A DNA stretch of 64,000 nucleotides from positions 16,678,001-16,742,000 of the forward strand of contig OX597826.1 in the NCBI GenBank assembly GCA_951406725.2. Reading direction: 5' to 3'. The DNA comes from Octopus vulgaris. Its lineage: Eukaryota. How positions within the stretch are numbered: the stretch's first letter is position 1; each line of letters begins with the position of its first letter. The translations under genes were made by a program, and so were the position numbers. This document shows positions 1 through 64,000 of the stretch, piece after piece. The notes under the pieces are model-generated. The model searched no databases. It saw only the letters and a program-made list of their open reading frames with translations, and was not told the DNA's origin.

Positions 1-429
1 GGCCAATTATGTCTGTTTGAGCGATATGTAATTTGTGGAAACATGAGCCGATATTTTACAGTGATTAAAACAACATGGTTGTCTTACTTTAATGTAACAC
101 TGATAAAACACGACAATTTTATGCAAAATGTAGTTAATTATGGGAGTGTGTATGCATGCTTTTCGATGAATGATGATATATTATTCTATATTATAGTTTA
201 TATTAAGGTTGTTGCGTTATGATACCAGTAATACACTTTTGCAAAACAATCGATAACTAAAAAGTTTTATTTTAATTTTTGAAGCCCTTCTTTAGAAACC
301 CAAGCAAGGAGAAAAAGAATGGCTAAATGCATCTAAGGTGAGATCAAGATTACTGAGGTTGTAGTAATTATATGATCAGTTTATAAAAAGATATCGATTC
401 GAAATTTTTTAAATTTTTTTATCATAATA

Positions 430-640
430 TAGATTTCAAATTTTGACACAAGATCAGAAATTTTGGGTAAGATTTACGTCGATTACAAAGACACGAGTGT
501 TTAACTTGTACTTATCGTCCCAGAAAGGGATGAAATAGAAAATTGGCCTCGGTGAAATTTGATCTCAGAATGTAAAAACGAAGAAAATGCCGCTGAGCGT
601 TTTGCCCGGCGTACTAACAACCCTGCGAGCTTGCCACCTT
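430..640 (-). mobile_element. SINE family B (tRNA-like head, Nin/Deu-like central domain), diverged copy
   Basis: Reverse complement reads AAGGTGGCAAGCTCGCAG...TTCTGAGATCAAATTTCACCGAGGCCAA...TTTCATCCCTTTCTGGGACGATAAGTAC, matching the copies at 24492, 59578 and 62115. Confidence 0.75.
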
Positions 641-1014
641 TCTTACCATTCTTAATATTGCCGAATCCAGGTCATTACTAACAAGTGGATAAATGAAATC
701 GGATTAATCATCACATAACGTGATTTCGTGTCAATAATGTACATTCACAGTTTACTCTGTAGTATATTCAAAAGGTAATGCCCTTTAGAATCCTTGATGA
801 AATATTGAAAAGAAATGCCTACTGCGTTTGAGAAATATATAATTTTAATCAATATACAACATAGAGTTGCCAAATCAATTTCATGGTTGTGTTCAAGGTG
901 AAACGTAATCCTTCCACGTATACCATCCCTTTGAAAGCTGGCTTGGTTAACATTTTGAGCATATGTTCTTATTTCTTCAGTTGATTCTGTATGGTTAACA
1001 TTGATCTTTATTTC

Positions 1015-1017
<3 letters not shown>

Positions 1018-1059
<42 letters not shown>
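1018..1059. repeat. (TA)n microsatellite (representative of more than 25 such runs, e.g. 3848, 4219, 18778, 19505, 20496, 28778, 43600, 51850, 52343, 54115, 54480, 54893)
   Basis: Direct inspection. Confidence 0.95.
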
Positions 1060-1061
<2 letters not shown>

Positions 1062-2851
1062 GGGAGACCTCTTGATTTTGCCGTTCCTTAAGATCTCACA
1101 CATTCCTAATCTTCTTTATATACCAGTATTTCTAATCTTTTGGAAACTGTTCCTCTTCCCAGTTGGCTTAAATTTGAGTTAGAAGTGCACCTATCTTCAA
1201 ATTCTTCCAAGTCTGTAACAGGATGTTATTTCTTAGTTATTATCAGGATCGTCATTCTGATTACTGCAATTCCCCAAAGATCTCTTGCTGGTTTCCTGCA
1301 TCTATTTCTTTTCCCATCTTTTCCCTTCATAAGATTTTGTTCCTGATCTCTTTCTTTTAGCACATCTCATTTTTGTGACTCGTATGATTCCAAGTTTACG
1401 TTGCAACGATTAACGGCTGAAACCAGATTTTAAGTAGCTCCATAATATGTTTATTTTCTTTTAAGTGTGCAGCGTATGCGTCTCTTTAACCTGACTTTAC
1501 ACGAGAAATAAATATTTTTTAGATACCCTATCACCTACGCAGAGCCCTTTTGATTGCACACGGTAATTAAATTACCGAACTCTTCTAACAACTCTTCTAT
1601 GGACTTTATTCATTATAAGTATCCTCGCGTTCCATATTTGGGCCTATCAAATATAATGCTCAGTCAGTGTTATCATTGCTAACTATAATATTTGAAGATA
1701 TTTCAAAGAGAAGTATGAATGTAATTTTAATGATTGCTTCAATAGTTTTGGTTTTATATAGATATAATTTGCGGGCTAGCTATAGGTTATTTCAATTCAA
1801 ACTATCTGGTGTAGAAATATTCTGATGCTTAGCTTTGCCAGTTATCTAATGTTGGTATGAATATATGCTCATTTTATTTCAATTTAATAGCTGATAACTT
1901 CCGTAAGACAGGATGTAGGTAGCATGGCATTTTCCGAATGCGTGCATAATTGGGGTATAAGCAGCTTAGAAAATGTGCTTTACACACTGCACAACGTCAG
2001 ATCTTCAAAATTATTTTATTAATCCAGAATGTTATATTGTAGTTCGACCTTATATCCATGTTTAAATTGATCTGTATATAAATTCAGTGTGTGTAAGCAT
2101 ACTTGCAATTAGGTAAGTCATAAATGCAACGCACATCAAAAATCATAACCGGTGAAGAATTTTTTCAAAGATATTTCATTATTATATGAATCTAACAATT
2201 AGTTTCAGATTTCAAAGCAATTTAGTTCGTGAAATAATTCTGTGAGTTGATTTAGTACCTATGTTGTGCAAACTATGCTAAATTCAAGTTTATTGCAGTT
2301 GACATAAAAAGCGGAAGCATAAATAGATTGCCCCTTTTTCAGAATCTGTTTATTCTACAGACCTACGTCAAGTACGAACGGGCAACCTATTGAGGGACAG
2401 CTTGTTTAGAGACGAGACCAATAGCCAATTAAATAGCAGAAGATTATAAATGAATTGCAGATTATAGATCTCTTAATTTGGACGCGTGGCATATTGGGTA
2501 TAGGTTTAGGCTCAGTGTCACATGCTTTTGAATTTGATTTTTGCATTCTATGGCGCGTTAAGATTCTTACGTCATTTTGCGCTGCTCCATTCTACAGCTG
2601 AAAAGCATATCAACCAAGCACTGATGTAGGTTCCATCCGCTGCAGGTATCATATCCTAGTTATTTCACTGGATCACTGGACCGAGAAATATGATTTTGCT
2701 GTTGTTTCCAAATATATGGGTACATAAAACAACGAGCAAAAGCGTGGTCTATGCTAAAAAGCTTTGGTGATGCACAATATCCCTCGTTCTTAGCTATCTT
2801 TTTATCTATCTATACTTCGCTCTCTCCCTATATATACATATATATATATAT

Positions 2852-3264
2852 ACTCTTTACTCTCTCTTTTACTCTTTTACTTGTTTCAGTCATTTGACTG
2901 TGATCATTCTGGGGCACTGCCATTAGTCGAGCAAATCGACCCGATGACTTATTCATTTTAAGCATAGTACTTAATATATCGGACTCTTTTGCCGAACCGC
3001 TAAGTTACGAGGACGTAAACACCCCAGTATCGGTTGTCAAGCGATGTTGGGGGGACAAGCACAGACACTCAAACACACACACATGTATATATACATATAT
3101 ACGACGGGCTTCTTTCAGTTTCCGTCTACCAAATCTACTCACAAGGTTTTGGTCGACCCAAGGCTATAGTAGAAGATACTTGCCCAAGGTGCCACGCAGA
3201 GGGACTGAACCCGGAACCATGTGGTTCGTAAGCAAGCTGCTTATCACACAGCCGCTCCTACACC
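2852..3264 (-). mobile_element. SINE family A (tRNA-derived head, CCTTGGGCAAGT core, internal TA/CA microsatellite, AAAGAGT tail), full length
   Basis: Minus strand GGTGTAGGAGCGGCTGTGTGATAAG...GGTTCCGGGTTCAGTCCC (Pol III A/B-box-like); same sequence at 28378, 26520, 32921, 51515. Confidence 0.9.
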
Positions 3265-3844
3265 TATATATATATAGAGAGAGAGAGACAGACAGACAGA
3301 CAGGCAGACAGACAGACAGACAGACAGAGACAGAGAGAGACAGAAAGAGTTGAAAAACGATTGGAGATCTATACAAGGCAAGTTTTTTTTTATATAAAAA
3401 CGGAGGTGGAAATAGCAGAGAAGTAAATCTAAGACGTTTCAATTTAAGAAGGTATTTATCAAGAATGATTTTAAAAATTATATTAAGAAAATATTTCCAG
3501 TTTCGATGATGGATCTCATCTTATGAAATATTAGTTCCAATTTATACAAGTTTGAAGGAAAAACAGTTTATCTTCTGTCAAGGAATCAAAAACATGTCTG
3601 GAGATTTTTCATTGAAATCTTCTTTGGTACAGAGTTCAAAGTGTTAGACAGTAAGAGAGGGGCGTGCATTTGTCTATTGGAATTTATGCATTTGTCTATT
3701 AGGATTTGTGTCCACCTGTGTGTGAGTGTGTGTGTATGTATTATATTCAATGTCCTTTCAACACACATGCACACACGCACACAAACACACACATACTCAC
3801 ACATACACAGAAAAGAAAACATCGCGAAAAGCACACTCACACAC

Positions 3845-3901
<57 letters not shown>

Positions 3902-4212
3902 CGCAGCTTGGATAATGGACAGAATCAACAATTGTTGAAATGTTTGCAAGACGCAACGAAATTTTTTTTTTTAATTAAATAAGTAAATGAGTTTTTTATG
4001 ATGATAGTCTGTATTCCCGCGATGATATGCTAACTACTTACTGAATCCACACCTGGCTCGTGTTTTGTTATATTCAAAGTAGTTCTGTTCACAATCTCTC
4101 TCTCTCTCTCTCCCTCTCTCTCTCTGTCGCTCTCTGCCAACAGTTTAGAGATTTATCTACTTATGACTATGAATTGGTAACCAATTAAAGATGATATGTG
4201 GTTAGAGATTCT

Positions 4213-4261
<49 letters not shown>

Positions 4262-4394
4262 ATATAATAATAAGGGTAAACAATTTCTATAATGGTTTTT
4301 AAAAAAAAGACCACAATTATTTACTGGTAGAATTCGGTATGTAAATATAGCCGATTACCGGCAGGAACTTCTGTAAAGTTCAGTATATATATTG

Positions 4395-4825
4395 TATATA
4401 AGAAAAAGGGACAGGCAACAGGTTGCTTGACCGCATACCGAAAAAAGTAGAAATAGCAGTCAAAAATGCTTATTTCTAATTTCCACAAATGGGGCTCCAG
4501 GCACGACAAACCCTGTAATTCACATATGCAAAACAGAAGGAATAGATATTCGAAAACGAAGTCTGGTGGTTATCTGTGAACATCATGTTTCTGGATATAT
4601 ATGAAATATATATCAAAAGTATATATGAAATATATATCCAGAAACATGATGTTCACAGATAACCACCAGACTTCGTTTTCGTATATCTATTCCTTCTGTT
4701 TTGCATATGTGAATTACAGGGTTTGTCGTGCCTGGAGCCCCATTTGTGGAAATTAGAAATAAGCATTTTTGACTGCTATTTCTACTTTTTTCGGTATGCG
4801 GTCAAGCAACCTGTTTTCTTATATA
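4395..4825. repeat. Long near-perfect inverted repeat (arms 4417-4602 and 4630-4815, 27-nt spacer)
   Basis: AACAGGTTGCTTGACCGCATACC...CTGGATATATAT pairs with ATATATATCCAG...GGTATGCGGTCAAGCAACCTGTT; only one mismatch seen (GATATTCG vs GATATACG); outer TATATAAGAA/TTCTTATATA extends the match past a short indel. Confidence 0.95.
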
Positions 4826-4844
4826 TATATATATATATATAGTT

Positions 4845-4885
4845 ACTAGCATTATGACCCGTCGTTGCCGGGTCATAGTGCTAGT
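4845..4885 (-). mobile_element. Helitron-like 3' terminus (hairpin + CTAG|T) that is itself a 17-bp palindrome; element body probably continues to ~6.1 kb
   Basis: ACTAGCATTATGACCCG-TCGTTGC-CGGGTCATAGTGCTAGT; same layout as the Helitron end at 32889. Confidence 0.55.
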
Positions 4886-6114
4886 GCATGTATATATGTG
4901 TATATATATGTGTACATATTACATGTACATCTATATATATATACATCTACACATAAAATACAAAATACAAAGTTATATCTTGATATCGCTAGTGATAACA
5001 ATACTCAAAATATATGAGACTGAAATTGTAGGCCCGTCTCTTGCAATTTCGATCAATTGTATCTTGTCCTCCCTCTTGTATAGAAGTGTGCCTACCTCAA
5101 CTTCTGGGGAAACATTTTAAATTTTTATCCGGGATGTCCTACGTCCCAGATATAAAGGTAAAAATAAAATATTTCCACTTTGCAAGGTTGGAGTCGAGTA
5201 TTCCCTTGCACGCTCCGTTGACTCGAACCTTGCTTCTATTGTGGTGAATTTACCGCGTCTTGTTAGATACTTGATATCTTTCATAGTCGCACCAAGATAC
5301 TTTTTGATGGTGCTTTCCTCTAAGTGTTCAAATCTTTTTTTTTCTCTACATTATATACTTTATAGACAATAGTCTTTTCTTTAATTTAATTTTTTTATTT
5401 CGTTTGGTGGTGTTATCCTACATTCACTGTCTTTGTCGGTGATCAATCCGAAATAGGTTTGTATTTCTTCCATTTTAATTTTAATGAGTTCGCGCCCGCC
5501 GACGGCTGCAGCGAAATTCATTTTTGAACTTTCTTCTATCGAAGATATTCTAACAAATATGCTTCCGTGTAAACGGTGAAAATATTGTCAATTCCCCCAA
5601 ACAGGGGCACAATTCAACTTTTAAACACTAACCAAAGCTCCTTCTCCCAAAGGGGGTAGTTACAGTTTACAATTATTTAACAAATGCAACACAACAACGT
5701 TTCCCTTACGAGGAACCAACAAACGTGATAACAATAGTTAAACAGTAATAATAATAACAACAAACCTTACGGTGAATCAAAAAGCAGTACGCAGTTGATT
5801 TAATTTAATTTATTCCCATTCATGTGAAACCACTTATTCAAGTTCAAGTCATTGATGCAATTTTATGCCAATTGCTATTTTTACTTTTGTTATGTTACGA
5901 TTATATTATACTTTAGTTTGATTTTAATTATTACTTACTACATATAATTCAATTGTTATTATTATCTCTAATTTTTATTGTTGCAGTGAAAGTATCTGAC
6001 ATAAAATAGAGAAATTTTTTTGTTTCACTTTTAACACATAATACTGAAATAGTGGAGAAGATATGATATTACTATGGGCTCGCCCTAGGCAAGAAGTTGA
6101 ACATAGTTTTGGCC

Positions 6115-6900
6115 CATGAAGCTACCCAAGTGTCATTATTAGAACCATTATTTGTAACATAGGAAAGCACATTTTATTACTATCTTCGGACTAGGCAGCT
6201 GTTCGCAATGCCAGCGCGTGTGATAATGACGCTTTGCATAGCAGTGGGTTTTCGGAGAAGAACCAATATATTCATAACGAAAGTAACGATAGTAAAACCT
6301 GTAAAACCAAAACTAGAAAGGTTTTGTCCTTAAATCCACCCTTCAGCATCACCATTAGAATCCATGTAGATAAAGAATTTTAAATCTAGAATTTTCCATA
6401 GAAGAATGCCTAAGGCTAGCAATTTTTCTTGTAAAACATTGCCTCTTTAACTAACCAGCACGACACGAAGATCCGTAGCATAACTGATGATGCTGTAGGA
6501 AGAGATAACTGAAAATGTAATTGTAATAACCAAAGTAGCTGCCCTTTAAAGGGTAATTGTCTGATCAAAGGCATAGTCTATAGAGCCAAAGTCCAGTTGG
6601 GTAATACGAGTGCATAAAAGACATGCACAAATTCTACAGAAAATTCTTTGAATATCCTTACACAAAAATTCCTTTAAGTAGCCGTAAAATAGAACTGCAA
6701 TGAGCCTGACCAAGCACAGACATGAGTTAATAGAAGCAGGTTCTTCTTTTAAAAATTACTGGTTTACTTTAGGAAAGCCTACCCTGTACAGTCATGGGCT
6801 TATAGAAGCTGAATGAGGAACCATTTGTTTTTGAGCAAAAAGTTATTCCAGGATAAACAAAATTTAAACTGGAAAACTAGTCTTTTGAACTATTGCAGAT
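6115..6900 (+). mobile_element. Decayed Penelope-like element: RT thumb/linker and GIY-YIG endonuclease
   Basis: Manual translation gives SYPSVIIRTIICNIG...NDALHSSGF, KTRKVLSLNPPFS (WFNPPF-like) and KCNCNNQSSCPLKGNCLIKGIVYRAKV (6513 onward), all PLE-type motifs; multiple stops. Confidence 0.75.
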
Positions 6901-8639
6901 ATGTTTCCAGGTACCTTGTGAATTGCCAAATGATCTCATATTAGCAGCAAATTTTCGACTTTAGCTTCCTCGCTCTTATTGCATATTTTCTCTTATTGCA
7001 TATTTTATTCAACAATACGCAATCATTCCAAAAAAAAAAAAGGAAAGAAAAATATTCAACTTCTTCGCAAACTATCTCGCTCTTCAATAGTTTTAAACGG
7101 CTTCTTTTACCGCCGAAAAATAAGGAATTTTATCCATGGCATTTCCCAAACGGTTTTAGATTTTAATTTTTAACTTTTAATTTCTAAGTTTTACTGTTAG
7201 TTTATAATGTAAACGTATGTCCAGTGAAAACATTATTTTTCGTGTTTTTCTTATGGTCTTGCAAGTTTTACTTATTACTTAATTTTCTCCTTCAAATATC
7301 TATTATTTTGTACATCTTTATTCTATGAAATATATGTAGGTAACCCTCCAAGAGCTCCATGCCGTGGAATAATATTACCTAAAATGATATATTTCAATTT
7401 ATTTTATGCTTTAATGTACTATTTTAATTCATTTTATTCATTCATCTAAATATTTTCATTTGTCACACGCTACTTTCATATTATTATTTTCTGACCCATA
7501 CATGAACCCTTGAATTGTTCCCTTATACTTTCTACTTTCCTTGCTTTCAAACTGTTCCTTCGATATATATATATATATTTGTTACAATAGTGTCTTCTGC
7601 TGACCATCTTTCATCTCCACATATAACATACACAATGCTTTCTCCCTCTCTCCCTCTCTCTAGCCTCTTTCAGTTCTTTCTTACCTCCTTCTTACTCACT
7701 CTACTTTCTCCTTCACCTCTTTAACAAATATCGTTATCATCATTTCTCCTCTTTCTTTTTCTTTTCATTTCTTAAACGTGCGAATTTATAATTACCTATA
7801 CAGAATCTAGATGTGTACACGAGTGATAATATATATAATATATCTGTTCAAGTATGTATATGTATATTTATGTGCGTGTATTATACGTGCTACGTGCGTA
7901 TATATAGATTAGGTACGTGTGTATGTTTTGCCAATGTATAGACATGCATATCTGATTATATATGCCTGCATATGACTTTATATGCGTGCATATATTGTGC
8001 ATCGTACTCTGGTTAATGAAGTTTTCATCGTTCTACCACCGAACTTATTCCTGCAATTTAATTATTGATCATTAATTTTTTCTCGCTACACATTTCCCGC
8101 TTTGTACACAAGGAGTTTACCGATCCTAGCATAGTATATTGATAATTTTCAGTTGATTTTCAATTCTCCGCACCAAATGGTAACGTAAACCAAACTACTA
8201 TATTTTGAAAATGAGCCAGCCAATCAGATTTAACTGCTTATTTGTTGAATTGGAATGCAATTACAATTTAAATAAAGTATTCATCCCAACTGTCTGTCGA
8301 ACAGGAATGTGTATCACTGCGTAATATTTTTTTTAAGATTTTAGCAGCTTTAATTAAAACATATCACTCTAACTTCGGCATTTGAGTAGTATTTCTTCTA
8401 CCTTGTTTTGCAGTTATGTGCTTATCCGTTATACATGTTTATGTGTAAATAGATATATGTGTTGTGTGCGTGCGTGCTTGTGAGTGTGTGCTAGTGTAAG
8501 TGTTTGCATGTGTGTGTGTGACTGAGTGAGTGAGAGAGTTGACACACACACACACACACACGTACATACCTGTGCATAGTACATATACACACTCTGAAAT
8601 GCCTACGCTATTATCCTCACCCACAAACATTTTGAGTTT

Positions 8640-9130
8640 CTTAACTGACACACTCGTGCTTATATCAACCTGGATTATAGCCAAAACTTTTCTAGTCATA
8701 AAACATCTTCATTGAGTAATATGGGAGATATCGTTTAACATGCGATAATAACCATCTGAGTTTTTCGGACCAGTGTTTTACCTCGGAGGTACACTCTCGT
8801 GAACTCTGTTTTACGTACTCCTAAACTATAGAAATTACCCCGTTTGATATATACTTAGTAATACTGCAGATATCTGATTTAAGCACATAAACCCCCTGAT
8901 ATTTCTTGAGACCCATATATCAAATTCCACTTTTAACACTGCCATTAGGTTTATTACCTCCTCGATATCTCACAGATGCTGACAGTATTAGTAAGAATAT
9001 TTTATATAGGATCCTTTCTAACATTAAGGAAAACGTACGTGGGCCTGTGTCTATGGAAGTGTAGAGAGGAAGTAATACTCTAGTGCAAAATAATTAATAT
9101 TAAGACTAATATCTCTTCGATCACACCAAC
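8640..9130 (-). mobile_element. Highly decayed LINE RT remnant (CR1/Jockey-like)
   Basis: Minus strand GAGAGTGTACCTCCGAGG...GGTCCG...AACGATATC resembles GVPQGS.LGP...INDL; no open frame. Confidence 0.3.
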
Positions 9131-9194
9131 ACTATTTTATAAAGCTATTAAAGGGCTAAAATATTTTCGCATATGTCTCAGGTTGATATTTGTT

Positions 9195-9421
9195 TCAAAT
9201 TTTGGCAAAGAGATAGTTATTTTGGGGGAGCGACTAAGTCAATTAAATCGACCCATTAATGCAACTGGTAATTATCTTATCGATCCCGAAAGGATGAAAG
9301 TTAAAGTTAAAGTTAAAGTTAAAGTCGACCTCGGCTCAATTTGAACTCGGAAAGTACAGATTGACCAAAGGCAGATAAGCATTTTGTCCGGTATGCTAAC
9401 GGTTCTGCCAGCTCGCCGCTT
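9195..9421 (-). mobile_element. SINE family B copy with internal (GTTAAA)4 expansion
   Basis: Reverse complement AAAGCGGCGAGCTGGCAGAACCGTTAGC...GAGTTCAAATTGAGCCGAGGTCGACTT...CTTTCATCCTTTCGGGATCGATAAG. Confidence 0.85.
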
Positions 9422-10317
9422 TGTCTCAGGTTGATATTACTATTATACTGTTAGCTAGGCAAACATTATTTTTTTCAGGCGAATATCTGGGAAAGGCATT
9501 CCCGGCTAATGAGTTTGATATGGCCATTGGGTTTCTCTGAATCTGCATTAGTTACCTAATGGCTGTGTTAAAAGAGAAATGTTTATTTATATGGATATGT
9601 GCATGTGTATATACATGGCCAAACATAATGCTGGAAACCTAAAGAAATACACAGCTAAAGATACACATCTACTTATCTCAAGAGTGGGAAATGTAATCTC
9701 ATAAAGCTAATTTACTTCAAAAACCAATTAAGCAGTTAGTGTTTAGAAGTCAGTGACATTAGTTGGTGCCTTAATGTGATTTGTTTATCTCTTGGTTTTC
9801 TTTGCCCTTATTACATTACTATCAATATACCTAAAAAGAAACAATTTGCGGAGTTTGAGACTGAAACAACATTTAATAAAAGAATACCATATTACAGAAA
9901 ATACGTTGATTGTTGTCTCACAGTACCTAACAAACTTTGTATTTGTGGCATTCACTGGTGACGATACTATAATTAGTTCAGAGATTATAAAATATATGTA
10001 GGACTTTTTTTCTTTTCTATTTGCATTTCTTTATATGTGTCTGTTTGTACTTTTGCATTTCTGTTTGCTTGCTTCGTTTATATTTTTGTCAGAAACAAAA
10101 ATTATCAGTAAGTTACTTTTACGTGTCATGTTTATAGAAAACTGATCTATAAAATATTTGGGTATGATGTTTACTGAATAAAATTAGGTACTGAAACTAT
10201 AAACAACATGTAAAATGATGGAAAATTTAAATGGATTTACAAGCAAATTAATCCATGGGAAATATTTTTGGATTATTAATAAGATTAAGAAATAGTCAGG
10301 TGCTTATACAATGTGTT

Positions 10318-10448
10318 CATTATTATCATCATCATCCATATTTTCCTCCACACCATCATCAAATTCGCCAATACCTCCACCACATTTAACATCATCATCA
10401 TCACCATCGTCATCGTCGTCTTCGTCATCATCAACATCATCATCATCC

Positions 10449-10479
<31 letters not shown>

Positions 10480-10497
10480 TAACGCCATTACCGTCAT
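10318..10497. repeat. Degenerate (CAT)n microsatellite
   Basis: Runs of CATCATCAT with CAC/CGT variants. Confidence 0.9.
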
Positions 10498-11953
10498 AAA
10501 TATTCTGTCTTGTACGTTACCTTTTTCAGAAGTCGACTCAATAAAGGATAAGTATTATATTTGATGGTCACATTGTGTTGAATATTGGCAAGAACTCCTC
10601 ATATGATCTTACTTAAGTTCTGCATCAAATAGCATTCTATTTATCACAAATCGCTTTTTAATGTATTTCTAATATCGTTATCATTAACCAGATGTATATT
10701 ACCGTGTCAACGTAGCCTAATTGCATAATTTATATTTATTTTATAGATCACACCTTAGTACTTTTACTTCTAATTCTATTTGTGCTATATCTGTTATTTT
10801 GTAATCGAATTTGATTCTAAATGCTTGTTCTATCTTTAGTTTTGTTTTATTTTTAGAGATACTCATATTTTCGTTTCGGAATGAATCTCTGAAGAATATA
10901 AACCATGTATTGACCGTTTGTCATATTTTGATAACTTTATCTGATGAAATGAGTTTGTAAGTGTTATATTTCGAAATGAAAATATGGGATCATAGAATTA
11001 TTGAAGCAAACATAATAATGAATTCCAAATATCAATAGCTTGGCTTCTGTCTTCTTTTCCAACTTTAAACATTAACTCCAAATTTATGCACCAGACTTAG
11101 CTAAGTAAGCAGTGCATTTAAAGTTAATTGTAACTTAAGTGTGTTGGATGAGTGCATATGTGTGTATGAATTCTATATGTGATTACGTATGCCTGTATGT
11201 GTTTCTGTATAAATTAATATAGAGAGTCCTAAATTTGAAAAGCGAAGGAAACCTGAATTAGCAATTTTCGTATCTGAAAGTACTAGCAGCTTAGGAAACC
11301 GTTATCGATATGAACAAACTGGTACTGAAACCTTTATTCGTGATTTTGCCGCATATCATTGCATAAACTGTTACTTTTACTTTCGCTTCTAAAATGTTTT
11401 GTGAATATTCTTCAATGATAAAATAAATCATTATACTTAATGTGTGTAAAGGTAACTGAAAATTCAGATTACATGTTATTTTTTTTATGGAAGTCTAAGG
11501 AATTTTTACTTCAGTGATTACTGTATGATTTATTCTTATTTATATTTCAATTATGTATTTATATCTATTTATTTATTTTATTTACTTTCGGTGAAGAATG
11601 CTTGCAACTGGGTTTAAAACTTTGATGGTAAGTTAAAATATGTCCTCAAGCTAGAGAATCAGGTATTATTGCTACAAATATAGCCAGTTTTTAGTAGAAT
11701 TATAGAAAACAACATATCTCGATGGGTATAAACATAAATAGTTTTGGTTTTCTGCTTTCGTGGCTATCGATAGAAATATGAACCAATTAGAGATATCTGC
11801 TATGTACAATTGGCTTTTTATCCAATTACGCTACATTTTTCCTTTCTCTGGCTCTTCCACAGAGGTTGGCAGATCGTCAACGCTACCAGAACAGCCAAAC
11901 ACATACATGCATACATAAATACATACAAACATACAGATATATATGCATAAATG

Positions 11954-11985
<32 letters not shown>

Positions 11986-13097
11986 CAGAATGATTTGTGC
12001 AGAATAAAATATATGTATATATATACATACATATATATAATACACATAAGTACAAGCATATACGTGTATGTGAAGAAGAGAGAAACACAAAACTGTATTT
12101 TTGTTTATATATAAATATTATGAGCATCTATATTTAAGGAGTGAATATATTATAACATAATGGAAATAGAATGAAAAATAAAATACATTATAAATTTGGC
12201 ACTGATTTCACCAATCATGTTGTTGGCGCATGAACAAAAGAGAATTAATTCCTGGTAGGTAATCTTTGAATATGAATTCTGCCGTGGAATATATAGAAAC
12301 GTATAGCAGCTCAGTGCACCTAATCATATACGACTAATATGAAGAAAGTTTAGTAAAACCGATAAGTAATAAATAATTGAGCTAAATCTTTTGAATTTCT
12401 ATTAAGACAATTACGATTATAACTATAAGAATTACGTAAACCTCTTTACGTAACACTGGTAGTTCTCAGATCGTTAACCTATACACCGTATTGAAAAATG
12501 TGATGCCTATCTAGAGAGGTGGATTCTTAGCTAATTACTAAGTTTGGTATCATATCTACTTCGCCAGGAATTCATGCAACATTCATTACTGGTAAAGAAT
12601 AATGCAAACTTTGTATCACGACATTATGATGTGGACCGGAAGACGAGTTTAGGAAATACCTAACAATGGTGGACTTGTATGACACTTAGTTTGATTAATA
12701 GGTTTGAAGTTCATTTTGAAATATACCACTCCTATTATAGCTATAATGTCTCTTCAATCATCAAAACTATTTTAATCTTTCATATCTTCAATGAAGTGCA
12801 TATTCAATTGATCATATTTTATCTGTTTTATTGGTTACATTGACGAATGTAATAATATACGAGTCCATACGCACACGAACCAATCATTTAATTATGTACA
12901 AAAACATGATGTATGTGACCTCCATCTTAAATCATTTCCTTCCTTTTGATCTCCCTTATAAAAATAGTCTTAAATTTAATTAAGCTGTGTACTGTATAGG
13001 AGTACATATTTTACGTTTTAAAAGATTTGCTAAATTTATATTACTAGCCAATTCTTTGGGAGCTATATGATATCGATTTTGTGCTTCGCTTTGTTTT

Positions 13098-13200
13098 GTT
13101 TTTACTTGTTTCACTCACCATACTGCGGCCATACTGTGGCACTGCCTCAGTGTGAAACAAATTGACTCCAATACTTACCTCTTAAAGTTTTGTACATATT
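13098..13200 (-). mobile_element. SINE family A 3' fragment, diverged
   Basis: TTTTACTTGTTTCA...CTGCGGCCATACTGTGGCACTGCC matches the family A tail. Confidence 0.55.
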
Positions 13201-13629
13201 CCTGCCATCTTAGTCGCATAAATCTCTATATTACGAAGCTTGCTTGCTTGCTTGGTGAGGAGGAGATTCTTGAACACCCTGCGAGATTTAACACAAAATG
13301 CAACAAAATATGTTGAGAATATATATGTATATATATATGTATATGTATATATTGTTCTGGTGTATGTGTGTGTATAGGTGTGTGTATGTGTACATATGTA
13401 AATAAAACATTCTTAAAGTCTAAAAATATTTTTATCGTTTAATTCTAATTCTAATCTTAATTTTTTTCGAGAAGCACAATCTGAAGAGACCTGCAGTCGA
13501 TATAGCTACCAATCACTTTGCACCCACTTGTCTGATCTACCATGAAGTTGGTCAACTACCTGCAGCTGATGGTCTTTCACACCTGCAGGAAAAACACGAA
13601 ATACAGTAATTTTCAGAAGAACTTTTAAA

Positions 13630-16163
13630 ACAATAGTGTCTCTGTGAATGTTGCTAATAGAATGTTACAAATCATCGATTCGCCCTCAAGTTGAGAAAGC
13701 ACAACTGTAATTTTAGAAAAAGAATTGAACATGTATAATATTGATACAACCGTACTCTCTGAAACCCCTTATTAGTGATGACGGTCATATATGAGAAAGG
13801 AATGATAGCAATAAACTCTAATGGAAAGGCGAGAAAGGAAACGTAGGAGTATGTTTAGTATTCTAAACAGAGGTCGCTTAGCGGCTGGAATTATACAGAG
13901 TACTCACGATCGAATTATACAGAGTACTCACGATCGAATTATACAGAGTACTCACGATCGAATTATACAGAGTACTCACGATACCAGAAAGTGCGGGCTC
14001 TTCTGTCCAGGAGACTTTCATAAATGCCATTTCGACGTATGCCCCTATCCTGAATAGTAGCCAAGAACCAATAATGGATTTTTACAAGGACATATAACAT
14101 CGTTTTCACATGTAGATAAAATCCTGCTGCTAGAATTGAAGTGCTTCGGGGCGTCATGATTTGTGCGGAATGAATGCCAGTAGATTTCTTTTGTAACTAT
14201 GCAGTAATTTGTTTGAACCTATGGAATATTTTCGTTCAACAAAAGGATATCCACAATGCAACATGGGCATACCTAAACATATAAATATGAACCAACACCT
14301 CCAACAGAGACAGTCAGGATATCCACTTTGTAAAAGTAATGCATGAATAGAAGTGGTACATACCAGAAGCTTGTACGTCACAAGATGAAAATGCAGATCA
14401 GAAGAAAAGGGAAGGCGGCGTGGATCAAATTGTTAAAACATATATATGCGTGTGAACTGCCAAATTTAGAAAGGTAAGACTATCTCCTTAATGCACTTAA
14501 CAGTATTGTCAGTTCAGGAGAAAGCCCTACAATGCTGGATTTGATCTTAAGAAGACAAAATCACAAGACTGCTTTGATGATAATAATACTGCCATCACTA
14601 GGCTCATTGAAAAGAAGAACATGTTGTAAGAGAAATGCCTTGTTGCAAAAGGTCCAGTGCAGGCAGCTTTTGACAAGCCTTTTAGTGTTCTAAAGTAGCA
14701 ACAGAAATGAAGAGACGGCAAAATGTTTTATGGCCCACAGCTCTCAAAAGACCCAGAACGATTCATCAATCGATGAAATGAATATTTTAAAGATCTGTTT
14801 GATAAGCTATCTGTAGTTGATGGTGAAATTATAAATGGACTACCGCAAATGGAGATTATGGCAGAAATTATGGCTGATCCAACCATTAATGCGATAAGGT
14901 AACATCAAAGAGAGAATTACAGGAAAGCGGCAGGTTTGGATAGAATAAGAGTAAGAGTTCTAAGTCTGAATGTGGTCATTATCGAGGTATAACTCTGGTA
15001 GAATCCGTAAGCACAGATGTAACCAAGATTTTGCTGAATCCTTAAACAAAATGGATTTGTATTAGTGCCATTCCGGAGATCCAGGGTGTATTTAGATATG
15101 GGCAGGGCACTATGAAAAGGATTTCCTCAGCTTTCCAATTAATAGAGTGGTGTGTTGAGTAAGGTATTCCACTGTTACATTGTGGATCATACTGAGGAAG
15201 CTTGGATGCCATCATTAATTTTTGGGAATAATCAAACCGATTCGTCAAAAAAGGAGCTGAAACGTGAACTTCAGCGAGACACTTTCAAAGTCGATTCCGG
15301 TGGAAAATGGTACTAAACAAGGCATTAAACAAGGTATTAAATAAGGTATTAAACATTTCAGCGCCCATTTCCTTATATCACATACCTCACCATACGACTT
15401 ATATATGCCTTACTAACCTTTGAATTCGCTGTTTATTTGCGATTTAGAACCTCTAGATGGTTCCAAGAGCAAAACCGAAAATATTCGGCAGAGTTTTTAT
15501 GCAGAAGATGCTAATTCTAGGGTTCATTCGGCAAATGATATACATGTGATATTTGACATCTTCTCCACTGCATCCGCTCGATCTGTACATGCCACCAGCT
15601 GGGAAACCTTTTGTGAAACCTATCATTTGGTGGGAGGAAACAGACTTGAGGGGATCTGCTGCTTAGAGGATCTTTGAAGAACATTTAGTCGAAACGGTAT
15701 CCTTGAAGATGAAATAAATAAGAAGTTTGTGATAGCTTGTGGTGCTTTAGAGAATCTTGATGAGTCTACTGAGATCGGGGACACATGCCAGACACGATTC
15801 TCGCTGTATATGAGTCCTGTTTTGTTACAGCATGCTATACAGAGCCGAAACGCTGACAACTTTCCCCTTAATTCCTCATATCAAACATTTGGAAATGTTT
15901 CAGTAGCATCGTATCCAGCTGCGTCCTGAACATAAACAGGACCTCTTACACAATATTGCCTTACTTGAGAAAACTAACAACATAAATTTTGAGAAAATGG
16001 TAACTTGAAGCCTGATGCGTTGCACTGGTCATTTTAACTAGGTGGAAGACTGAAGGATTCTCAAATATATTTAATGGAGAGCACCCTTGAAGCATTAGAG
16101 GATGATATAGGTATGTGGTATATATTGGCAATAAACCGTTCATCGTGGAGAGACTATCAATTA
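13630..16163 (+). mobile_element. Decayed RTE-clade LINE (APE endonuclease + RT), 5' part
   Basis: KELNMYNIDTTVLSET (APE N-terminus, ~13720), GKAAGLDRI (~14920), KQG region (~15315), FYAEDA (degenerate YADD, ~15495), AINRSSWR near the 3' end; many stops and frameshifts. Confidence 0.7.
13888..13982 (+). repeat. 24-bp tandem repeat x4 (GAATTATACAGAGTACTCACGATC) inside the RTE endonuclease remnant
   Basis: Four identical adjacent units (last one lacks the final base), no spacers. Confidence 0.95.
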
Positions 16164-18470
16164 CACTGGCCCCAAAAATTTGTGTTGCCTTGGATACCAA
16201 CGTAATTGATATTACCTAATTTGAGTATGCCGAATCCAAATACGAAGTTAGTTTTTTATCTGTAATAATTTGCAATTAAGGTTTTTTTTATGTTTTCCGA
16301 ATTTTGAATATTTCCCGAGATAGATGTAATCTAGTTGTAATATCTTCGAACTAGGTGGGAAAGAACGAATATCTTTGCTTTGAGATTCTAACTTTATTCA
16401 TATATACGAGTTAGTATGTCACAACAAGATTTAGGCTATAAAAATAGCATTTCTTATTCTGATTCTAAGTAAAATAAATGTCATCATGTACCGATCTTTC
16501 TCACCATCTGCATTTCAGTTGAAAATATATATTATATACAAATGATAGGTGTACATAGTTGACTAACTGATCAGAATGGAAGATAAAACAAAAATTGATT
16601 TTATTCAGGTAAGACTTTGCACTCTGAGCACTTGTATTTGTAGTCTTTTTCAGAAAAAAATTTGCTTAATGCTTCAGCAGTCATCTGCCATCGTTTTTAT
16701 CCCATCTTCCTTGATAACGCTCTTCCATAGTCCTGAAGTCTAGGTAGAAGCGCTCGCCTTGTTCATCACTTACATCTCCATGGTTTTCAGGGAATGATCG
16801 AAGTGGCTAGGGGGGAAATGGAGTTTGACGCTCATGTTACATCCAAGATCATGGAAAGCTGACAACATATTACTTTTCTGTTTCCAAGAACTTTTTTCAT
16901 AACTGGTACGAATGACAGCCATGCTGCTCTTTCCTTGTCCTTCGTCTTTCCGAAAGATTTCCCATCACGTACAATGGCATGAATCTGGGGTCCGTCAAAC
17001 ACACCTACTTTGATTTTCTCGAATGACAAACGAAGAACTGCAGATGCTATATGCTAAAAACATTCACCATCAGTATTCAATACCCAGCTTTATATATATG
17101 TGCAGTGATGGGAAATAATGTTTTCTCAACTGTCAATTGAATAATTCACAATATTTGACATGCTTGCTTTCAGAGTCTCATGAATGTGCCACTTCTGAAT
17201 CCATTGTTTCTCTCGAGCTCAACTGTCCAACATGGAGGGATATCAAGGATATTTTTGAAACCTTTCTGTTGGCCGACGAAGAAATTGATTATTTTCAAGT
17301 CTATACAAATGGTCCAGTTGTGCTCATGATATTTTAGTTAGTAAATAAACATTTTTATGTCATCGTATTGTTCTTGTAAACGCACTGAGTGACAAGCTGG
17401 GTCAGCTACATAAACATTGTATAGGAAAACACATTTCAGGCTGTACTTAGAATTGTCTAGAATAGTCGCCAGTCAGTTTCACTGTATGAGGGGATTCTTA
17501 ATACCGTGAGAAGACTGTGGATATCGTGGCAGTAAACAAAGCGTTTCTGTTTTGAAAAAAAATGGCACAAAAATCTGGTCTCGTTTCCGAAAATAATAAA
17601 CTTTTTCAGTTTGGTAAAGTAGATATTTTCCTTGCAGCCTGGAACTATAACTTCAACTGCAGTCTTGAAGAGTCCCAAATCAGGTGCTAAATTAGTCAGT
17701 TTTTGCCTCGTTAAATTGTTGAGGAGTTGATTTTTCAGTACCATAAGTGGGAGTCTTGAACTTCTGATATAATTTCTTCGTCTTCATTATCGTTATTGTA
17801 CTCTTGTTCACTAACTTCGTCTTCGGAAATCCAAGGAAAACTGGAATCAGGAGTGTCTCAGAATGCATGATAGTTCTAATTGCTGAAAAATTATTGGGAT
17901 AAGATATTTTACGCCTATCTTTCTTGCCGATGCTTTTTGTGTTGACTATACGAAAATAACTCTTGCTTACGTAGTCCCTGGGCTCCCGCCAAACCATGGG
18001 AATTCAACGTGGCAGGCCCATTCCGTTTTCCTTTTGTCCAGTCACGAAGCATTTCTTCAGTTATGACAGATATCATCAGGGGCCTCTTTTTTGTCTTGGT
18101 TGCCTAGGGGAATTCCAAAATAGGCTTTATAAGCCCGTTTCACAGACAATAGGATACTGTGCCCTTCACGAATAAGTTGAAAGAAACACGCAAAAGCCAT
18201 CGGGATTATTCACACATCTATGTCTCCTTAAAGACTCCATCATCGGATCTGACGAAATTCAATTGTCAATTCTTTATAAGTAGGATATATGTATAGGATA
18301 TACGTCAAATTTAACTATAAATGAATAAAAATGATAACCATCAATTTGCAAGATAACTACAGCATGGAGAGCAAAACCGATTCCACATTTATAATTTGCA
18401 CAAAAAAGTCCATTAGAATCAGGAATAAAAATCTCATGCAACAGAAATTGTTTTTAAATGTTGTCGAGCG
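16164..18470 (-). mobile_element. Decayed DNA transposon, probably Chapaev3 (CMC group) transposase pseudogene
   Basis: Minus-strand peptides RCVNNPDGFC, MVWREPRDY, DWRLF, KIKVGVFDGPQI...AAWLSF...VLGN, FPENHGDVSDEQGERFY...RYQGRW; left end CACTGGCCCAAAAATTTGTGTTGC versus degenerate right end GCAACAGAAATT...GAGCG; flanks TTA/CTA fit a 3-bp TSD. Superfamily assignment is from recalled motifs. Confidence 0.7.
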
Positions 18471-18680
18471 CTAAAGATATGTTGTCAATGAACATAAGAG
18501 TATGGAGCACGCTACTTTGAAGAGTTCTCTCCGTAATTGTAACCCAAGTTCATTGCCAGCACAAACCCAGTAGGACCTGGCTTCTGCCTTCATGACCTTT
18601 TCCTTTATGAGTTCTCTGATATCACATGAACCAGGGTTAAATCGAGTGGCTTGTCAGACGGCTATACCACCTCGCACACT
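18471..18680 (+). mobile_element. 3' continuation of the RTE LINE after the DNA-transposon insertion
   Basis: GAACATAAGAGTATGGAGCACGCTACTTTGAAG = EHKSMEHATLK, fitting the RTE C-terminal region that follows the xRSxWR motif at 16135. Confidence 0.45.
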
Positions 18681-18771
18681 CCAGTATATTTGTAATTGAA
18701 AGAGAATTGTTACGTCAGTGCACGCTGCGGTAAATCTAAATATACCATACGTATACATATATATTATAATA

Positions 18772-18841
<70 letters not shown>

Positions 18842-19274
18842 GTTAAACTGTGTATGTCCAAATTTGGTCAAATGCGTTTTTTACAATATTTATTTTTGCT
18901 TGCAATAAACGATTTTTTCTGTCATACTATCGTATCTACTGCTGCTTCAGATGACAAAATATCAAAAAATGTCAAAGTATAGTACAACGGTTTTGCTATG
19001 GAATGGTGAAAATGCTTTTTCGTTTTCTGGAAAACATACGTTTTGTACTTACGACACGTTTGCATATATACTTCGTTTAGGCATTGCCATATTAATAAGC
19101 TGGAGTTACAACTCAATATATTTCATATTTCAAACTCTCATGACACTGCAGAAGGATGGTCAAGCACTCAACTTGAGTGCATTGCACCATGTAGCAGAAA
19201 TAGGTGTGAGGTAATGAAGTTTACATAACGTAATGGTTTATTGCCTCTGTTTGTCATCCCAATATATAATTTAT

Positions 19275-19330
<56 letters not shown>

Positions 19331-19500
19331 ATAGAGAGAGACAGAAAGCGAGAGAAATAACTTGTTTTAAATCTCTGAGCGAGAGATATACAGCAACAGT
19401 ACCGAATAGTCATGTTTATATGCCAACAAAATGTGGCATCCTATAAAGGACTATGTTTTCGTGGGGATAAAACACAGTATGCTGGCAAATAAATTTTAGT

Positions 19501-19568
<68 letters not shown>

Positions 19569-20373
19569 TAATTTAGGATATATAAGAGATACCTGCACGC
19601 ATGAAATAGCAGCAAAAACTTGAGTCAAAAGTCACATTCATACAGCACCAGGAGAGAAGACAAAAAGTCAAAATAAACAAATAAAAAAGAATTACTGGAT
19701 AATTCCAGATCCCGGATTTCTGACTCTGCAAGATTTCTGACTCTTGTATACATTGCACAACCCGAACGTTTAAATACTTTAAATAATAATTTTGTGAGTA
19801 TTCCTATATTTTTCAAATTTTAATTCTGTATAATCAAATAAGAAGAAATATACTATACTAGCTTTCAATTTAACATTCATAGATGACTAAAAAAACTTCA
19901 CTGCAAACTTGAAATTTGAAATTTTTCTAAATTTAATCTAGCTTCAAAAATTAATAAGGCTTTCCCCCAGTTAAAAAATAGAATGCCTACTCATAATAAT
20001 AAGTGATAGGTTTTTCCCCCTTTTTTTCTCTAAATTACACTCTCTGTGAATGGGATTAGGACCATTTGGCATTGACGTAGTTTCTCTCACCAAATAGCAG
20101 TAATTGGCATTTATTAGTGACAATTGCTGTCTTCAACAGGAATTCCTTTTATGGAGTTCTGAAACCTCCTGTACTCCATTTCTACAATTAAAAAATCTTT
20201 ATTTCTTCTAACCGTACAGCAGTTAGGAACAGCCATATCTTATTCAGTCAGTGGAAGAACTTCACTACATCATATGTTCTTAAAATTTAAATCCACATCT
20301 TTGTCTGTATATGTACCTTCTCTATAATGTTGCCACTTGATTTGAACATTTTTGTATTAATGGAAAACCTCTA

Positions 20374-20466
20374 TAATTGGCTGATGAGTACTCAGCATCT
20401 TAAATCTGTTGTAATAATTACAACATTTAATAAAATGATGTAGTACGAATCGATCGTACCAAATTA
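20374..20466 (+). ncRNA. Type I hammerhead ribozyme motif with long stem II, one core substitution (GAAA>GAAT)
   Basis: TAATTGG-CTGATGA(20381)-GTACT...AGTAC-GAAT-CGATCG-TA-CCAAATTA; stem II contains TGTTGTAAT/ATTACAACA; palindromic stem III. Confidence 0.75.
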
Positions 20467-20493
20467 CCGGAGTCATTCTTGTTGCTTATTTTG

Positions 20494-20565
<72 letters not shown>

Positions 20566-20583
20566 TACATATATATATATACA

Positions 20584-20618
<35 letters not shown>

Positions 20619-21517
20619 ATATGTATATATTTGTGTATATATAAAGAGAGACAGAGAGAGCGAGAGAGACAGCAAGAGAGAATGAGAGGGAGTGAGAGAG
20701 ATTGAAAAAGAGAGTAATGTATTTGACTATGTGCTGAACATTTTAACAGCGAAAAACTAGTTCGTTATTATACTATGAAAGCATTATGGTTTCTTCATAT
20801 ACTATTCATAATTTTGTTTTCTCTATATGAACAATGCACTCACTACGCTCTTTATGTGTGTGTTTGTGTCTGACTGAGTATGTGGTAGATTCATATTTGT
20901 ATTTACAGTACCGTTTTCTACACTACTGCACATACAGAAATACATATATCAATCTTTTAGATCCCTGCTATTTGATTAATTATAGCCTATATTGTGCACA
21001 CATTACAATAAACTGTGTGTACCTCTCAGTATCTGCAGCACTTGAGAATCTATTCTCATAAAACCACAAATTTGTTTACTCTTCTGTTTACTTTCATATA
21101 CATACAGACACAAACATAACGTCTGTTTAAGAAGCTTTTCGCTAGTTTAGTTTCAACACACACGCAAACATCTGAAAAGATTTTTACCAAAGTTCTCCTG
21201 CAGACTACCTAGACTTATTGATTATTAAATGTCAGGCTACTTTCGTGGTTGTAAACTCTGTAAATATTCACTACGAAGATTAAATACTTACACAAATGAA
21301 AAGTTTCAGAATGGCGGACGGTTCCACAAGATACATGCTGCATCCACATCACTCTTTCTCTCTCTCTTTCTCTCTCTCTCACCTTGTTATTATCTCTCTA
21401 ACTTCGTCTCTCCTTTTCTCTCCTCTTAGTTATTCTAACTTCATCTCGGGCTATTATTCTAGGGATATTTCATTATTCTTTCCTTCATTTTCCTCTCGTA
21501 TCATTTCTTTATTTATT

Positions 21518-21527
21518 TTATTATTGC

Positions 21528-21603
<76 letters not shown>

Positions 21604-21673
21604 GTTGTTGTTGTTGTTGTTATTATTACTATTTATCATTATTATTAATATTAATATTATTATTAATAATAAT
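21518..21673. repeat. (TTA)n/(TTG)n microsatellite
   Basis: Direct inspection. Confidence 0.95.
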
Positions 21674-23049
21674 GTCATCCTGTATCTATGAAGATGCCTT
21701 TCCTTTGTTCCCGCTGTATACTTACAACGATAATATACTTCATTCAATACGGTTCTTCTCATCATCTCTTCCTCACTTACTTCAGTTGTATTCCCCCTTT
21801 TATGTGGAGCTAGTCTATTGTAAGGGAATAACAATTTCACCAATATAATAAGTATAAGAATGTATATGTTGTGGAGACTTGGCACTGAAAATGGAAATGC
21901 ATTTCATTTTTTCTGCTTTCCATTCACATTTTTTTACTCTTTATTCCTCTTTTATCAATTTTTATTTCTTTTTTCTCTGGGTTCATCATATTATTATTTT
22001 CCAGAGCTATTGAGCTATTTACTTTGCCTCAAGAACTGAAATTTTGCCTAATTTTCGGAGATTTTTCTTTCTGTCCTTTATGTTTTGGGGAAACAATTCA
22101 CCATGAGAGAATTATGATTAGTCATTATATTGTTTTCGAACAAGTTTATTTACTAAATGAATTAACATTATTTAAAAACACATATACATATACCCATATT
22201 CAGACACATACACATATTACACAAACACGCACATGCAGATATATACAATATTACATATATATATACATACACACACACACACATATATATATATATGCAT
22301 GCATGCATACGTATACGTATGCCCTTCCCAAACCATAGTCTTGTAGGGTCGGTCTCGGAATTCTCTGGAGTATATATTTCGCCATAGAATTGGACGGTGG
22401 TCCACTGCTGCTCTGGAGAAACGTAAAATGTTTTTGTGTCTTTTGAGCAAAACGTTTTGCTCAAAAACACAAAGCATCACTCGATCAGTGAATCCAAATC
22501 ACAATTATAAATATATATATATATATATATATATTAATACCAAAACGTAATGTTTATCCCCACTTAAAAATGGATGTTGTTTTTAACACACACGATACTA
22601 CATAACTTACTCACGTGGACTTGTGTGCAATCGTGTTTGTATCGTTAAATGTGAGATAATCATCCATCATCGCTGCTGAAACTGGAAGATCACGTGATTT
22701 CGTCCTTCTTAGAAAACGGGGATACTAGACTATTACAAAGAAAATGAAACCAATGTGCCAGACGATATTTTGGATTTGCTACGCAGCGTCGAGATGAGAT
22801 ATAGGAGTGTACTCGTGTAAGGTGAAAGAAATAAGGAAACTGAAAGAAGAGAGATCAAATAGGAAATTATTGCATGTTGGAAACAGAAGAGGAAGCGTAA
22901 ACAGAAAAGTCATATAAAAAGGAGGGTAAAAAATGAGGAATTAAATCAATCTTACAAATCTTACTAACCTAAGCAGAATTTATGTCACCCAATAAAGAAC
23001 GATGATAATTATGCAGGTTTACGCAATATGGTTGTATTCACAGAAATGT

Positions 23050-24330
23050 GAGGCATTTCACAGATATTTCAGGCGAAGTTTCGCTATTCTTAAAAACCCT
23101 TCGTATTCTCAGAAATGAGATTTCTTTATGTTATATCACTTCTTAAAGTCCACTTTTTGCTGCATATTCCTCTTACCTTCTTCATTTGGTTGGAACAATG
23201 CAGCACAACATAACTTTCCGTTTGTTCAAACAACGGAAAGTTACAGCAACACGTTAAATACAACACGGCAAGTTTACAAATACAATTTCATCGGATATAC
23301 TTTTCTATAGTATTTCCTCGCATGCTATTTCAAACTGCTACCAGCCAGTTGTTTACTACCTCTGACTCTACTAACCATGATTTTGATACTATTATGTTCG
23401 ATTTCAATGAAGATCTTGGTAAAAACAACTTGGCTCGGTTCTATATATTTTACTCACACCTTGCGTTCCTTCGTGGAAACAAAGCTACCTGGATAAACAA
23501 CAAATATATAGATTCTATAATCGGATACACATTATTGTAAAATTCATGTGGCATCTTCAAATTCACTCATCTTTCTTTGTTCATTTGCAACTACTGACTT
23601 CAAAAGCACTTTTTCATCTGGTTACTCTCATTCTGACAAGGCTGTTTGGATGAATGAATTGCCAGGTGTAAATTATTTAACAACTCTAAATAAATGTGTG
23701 ACTCATTGTACTGTAAAGCCAGCAATCTTTCGTAAGTTGCAAGAAATACCACTAAAACAATCTGAGATCATTCTTTTCTACGCAAGGCGAACTAAAAACC
23801 ATGAAATTCATAATCAACAAACCCAAGTCTTCATACTGCTATATCTGAGAAACAGGTTGTCATCATTTTCACGATGTATGTTGAAGAACGGTTTCACATT
23901 ATTGCTCTTTTAAAATTATCAAATTACGAATAAATCAATGACCGGAAAGTTGCTTCATATCAGTGATTTCATTTGCACACCATTTGAATTCTACTAAACG
24001 CCCTGCCAGATTTCTGCCATCTTCTTGGAGCCTGTCATCTTTGCTACATCAAACAGGTATACGCCCATCACAGTCTTACCTGCATATTTTCTTCCTTTCA
24101 ACTGCAACGGATTCGCTGCATCTCAGTTTAGTAGTATTCAGATTCGTTCTCATAAAGCATGTCACTATCCCCGCCATCGCTGTCACACAAGTGTTTCCAC
24201 GCACACTATGTTAAGAAAGTAACTTGTAATGAGACATTCATACATATTTAATTTGTTTTTGAATTTAAAACAGTTAATAAAAAAATTAAAGAACAAATCA
24301 TTTGTGAACAGTTTGCCTCATAACATTACA
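23050..24330 (+). mobile_element. Very old LINE remnant (CR1/L2-like RT C-terminal half), tentative
   Basis: Weak residual peptides in the expected order (PLF-like, LQ..F.RIY, EDLG, FxTKRPARF); no clean catalytic motif. Confidence 0.25.
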
Positions 24331-24491
24331 TTGTAATACATTTTGTATATTATTGTTTCTGCAACCTTTTATGACTGTTCTACACATATACAGTTTGTAA
24401 AAGCCAAAACATTTATGAACTGGATTGAGCGATTTCATTTTTTTCTTCTGCTAAGTGCCATTTGTATATTCTATTCAATACTTGGGAACCT

Positions 24492-24712
24492 TAAGGCGGT
24501 GAGCTGCTAAAATCGATCGAATGCCGAGTAAAATGCTTAGCGATATTTGGTCCGTTTTCAAGTTCTGAGTTCAAATTCTGCCGAGGTCAACTTTACCTTT
24601 CATCCTTTTGGATTAAATAAAATAAGTACCAGGTGAGTCCTGGGGTCGATGTAATCAACTTAACCCCTCCCCTAACGTTGCTGGCCTTGTGTCAAAATTT
24701 GACATCAATATT
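24492..24712 (+). mobile_element. SINE family B copy
   Basis: AAGGCGGTGAGCTG...GTTCTGAGTTCAAATTCTGCCGAGGTCAACTTTACCTTTCATCCTTT...AAGTACCAG...GGGGTCGATGTAATC. Confidence 0.85.
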
Positions 24713-24732
24713 TGGCAACATTAATCAAAAAT

Positions 24733-25117
24733 CATTGAAACAAGAAATTGATTTTACTGAAATGTCTAATGCTGATCAGAGTTAGTCTTGGCTATATCTC
24801 TACACTCTGTTATAACACCTACATACATTTTTCAGCAATCATTTTAAACATTACTTGTTGATAGGAGTTGGCAGGCAATAAAATTTTAATATTTACAAGA
24901 TCTTTAGGAATATTCTAGAAAATTTCAGTCAACCCCTAAGTTTTGTAGACTTTTATTTTTGTGGGCGAAGGTCATGTGATTTCAGACCCACTTTAATAAG
25001 ATGTTTCTCATCATTCCACATTCTCTGTCAGAGATTATTCTTGTCGTACAAGAAGTCGTTGTCTCAAGGCTCTTCTTTTCATATTCATCATTCATCAATT
25101 CATACACTGAAAAATAC
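24733..25117 (+). repeat. ~385-bp direct repeat, copy 1 (copy 2 at 27030-27433)
   Basis: CATTGAAACAAGAAATTGATTTTACTGAAATGTCTAATGCTGATCAGAG...CATTCATCAATTCATACA present twice with scattered substitutions and one small indel. Confidence 0.9.
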
Positions 25118-25279
25118 AAGAATGTGTACTTTATGCATGTAAAAATGTTTAGTGATATTGATAAACGTTGTTGAAAATAATTCCTTCTTCTGAACATATT
25201 ATTACTATTCATTATTTTACATGCCAATCCTAAAACAACCACAAATGTTTACTAGGTGGTTCCATAGGTTAGAACAGAA

Positions 25280-25606
25280 TAAAAAAAAGACTCCGCCGGT
25301 TACGACGACGAGGGTCCCAGCTGATACGATCAACGGAACAGCTTGCTCGTGAAATTAACGTGCAAATGGCTGAGCATTCCACATACACGTGTACCCTTAA
25401 CGTAGTTCTCGGGGATAATCAGCGTGACACATAGAGTGATAAGGCTGACCCTTTGAAATACAAGTACAACTCATTTTTGCCAGCTGAGTGGACTGGAGCA
25501 ACGTGAAATAAAGTGTCTTGCTCAAGGACACAACACGTCGCCGGGAATCGAACTCACAACCTTACGATCATGAGCCGAATGCCCTAACCACTAAGCCACG
25601 CGCCCT
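25280..25606 (-). mobile_element. SINE family C, young full-length tRNA-derived SINE
   Basis: Minus strand GGGCGCGTGGCTTAGTGGTTAGG (A box)...GAGTTCGATTCCC (B box), then GTGTCCTTGAGCAAGACACTT core and CCAGTCCACTCAGCTGG. Confidence 0.9.
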
Positions 25607-26519
25607 CACTTATAACAGAATATTGTTATACTGATTAAACTCGAGTCGACTAATTCGTGAGACAGTTATCAAGATTGAATCAACACCTGTACGGTGTGTG
25701 ATTCCTTTTACTTAGTGCCGTGTTAGTTTCTCAAGTTAACGCTGTTATCATTGTCACTGTTAGTCACATTTGTTTTCAATTACGCATATTCGTGTTATGC
25801 GTATCCGCATTTTAACACCAGCTTTGAAGTTCATACAATGGCGGCACCTTTTTACCTTTTATTTTGACAATGATATTAGTGATTTCTTTATTATGATCAA
25901 CTTTATGTTTCACTAGAGTTAAGTTAGACCTAAATAGACACATTCACTTTTCTGAAGATACTAATGAAGCTGCACTTCCATAAATACAATTAAACATATC
26001 TATTGATTTTTACCACTATATGCATGGCGAAGTCAAAATTAAAATGCGTCCAAAAATATACTTAGTGGAAGTTACTATATATTACGCTTAACTCTCAAGC
26101 CGCAAAGATTGATAACTGTAGGTAATTAATTGAATTCACATAGTCGGAGATAAATTGTGAGATTGTTGTATATCATAAACGTTAAGATATTCGAAGCGAT
26201 ATTACTCGTGTATGAATTAGTTGATGTAAAGATAAATCAATGTTCGTACTATTCTGTTCAAATGATTTTATCACGTTTCAATCATGACAATATATATGGA
26301 AGAAGTGTGTGATTAATATATTTTTCCCATACTTAAGGGTTTTAAGCGCATTCATATGACAGAAAAAGGCTTTATAGTGTTTTGTAGTTACGACAATATG
26401 GGGGAAGTGTTTAAAACCCAGTTCATATGCTTTACTGAGCAAAGTAGGTTCATTTCTAATCCCTAATATGTATATCCGTTTCATACTACTATATACGCCC
26501 ACTTTATATTCTTTTATTA

Positions 26520-26880
26520 TTTTAATTGTTTCAAACATTTTAATGCGGCCACGCTGGAGCACCACCTTTAATCGAACAAATCGATCTCAGGACTTATTCT
26601 TTGTAAGCTTAACACTTATTCTATCGGTGTCCTTTTGCCGAACCACTAAGTTACGGGGACATAAATACACCAACGTCGGTTGTCATGTGATAGTAAGAGG
26701 GAGACAAATACAGACACACAAATACATATATATACATATATATACAACGGGCTTCTATCAGTTTCCGTCTACCAGATTTACTCACAAGGCTTTGGTCGGT
26801 CCGTGACTATAGTAGAAGACACTTGCCCAAACTGCCGCGCAGTGGGATTGAACCCAGTACCCTGTAGTTGGGAAGTAAGC
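26520..26880 (-). mobile_element. SINE family A copy
   Basis: Matches 2852-3264 along its length. Confidence 0.85.
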
Positions 26881-27029
26881 TTATTTATTTCATCAAATTT
26901 GCCATAAAGCCATTACTTAGATAGAAGCAAATGCGTGTGGACAACAACACAAATGAAATGAATGATGAGCAAAATAATGATATAGATGAGGGAAGCAGAC
27001 GACACCCGCCGATCGATGCTTCCCGAGAA

Positions 27030-27433
27030 CATTGAAACAAGAAATTGATTTTACTGAAATGTCTAATGCTGATCAGAGTTAGTCCTGGCTATATCTCTAA
27101 ACTCTGTTATAACACCTACATACATTTTTCAGCAATCATTTTTAACATTACCTTTTGATAGGTGTTGGCAGGCAATAACATTTTTATATTCACAAGATCT
27201 TTAGGAACATTCTAGAAAATTTCAGTTAACCCCTAAAACTCCTAAAATTTGGATCGTTTTGTAGACTTTTATTTTTGTGGGCGATGGTCATGTGATTCTA
27301 GTCCCACTTTAATAAGATGATTCTTATCATTCCACATTCTCTGTCAGAGATTATTCTTGTCATACTAGAAGTCTCTGTCTCAAGGCTCTTCTTTTGACAT
27401 TCATCATTCATCAATTCATACAGGGAAAAATAC
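27030..27433 (+). repeat. ~400-bp direct repeat, copy 2
   Basis: See 24733-25117. Confidence 0.9.
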
Positions 27434-27544
27434 CTAAATACCTAAATACTGTCTCCCGGCTCCGGTTCGACCTGAGCACTTTCAAGCAATTGTGTAAAAA
27501 ACATTTTTCGAAAGAAAAAAAAACAATATATATATATATATATA

Positions 27545-27616
27545 TAATCAAAATAAGCAACAAGGATATCCAAAGAAGTGTAGTACAATTGTTTCATGCT
27601 ACTTCATTTTATTAAA
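27545..27616 (-). mobile_element. 3' half of the hammerhead-bearing repeat seen at 20374 (5' core missing)
   Basis: Minus strand TTTAATAAAATGAAGTAGCAT-GAAA-CAATTG-TA...CTTGTTGCTTATTTTGATT(ATAT) parallels 20425-20495. Confidence 0.65.
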
Positions 27617-27646
27617 CGGACAATGCACATTATATATATATATATA

Positions 27647-27925
27647 GGCGGAAACTGGAAAAAGCCCCTCGTATATATTTGTGCGTGTGTTTGTGTATGT
27701 GCATGTTTTATGTCTGTGTTTGTCCCCCTCACCGCCTGACAATTGTTGTTGTGTTGGAGTGTTGACGTCACCGTAATCTGGCGGTTTGGCAAAAGCGACC
27801 GACATATCAAGTACTAGTATTAGTAAAATAACTTAAGTACGAGCGTTGATTTACTGAAGTAAAGATTCTTCAACGTGGTGCCCCAGCATATTCGCAGTCT
27901 AACGTCTGAAACAAGTAAACAGACA
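27647..27925 (+). mobile_element. SINE family A, 5'-truncated, diverged
   Basis: GGCGGAAACTGGAAAAAGCCCCTCGTATATA...GGCAAAAGCGACCGAC...GTGCCCCAGCAT. Confidence 0.75.
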
Positions 27926-28377
27926 AAAAAAAACAGAAGTATACATATAACTGTCTATGTATATGTGTATGTCTCAATTTTACGTAAAATTAAAAGAACG
28001 TATTCAAAATTTCCGACGCTACAGTTGCTTCAATACCAAATATTCCATTGTTTGTCAAAAGATAAGCAATTTCAAGTAACTGCCAAGAAATGTTTGAAGT
28101 ATTAAATCTGTTCGAAACCATGTCTAACAGCCGTGAGAGTAAATGCTTTAAGATATTTTTTTATGAATTAAAGTCAAGTGATAATTACAGATAACTGGAA
28201 CATTAAGGAAACAGAGAAAATTAAATACAAGTCTGTCTATCAATATACATGGGTGTATTAACGGCTTCAAAAGTGAGAAAATATTTGATTTTTGCAGTGT
28301 TAGACGTAATGCATATTTACAGACTTGTATACATATATACATACATGCATGCAAATACATACGTACATTCATATACA

Positions 28378-28886
<509 letters not shown>

Positions 28887-29061
28887 AATACACACACACA
28901 TATATATACCTGTGTGTGAGCGTGTTTGGTTAACCGTATTAAATCTATTATTTAATTTTCCTTTCTTAACCTCTCTTACCCTCTCATCAAAAGCTTTCTT
29001 CCTTTATTTGATTTTCCTCTTGTGGTTTGTGTTACCTATTTCTCCCACTTTGTCTTACTCG

Positions 29062-29094
<33 letters not shown>

Positions 29095-30063
29095 GCGCAA
29101 ACCACGGTGGTTCACTTCTTCCAAGAAAATCGTGGCCCTTCACATCTTAAGAAACAGGGTCCGTTCAACCCTCGGTTTTGACAGTTTTCTCTCGACTTCT
29201 CTTTAAAATAATCCGAAATAATTCTACAGGTTTACCTTTCTATCTCACTGTGGGTACCTCCTTTTCAATTCGATAAAGAGTAAGCATTATAAGATTCGCA
29301 GAATTCTATCTTCGCATTTAACTCTACTACTTTCATGCACTCAATACCGCCTAATTAAAAGAAAAAAATGTTCTTTGTGCAATTCAGGATTCTTTTCTTT
29401 CCTTTTCCTTTTCTGGTTTGTGATTAAAAGTGCACTATTTAATGTTTACCTTTCTCCCTATCTTACGAAATTTGACTTGTTAGTGCACGTATTCATCCCG
29501 ACTAATTCGGCGCCACCACCTCTATCGGAACTCTCTCTCTCTTTCGTTCTACTTTCTGCAGCTTCATTAGGAAATGGAGCCCCTAATCGCTCGCTTCTGA
29601 GGAAATTCCTTTGTTCGCAGCAGTTTCTACATTCATGCACAAGATCTGTACCAGCATCTTGCGATGATGGCAATAAAATGTCATAGAAAATGCGCAAATA
29701 ATTGTATTATTAGTTGGATTAGGAACCTGTATCTATTGTTAGTAGTTTAAACGGCAAGTATTGCAGCATATACAGGATGTATTGAAAAATGAATAAACGA
29801 TAGCAAATTAAATCAAAATTTAATCGTGTATATAAATTTACTAAGCGCTGGCAAAGCACATACCATACTTTTTATTTGTTGCAGACACAAATCTCATCAC
29901 ACTGTAATGAACTAACAGCCAGACAGATTTACTACTGAAAACAAACCCCAACTATTTGTAGATTTCAAAGTTTTAGTGCAGCAATTATAGTCGTGTGCAC
30001 AGTAAAACTCATATGTATATTTCTTTCTCAGTCTCCCCTTCCTTGGACCTCTCCTTATTCTAT

Positions 30064-30098
30064 GTTTCTGATGAAGAGCTCCGATCGAAGCGTTAAAT
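30064..30098 (+). ncRNA. Degenerate minimal hammerhead (Penelope pseudo-LTR type)
   Basis: GTTT-CTGATGA-AGAGCTCCGATC-GAAG-CG-TT-AAAT; GAAA>GAAG and a stem II mismatch; followed by a pyrimidine-rich tail ending in (TA)n. Confidence 0.5.
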
Positions 30099-30240
30099 TT
30101 TCCATCTTTCTTTCCTTTCCAGAGCGTCTAATAACACTATACTTGTTCCACGTGCTCGCGTTCTTGTGTTTGCTCTTTATTCCTGTTTAGATTAATTATA
30201 TATATATGTTTGCATTAACTATATATATATATATATATAT

Positions 30241-30375
30241 TCAGTAAAAGCAATTAAGATTCAAGTGAGTTCCAATGAATTCACATGAATGAGGTACTTA
30301 ACTTAGATGCACCAGAAATTTATATGGTATTAACCATAAAATATGGGGTGATTATAAACAAGAAAAAAGCAACAT
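30241..30375 (-). mobile_element. Tail of the hammerhead-bearing repeat at 54244-54478
   Basis: Reverse complement TGTTGCTTTTTTC...TAATCACCCCA...TATGGTTAATACCATATA...GGTGCATC...ATTCATGTGAATT...CACTTGAATC matches 54344-54470; both end in (TA)n. Confidence 0.8.
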
Positions 30376-31048
30376 ATGTATATATATATATTGCTATGAT
30401 ATTACATTCCTGCACAACATCTATTTTCTGAGTCTATGATAAGGTTTACTGATAGTAATTCTAAAATTACACCTATTTTTATTATCTTCCATCATCATTT
30501 AACAACTGGTAAGTTATATTCAATAAGATAGCTTGCATGCTTGCAGTAGATAAGGTGTCTTTACTCATACAGGATTTGGTACAGCACGTACCAAATCCTG
30601 TATAGTTTCTTCTTTGCAGAAGCAATTACTTGAGAGAAGACACTACCAGTATTATCCCATCGTCTTACATAAGAGAGTCCTAAAATTAATAATGTTTTTA
30701 CAAAACCATGTTTGTATTATTCTACAATGTCACTCGCGTTTCTAAGCCACAAATCTTATAGATTTAACATGAGAGGAAATTAACCTCATAATGAATCCCA
30801 AAGCATTAATTCGTTTAGAGCATCATTTTGAATTAGAGATTGTTATATCGCAATACTACACAGTGGCTGTGTGAGCTACGAAATCCTCGTCGCCAATGTT
30901 ATATCGCACGTTCGGATGACCTCTACTCAACTCCTGACGTCTAGACTTTTCCCTGTATATCTACGAATTGGGCTAGCCTACTTCATCGTCTGGGGGCGTT
31001 CACACAACAAAGATGCAAGAGATTTGCTTAACATGACAATGATCATCG

Positions 31049-31067
31049 TAATAATAATAATAATAAC

Positions 31068-31131
<64 letters not shown>
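31049..31131. repeat. (TAA)n microsatellite
   Basis: Direct inspection. Confidence 0.95.
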
Positions 31132-31927
31132 GTGTAATGACAGAAACATTGACTGTACAACAAAATAGGGGTGGGCATAACATGGTTTAATCCTTCGTAA
31201 TGTTGACAAGTTATATTGAATATGCATAAGGTATCATAAAATATACTTGGGGAAAATTCCCTGCTATAATATACGTATCACTTATTTTTTAATACTGGCA
31301 CAGTGAAATCGTCTAACTCTGTGACTCCAAAGCTGGTTAATGCATTTGTTGCCTATGGCTACTATAGACTGAACAGTGGCAGTAATGATAAAAACTGTAA
31401 TAAGTGTTTACCAGACGTTATGATTCACGGAGATAATAGAAAGAATGGTAGGGATTTCAAAGCTCGTCTGTTGAAGAAAAGGAGGGTATATTCTGAAGAC
31501 TTACATACATGGAATAATCAGACTACGTAGAAGACGCTAACGGCGATAACAAGCTTAGTATGTATAGCGTTGAAAGAAGTGATAGTAAGCCAGATATCAG
31601 AGTTGCTATCTGACATGTTATAGATAGCTTATCTTCTGTAGTCATATTGTGACAAATCTCACCTACTAATTGTCAAATTATTACAAAGGATACCCAGAAT
31701 GCAGGTAATTAATAAAAGTGCTAGTCCACATCCCCTTAAAGGACTGTGTTTCAGAAAACATGCCTTATAATGAAGTAATGAAATTACATGGTAAGCTGCC
31801 TTCTTAACTACAGTTGGTAAATTGTAATACAACAAAGTGACTTTCAACTGAAAAGTTACTTGTGACTTTAGACACTTTTATAAGAAACCTTGTACATATA
31901 TTATTATGATATATCATTAAACAGTTC

Positions 31928-32084
31928 TACATACATATATACATACATACATACATACATACATACATACATACATGCATACATATATACATACATACAC
32001 ACATATATATATATATACATACATACATACATACATACATACATACATACATACATACATACATACATACATACATACATACAT
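31928..32084. repeat. (TACA)n microsatellite
   Basis: Direct inspection. Confidence 0.95.
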
Positions 32085-32888
32085 GCACATGTCTGTATCC
32101 ATATATGCATAAGTTTCTTAAGATAGCAATCATGATCTATATACAGATTAATTGACTATCCATATTCCTCGAGATACTGATCTCTGAGGGATCGATTGGA
32201 AGGGTACTTGAAATATCGGCAATGTTCGTGCTTAATGAAGTGTCATTAATTTATTACATGACCTCAATTAAATTATACAAACATACCGCTGAGAATTAAA
32301 TTCTTTGAGATTTCGAACTTAGATAATTACAATGAAGTCCACTATTAATTAGACGTTTATAAACTTTAATTAAATTCATGATATTGGACCACTTGTGTGT
32401 GTATCTGTATATAAACATGTGCGTGTGGGTGTGTGCTTGTATGCGTTTATGCGTATATGTATGGATCATTCAAGAATGCAATATTTAATGGATCTGTTAA
32501 TGATTAGTTGTTAATTATTAATATATTGGCTGCGAGCACATATATTGCTGCCCCGGCAGAAACAACTATGTATCTTTTAACCGACAGCGTAGGAACCTAT
32601 CTTCCTTTGACTTTGAAGTTATAGGAGTACATTCTGAAATACAAATCGAGGCATTGATTATTCTCTTTGGCTTTAGGGCAGTTCTAACCGATACATCATG
32701 AAGCTGATTCATTTTCCCAAATGGAATGTAATACGTAAATACTATTCAGAGAGCACCTAGATAATTACGTCTGTGTACAAGTTATCTTCGGAACAAAGAA
32801 TTACAAAATTATATGCGAAAAAATTTCCAAATGTGTAAGCGATAACTCTCACACACTCTTCACATATATGAATTAATTTATATCTAAA

Positions 32889-33035
32889 CTAGCAAAGGCA
32901 CCCGTCTTGTTGACGGTTTAAGCTGCTTGTTTTCGGGTTTAGTCCCACTGCGTGGTACCTTCAGCAAGTGTCTTCTGCTATAGCCTCAGGTCGACCAAAG
33001 CCTTCGGAGTGGATTTCGTAGACGGAAGCCCGTCG

Positions 33036-33106
<71 letters not shown>

Positions 33107-34545
33107 GTGTGTGTGTGTGTGCGTGTGCGTGTGTGCGTGTGTGTGTGTATGTATGTGTGTCTGTTTATGCCCCCCACCATCGCTTGACAATCGATGTTGG
33201 TGTGTTTACGTGCCCGTAACATAGCGGTTCGGCAAAAGAGAACGATAGAATAAGTACTAGGCTTACAAAGAATAAGTTCTGGCCTGAATTGTTCGACTAA
33301 AAGCGGTACCTCCAGCATGGCCGCGGTCAAAGGGCTGAAACAAATAAAAGAACAAAAAAAGAATAAATAATTGAACTTCCGAGAAGGTTTATGTGTACCA
33401 CGGCAATCTATGTTTCTGATTAAGTTCGGAACTGAAAACCAAAGGCTGGTTATTGTGGAGGTCGTTGCACTTTAATGTTCATGGAACATATAACTTTGCA
33501 AGCGATGCAAAGTAGAGCTACTGAAGTGTTTTGGAAGTAGATTACGGATAATGACTACACAGTATAGTATAGCTGTTTTACATGAAAGCGAAATTTCCTG
33601 TCCGAAACAGCCACATAAATGGTGTAAGGAAATTGAAGGAAGACGTTAAAACTTCCCCTCTGTGAGTATATTTTATTCACCAGCAAATGGAGCTCTTTTT
33701 TCGGAGAGGTATGATTGGTACGTCCAAAAATGGCAATATCGCACCTATCTGAAAAGGGATTACATGCTTACAGTGTACGACCACTCTGAGATTGACGCCA
33801 GGTAACGAAACATCAAGACATGAAGCGTTTGACTTCAGTTCACAAATACTGCTTTGGATCTTTAGCAGTTCGTAGTGAAAAGATGTCGCGATCGAAATAT
33901 CATAATGGATGGATAAATAAGCATCCTTAAAGAGAAACAACGCATTGGTAGGTAAACAGAGGTATCGACAAATAGAAGAGAGAGAATGGAACACCACCTT
34001 TCAAGTAACTCAGAATAGGTAAAGGTAAGCTTGCCAATGTTTCATGCAGTTTAAATATGGAGATTAAAATTGTCTGGTATTGGATATTCATCGCATATAG
34101 TGTTCCTAGTGAGTTTAATCAGTGTCGCAGGTAGACAATCGAAATAAATAAATAGACAAAATACTTTCAGTTTTATAATATTCTCTAGCCAAGTAATAAT
34201 ACACAATTACAGTATATAAAAATAAATACATAAAAATGTGAAAACCACTAAAAAGTATTCTCTAATGCCAATATATGTTCATATAGATTCAAAAAGTATG
34301 AAAGACCCTACAATCAAAATAAATATGTCCATAAAATGAATTAGAGAAATCCCGTGTAAACCACCTTTTTTACCTGATTGTCCTTTTACTCGGGGGCTGG
34401 GGATCTGGCCAAAATGTTATAATGCATGACCATCCTTGGGACATATGTAATGTGTGTGTGAAGTTTGGCGAAAATCGGTTAAGAATTGTGGAAATCTATG
34501 CGGTGGTCATTATACACACACATACTGCGATTTATTTATACTAGA
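32889..34545 (-). mobile_element. Non-autonomous Helitron-like element, both ends present
   Basis: Minus strand starts A|TCTAGTATAAATAAATC and ends ACCGTC-AACAA-GACGGG-TGCCTTTG-CTAG|T (5' TC, subterminal hairpin, 3' CTAG, AT target, no TSD); second copy of the 5' part at 63153. Confidence 0.75.
32921..33365 (+). mobile_element. SINE family A nested just inside the Helitron 3' end
   Basis: GGGTTTAGTCCCACTGCGTGG...(TG)n...GGCAAAAGAGAACGATAGAATAAGTAC...CCAGCATGGCCGC. Confidence 0.9.
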
Positions 34546-36469
34546 TATAATCTGTATTTTGATAACTGGAATTTCTGATCGTCATATACTCAAGAAACTG
34601 TTCTTGTTATTATTGAGAGACCCAAGGAAGCTAAGAACACATTATGTAATGCATATTGCATCACTCTTTACGGTAAACAGTAGATTGTGGTTTGCTGGGA
34701 TGTGGGTGTTAATTATATTGATCGAGTAATTCTATACCTAATTCTTATATATTTGTATATCATATATAGTTATCGAAGTCAGGTTCTTCATACAATTTGC
34801 AGAAAACATCAATACGTCGTAGTAAATATTAGACATACATTGAAAAAATATATTTATTACATAATGCATATAAGTGTGTACGAGGATGCGCACATAAAAG
34901 TACTACTGTGCTTGCTTAACCCTTTGATATTCTCATATCTTATATATGAAATATATTTATATATTCCTATGTAAAACTTATTCATTGATCTCTATTGAAG
35001 TTCGTGATATTTAATTACGAACAATGTTTTCCCAATTAACCATCAACCAAGTGTCTAGATTTATCTTTAACTAGTTTAAAGGGTTTTATGGGTCATTAAT
35101 TGATTATTTTGGTTCTTTGATCATCTGAGTGACGTGATACAGTACACATGATTTAGTACTATGATATTATCGTACTTTGTGCTTCTTCTAAATATTTGGT
35201 TGAATGTAGCCTAAATATGTATTGTGCCGTCTATAAGAATTATTGTGTTTATTTATGATGGAAGCATTAAGGCTGTGAATATATTGCAGAACTGGATAGT
35301 AAAAACTTTATATATGCTTCCATTAGAGGAATGAATATTTCACGTCTAATCAAAGGAAAAGCTTGGCTCTATGCGAGATTGCAATTACTGTAATAGCTGG
35401 AAGGGATCGTTATTTAAATATCCATTACTTACAGATTTTCACGTGAATAATTTCGGAAAATGACAAATGTAGTTTAAATAATTGTTTATGTCATGTTTCA
35501 TGTTTTAACCCAAATAGTTACATGAGCATGTTTCCTTTTATATCACAGGGAAATATAAAGTTCCACTCCTTCTTAACTGACATCTTAAATCATAAATCGT
35601 GTAAATCAAGTATTTCTGGTCTGTAGAGCCAGAAAACATCTATGTCAGAAAAGAAAAATTAATTCTTTTCTTTCTTTTCCTCTGCTTTTTAGTAGAACAA
35701 GAATATAAATTTGGAAACATATATTAGTGAACTGCCGCATAAATCTGGATTAAGAATGTTCACAAATACTAGATTTTAAATATATGAATAGAAAACACGT
35801 TCTTCTGTCAGTGAGGATCAATAAATAGCAAAAATTTTGTTTCGATTCATACTCATGCATTTATATGCAAATCGAAAAGGAACGTAGAGAGCCAATTCAA
35901 AACGAATTTTCTCAAATTTGCACGGTGTCCACCTGCGTTGTAATTATAGACATATTATTACACTAATGGAGTGTTATTGGTCAATTGAAAAATGTTGTGC
36001 TATAATCTCCCAATATAATAATGAGCTTAGTGTTTTTTTATATATATGTATATATATATATATATGTGTGTGCCGGGCGCGGAGGAGAGAAAATAACAAT
36101 TCAGTGACGTAGATGTAGTGAGAGTAATAGCCCTGACTGAGAGAGAGTGAGAGAAAGTAATAGCAATGAGAGAAAGGAAGGAGTGATAGATGAATAAGGA
36201 AGGAAGTGGTGAAAAATATCGGCGTTTCAACTGTGTGATTGTGTGTATAGATACATGCACACGTACATACATACATACATTAATATTCAGTAGAAGTAAC
36301 GAAGTGACTCCATGGGATAAAATTTGTAGCCCTTAATATTTGTGAAATGCATCTGCTAATATTATTACGTAATTCGGAGCTCCCAGAAACAGCTGGCATA
36401 ATTCTGAACATAATTCTTGTGCTTTATGCATTACGTGTAAGTGTGTATTGTCAATATGTATATATATAC

Positions 36470-36535
<66 letters not shown>

Positions 36536-36735
36536 TAATGGTGTCATTGAGACCCAAGGTTGGCAGGTAATGCTGAATAAGTGCTATAGACAGACCATAG
36601 TTAAGTTCCAGATTCGGTAATATTGCGAGTAAAGTGTGCAACATTGGTTCTATGTCAGCGTGTGTATATAAGAATTTTTTGCGTAATGAAATAAAAACCA
36701 AGCCTTTGATTTTTATCGCATTATGGAAAAAATTC

Positions 36736-36779
<44 letters not shown>

Positions 36780-36815
36780 CTATAGATGTAGATATATACA
36801 TTCATGCATACATAT

Positions 36816-36870
<55 letters not shown>

Positions 36871-37220
36871 CTTTTCGTCAGAAAAAAATGGAGGAAAGTC
36901 GAAAAGAAAAGGAAGATGGAGGGGAAAAATCGCCTAAGATCCAGATGCGGTTACATTTTGAAATGACCGGAAGGGAATGGGTGAAGAAAAAATTTCTTTC
37001 TAAGAAACGAGAGTTTAAGAGAAGTATGTGTATGCATGTGTGCTTATGTGTGTACATGAGCGTGTGTGTATGTGTGTGTGCGTGTATGTGAGTGTGTGTG
37101 TATGTATGTGCGTGTGTCTGTGTGCGTGTGTTTGTGCGTGTGTGCACATATATACAAATATTGATAGTGTGTGTGAGAGAGAAACAGATATGTGAGAGAG
37201 ATAGATATGTGTGTGTATCT

Positions 37221-37262
37221 ATAATAATAATAACAATAATAATAATAATAATAATAATTATA

Positions 37263-37319
<57 letters not shown>

Positions 37320-37390
37320 ATTATTATTATTATTATTATTATTATTATGATTATTATTATTATTATTATTAATATTATCATTATTGTTAT
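37221..37390. repeat. (TAA)n directly followed by (TTA)n (self-complementary microsatellite junction)
   Basis: ATAATAATAA...TAATTATAATTATTATTATT. Confidence 0.9.
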
Positions 37391-37737
37391 TAAATACTCT
37401 AGGAGACATATATGTCACCTGCAAACATATATATTTAGAGTAATCTCTAAATTCTTATGATATGAGAATTAATATTGCAATTATATACAAAGCGTTAAAT
37501 AACTGACTATTAATCACAAATTGTTTGCAAATCGGAAACGTCTGGAGATATCCCTTACTAATTACTAATATATGTATGAGCCAATATCAAGGCAGGAAAC
37601 ACAAAAGAGGGCAGCGATATCGAACTCTCTACTTCACCAGAAACCAAATCAATAAACTAGGCCACTGAAAATGTGATTTCCATGGCGGTGCCCCAGCGTG
37701 GCAGCAGCCTCAACCTCAGCCAAACAAAAGAATAAAA

Positions 37738-37783
<46 letters not shown>

Positions 37784-38513
37784 ATATATATATATATGAT
37801 AAAGAAAGCTAGCTATATAGATCGTTAGACAGACAGGTAGAAATATAGATAGATATACATACATACATATATATATATTTATATATATATATATATATAT
37901 ATATACATGCATGCATATATATGTATATATATATAATAATAATATAAATAATATATAAATATATGCATATATACATAGATATATGTACATACCTACATAT
38001 AAATGTATATATATACATGCATATATGGGCACAGGACATTAAAAATAACGTTGAACACAATGAGAAACGAATACAACAACCAAAACATAGAAACGAACTT
38101 TTTTTCGAACAACGAAAAAAAACAGAGAAACGAGACATACAACATAAAGAATATTCCCCTTATTCAGTTGTTCCTGTTTCATCTACTCTGCGTTATGAAG
38201 GCAAGGACAAGACGCGACTTCGTTAAAACAGTCCTTCCCGCAAAAGAAATTCAATAAAATTTGGAATTTTTTGCGGAGGGTGAAAGTGGTAACAAGAACA
38301 GGACAGTGAGGACAAAACAGTAACATCAGTAAAAAGAACAGAACAGTGAGAACAAAACAGTAAAAACAAATGGTGAGGGCTGTTAATCCAAGATGATAGA
38401 CAATTTGTTATGACCGCTAGGAAGATGAGCTTATGAAGGAGACAGTATAAGCACGTTTAGTCTTTACGAAGGTTGTGGGCAGAAAGATAGATTATATTTC
38501 ATCACACGTCAGC

Positions 38514-38554
38514 GCTCGGTAGTGAAGTGAATGCACACTATAAAAATAAAACTA

Positions 38555-38559
<5 letters not shown>
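38514..38559 (+). mobile_element. Extremely 5'-truncated Dong-like copy (46-bp 3' end only) followed by (TAA)n
   Basis: GCTCGGTAGTGAAGTGAATGCACACTATAAAAATAAAACTACTGAA equals 41815-41860 with 2 mismatches. Confidence 0.9.
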
Positions 38560-38651
<92 letters not shown>

Positions 38652-38652
38652 T

Positions 38653-41968
<3,316 letters not shown>

Positions 41969-41984
41969 TAATAATAATAATAAT

Positions 41985-43187
41985 ATGAAGACAATGCAAA
42001 CTCAATCCAGCTATATGAAGGCAAATCAATCTCAATCAAGCTATTAATACCTGGGAATACTTGAGAGAGATGGAATCAAGCACCACGACATGAAAGAAAA
42101 GATAAAAAGTGAGTGTCCGCTGCGAGTGAGAAAAATACTGGCTTCAAAGCTGAATGCCAGAAATATAATTTCAGCAATAAACTTGCGCGCAGTTTCAGTA
42201 ATTCGGTATGTCGCTGGAACCCTGAACTGAACAGGAGAGGAGTGAAAGGAGAAGGACAGGAAGTCAATAAAGCTTCTGATGATGCATGACGCCCATTATC
42301 AACGTGCAGACACTGATCGCCCACACATGATGAGTGCAAATGGTGGAAGGGGATTGATAAATATGGAAGACTGCGTGCGTATCGAACTCGAGAGCTTAAT
42401 CAGATACCTATTCCAAAATAATTAAACCTTGCTAGTGACAATTAGGAACGAAGGAGTATTGAGAGCAGAGAAATAAGGGAAAAGAAGGACGAAGAATAAA
42501 AGGACATGAAGAAGAATAACTCAAGAAGGGAATTCACAATCAATTCCATATAGCCACAACAGAAGTTACTGGAAAAAGGAGGTGGAATTCACTGATGAAA
42601 GGGATGCTATAAAAAGAGACCGAGAGCACTATATTGGCAGAGCAAGACCAAGCTCTGGCCATGAACAGGAGGGCTAACCTCAGGAATGAACAAATGTCTC
42701 CACTCTGCCTCGTTTGCAATATAGTTGATGAAAAAACCATTGTCCATATCACGAACGAATACCCTTCACTTGCCCAACACCACTACATGATATGGCGACA
42801 CGACCAGGTAGCGAAAGTACTACATTGGAAACTGTTCGAAACGTAGGGGCTAGGGAGGAGCAAAACGTGGTATGAACACAAACCACAGAGTGTTGCAGAA
42901 CCAGAGACTAGCAAAATTCCCAAACTGAACAGACCAGGCTCTAGAGCATAACATACCGGACATAGTGGTTGAAATTGCATGCCCCTTTGACCCGCAAATA
43001 CTGAAGGAAGAAGGCGAAATGATAGATACGCACAACCCTCTTAATTATGAAGTAGACAGGCTATGGAAAATGAAGACGGAGATAGTGCCAATTATTGTTG
43101 GGCCATTAGGAATAGTATCAGAAGTCATCAAGGGAAATATAAAGGAAACTGGAACAGAGCGCCCAGTAGAACTGTTACAAAAGTTAT
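41985..43187 (+). mobile_element. Second, older and divergent R4/Dong-like element (thumb to RLE), immediately after the TAA run
   Basis: YLGILERDGIKHHDMKEKIK...KLNARNIISAIN, GGRGLI, ETESTILAEQDQAL, CLVC...H, RHDQVAKVLHWKL, PDIVVEIACPFD, IVPIIVGPLG. Confidence 0.85.
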
Positions 43188-43455
43188 AAAAAGATGTATT
43201 GCAAATCATGAATATATTTTCAGGAACAGGGATAATTTGAGTAACAAATTTATATGGAAGTTAAAAGATAATAAATTGCATGAGCTTAAATGGCAAATAT
43301 TTAGTCATGCTATATCTTATTAAATTGCTGATAACGGCTGTAACGTTTGTGTGGAGAAAATATATCAAATTTTAACATGAAAAGAGAAACCTCTTAATGC
43401 CATACAGGAATGCGTTTAATCTTGTAAACACTTTAAAATATGTGTTTAGAAAATA
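43187..43455 (+). mobile_element. Penelope-like GIY-YIG endonuclease C-terminal remnant
   Basis: KRCIANH...NKFIWKLK...LKWQI...CNVCVEK...PLN...SCKH follows the PLE pattern KxRxxNH/LSKxIWxLK/IKW/CNLCxxEK/LN/CxH. Confidence 0.7.
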
Positions 43456-43598
43456 TAATTAACTCATATTTATTATTTGGAGGATTATATTGAATTAATA
43501 TTATATATGTTACCTATTTTATATTATATATTTTTTTAGAATGTACATATGTATATGTATGTATTATATATATACGCATGTATGTATATGTGTATATA

Positions 43599-43681
<83 letters not shown>

Positions 43682-43933
43682 ATGTAGCTATATGTATAAT
43701 CATTTAGTAAATTTATTAGTAGGATATATTAATCTATATACAATAATGTGAGTAGATTCAGTAATACTAATTGTCTTCAATTGTATTACAATATACTTAT
43801 GTATTCGCTATAATTATTTAAATGAAATATTAAATTTAAATTTGAAGGAATAATAGTTACATAATTATATTTTTTACTATTTATTTTAGAGATTTATTTA
43901 TATTTCTCTGAATATATATGGGAAGTATATAGG

Positions 43934-43968
<35 letters not shown>

Positions 43969-44065
43969 ATGAAAGAGCAACTAATTATTTGTTAATTATT
44001 CATTGTTATTATTTTTTATTTTTTATATAACTTAAATGTATACTCACATATATGCGATTTATGTC

Positions 44066-44115
<50 letters not shown>

Positions 44116-44156
44116 GTATTTATCTATGTATATATATGTGTGTATGTGTGTGTATA

Positions 44157-44194
<38 letters not shown>

Positions 44195-44299
44195 GCATAT
44201 TATCACGTGATCCAATCTTTTGAAGTAATTGAATGTTGAAAAAATATAGTTTCTTGGGACTCACTGATTCATAAGTCGAAATTAGAGATATTTATAATA

Positions 44300-45140
44300 A
44301 TTCAGTGTATTACTAACTAAATTTAGTATTACGTTATATATGATAAAATTGTCTGTTATAGGAATAATACTCTAACGTATTTATCTTAATTATATAACTA
44401 TATTGGTAGATGAATAAAAGTTATAATTTAAAATTACATTATTATATTTTATCGTGAATAAAATAAGCATTTCAATTAAATTTAATAATATACAAATAAT
44501 TTTATTGCAGACCCTGTAGTAATTAAAGACATTTCTATTGTCATATTATGTATTTCTCTTTCTTCCGTTTTTTCGAAAGTATGAATGCATAAAATTTTAT
44601 ATATATTGACTTATGGTGGTATATTTTTCTCTGAAAAACTAAGTAACTTTTGTTGTGTCTGGGGAGAGTCATTTTCTTTTTGCGCCTTATAACAACTTTT
44701 GATTTTTATGTATTTATTTGTTTTTATTTTATTTTATATAATAATTAGTATAAGTAATAAACATATTGTGGCATAAAAAAAAATTATAACTTTAAGAAAT
44801 ATAATAATTCTTAAATATAATTACATATGTTTCATATAAATTTTAAATATAAATATACGAATATTTATCGCTGACCCTATCGTACTTAGTAAATTCCTAT
44901 TGTGAAATTATGTATCTTTTGTTCTTCTGTTCTTTCGAAAATAACCAATTCATAAAAATCTTAAACATATTGATCTAAAGTAAGTTCTTTTCCTCTGAAA
45001 AACTAAGTAACATTTTGATCATTTATTTATTTATATTTAATTGTCTATTCATTTCATATACAAATTAGTATACGTAATAAATAATCGTTATCTTGATAAA
45101 ATTGTTTACCATCGGCGTATTGAGAATAAACAAACTTTTG
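44300..45140 (+). repeat. Degenerate ~360-bp tandem duplication in a very AT-rich tract
   Basis: TTTATTGCAGACCCT...TTCGAAA...CTCTGAAAAACTAAGTAAC (44501-44647) recurs at 44864-45011. Confidence 0.6.
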
Positions 45141-45767
45141 AATAAATAGTTCATTAAGGGATTTTTATATGACTTTTGTAAACGTTTTTTTAATAATAGA
45201 ATTATATTATTATGATAATATGTATTTATGGTTATATTTTTTCGAAAGTTATTTTCTTAATACAACTTCGTAATTTTTAACTTTGATTGCATTTTTAATA
45301 TATGTGATTATAAATGTTGAATAAAATGTAATTTATAGTATTAATTAGTACTGGCCAACTGAGGATAACCTATTTTAAATCATTTTCTTTGCTGTTTAGC
45401 CAAGATACATAGCGGGTTGTTTTTCTTTCATAATACTAGTGAGAATAAATAGTCTGAATCACATGTCTTTTCCCTAAATAGTAAAGAAGAATAAAATTTC
45501 ACCATAAATTCTTAGCATATTATTTCTGTATTTTGTTTTTTTTAACTAATGTGCAGAAATATACTTAGATTGATATTCTTAAAAGTGTAGAAACCTATTT
45601 TGCGAGCGTTATATTGCGTTTTGTTTATTCATTTATTTTAAATGTATTTAAATTTTTTTATTATATATATAAAAAAAAAAATTCACGTTCACACTTACAA
45701 ACATAAACATATTTAATTCAGTCTGTATTGGGAGCTAAAAATTCTCATAAGCAATTTTTGTCAAATA

Positions 45768-45847
45768 TTTCCCTGAGGAGATGCTTACCCATAAATATGA
45801 ATTTTATAACTTTATTATTGGATTTGAATTGAAGCGATTGTAGGATT
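45768..45847 (+). ncRNA. Degenerate hammerhead motif with long stem II region
   Basis: TTTCC-CTGAGGA(45773)-51 nt-GAAG-CGATTG-TA-GGATT; stem I TCC/GGA; stem II pairing eroded. Confidence 0.45.
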
Positions 45848-46061
45848 TTAATATTATAGCGCTCACACACTAGATGAAAAATTTCCTCCCACAAAGGTTC
45901 AGTGACCTATTCTTAAAAATTTTCATGATTATTTTCACATTCTTTTAAATCACCTTTAGACGTTCAAATATATATATATGTGTGTGTGCGTTTGTGTGTA
46001 TGCGTTTGTGTGTGTGCGTTTGTGTGTGTGCGTTTATGTGTGTGTGTGTGTAAATATATAT

Positions 46062-46109
<48 letters not shown>

Positions 46110-48132
46110 GTGTGTGTGTGTGTGTGCTTGCGTGCTTATATATATATAATGTGAGTGAAGGTCAGAAAATTTTACGTATATACTAGTGTTTGTGAAATTC
46201 TATAATACATAGATGTTCATATACATGTACAGCAACAGTGAATTGTACCACGAGAAGAAATATGGTGAAAGCAATAGAGGTGAATTCACCGTTTAAATCA
46301 ATAATGCTTCACTTAAGGATTTACGTCTGATTTATTTGTTTAGAAGATATCCTTGTGTCTTGTAAGAGCACATATTTTTAATGAGACTTTCGTGACGCAA
46401 CTTACTTTGGATGATAGAATATAGAATCATCTCCAAATATACCCTTCATTCAGAAAAGTAAAAACAAGAATGAGGGGAAAACAAAATAGGCGGATATGTG
46501 GTGGGAAAAGAGGAAAAATAAATCTTTAGGGGTCAAATGGGAATGCGGTTTTATGGAGAGGAGTTAGGAAAAGAAGAGGAGTTAAGGTTTTGTGTGATCA
46601 TGTATCGGAAAGTATCCGTGTATAGAAATAGTCATAGCAGAAGTTGTGTGTTTTGTGTGTATATATGGTTTTGTATGTATATGTGCTTCTATGTAAGGAT
46701 GTGGTTTATTAAAACAAAATATGCTAGACTTAGTTGTAGAAATTACATGTATTTTGGGTATACATATATGTCTTTGGTTAAGCTATACAAGAAGAAGTAT
46801 TAAATTCCAAACATGAGCGTCACCAAATTTTAACTCTTGTTAGATTTATATTCAGAGTCAGAGGAAATTTTAATACATGTCATCGCAGTCCTATCATTAG
46901 CAGAATATTTTAAACGGATAGAGTATAGGAAACAAACCGTATGTCTGTAGTAAGGAGCAGCACTTTAATTTCTGAGTTCATATCTTAGCGGGATACACGC
47001 ATCTTTTTACTTATTTATTGGATCAATACATTAATCTCTTGATCTGTGATAGATTCAAATGAGTATACCCAGCGTTTATAAGTTTCTAGCCTTGTAGCAA
47101 TATTGGAAATCGATAAGTGATTTTACAATTGTAATGCCTGCCCACAACATTATTTCGATTACCATTAGACGTAAATTTATTCACTCAGTCAAATGCATTT
47201 AACGATCAGTTGATCATTTTGTGAAGTACTTTCTGTCATATAATTAACTTGAATATTTCTACATCTTATTCTGTCAAAAACAGAGTAAACAATCATTTTC
47301 TAAAAGACGGGAAAATAGTCTTTACTTCGCGATATAAGATGAATTGCTCTTTACTTACAGGGATATCAGTGCGTGACACAATACTTCAGAATTAAAATTT
47401 AGCTTAATCCGCCTTAAACATATATTTCTAAACCAATTTCATTTAGTCTTTTACGATGCCATTTTAGAGTTCAGTGTACCAATAATGATATAGATTGTTT
47501 CTGTGGCTTTCCCCTGTTCTTTAGGAATGCCGAGGAAAACTAATCGTTTAAGACGATTAGATGTAATTACAAACAACTCTATTGGAATTACTCGAAACGC
47601 TTCCTTCAGGTGAGTCATATTGTAAATAATGATGCCTTGCTTTTGACATACAGATATATTTATATTACAGAGAACAAATACAATAATCAATATTCGGGTG
47701 AATATACGAAAGAACGTTTCAGATATCCGTAGCCTGTGAATATTTCGGTGTATAACCGATTAAATTCTCCCTCACGCAGTGACATTCATGTGTAGGCATA
47801 CACACAAAAGCACGAAACCCATATGATTATGCGTGCATGCGAACGTGTATATATGTATGTAAATGTATGTGTGTGTATGTATGTATGTATATATATATAT
47901 GCATACAAACACACAAAGACAGGTAAACTAAATGATAGAGAGGAATATCATTTACACGTATGTACATGTGTATGTGCATATATACATTGTGAAGTACATA
48001 CATATACGTGTAATATTTCAAATGATATTTCTGTGTGCTTGTTTGTGTGTGAGTGTATGCACGCGTACGTGCGAGCGTGTCTGTGTGTGTATGTATTTAT
48101 GTATATACGCACAATAGATGTGTGTATGTATA

Positions 48133-48166
<34 letters not shown>

Positions 48167-48397
48167 CACGTGCTCTCACCGTTTGATATGCTACTGAAAT
48201 TGCGCGTGTACGTTTGTGTGTATATACACAGACAGGCAGACAGATACATACATAGATATATACATACATGCATACATACATACATTCATACGTACGTACG
48301 CACATACATACATACATTCATACGTACGTACGCACATCTACGTTGTCATGTTGCATATTCATCTTTTTCTAGTTTTCTCTATATGCATGTATGAAAA

Positions 48398-48452
48398 CAA
48401 AATACGTTTCGGAATCAGCTTCGTTGAACTCAGGATCTCTCTTCAGTTGTAT
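48398..48452 (-). ncRNA. Type I hammerhead ribozyme, core intact
   Basis: Minus strand ATACAA-CTGAAGA-GAGATC...GATTCC-GAAA-CG-TA-TTTTG; minimal palindromic stem III (ACGT); stems I and II each carry a mismatch. Confidence 0.7.
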
Positions 48453-49269
48453 CCGTGTTTCATTGTTGTCCGCTTGAGTTTTCCGAAACAAATATTTTTC
48501 ACTAAAACCTTGAAACTCGGTAGCATTAATGCTACTTTAGAAACTAAAGACTAATGTTCTTCCATTAATCTCAATCAAACAAAGAAATATTTACTATTTA
48601 CCAAATATGGAATGATTACCCGATTATTGATCATGATAATATAATTAACACAAATATAAAACATATAAAGTATTTACAGAATCGTCTAATTTGATTAGCA
48701 TTCAGCAAATTTCTCCGTGTTTCTTGAAACAATCCAAATTCATCACAACATACTAATTAACTTATTTTTCCCATTTAGTGTCTCTCGCTTTTAGACGAAT
48801 GAAAAGAGTAACTATGTGTTACACTTACGGCGTATTATGGGGCTTTGAATGGAATTAATTTTAGAAAGAAAACTGATTATGTTGTCTTTTGTTTTCTATC
48901 TATTAAATAGAATCGATTTAAATCAATTTACTGAACTATTATCTCTCAGATACTTCGATAACTTTCGCTTTACTAGATGAAAAAACGCAAGATTTTAAAT
49001 TTAAAATGTTTGTCCTTTTAAAATGCTGAATTTAATATAAAATATATTTGATCTACATACAAAGAACCTTTGAAAGAATTAGAAAGTTATTAACTATTCT
49101 TCCATTTGCATTTTCTTAAAAATCTTTCTCTGCAAAGGCTTAATCAACAATCATTTTTATATTGTTTAACTAAGAAACTTTATTTTTTAAATATATTACG
49201 TAACATTTTACAATCTTAGAATATCACTTTCCAATAGACACACACACACGCGCACATATACGCACGCAC

Positions 49270-49900
49270 AGTGGATTAACCCGCACATTTTTTTGCTGGT
49301 CGTGTGCAGCAGGCAAACCATAATAAACAGTTGAATACTCGCATAGAATCAATTCCTTATCCTTCGCACACAGCATATCGTTAATAGCGCTCGCCTTGTA
49401 TTTTCAATGGTAAATCTAATTCTGAGAGCAGAAATGTAGAATTGTCACAAATAAACTTTCTGAGCTGGGCAACAGGCACAGTCATTGCAACCCCATTTAT
49501 GCACATCTGTTAATATAGGCAATTCTCAGGGAGATTGCTTTCTAAATATACATGTTTAAACTTGCGCATATCACATTGTCTACTATTAGTATATCCTCAA
49601 AACTTGTGTCTTTGTTGTGTGATGAAGCAATGATCTCAAATAGAATACTTCTCCTTGAGACGGAAGAAATATAATTTAATCTGTAAAGCGTTCCCGCTGT
49701 TCCTTCTAATTGTTTTGTATTCCGTCCGTAAGTTTTATTCTATAAATAACACACTAATACTGTTGTAAATTGCAAATTATGCTACTTTTCGCTTCTGGAT
49801 CTTATGCGTTTTTATCGTAGTTCTCTGCGACTTTGCATGATTTATCTTGTTACAAGGTACTTTTTACTCTCTTTCAATAATATTTATTGTTGATTAGAGG
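49270..49900 (-). mobile_element. Possible decayed hAT transposon 3' end
   Basis: Begins CAGTGG; minus-strand VAMTVPVAQLRKF resembles the hAT dimerisation motif TxPVxxAxxERSF. Confidence 0.25.
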
Positions 49901-50399
49901 AATAAATCTGATGACACTTTTCGAAATGATGCCTTGCTGAATGAGAAATTTAAGAAGTCTCCTGTATGATTCTGTTATTCCAAGATACACGCATTAAAAA
50001 AAAAATTAATGATCTCTTTCTTGAGCTGCATCTACGATATCAGGACGAACTCGTCTTCGTTCTGTTTCTACACGATCAGTAAATGTATTTGAGAGTGAAA
50101 TATATCGAGCCATGTTTTCTTTTTGTGTGCATAAAAAAAAAATTAGATTAAATAGACACAAATCTTGTTTACCCTTGCATTGCATATGTGAATTCCATGA
50201 ATAATTTGAAGAAATTCAATATTATGTTTTTCATTACATTTCAGAAGTGGTGAATTGGCAGTGTCCTTATTCCTTCCGACTCACTAGTATCTGAGTTCAA
50301 ATTCATACGAATTCAAGTTTATTCTTTCAGGATCGATAAACAAAAACTATCAGTTTGGTTTGGTGCATTTAGAGAACAGAAATAACGTCAGCCTTACAG

Positions 50400-51835
50400 T
50401 ATTTTCTAACATTTTTCTTGATCAGTTCAAATTTCTCAGTTTCGCAGCCCTCTCGGATGCTGGATTTATTCTGTCGTCCATTTTAAAGACATGACATTAC
50501 CATTTGCCACCATAAATGTCTGGAGTATACATGTAAAATGGCTTGTATTGCTGAATTGGGTGGTGGCAGGTTGGTCAGGCATTCGTAGCAGGATGTTTCT
50601 GAAATGCTCCCAAAAGCAATCAACAAGGCTTCTGTATTCTTCCTCAGTGTATAGGGCACTATAAAGTTTGCATTCGTGCAATATATATAATGCTGGACGA
50701 TGTGCAACAGGTCTCTATGATATGATCTTCTGTTTAGATCTAGTGATTGTGATATTATTAATGTGGGGAAGGGGTTGCGTTGTCTACTATCACATTAAAA
50801 AGTGCCTGGTTATAAGGGACACGGCACAGTGGATCTTCTTAAAACGCATGTGCATATTAGTATGTTTTGTTTTATGTATATATTTCTTTGCATATCATAG
50901 CATTCTAGACATGTGTATATATGCTTACATGCTAAACTTCTGGAAAGTTTTGCGAATGTTGACAGTTCCATTCATGGCTTGCGTATGTAATCTTCTAATT
51001 ACATTTCTCATTTCTGTTTTTGAGTATAGGTAATTTGTCAAGTGTGTTACCCAATGTAGTTTGTTACAGTGTCCTATTAATTACAGACATAACGCTGAAC
51101 CTCTAATCCGACTAGAGTAGCTGTAAATTTCTCAGTCGTTCAGCGTAGGTGTTTTCTTTTCCACTGATCTTTTGTGCTGGCATCTGCTAGGCAATTGATT
51201 TCCACAATGTACATATTCTATCTTCTCTATCACAAATCGCAATCTTTTCTATTATGCGTACACTTTATCACTGGAATATTGCACCAGTGTTCTTTCATTA
51301 TAAGTGCCTATGGTCTCTACTATATTGCGAGTTCTTGGGTCCCAGGGTTATCCTTTCGGCGGTTCTCATTATACAGTGTCTTGGTTACAACGTCATGTCA
51401 CATCGGTGGATAATACCACGATGACATTTTTGGACAACTGCTTATGAGGCGGTTGATATCTTCGGCGGTAAACAGCGATAAAACAGCAATGAAACAGCAA
51501 ACAGTGTTTTATATGTAAGCCCAGTATTTATTCTATCGGTCTCTTTTGCCGAACCGCTAAGTAACAGGGACATAAACACACCAACATCAGTTGTCAAGCA
51601 ATGCTAGGGGGACAAACACACACACGCATATATATATATATATATATCTATATATATATATATATATACCTATATACGACGGGATTCTTTCAGTTTCCGT
51701 CTACCAAATCCACTCACAAGACTTTGGTCGGCCCGAGGCTATAGTAGAAGACACTTGCCCAAGGTGCCACGCAGTGGGACTGAACCTGGAATCATGTGGT
51801 TGGTAAACAAGCTACTTACCACACAGCTACTCCAT

Positions 51836-51916
<81 letters not shown>

Positions 51917-52336
51917 GTGTTTATATATACATATATCCACCATAGGTTATTTGCCAACATAATGTGGATGTTCTGGAATGGACAGCACTTCCGTCCAGTA
52001 CAAAACAACATATTTTCGAACAGCTAGTTCAGCAATGACATCTAACCAAGCAGTTACTCTGATAACAAGCATTAACCCAGAAACAGGTCCATTGAGTTTT
52101 GAAAATATAAGGACACATATATTGTATCGTATAGCCAGCAAGAAACGATGTTTTCTGGAGCTAAACAACAGTAACAATCCTTCCTTCAAGGACAGACACA
52201 TTATGTTGGCAAATAGCCTTTACTTCCAAGAACTGTTACTGCATATCTCACTTTGAGAGATTTAGAAATAATATATACCTACACATACACACACACACAC
52301 GTAGCACACACACGCATAAACACACACACATATGTA

Positions 52337-52410
<74 letters not shown>

Positions 52411-52413
52411 TGC

Positions 52414-52506
<93 letters not shown>

Positions 52507-52930
52507 AATATCTGATATTCTGCTTCAATCTCGCGGTTGAAATTATTAAATAACGCATGAGATACTATATTAGTAAAACATCAGAGGAGCATTGATCTGT
52601 TAATCAATGTTTTCAGTTTGTGTATATATGGTATTGAGGAAAACTCCTCACATCACTTCACATGGAAATGATTTACTTATTCTTGTTGCAACAATTGAAT
52701 TATTATTACATGCTTGTAATCACGTTCAATAAACAGTGATTACATAGATATATATCTGCTGGGATTCTAATTTCCACAACTGTACACAGTTTCTCTTCTG
52801 TTTCTCAAATCATTATATCAGGTCTATTGTGCTTGCTACATCATGCCTTAACGGTAGATAATACAGTGATAACATTTTCGGACAACTAATTATGACATGA
52901 GAGATATCGTCGGTGTAAACTCCACAAGGT
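50400..52930 (-). mobile_element. Decayed LINE RT remnant(s) interrupted by a SINE and microsatellites
   Basis: GATAATAC...ACATTTT(T/C)GGACAACT...GATATC...GTAAAC occurs at 51409 and 52857; minus-strand FTAEDINRLI resembles an RT N-terminal region. Confidence 0.3.
51515..51833 (-). mobile_element. SINE family A copy lacking the 3' tail
   Basis: Matches 28480-28777. Confidence 0.88.
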
Positions 52931-53084
52931 CTTCTCGGTTGTCACATTTTACTGCTCTTTTCTGCATTTTCATCCCTTTTGTGCATCAGTTATTTGGTTG
53001 ATACTTCCTGTTCCTGGATTGCAAACGTATACCTTTCAAAGTGGGAGGTAGTAATCCGGCTACTGGTCCTGCCTATCAGTGAAA

Positions 53085-53380
53085 AACAGAATACCTACGC
53101 TAAACTATTGAGAAATCTGCAGCTTCTCTGATTACAATTTTAGGTTTACACTTCTAATTATTGGCGCCATGGGATATGTAACGCACTGCCTAAATACTAA
53201 TATTGAGAAATTAGGCTTCTCAAAAACCGAAAGGTGACAGCTAATTCGAAGACTACAGATCCAATTCATCACTGGAACTGTATATGTCTGTTAAAATTTC
53301 CAGAAGTTTATCATTTAAATATAAATGAACATTTCTAGATATGCAACTATATACATGAGAATACATACATAAAACAAAAC
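53085..53380 (+). mobile_element. 3' end of a second RLE-type LINE family, copy 1
   Basis: KLLRNLQLL...FTLLIIGAMGYVTHCLNTNIEKLGFS...RRLQIQFITGT; homologous to 58985-59250. Confidence 0.7.
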
Positions 53381-53564
53381 ATCCCAATATTGCTTCACAA
53401 ACGTTTTAGCAAAAACACGTCGTCCACTGATTAATTTACAGGAATAAATGAGAATTATTGAAAGTACATCAAATCAGAATAAATAAAATGATTAAGAACA
53501 ATAGCAAGGATAACAGGCTTGCACTTTTCTCGTCTGTTGTTTTCTAATTTTAGTTTAACCACCC

Positions 53565-54087
53565 ATGAACAGTTTATGTTCTTCATTCAGAGGTGGAGCG
53601 TGTTTGTTTTGTACTTACACAAAATTTTCCTTTTTGCTTCGGTAGAATAGATACATAAAATTTTATATTATTTTAAAAACTAACCATAATTAATGTTGGT
53701 AAACATTTATTTTTAACTAATCGCCTATTGCTGAAGCCAATCAGCCGTTGGGAAACAAACGTTAGACCTTTAGATCTTCTTGCAACCAGCTTCAAAACGA
53801 GCATTAATAATTGTGTTATTTAAGACATAAAACTATTTGCTTCAACGCTAAGTCATAATAGATTTAAGCAATTAGCCAGAAGAGATAAAGTATAGGATTT
53901 CATTATTGTTTAAGGGATTGTTTATTTGCTTTCAGTACACTAGTTCATGTGGTGAATATACAATACGATTTATATTAAATATTTTAGTAGTTGACTTTTC
54001 GAAACCGATGGAAGAATGTTCCGATTCGCCTGTCGGTGCCCTAGGGTATTATGATTCGTTTAGAAATACTAGTTCCCAGTTTAAAAG
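53565..54087. repeat. Left arm of ~520-bp inverted repeat (right arm 57981-58519)
   Basis: GAGCATTAATAATTGTGTTATTTAAGACATAAAACTATTTGCTTCAACGCTAAGTC is the reverse complement of GACTTAGCGTTGAAGC...ATTAATGCTC at 58215-58270. Confidence 0.92.
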
Positions 54088-54101
54088 CAATATATATATA
54101 A

Positions 54102-54178
<77 letters not shown>

Positions 54179-54243
54179 AAAAATTATCTTGTATAGTGGC
54201 ATTTTCAAACTTCTTTTGATGTTTGGAAATCTCTGATGTTTTT

Positions 54244-54327
54244 TCGGCTGACGAGTACGAGCAATCTATATTTACTGCAACATTTGTAGCTTATTAAATA
54301 TGTCCTCGTACGAAACAATTGTACCGA
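54244..54327 (+). ncRNA. Type I hammerhead ribozyme, complete consensus core, long stem II
   Basis: TCGG-CTGACGA(54248)-GTACGAG-43 nt-CTCGTAC-GAAA-CAATTG-TA-CCGA; stem I TCGG/CCGA, 7-bp stem II base, palindromic stem III ACAATTGT, predicted cleavage after A54323. Confidence 0.85.
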
Positions 54328-54477
54328 TATTTTAATCCATTCTTGTTGCTTTTTTCCTATTTGTAATCACCCCACTTGTCGTATGGTTAACACCATATAG
54401 ATTTCCGGTGCATCCTAGTTAAGGACCATATTCATGTGAATTAGTTAGAATTCACTTGAATCTCAATTACTTAAACC

Positions 54478-54553
<76 letters not shown>

Positions 54554-54751
54554 ATATATATATGCCTGCATTTATACATATAGATATATACGTATGTATA
54601 TATATATGCTGCTACTGCCATTTCAGCTACTGACCATTCGAACACATAAGACAGCTATTATACTTACTCCCCACAAAAAGACAACCACGTGGATTCTGTT
54701 GAGACCAGTAAGAAACAATTATGAACTTTTTTATAAGACTTAACTTTTTAA

Positions 54752-54804
54752 AATATTTTTGATAAGGTTCGTTTTTTCAAGAAGAATCGAAATATGTAAA
54801 ATTT
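54752..54804 (+). ncRNA. Degenerate hammerhead motif
   Basis: ATTT-TTGATAA-GGTTC...GAATC-GAAA-TATG-TA-AAAT; two substitutions in CTGATGA; downstream AAATTATCTT(A/G)TATAGTGGCATTTTCAAACTTC is repeated at 54181. Confidence 0.5.
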
Positions 54805-54889
54805 CTAAGAAAATTAAAAATTATCTTATATAGTGGCATTTTCAAACTTCTTTTTTATCAATATATATGTATGTATGTATGCATATGTG

Positions 54890-55014
<125 letters not shown>

Positions 55015-55029
55015 TGCATTCATTTGTAT

Positions 55030-55259
55030 GATTTTGTGTCTGTTTCTCCGCCCACCAACACCGTTGCTTGACAACCGATGTTGGTGTGTTTACGTGTCCG
55101 TATGGTAGCGTTTGGGCAAAAGAGACTGACAAAATAATAACTAGGCTTACACAGAATAAGTCCTGGGTTCGATTTATCGGCTAAAACACTTTAAGGCGGT
55201 ACTCCATCTTAGCCGCTTTCAAATGACGGAAAAACAAGTAACGGAATAAAAGAATGAAA

Positions 55260-55262
<3 letters not shown>
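55030..55262 (+). mobile_element. SINE family A 3' half
   Basis: GCTTGACAACCGATGTTGGTGTGTTTACG...GGCAAAAGAGAC...AGAATAAGTCCTGGG...AAGGCGGTACTCCA. Confidence 0.8.
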
Positions 55263-55300
<38 letters not shown>

Positions 55301-55374
55301 TATATAGGGTGAGTTTACGAGAAAAAAAACAAAAGACGAAGACAGGTGGTATATATACATACATGCATGAATAA

Positions 55375-55465
<91 letters not shown>

Positions 55466-55917
55466 AGATTCACTGGAAGATCATGGCCAAGTGTAAGCCT
55501 TACACTAACGGCAGTGGCAAATGCCGTCTTTGCGATATGGAATGATGGCTCATCTGGAAAACACCATAAGATTCGCTACATGTCTAAATTCTTAAACTGA
55601 ACTTTTTGGGACATGTGCACTTACAAGACCTTCATATGTCTTAAAATATCTTATGCATTTCTTATATATATTTTATTGCTTTATATATATTTCTGTATAT
55701 TATTTTTTACCCTTTTAAATGTGCAACTTATACGTGTGTAGTATATACTTAATATATATATGCGTGCATATATACATGTGCACGAATGATGGTATATATA
55801 CGAGTGCAAGACTCTACATGTTCTACTTGTCTCCTCCCTTCGTGCATATATGTATATACGTTTATATATCTGCAAGTGTTGATGTATTTGACAGACAGGC
55901 AGGTGTATTTATGTACA

Positions 55918-55956
<39 letters not shown>

Positions 55957-56395
55957 CTCATTTGTATATTCAAGTTTTGCGGCGAATGAGAATGTTTTAC
56001 GGTTTATGTTTTTTGTGTGTTTTTATTTGTATATACGTCTATCTGCGTATGTATATGCATGTGCGTATAAACCACGTTTTGTATATCCGCGAATATATGT
56101 GCGTGTAGAGATGTGTATATGAGCGTTGTGATGCGTGCAAGGGTATATATTCGTGTGTATATGCATGTATGCGTAAACATATATATGTATATATGTGTGT
56201 TTTTAAGTATATGTACATGCGTGTATGAGTATGTATATATATATATATATATATATACATACATGTGTGTGTCTGCGTACGTGTATGTGTGTGTGAATAT
56301 GTGTGCATATGCAGATTTTATGAATGAAGCATTACTTTTCCATGCCCATTGGAGTAATTTCCCTTTATTCAACAGTTTTTTCATAGCGTTTGTCT

Positions 56396-56460
56396 TAATA
56401 ACTGATGAGATGCCGGACCAGACTTCAGCCCCGGCATCCGAAATTCTGAGTTTTATTATG
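56396..56460 (+). ncRNA. Hammerhead ribozyme motif with GC-rich 8-bp stem II
   Basis: TAATA-CTGATGA(56402)-GATGCCGG-14 nt-CCGGCATC-C-GAAA-TTCTGAG-TTT-TATTA; one extra C before GAAA; stem I TAATA/TATTA. Confidence 0.65.
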
Positions 56461-56554
56461 ACAACCAACTGATTGTCACATATTATATTTATAGATAAAT
56501 TCCTCTATTTTACATATCGAGATCGCATTCATTCTTTTGTTGTCATATTATTAC

Positions 56555-56612
<58 letters not shown>

Positions 56613-56613
56613 A

Positions 56614-56672
<59 letters not shown>

Positions 56673-56687
56673 ATTATTATTATTATT

Positions 56688-57411
56688 TTCCTTCTTTCTT
56701 CAAATTTTCTTCCGTTTCTCGCCAAGTGTTTTCCATACATCTAGGGCAAAGAAGATCATTGTATGAATTCCCAGATTACACACGCAAATTCACAGGTAAA
56801 GTATGTATTTAAATAAATAAATAAATAAATAAATTCATGAATGGATGTTGTTTTCACAGCGATAATGCTCTTCTCAGTACATGAGTCGTTCCAGTTAACA
56901 CGACTTTTGCACTTCCTGTAGGGGCGGTAAGCCTGGTATCATTTTCAAATAGGTTTCAGTACCTTTTTTTTTATCATTCCTAGAGATCCTATAATCACTG
57001 GTACTGTAGTCGCCTTGAGATGCCACATTTTTTTCAATTCCTATTAGCAAGTCTTTATATTTACTAATCTTGTCAAATTCTTTCGCTGCTATATTGTGAT
57101 CGCAAGGAATACTCATGTCAATTAATAAACACACCTTTTCTGTCTGATCTTTTATGATAATATCCGGTTTATTAGCTCTTATAGTTTTGTCGGTATGTCA
57201 TTCTAGAATCGACACATTTCTCCCTCAGTCACAGCTTCAGGATGGTGTTTATACCATTTGTCAGCAGTTTTGATTTTATAATGCTGACATTATACTGTCC
57301 GACTCATGTCTTGCTTTATATTCTGCAGGTGCTAAGACTCTACACACTGAGATTAGGTGGTCTATAGTTTCAATCTCATCGTTACAGAATCGGCATTTTG
57401 GGTCAGCTCCA

Positions 57412-57416
<5 letters not shown>
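56688..57416 (-). mobile_element. R4/Dong-like 3' fragment (RLE domain) between two (TTA)n runs
   Basis: Minus strand RANKPDIIIKDQTEKVCLLIDMSIPCDHNIAAKEFDKISKYKDL; flanked by TTA arrays 56549-56687 and 57417-57503. Confidence 0.85.
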
Positions 57417-57504
<88 letters not shown>

Positions 57505-57589
57505 CATGTACATGCGCACATATATGTGTGTGTATGTGTGTCTGTGTTTGCGTGTGCGTGTATGTGTGCGTGCGTATGTATGTATATAG

Positions 57590-57700
57590 GCTGAGGCGCG
57601 TGCCATAATGGCTATGTGTTGCAATCCTGATCTTAAGATTCTATCTTCGAATCCTGAAGTGCGCGTTGTGCAGTGTTTTTGAGCAAAAACTTCATTTTCA
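57590..57700 (+). mobile_element. Diverged SINE family C head
   Basis: GGCGCGTGCCATAATGG...TTCGAATCC...GTGTTTTTGAGCAAAAACTT. Confidence 0.5.
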
Positions 57701-57980
57701 TAATAGTGTATAAATACGTATGAATAAAATGTGAGAGTTGTATGTTTTATCACGACGTGCTAGAATTAGCCTCTAAACAATTCTTTGCTCAGACCTCTTC
57801 ACTTGATAAAATATATTGCATCATCTGATGCACTTGCTTGTTCTTAAAGAATTCTATGCAGTTTTCGTCTGCAAACTTCCTCTTCAAATGTTAATTATGT
57901 GTTTAAATTTACATCTATTGTCTTTTCTGTCGATTAGATGTGACATTGTCTCAATTTTCCTCTATACTTTGTGTTACATT

Positions 57981-58519
57981 CTTTTAAACTGAGATCTAGT
58001 ATTTCTAAGCGAATCATAATTCCCTAGGGCACGGACAGTCGAATAGGAACTTCTTTACTATTAGTTTCGAAAAATCAACAACTAAAATATTTAATATAAA
58101 TCTTATTGTATATTTACCACATGAACTAGTGTACTGAAAGCAAATAAACAATCCTTTAAACAATAATGAAATCCTATACATTATCTCTTCTGGCTAATTG
58201 CTTAAATCTATTATGACTTAGCGTTGAAGCAAATAGTTTTATGTCTTAAATAACACAATTATTAATGCTCGTTTTGAGGCTGGTTGCATTTATATAAGAA
58301 GATCTAAAGGTCTAACGTTTGTTTCGCAACGGCTGATTGGAAATAATGGCAATAAACAATTAGTTAAAAGTAAATGTTTATCAACATTAATCATGGTTAG
58401 TTTTTAAAATAATATATTATAAGTTTATGTATCTATTCTACCGAAGCAAAAAGGGAAATTTTGCCAAAGTACAAACTAAAACACGATACAATGCTGAACA
58501 AAAAACGTAAACTGTTCAT
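57981..58519. repeat. Right arm of ~520-bp inverted repeat
   Basis: Reverse complement of 53565-54087. Confidence 0.92.
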
Positions 58520-58549
58520 TATATACATTATTTACATTATTTACATGTT

Positions 58550-58740
58550 AGCAGGCCAGCAAAATGCTTAGCGATGTCTTGTTCGTCTTTACGTTCTGCA
58601 TTCAAATTCAGTAGAGATCGACTTTACCTTTCTTCATTGGGGGGGGGGCGATAAAATAAATTACGGTTAAACACTAGGGAAGATGTACTCGACTAGCCCA
58701 AACAACCCAAACTTATGGCGTTGTGAAAACTTTGAAACCT
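58550..58740 (+). mobile_element. SINE family B, diverged
   Basis: AAAATGCTTAGCG...TACGTTCTGCATTCAAATTC...GACTTTACCTTTC. Confidence 0.65.
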
Positions 58741-58889
58741 ATATTATTAATATGTATATTATTCCTCAGTTGTAACAACGTATATGATATATATATTATT
58801 ATATAGCTCTGTGGTTAGAAGCTCGCTCTGTAATCACGTGATTTCTGCTTCAGTTGTTCCACTGCACGGTACTATGGGCAAGAGTTCTT

Positions 58890-59262
58890 TTCTAGGATTG
58901 AGAACACAAACTGTGCACAGTTGGGGAAATTAGCTGCCCAACGGATGTTAATATAAAGCTGAAGATCAGTAAAAAAGAGCATACCTGCTCTGAACTATTG
59001 AAAGATCGGCAGTTTCTCTCTCCAGATTACAAGCTCAGGTTTATACCTGTAATTATTGGGGCACTGGTATATGTAACACTGCCTAAATACAAATCTTGAG
59101 AAATTAGGCTTCTCAAAACCGAAGACTACAGATTCAATCTTTCATTGGAACTGTAAAAAATCTGTAAAACTTTCCAGAAGTTTATCATTTAAATATATAT
59201 GAGCAAGTCTATATATGCAAGATATGCATGAGTATACATACTTAAAACATACAAATTTGCAC
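58890..59262 (+). mobile_element. 3' end of the second RLE-type LINE family, copy 2, running into (TACA)n
   Basis: KLCTVGEISCPTDVNIKLKI...ELL...PDYKLRFIPVIIGAL; preceded by a SINE A head (58800-58890); tail (TACA)n 59263-59390. Confidence 0.75.
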
Positions 59263-59577
59263 ACATACATACATGCATACATACATACATACATGCATGC
59301 ATACATACATACATACATACATACATACATAATACATACATACATACATACATACATACATACATACATACATAGATACATACATACATAACCTGTTGTT
59401 GATGTTGAAATTCCAGTGGTGTAGCCAAATGGTAGAACAATAGATAATTGATTTTTCAGTAATTACTTTCAATTTTATTTCGACTTTTACAGGAATTGAT
59501 TTTGCGGTTAATCACCCTGGAACTGATGAAAACAAGTACTAACTGTACGACATTGTTGATTTAATTACGACTAATAC

Positions 59578-59860
59578 AGGCGGCGAGCTGCCAGAAACGT
59601 TAGCATGCCGGACTAATTGCCGCTATGTTCTGAGTTCAAATTCCGCCGAGGTCTACTTTGCCTTTCATCCTTTCGGGGTCGATTAAATAAGTACCAGTTA
59701 CGCAATGGGGTCGATATAATCGACTTAATCCGTTTGTCTCTCTGTGTTTGTCCCCTCTGTGGGTAATAAAGAAATAGGTATTTCGTCTGTCTTTACATTC
59801 TAAGTTCGAATTCCGCCGAGGTCGACTTGGCTTTTCATCCTTTCAAGGTCGATAAATTAA
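59578..59860 (+). mobile_element. SINE family B with partial tandem second unit
   Basis: GGCGGCGAGCTGCCAGAAACGTTAGC...GCCTTTCATCCTTTCGGGGTCGAT, then GGTATTTCGTCTG...GAGGTCGACTTGGCTTTTCATCC repeated. Confidence 0.88.
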
Positions 59861-60749
59861 GCACTTGTGCCTAGAGTAGAATACGTTTTTCCGTACGTAT
59901 TCGGGCCTTGTTATTATGGAAGAAAAAAAAATGATTCAATCGATAATTTTTACGATGAAATAATGAGTCCATTCTTTAAAAACTGTAAATGAAATGTAAA
60001 TGAAATAAGACATTTTAATATGTTAGTGCATCGGAAAACAACATCCTAAAATGTATCCTGAATATACATTAAATACAATGAAACATAGCAAGGTAATGAA
60101 CTATTCATAAGTTCAGACACGCATCTTATCTTTTGATCATGTTTGAGTTGTTTATTTTCGTATGTTTTAACAAGTGATTTCATGAGAAGGTCGGGTTTAT
60201 TAACTAATAAGCAACACGCTGAGATTATTCTCGTCATAGTTTTCCCTACTTAACTGAATCTTCATACATATGTAAACGATAGTAATCTATTTTTATTATT
60301 ATTTTGTTTGAAATTCAGTGCTCTTATAAAGAAACAATATACGTGAGGAATTTTAAATGCTATCATTTTATTCATAAATTGTTATAACGATTTAATTTAC
60401 TCATCTGATAACTTATTCCCTCCAAGCCTAAAGTATATCTGTATATCAAGAGGGGGAATAATTTTTAATTAAAACATACAAACCGCGAGGCAGGTCTCAG
60501 GCAATTAGAACTATCGAAATTTGATTGGGTTTTAATTAGCCGCAAGCTTCAAGCATAATTAGTGTGAATTTACTTGTTTACTTGAGAAGCAGTTTTGTCC
60601 TCTGGGTATTCTATTTTTTTTAAATATTTATCAGGAAATAAAATTATAAAACAATGGAGAATGTCGTATAATTTGTATGTGAATATATATACATACAATA
60701 CACACACACACACGCATATATATATACACACACACCCACACACATATAT

Positions 60750-60812
<63 letters not shown>
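60750..60812. repeat. (GATA)n microsatellite
   Basis: Direct inspection. Confidence 0.95.
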
Positions 60813-61324
60813 TATGTATGTACGTATGTATATGTATATGTACGTTTAGTCAGATGACTGAAACAAGAGAATATATATATATAATCCTACGTATTTATGC
60901 GTGTGTGGGATTATTTGGGCATGTGTGCGCGTGTGTGCGCAAGTTTATGTTTGAGCGTGCATCTGTGTTCTCCTGTGTGTGCACGTGTATGTGTTTGTGC
61001 ATCTGTGTATGTTTCCTCTTCTATAGTTGTATAATTGGAATACCGTGAAGGAATATTATCCTGACCTTGAATATCAAATTTTCCTCTCATTTATTCTGAA
61101 GACTACTTCAGGAAAGATTTGAATTGTGTTCAGTAAATTACCTTCGCTGAATTGCTACATGAATTTACTTTACTTTCTTTCTCTAGTATAATTTTTCAAT
61201 TATTGTGGCACTCCATTAAGTCTTTTTCTATACCCTCTGTTAAAGCTTATCACAATTATATTTCTTTATTCATTGTTACAATATTACTTTATATATTAAA
61301 AAATGATTAAATAGCTAAATACGC

Positions 61325-61616
61325 ACTACGAACATTTGTCTCTTTTTAACTATATGTTAACGTCCATTTGATTTCTGGGTGAACAAATGACAGAAGTGAT
61401 ACGGTGGAGACACAGCTCATCTGAGAGAACATGGATCCTGCAACACTCATTCGATCACGATGCAGATGTCAATTCATTTCAGCTACATGTTAATTTACTT
61501 CAATATGTAATGTTCTCTCAGATGAGCTGAGTCTCCACCGTATCATTTCTACCACATGTTCACGCAGAAATCACATGGAGGTTACATATAGTTCAAAAGA
61601 AACACATGGTCGTAGT
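61325..61616. mobile_element. Foldback/MITE-like element with ~107-bp imperfect inverted arms
   Basis: Arms 61325-61432 and 61510-61616; core TGATACGGTGGAGACACAGCTCATCTGAGAGAACAT versus ATGTTCTCTCAGATGAGCTGAGTCTCCACCGTATCA. Confidence 0.8.
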
Positions 61617-62114
61617 TCATCTTAATTTGCACGCGTCTGTGAATAAATATCGAACTTATTGAGTAGCTTAAAATTTGTGTCATAACGAAGAATTGTAGAG
61701 GCATACATCAGAGTAAATATTAAGTTCAGCTGGATTATATTACTATTACTTATCTTCATATTGCAGATATAATATTCTGGTTAAGGGTTTTGCAACCATC
61801 ATTTATCTGGCACTCATCGCAGCCCCAGAGAGAATCTAAGAAACTCAAATATGTACCGGAAACACTGATAAGTCTTCTCCATATGTATTATCACAAGAAT
61901 GTACTCACACACTGATGAACAAAATCTCTTGAGAACCACTTTTAGCAAAAATCAAAATTTCAACACCGATGTTACAGACATTCCACACACATACACACAC
62001 ACCACCACCACCGTACAAAACAAAACATCTCAGATGACAACTGAAAAGCTCTATTCCCCAATACATTAACTGACGTAAACAATCTGACAAGAAGCAACCA
62101 AAATAACCACCATA

Positions 62115-62338
62115 ACGCCTGCGAGCTGGCAGAAACTTTAGGGCGCCGGGCGAAATGCGTAGCTGTATTTCGTCTGCCGTTACGTTGTGAGTTCAAATTC
62201 CACCGAGGTCAACTTTGCCTTTCATCCTTTCAGGGTCGATAAATTAAGTACCAGTTACGCACTGGGGTCGATATAATCCCTTTGTCTGTCCTTGTTTGTC
62301 CCCTCTGTGTGTAGCCCCTTGTGGGTAGTAAAGAAATA
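62115..62338 (+). mobile_element. SINE family B, well-preserved copy
   Basis: GCGAGCTGGCAGAAAC...GAGTTCAAATTCC...GCCTTTCATCCTTTCAGGGTCGATAAATTAAGTACCAG. Confidence 0.9.
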
Positions 62339-63152
62339 TATATTATATAAATGATAAGGAAAATGAAAAACAGAAAATCCAACAATACACAATCATTTTT
62401 ATATATCTTGTGAAAAATCTGCTCCGTAAATGTGCTGAAGGGTAACAAGAATACAAACTGCCTCGTTCATTCCTTCTAAAGAGAACATGACTTAGACACC
62501 AGTTTTCCAACAGACTCTAACAGTCTAATAGCATCTATAAACGTGCACTTAATTAAATAGAAGCCAAATCTACTATTTATCTCAATATGTAAATTGAGCT
62601 TTTCCACTGGAACTTCCAGGCATAGAAAAATAAACTGGTACATAAAAGAGGAACTGTCTAAACTGAAATCAAAATTTTATATTCTGATTCCACATATTAC
62701 TTGGTGTTCATTTTGATGTGAGAAATAAATAGATAAATTTTAATAAGTATGAATCCACTCGCATAGACACCCCACTAATTCTGCGTTTTGAATACTGAAA
62801 ATATAAGGAACTGTAAACTTGTTTTAATACTATTAACTTTTTATTGGTTAAATATTACCTATATAACATTTTATAAATCATATGCAACGCCCACCAACTG
62901 AAAGAAACATTTATTGTAATCATTATTTCTACAGTTAGTATTAATTTTATTTATAAGAAAAGCACTTTCAACGTAAAGAAAATGTAAATTCTAAATGACT
63001 ATTACGATATGCGATAAAAGAAATTGTGCACAAACCCCAAACGAAATACATGAACAGTGAACACCATAAAATAGCAATAATAGTATTTATTATTTAATTA
63101 CCATCGTCTTTTCCAGTCAAAGTGAGGTAAACTTTCTCTTGATTTCTGTACA

Positions 63153-63925
63153 TCTAGTATAAATAAATCACAGTATGTGTGTGTATATTAAGTAACGCAT
63201 ACATTTCCACAGTTCCCAACCGATTCTCATGAAACTTTACATACACATTACGTATGTCCCAAGGATGCTTATGTACTATAACATTTTGCCGAGAGCTCTC
63301 ACATAAACTGGACAACCAGGGAGACGGTGGTTTACACGGGTTTTCGTTGTATGTACATAGTTTTATGTATGTAGGGTCTTCAATACTTTTCAAATTTATA
63401 TCGGCATAAAGAGAAAGTGTTTTAATGGTTTTCACATTTTTTAAATTTAATATTATTAATGTTATAAATTGTGTATTAATACTTGGTTAGAGAATGTTAT
63501 ATTTTAACTATTTATTTATTTCTCTGTCCACCTGTTATTATTTATTTATATTTTGGAGTTGTGTATCATTACTTGGTTAGAGAATATTATAAAAGTGAAA
63601 GGATTTTGTCTATTTATTTATTTCGACTGTCCACCTTCGACGGTGATTAAATTGACTAGTAACACTGTACGCAATGAATATCTACTACCAGACAATCTTA
63701 ACCGCCATATTTAAACTGCATTAAACTTTCGCAAGCTTACATTTACCTATTCTTAGTTACTTGAAAGGTGATATTCCCTTTTTTCTATTTGTTGATACCT
63801 TTGTTTCCCTACCAATGCGTTGTTTCACCTTAAGGATGCTTATTTACCCATCTATTAAATTTCGAACGGGACATTTTTCACTGCGAACTGCTCAAGATTC
63901 AAAGCAGTATTCGTGAAGTGAACTC
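63153..63925 (+). mobile_element. Second copy (5' part) of the Helitron-like element at 32889-34545
   Basis: A|TCTAGTATAAATAAATCACAGTATGTGTGTG start; colinear reverse-complement similarity to ~33830-34545; 3' end not seen. Confidence 0.75.
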
Positions 63926-64000
63926 AGATTTTAAACGTATTTATTCAATTTTCTTACACCATTTATGAGACTCTTTCTGACAAGAAATTTCGCTTTTATA

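Follow-up and report, generated by a model that had tools for sequence, protein, structure and literature searches.

The stretch of DNA analysed here, called the window throughout, comprises 64,000 nucleotides of the Octopus vulgaris genome (contig OX597826.1, positions 16,678,001 to 16,742,000). It contains a type I hammerhead ribozyme motif with an enlarged stem II arm, carried by a short element that lies between runs of (TA)n. The features of the locus, in positions of the window, are as follows.

54090-54176, no strand assigned: (TA)n run on the 5' side
54213-54478, + strand: 5'-truncated 3' end (pseudo-LTR and tail) of a retroelement assigned by its motifs to the Hydra clade of Penelope-like elements (PLEs), 266 nt
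54244-54327, + strand: type I hammerhead, from stem I to stem I, with the predicted cut between 54323 and 54324
54244-54247 and 54324-54327, + strand: stem I, TCGG paired with CCGA, as read from the sequence
54248-54254, + strand: core CUGACGA (C3-A9), CTGACGA in the DNA
54255-54311, + strand: stem II arm of 57 nt, made up of a 7-bp base, an internal loop, a short helix and a terminal hairpin
54255-54261 and 54305-54311, + strand: 7-bp stem II base, GTACGAG paired with CTCGTAC, enclosing 43 nt
54293-54298, + strand: ATTAAA hexamer on the arm's 3' strand, 25 nt ahead of the cut, a putative poly(A) signal
54312-54323, + strand: GAAA core, stem III palindrome ACAATTGT and GUA cleavage triplet
54312-54315, + strand: GAAA core
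54315-54322, + strand: stem III palindrome ACAATTGT
54324-54360, + strand: region 3' of the cut, containing the conserved ATTCTTGTTGC / U-rich tract, up to the first fixed insertion end (about +35)
54361-54478, + strand: 118-nt tail, matching the next ORF's 5' UTR, up to the second fixed end (about +155)
54479-54607, no strand assigned: (TA)n microsatellite, the insertion target, at the 3' junction

The motif is a real hammerhead of type I: CUGANGA, GAAA and the NUH triplet follow one another in order, and stem I is the open stem. A type I descriptor scan of the whole window returned this single match, whereas 300 dinucleotide-shuffled windows gave six looser matches and none with a stem II of at least 7 bp. 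A chance origin is rejected, since no such match arose in any of the 300 shuffled windows or in any of 15 shuffled sets of genomic loci. A preliminary description of this DNA had proposed that the core is complete, the stem II arm 57 nt long and stem III palindromic, all of which holds at 54244-54327 by sequence, descriptor scan and shuffles, and the further hairpin that it placed inside a 7-bp stem II base is recovered, together with that base, in the fold of 54230-54345. The span it had assigned, 54244-54478, holds for the ribozyme only as far as 54327, the remainder (54328-54478) being the rest of a transposon end. The fold of 54230-54345 is of ordinary stability (z -1.19), and 26 of 200 shuffles do equally well.

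Comparison with the Rfam hammerhead covariance models, a check the same description had suggested, gave a divided result. The whole window has no match at the gathering score, and a search of 53400-55700 at E<=10 found no hammerhead, just miRNA matches driven by the microsatellite. When a 121-nt stretch is submitted alone, all 45 positions of RF00163 (Hammerhead_1) are aligned around a 47-nt insert, and because of this insert the score, 16.5 bits (E 0.13), stays under the cut-off of 34. A degenerate hammerhead-like string at about 53727-53765 (+ strand), with CTGAAG, a short CCAA/TTGG stem and GAAAC, failed the type I descriptor.

The element that carries the motif matches other genomic copies from 54213 to either 54360 or 54478, with (TA)n beyond, and is 93-95% identical over 54213-54478 to the ends of ORF-bearing copies at loci L131 and L065. 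The window copy has no ORF. Its five differences from the modal sequence all fall within the arm (54263, 54280-54282 and 54299), where they weaken the inner helix; stem II, taken in context, has a predicted probability of 0.07; the modal copy L002 reaches 0.95-0.99, and divergent subfamilies also give low values. A second fragment of the focal superfamily, at 30235-30374 (- strand) between TA runs, consists of the tail only and has no hammerhead, and therefore the window offers no partner hammerhead in cis. The window copy is probably inert unless read through by a host transcript.

Several further repeats surround the element. A 39-nt stretch occurs with 97% identity at the 5' junction (54179-54217) and again about 340 nt past the 3' end (54816-54854), and is possibly flanking DNA copied during insertion repair. 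Two decayed fragments, each from the GIY-YIG C-terminus of another Hydra-like family, lie at 55462-55615 and 43237-43440 (both + strand; 76% DNA match to locus L221, tblastn E 0.004), and a dispersed repeat common to several unrelated loci, presumably akin to an octopus SINE-like repeat, occupies about 55060-55240 (+ strand).

The family to which the window element belongs, hereafter the focal family, was searched for in the species' own 2.8-Gb genome. There were 1129 first-look candidates, and the 40 scored among them are 94-100% identical. An exact 15-mer around stem III occurs in 965 genomic copies, part of them from a sister family, and an exact 19-mer in 603 + 5, which places the number of exact focal copies at 600 or more. 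Focal copies share a 3' end, have varied 5' cut points and are mostly short, while longer ones carry reverse transcriptase (RT) motifs, an Asn-rich linker, CNCRIKSKC (CxCx5C) and GIY-YIG upstream of the hammerhead. Unbroken ORFs of 947-1091 codons are present at L131, L132 and L163-L165, with a hammerhead before and/or after them. In the full element one hammerhead precedes the first ATG by about 230-300 nt and another follows the stop at a distance of 1.2-1.5 kb; the two are separated by 4623-4650 nt in L163 and L164, and the unit measures 4.6-4.7 kb; the tail sequence of 54361-54478 continues into the ORF in L131, L132, L163 and L164. The motif had been likened to the hammerheads of Penelope pseudo-LTRs, and copies with an RT/GIY-YIG ORF indeed carry the same end.

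On the basis of its motifs, we place the focal family in the Hydra clade of PLEs, which is defined by RWK, DKT in place of DKG, CxCx5C and the lack of CCHH (in the clade definition of PMC8557442). A single ORF with RT plus GIY-YIG at its C-terminus, as in endonuclease-bearing (EN+) PLEs, is found in L131, L132 and L163-L165 and is missing from the truncated window copy; the family also has pseudo-LTRs from partial tandems, inverted 5'-truncated copies and a tail at one end. The RT motifs include RWR in L131 and L132, RWK in L163-L165 and DKT in all five, and the N-terminal GxKF/Y is absent. The CNCRIKSKC linker occurs without CCHH, a single Cys lies within the GIY-YIG core, CQLC and CIH/CVH (CxxC and CxH) surround the conserved E and N, and insertions sit in (TA)n. 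Only the usual Hydra size of under 3 kb, which is not diagnostic, departs from this pattern, given the 4623-4650 nt between hammerheads and the Asn-rich insertions. Pfam matches to ORF fragments were weak and under cut-off (RVT_1 E 7e-4, GIY-YIG E 4e-4), and two full-length focal ORFs gave no Pfam match at E 0.01. A Naiad PLE, with an N-terminal GIY-YIG and no canonical hammerhead, is rejected, the focal GIY-YIG being C-terminal and the hammerhead complete.

The ORFs of L131, L132, L163 and L164 (950-1070 aa) have two long Asn-rich insertions, and the 42 homologues of the focal ORF are mostly about 650-790 aa long; one labelled Octopus sinensis shows 70% identity over 40% of the query. At L131:5500-6420, A>G and T>C changes are over-represented in contigs from two sequencing runs guessed to be RNA (34/54 in X1 and 30/42 in X14), compared with 12/45 in X15 and 17/63 in X8. 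Such an excess would be in line with A-to-I editing of double-stranded RNA formed by inverted copies, though alleles may also account for it.

The long arm is a stable property of the family. Copies chosen to cover a range of endonuclease similarity (100% to 69%) have arms of 56-63 nt throughout, and the long arm persists in subfamilies only 55-70% alike; in a distant sister family, GTAC/GTAC at the stem II base has become GCAC/GTGC and the arm still measures 53-60 nt. Covariation of the stems among genomic copies had been named beforehand as a test, and stems I-III do covary across subfamilies. In 21 hand-picked focal copies spanning the subfamilies (29 pairs, 609 cells), 92.1% of cells are paired and 7 of the 29 pairs show double changes. 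The covariation score of 0.213 exceeds the shuffled value of 0.169 (0/500), a test inflated by relatedness, and the slid controls (0.083 or less). Several of the compensatory changes come from one lineage or one copy: the stem I changes C-G to U-A and G-C to A-U occur in six copies each, within one lineage, and stem III has one double change, from ACAATTGT to ACGATCGT, which preserves the palindrome. In an independent prediction by RNAalifold, stem I, the base of stem II and the terminal hairpin reappear, and neither stem III nor the middle of the arm, where pairing is poor (pair 28-66 is unpaired in 14 of 21 copies), is predicted.

Among seven copies that are 55-92% alike and represent subfamilies A-D, invariant columns number 6/7 in the first core strand (just N7 varies), 10/12 from GAAA to A17, 17/43 in the arm, 16/144 upstream and 58/109 in the tail. 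The arm is therefore more constrained than the upstream sequence and less so than the tail. Judged from these alignments, it is demonstrably under constraint in active lineages. The arm lies outside the catalytic core, and hence is not expected to block catalysis.

Enlarged, conserved stem II arms recur as a variant in several repeat families of this genome. A strict hammerhead scan of 878 kb of collected loci, which overlap and are enriched for the families searched, gave 199 matches in 12 clusters, against none in 15 shuffled sets. Nine of the clusters lie outside the focal superfamily, seven with arms of 49-97 nt and two with arms of 14 and 31 nt. Genome searches with three other long-arm families returned 1359, 814 and 438 first-look candidates. 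One of these three, with an unrelated 55-nt arm, ends a second Hydra-type ORF (44% identity in the RT and 33-35% in the endonuclease); no ORF similar to the focal one was found in the other two, the L135- and L160-type families (15 loci each, 1.5 kb flanks). Scored against Rfam genome-wide, 6 of 73 candidates exceeded the cut-off, three being 108-nt long-arm motifs and three short. The idea of a long-stem-II class is thereby borne out, both by retention across subfamilies and by recurrence in other hammerhead families.

Individual unrelated type I hammerheads were noted at L010:-120, L038:-2970, L051:-2761, L063:-6999 and -6436, L134:-311, L135:-2833, L160:+387/+822, L216:-2632 and L224/L225/L228:1501-1608, with arms of 43-97 nt and palindromic stems III of 8-10 nt, and three of them represent high-copy families. 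At L210:2-1066 (+ strand), an intron-less frame of about 355 codons (Pfam FXMRP1_C_core, E 5.6e-7) runs straight into a tandem pair of 435-nt hammerhead-bearing repeat ends followed by (TA)n, and has the appearance of a fusion between a retrocopied fragile-X-related mRNA and a PLE-type end.

How the focal hammerhead might act can be approached from predicted folds and from the copies themselves. In six copies, the predicted cleavage-competent monomer fold lies 3.6-7.9 kcal/mol above the minimum free energy, and the stem III hairpin has a predicted probability of 0.04 or less. A palindrome duplex between two copies is predicted at -5.8 to -10 kcal/mol, and stem III is predicted to form only as an intermolecular duplex (-6.4 kcal/mol). 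Since the monomer fold and the stem III hairpin are disfavoured and the duplex is available, the predictions make weak cleavage, assisted by dimerization or by protein, the likeliest mode; that the modal focal sequence is truly active appears probable.

Past the cut, 603 of the 608 exact 19-mer matches continue with C and four more continue after a substitution, leaving one copy that stops at the cut (L174), a fragment of about 20 nt with unrelated flanks. As read from these junctions, focal copies were demonstrably made from RNA running through the cut site. In 30 copies taken in positional order, 23 of them focal, the focal insertions end at about +31 to +42 (12 copies), at about +150 to +164 (10) or at +120 (one), and each of the 11 separate inverted insertions among 19 locus rows has one short and one long end (11/11). 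Read-through of the cut combined with two fixed ends is what internal initiation on uncleaved RNA predicts. There is a precedent in the Anolis carolinensis element Poseidon (Frangieh et al. 2024, PMC11167929), described there as using two internal RT start sites, as shown in vitro, and an unprocessed RNA template; by analogy we infer that each of the two focal ends marks a point at which RT started internally on uncleaved RNA. The same read-through sequence would also arise from a circular template formed by religation.

Taken together, these observations are best explained, with a probability of roughly 80%, if the window holds the 5'-truncated 3' end of a Hydra-clade PLE inserted in (TA)n, whose enlarged-arm pseudo-LTR hammerhead likely cleaves just weakly after A54323, as a dimer or with the assistance of protein. 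The full element has one hammerhead before and another after an RT/GIY-YIG ORF, as pseudo-LTRs, and weak self-cleavage after A54323 would require either a dimer joined by the stem III palindrome or assistance by the protein that the element encodes. RNA that passed through the cut site served as template for new copies, reverse transcription presumably starting at internal sites about 35 or 155 nt past the cut and being primed at nicked (TA)n, as the end points and the anole analogy suggest. The long arm would be compatible with catalysis and is constrained in active lineages.

A second reading, which we regard as possible though doubtful, is that the arm holds a working poly(A) signal and that the folded hammerhead switches the RNA between cleavage and polyadenylation near 54323, self-cleavage, and read-through to the RT starts. 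The hexamer A[AT]TAAA occurs in the arm of 127 of the 128 distinct copies examined, flipping just between ATTAAA (77) and AATAAA (50), and ends 24-29 nt before the cut; we rely on this motif count in place of column invariance (2/6 in seven copies), which indels distort. The two hexamers are common signals, and together with a downstream U/GU-rich tract they are features of a poly(A) site; such a tract follows the cut and is conserved across subfamilies, but may instead be an RT-binding site. Across 16 hammerhead families, a hexamer lies within -40 to +30 of the cut in seven, five of them at exactly +6 (2.4 expected, P ~0.005), in a post hoc test on possibly related families; it is absent from the other nine. 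The sequence is AT-rich, moreover, the A run can pair inside the arm, and templates for genomic copies have to read through the hexamer. Contigs of four sequencing runs gave no listed pile-up of starts or ends, and among the 24 rows listed none had a poly(A)-like loose end, a result that weighs neither way on cleavage or polyadenylation. The broader version of this reading, in which the PLEs of this genome carry an overlooked, thousands-strong set of long-armed type I hammerheads (43-97 nt), linked to polyadenylation in the arm or behind stem I and switching among polyadenylation, cleavage and read-through, we consider unlikely.

The hammerhead fold may alternatively be kept as a structural or protein-binding element, for RNP assembly or RT positioning, and hardly cleave in vivo. 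The read-through described above fits this role, as do contigs that span the cut site in the runs guessed to be RNA; the Poseidon study further describes core mutants that leave insertion unaffected and no reads that end at the hammerhead cut (PMC11167929). All catalytic core positions and the NUH triplet are nevertheless fixed across lineages only 55-70% alike, as selection on catalysis predicts, and the anole motif does cleave, only with protein, in that account. We hold this reading to be improbable, a little more so than a poly(A) switch at the focal arm.

Retrozymes had also been invoked in the preliminary description; those of the metazoan non-LTR kind are described as tandem repeats without coding capacity, about 150-300 bp long and delimited by hammerheads (PMC7761336). 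The small size of the window copy, its lack of an ORF and the shortness of most other copies would suit such a non-autonomous unit of short tandem or circular RNA, but the same sequence ends ORF-bearing units of 4.6-4.7 kb, the copies combine a common 3' end with varied 5' cut points, and no tandem arrays of 150-300 nt of the focal family were present among the loci examined. Retrozyme membership is thus largely refuted and has very little probability left. Least probable of all is that the host has taken over the window copy as a regulatory ribozyme at its locus. The core and the bases of the stems are intact in this copy, but it is about 95% identical to the modal sequence, as expected of a young neutral insertion, and its private changes weaken the arm.

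The role of PLE hammerheads is still open, as it is presented in PMC8557442, PMC7761336 and PMC11167929. The focal family offers a natural gradient of copies, 55-100% alike and including unbroken ORFs and both pseudo-LTRs, on which core, stems, arm and the two putative RT start points can be tested jointly. Searches built on short loops undercount such hammerheads, as indicated by 6 Rfam matches over cut-off among 73 scored candidates, compared with more than 600 exact focal copies. Should the hexamer of the arm work as a poly(A) signal, a ribozyme fold would be linked to the choice of 3' end in a retroelement; should it not, what remains is a known transposon motif in a structurally altered version, with the window copy as an inert remnant among hundreds. 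In the open-access literature, we found no description of long-loop cephalopod hammerheads.

With the Hydra PLEs of Craig et al. (2021, PMC8557442), as characterized there, the focal family shares a single ORF, a C-terminal GIY-YIG, RWK-like and DKT motifs, CxCx5C, the lack of CCHH, insertion into (TA)n and, close to the 3' end, a type I hammerhead with a self-complementary stem III of 3-4 bp; ACAA/TTGT with a GUA cut is listed in File S2 of that study for Penelope-2_NV. It differs in its loop II, 43 nt as opposed to 3-10 nt in each of the 26 Hydra entries in File S2, in its size (a 4.6-4.7 kb unit with Asn-rich ORFs of 950-1070 aa, where Hydra elements are generally under 3 kb) and in its tail of about 118 nt, compared with the 30-40 nt described for PLEs. 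The octopus family listed in that study, Hydra-1_oBim (also Hydra-1_Obim) of Octopus bimaculoides, is a different one, with an unlike hammerhead sequence and a loop of 8 nt.

The minimal, dimeric PLE hammerheads of Cervera and de la Pena (2014, PMC4209133) are likewise located in pseudo-LTRs, with a helix II of 7-8 bp, a helix I of 4-5 bp, palindromic positions of helix III around loop 3, many solitary truncated copies and a predicted low, dimer-dependent activity. The focal motif is set apart by the lack of an extra base between A9 and G10.1, a palindrome half that is longer, at 4 bp, and the large structured insertion in loop II. Hammerheads in such pseudo-LTRs, the 7-bp stem II base and the palindromic stem III are thus already known. 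A helix II of 7-8 bp in these published motifs also runs counter to the statement that PLE hammerheads normally have a short stem II, and the claim of an atypical stem II stands for the enclosed 43-nt loop, which is the difference, while the 7-bp base is normal for PLEs. Enlarged loops 2 of 35 and 29 nt also appear in File S2 of PMC8557442 for the two spike-moss elements PLE-X1_sMoe and PLE-X1_sTam, where they are flagged as deviating from the canonical structure; these are endonuclease-less plant elements that target 28S rDNA, and represent two isolated cases rather than many high-copy families.

A mechanistic parallel comes from Poseidon (PMC11167929), which shares with the focal family two fixed ends downstream of the hammerhead, an uncleaved RNA template and AT-rich targets. 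Poseidon belongs to a different clade, however, and its start sites are described as lying inside the ORF, 30-40 nt apart, whereas the putative focal start sites are both located upstream of the first ATG, about 120 nt from one another.
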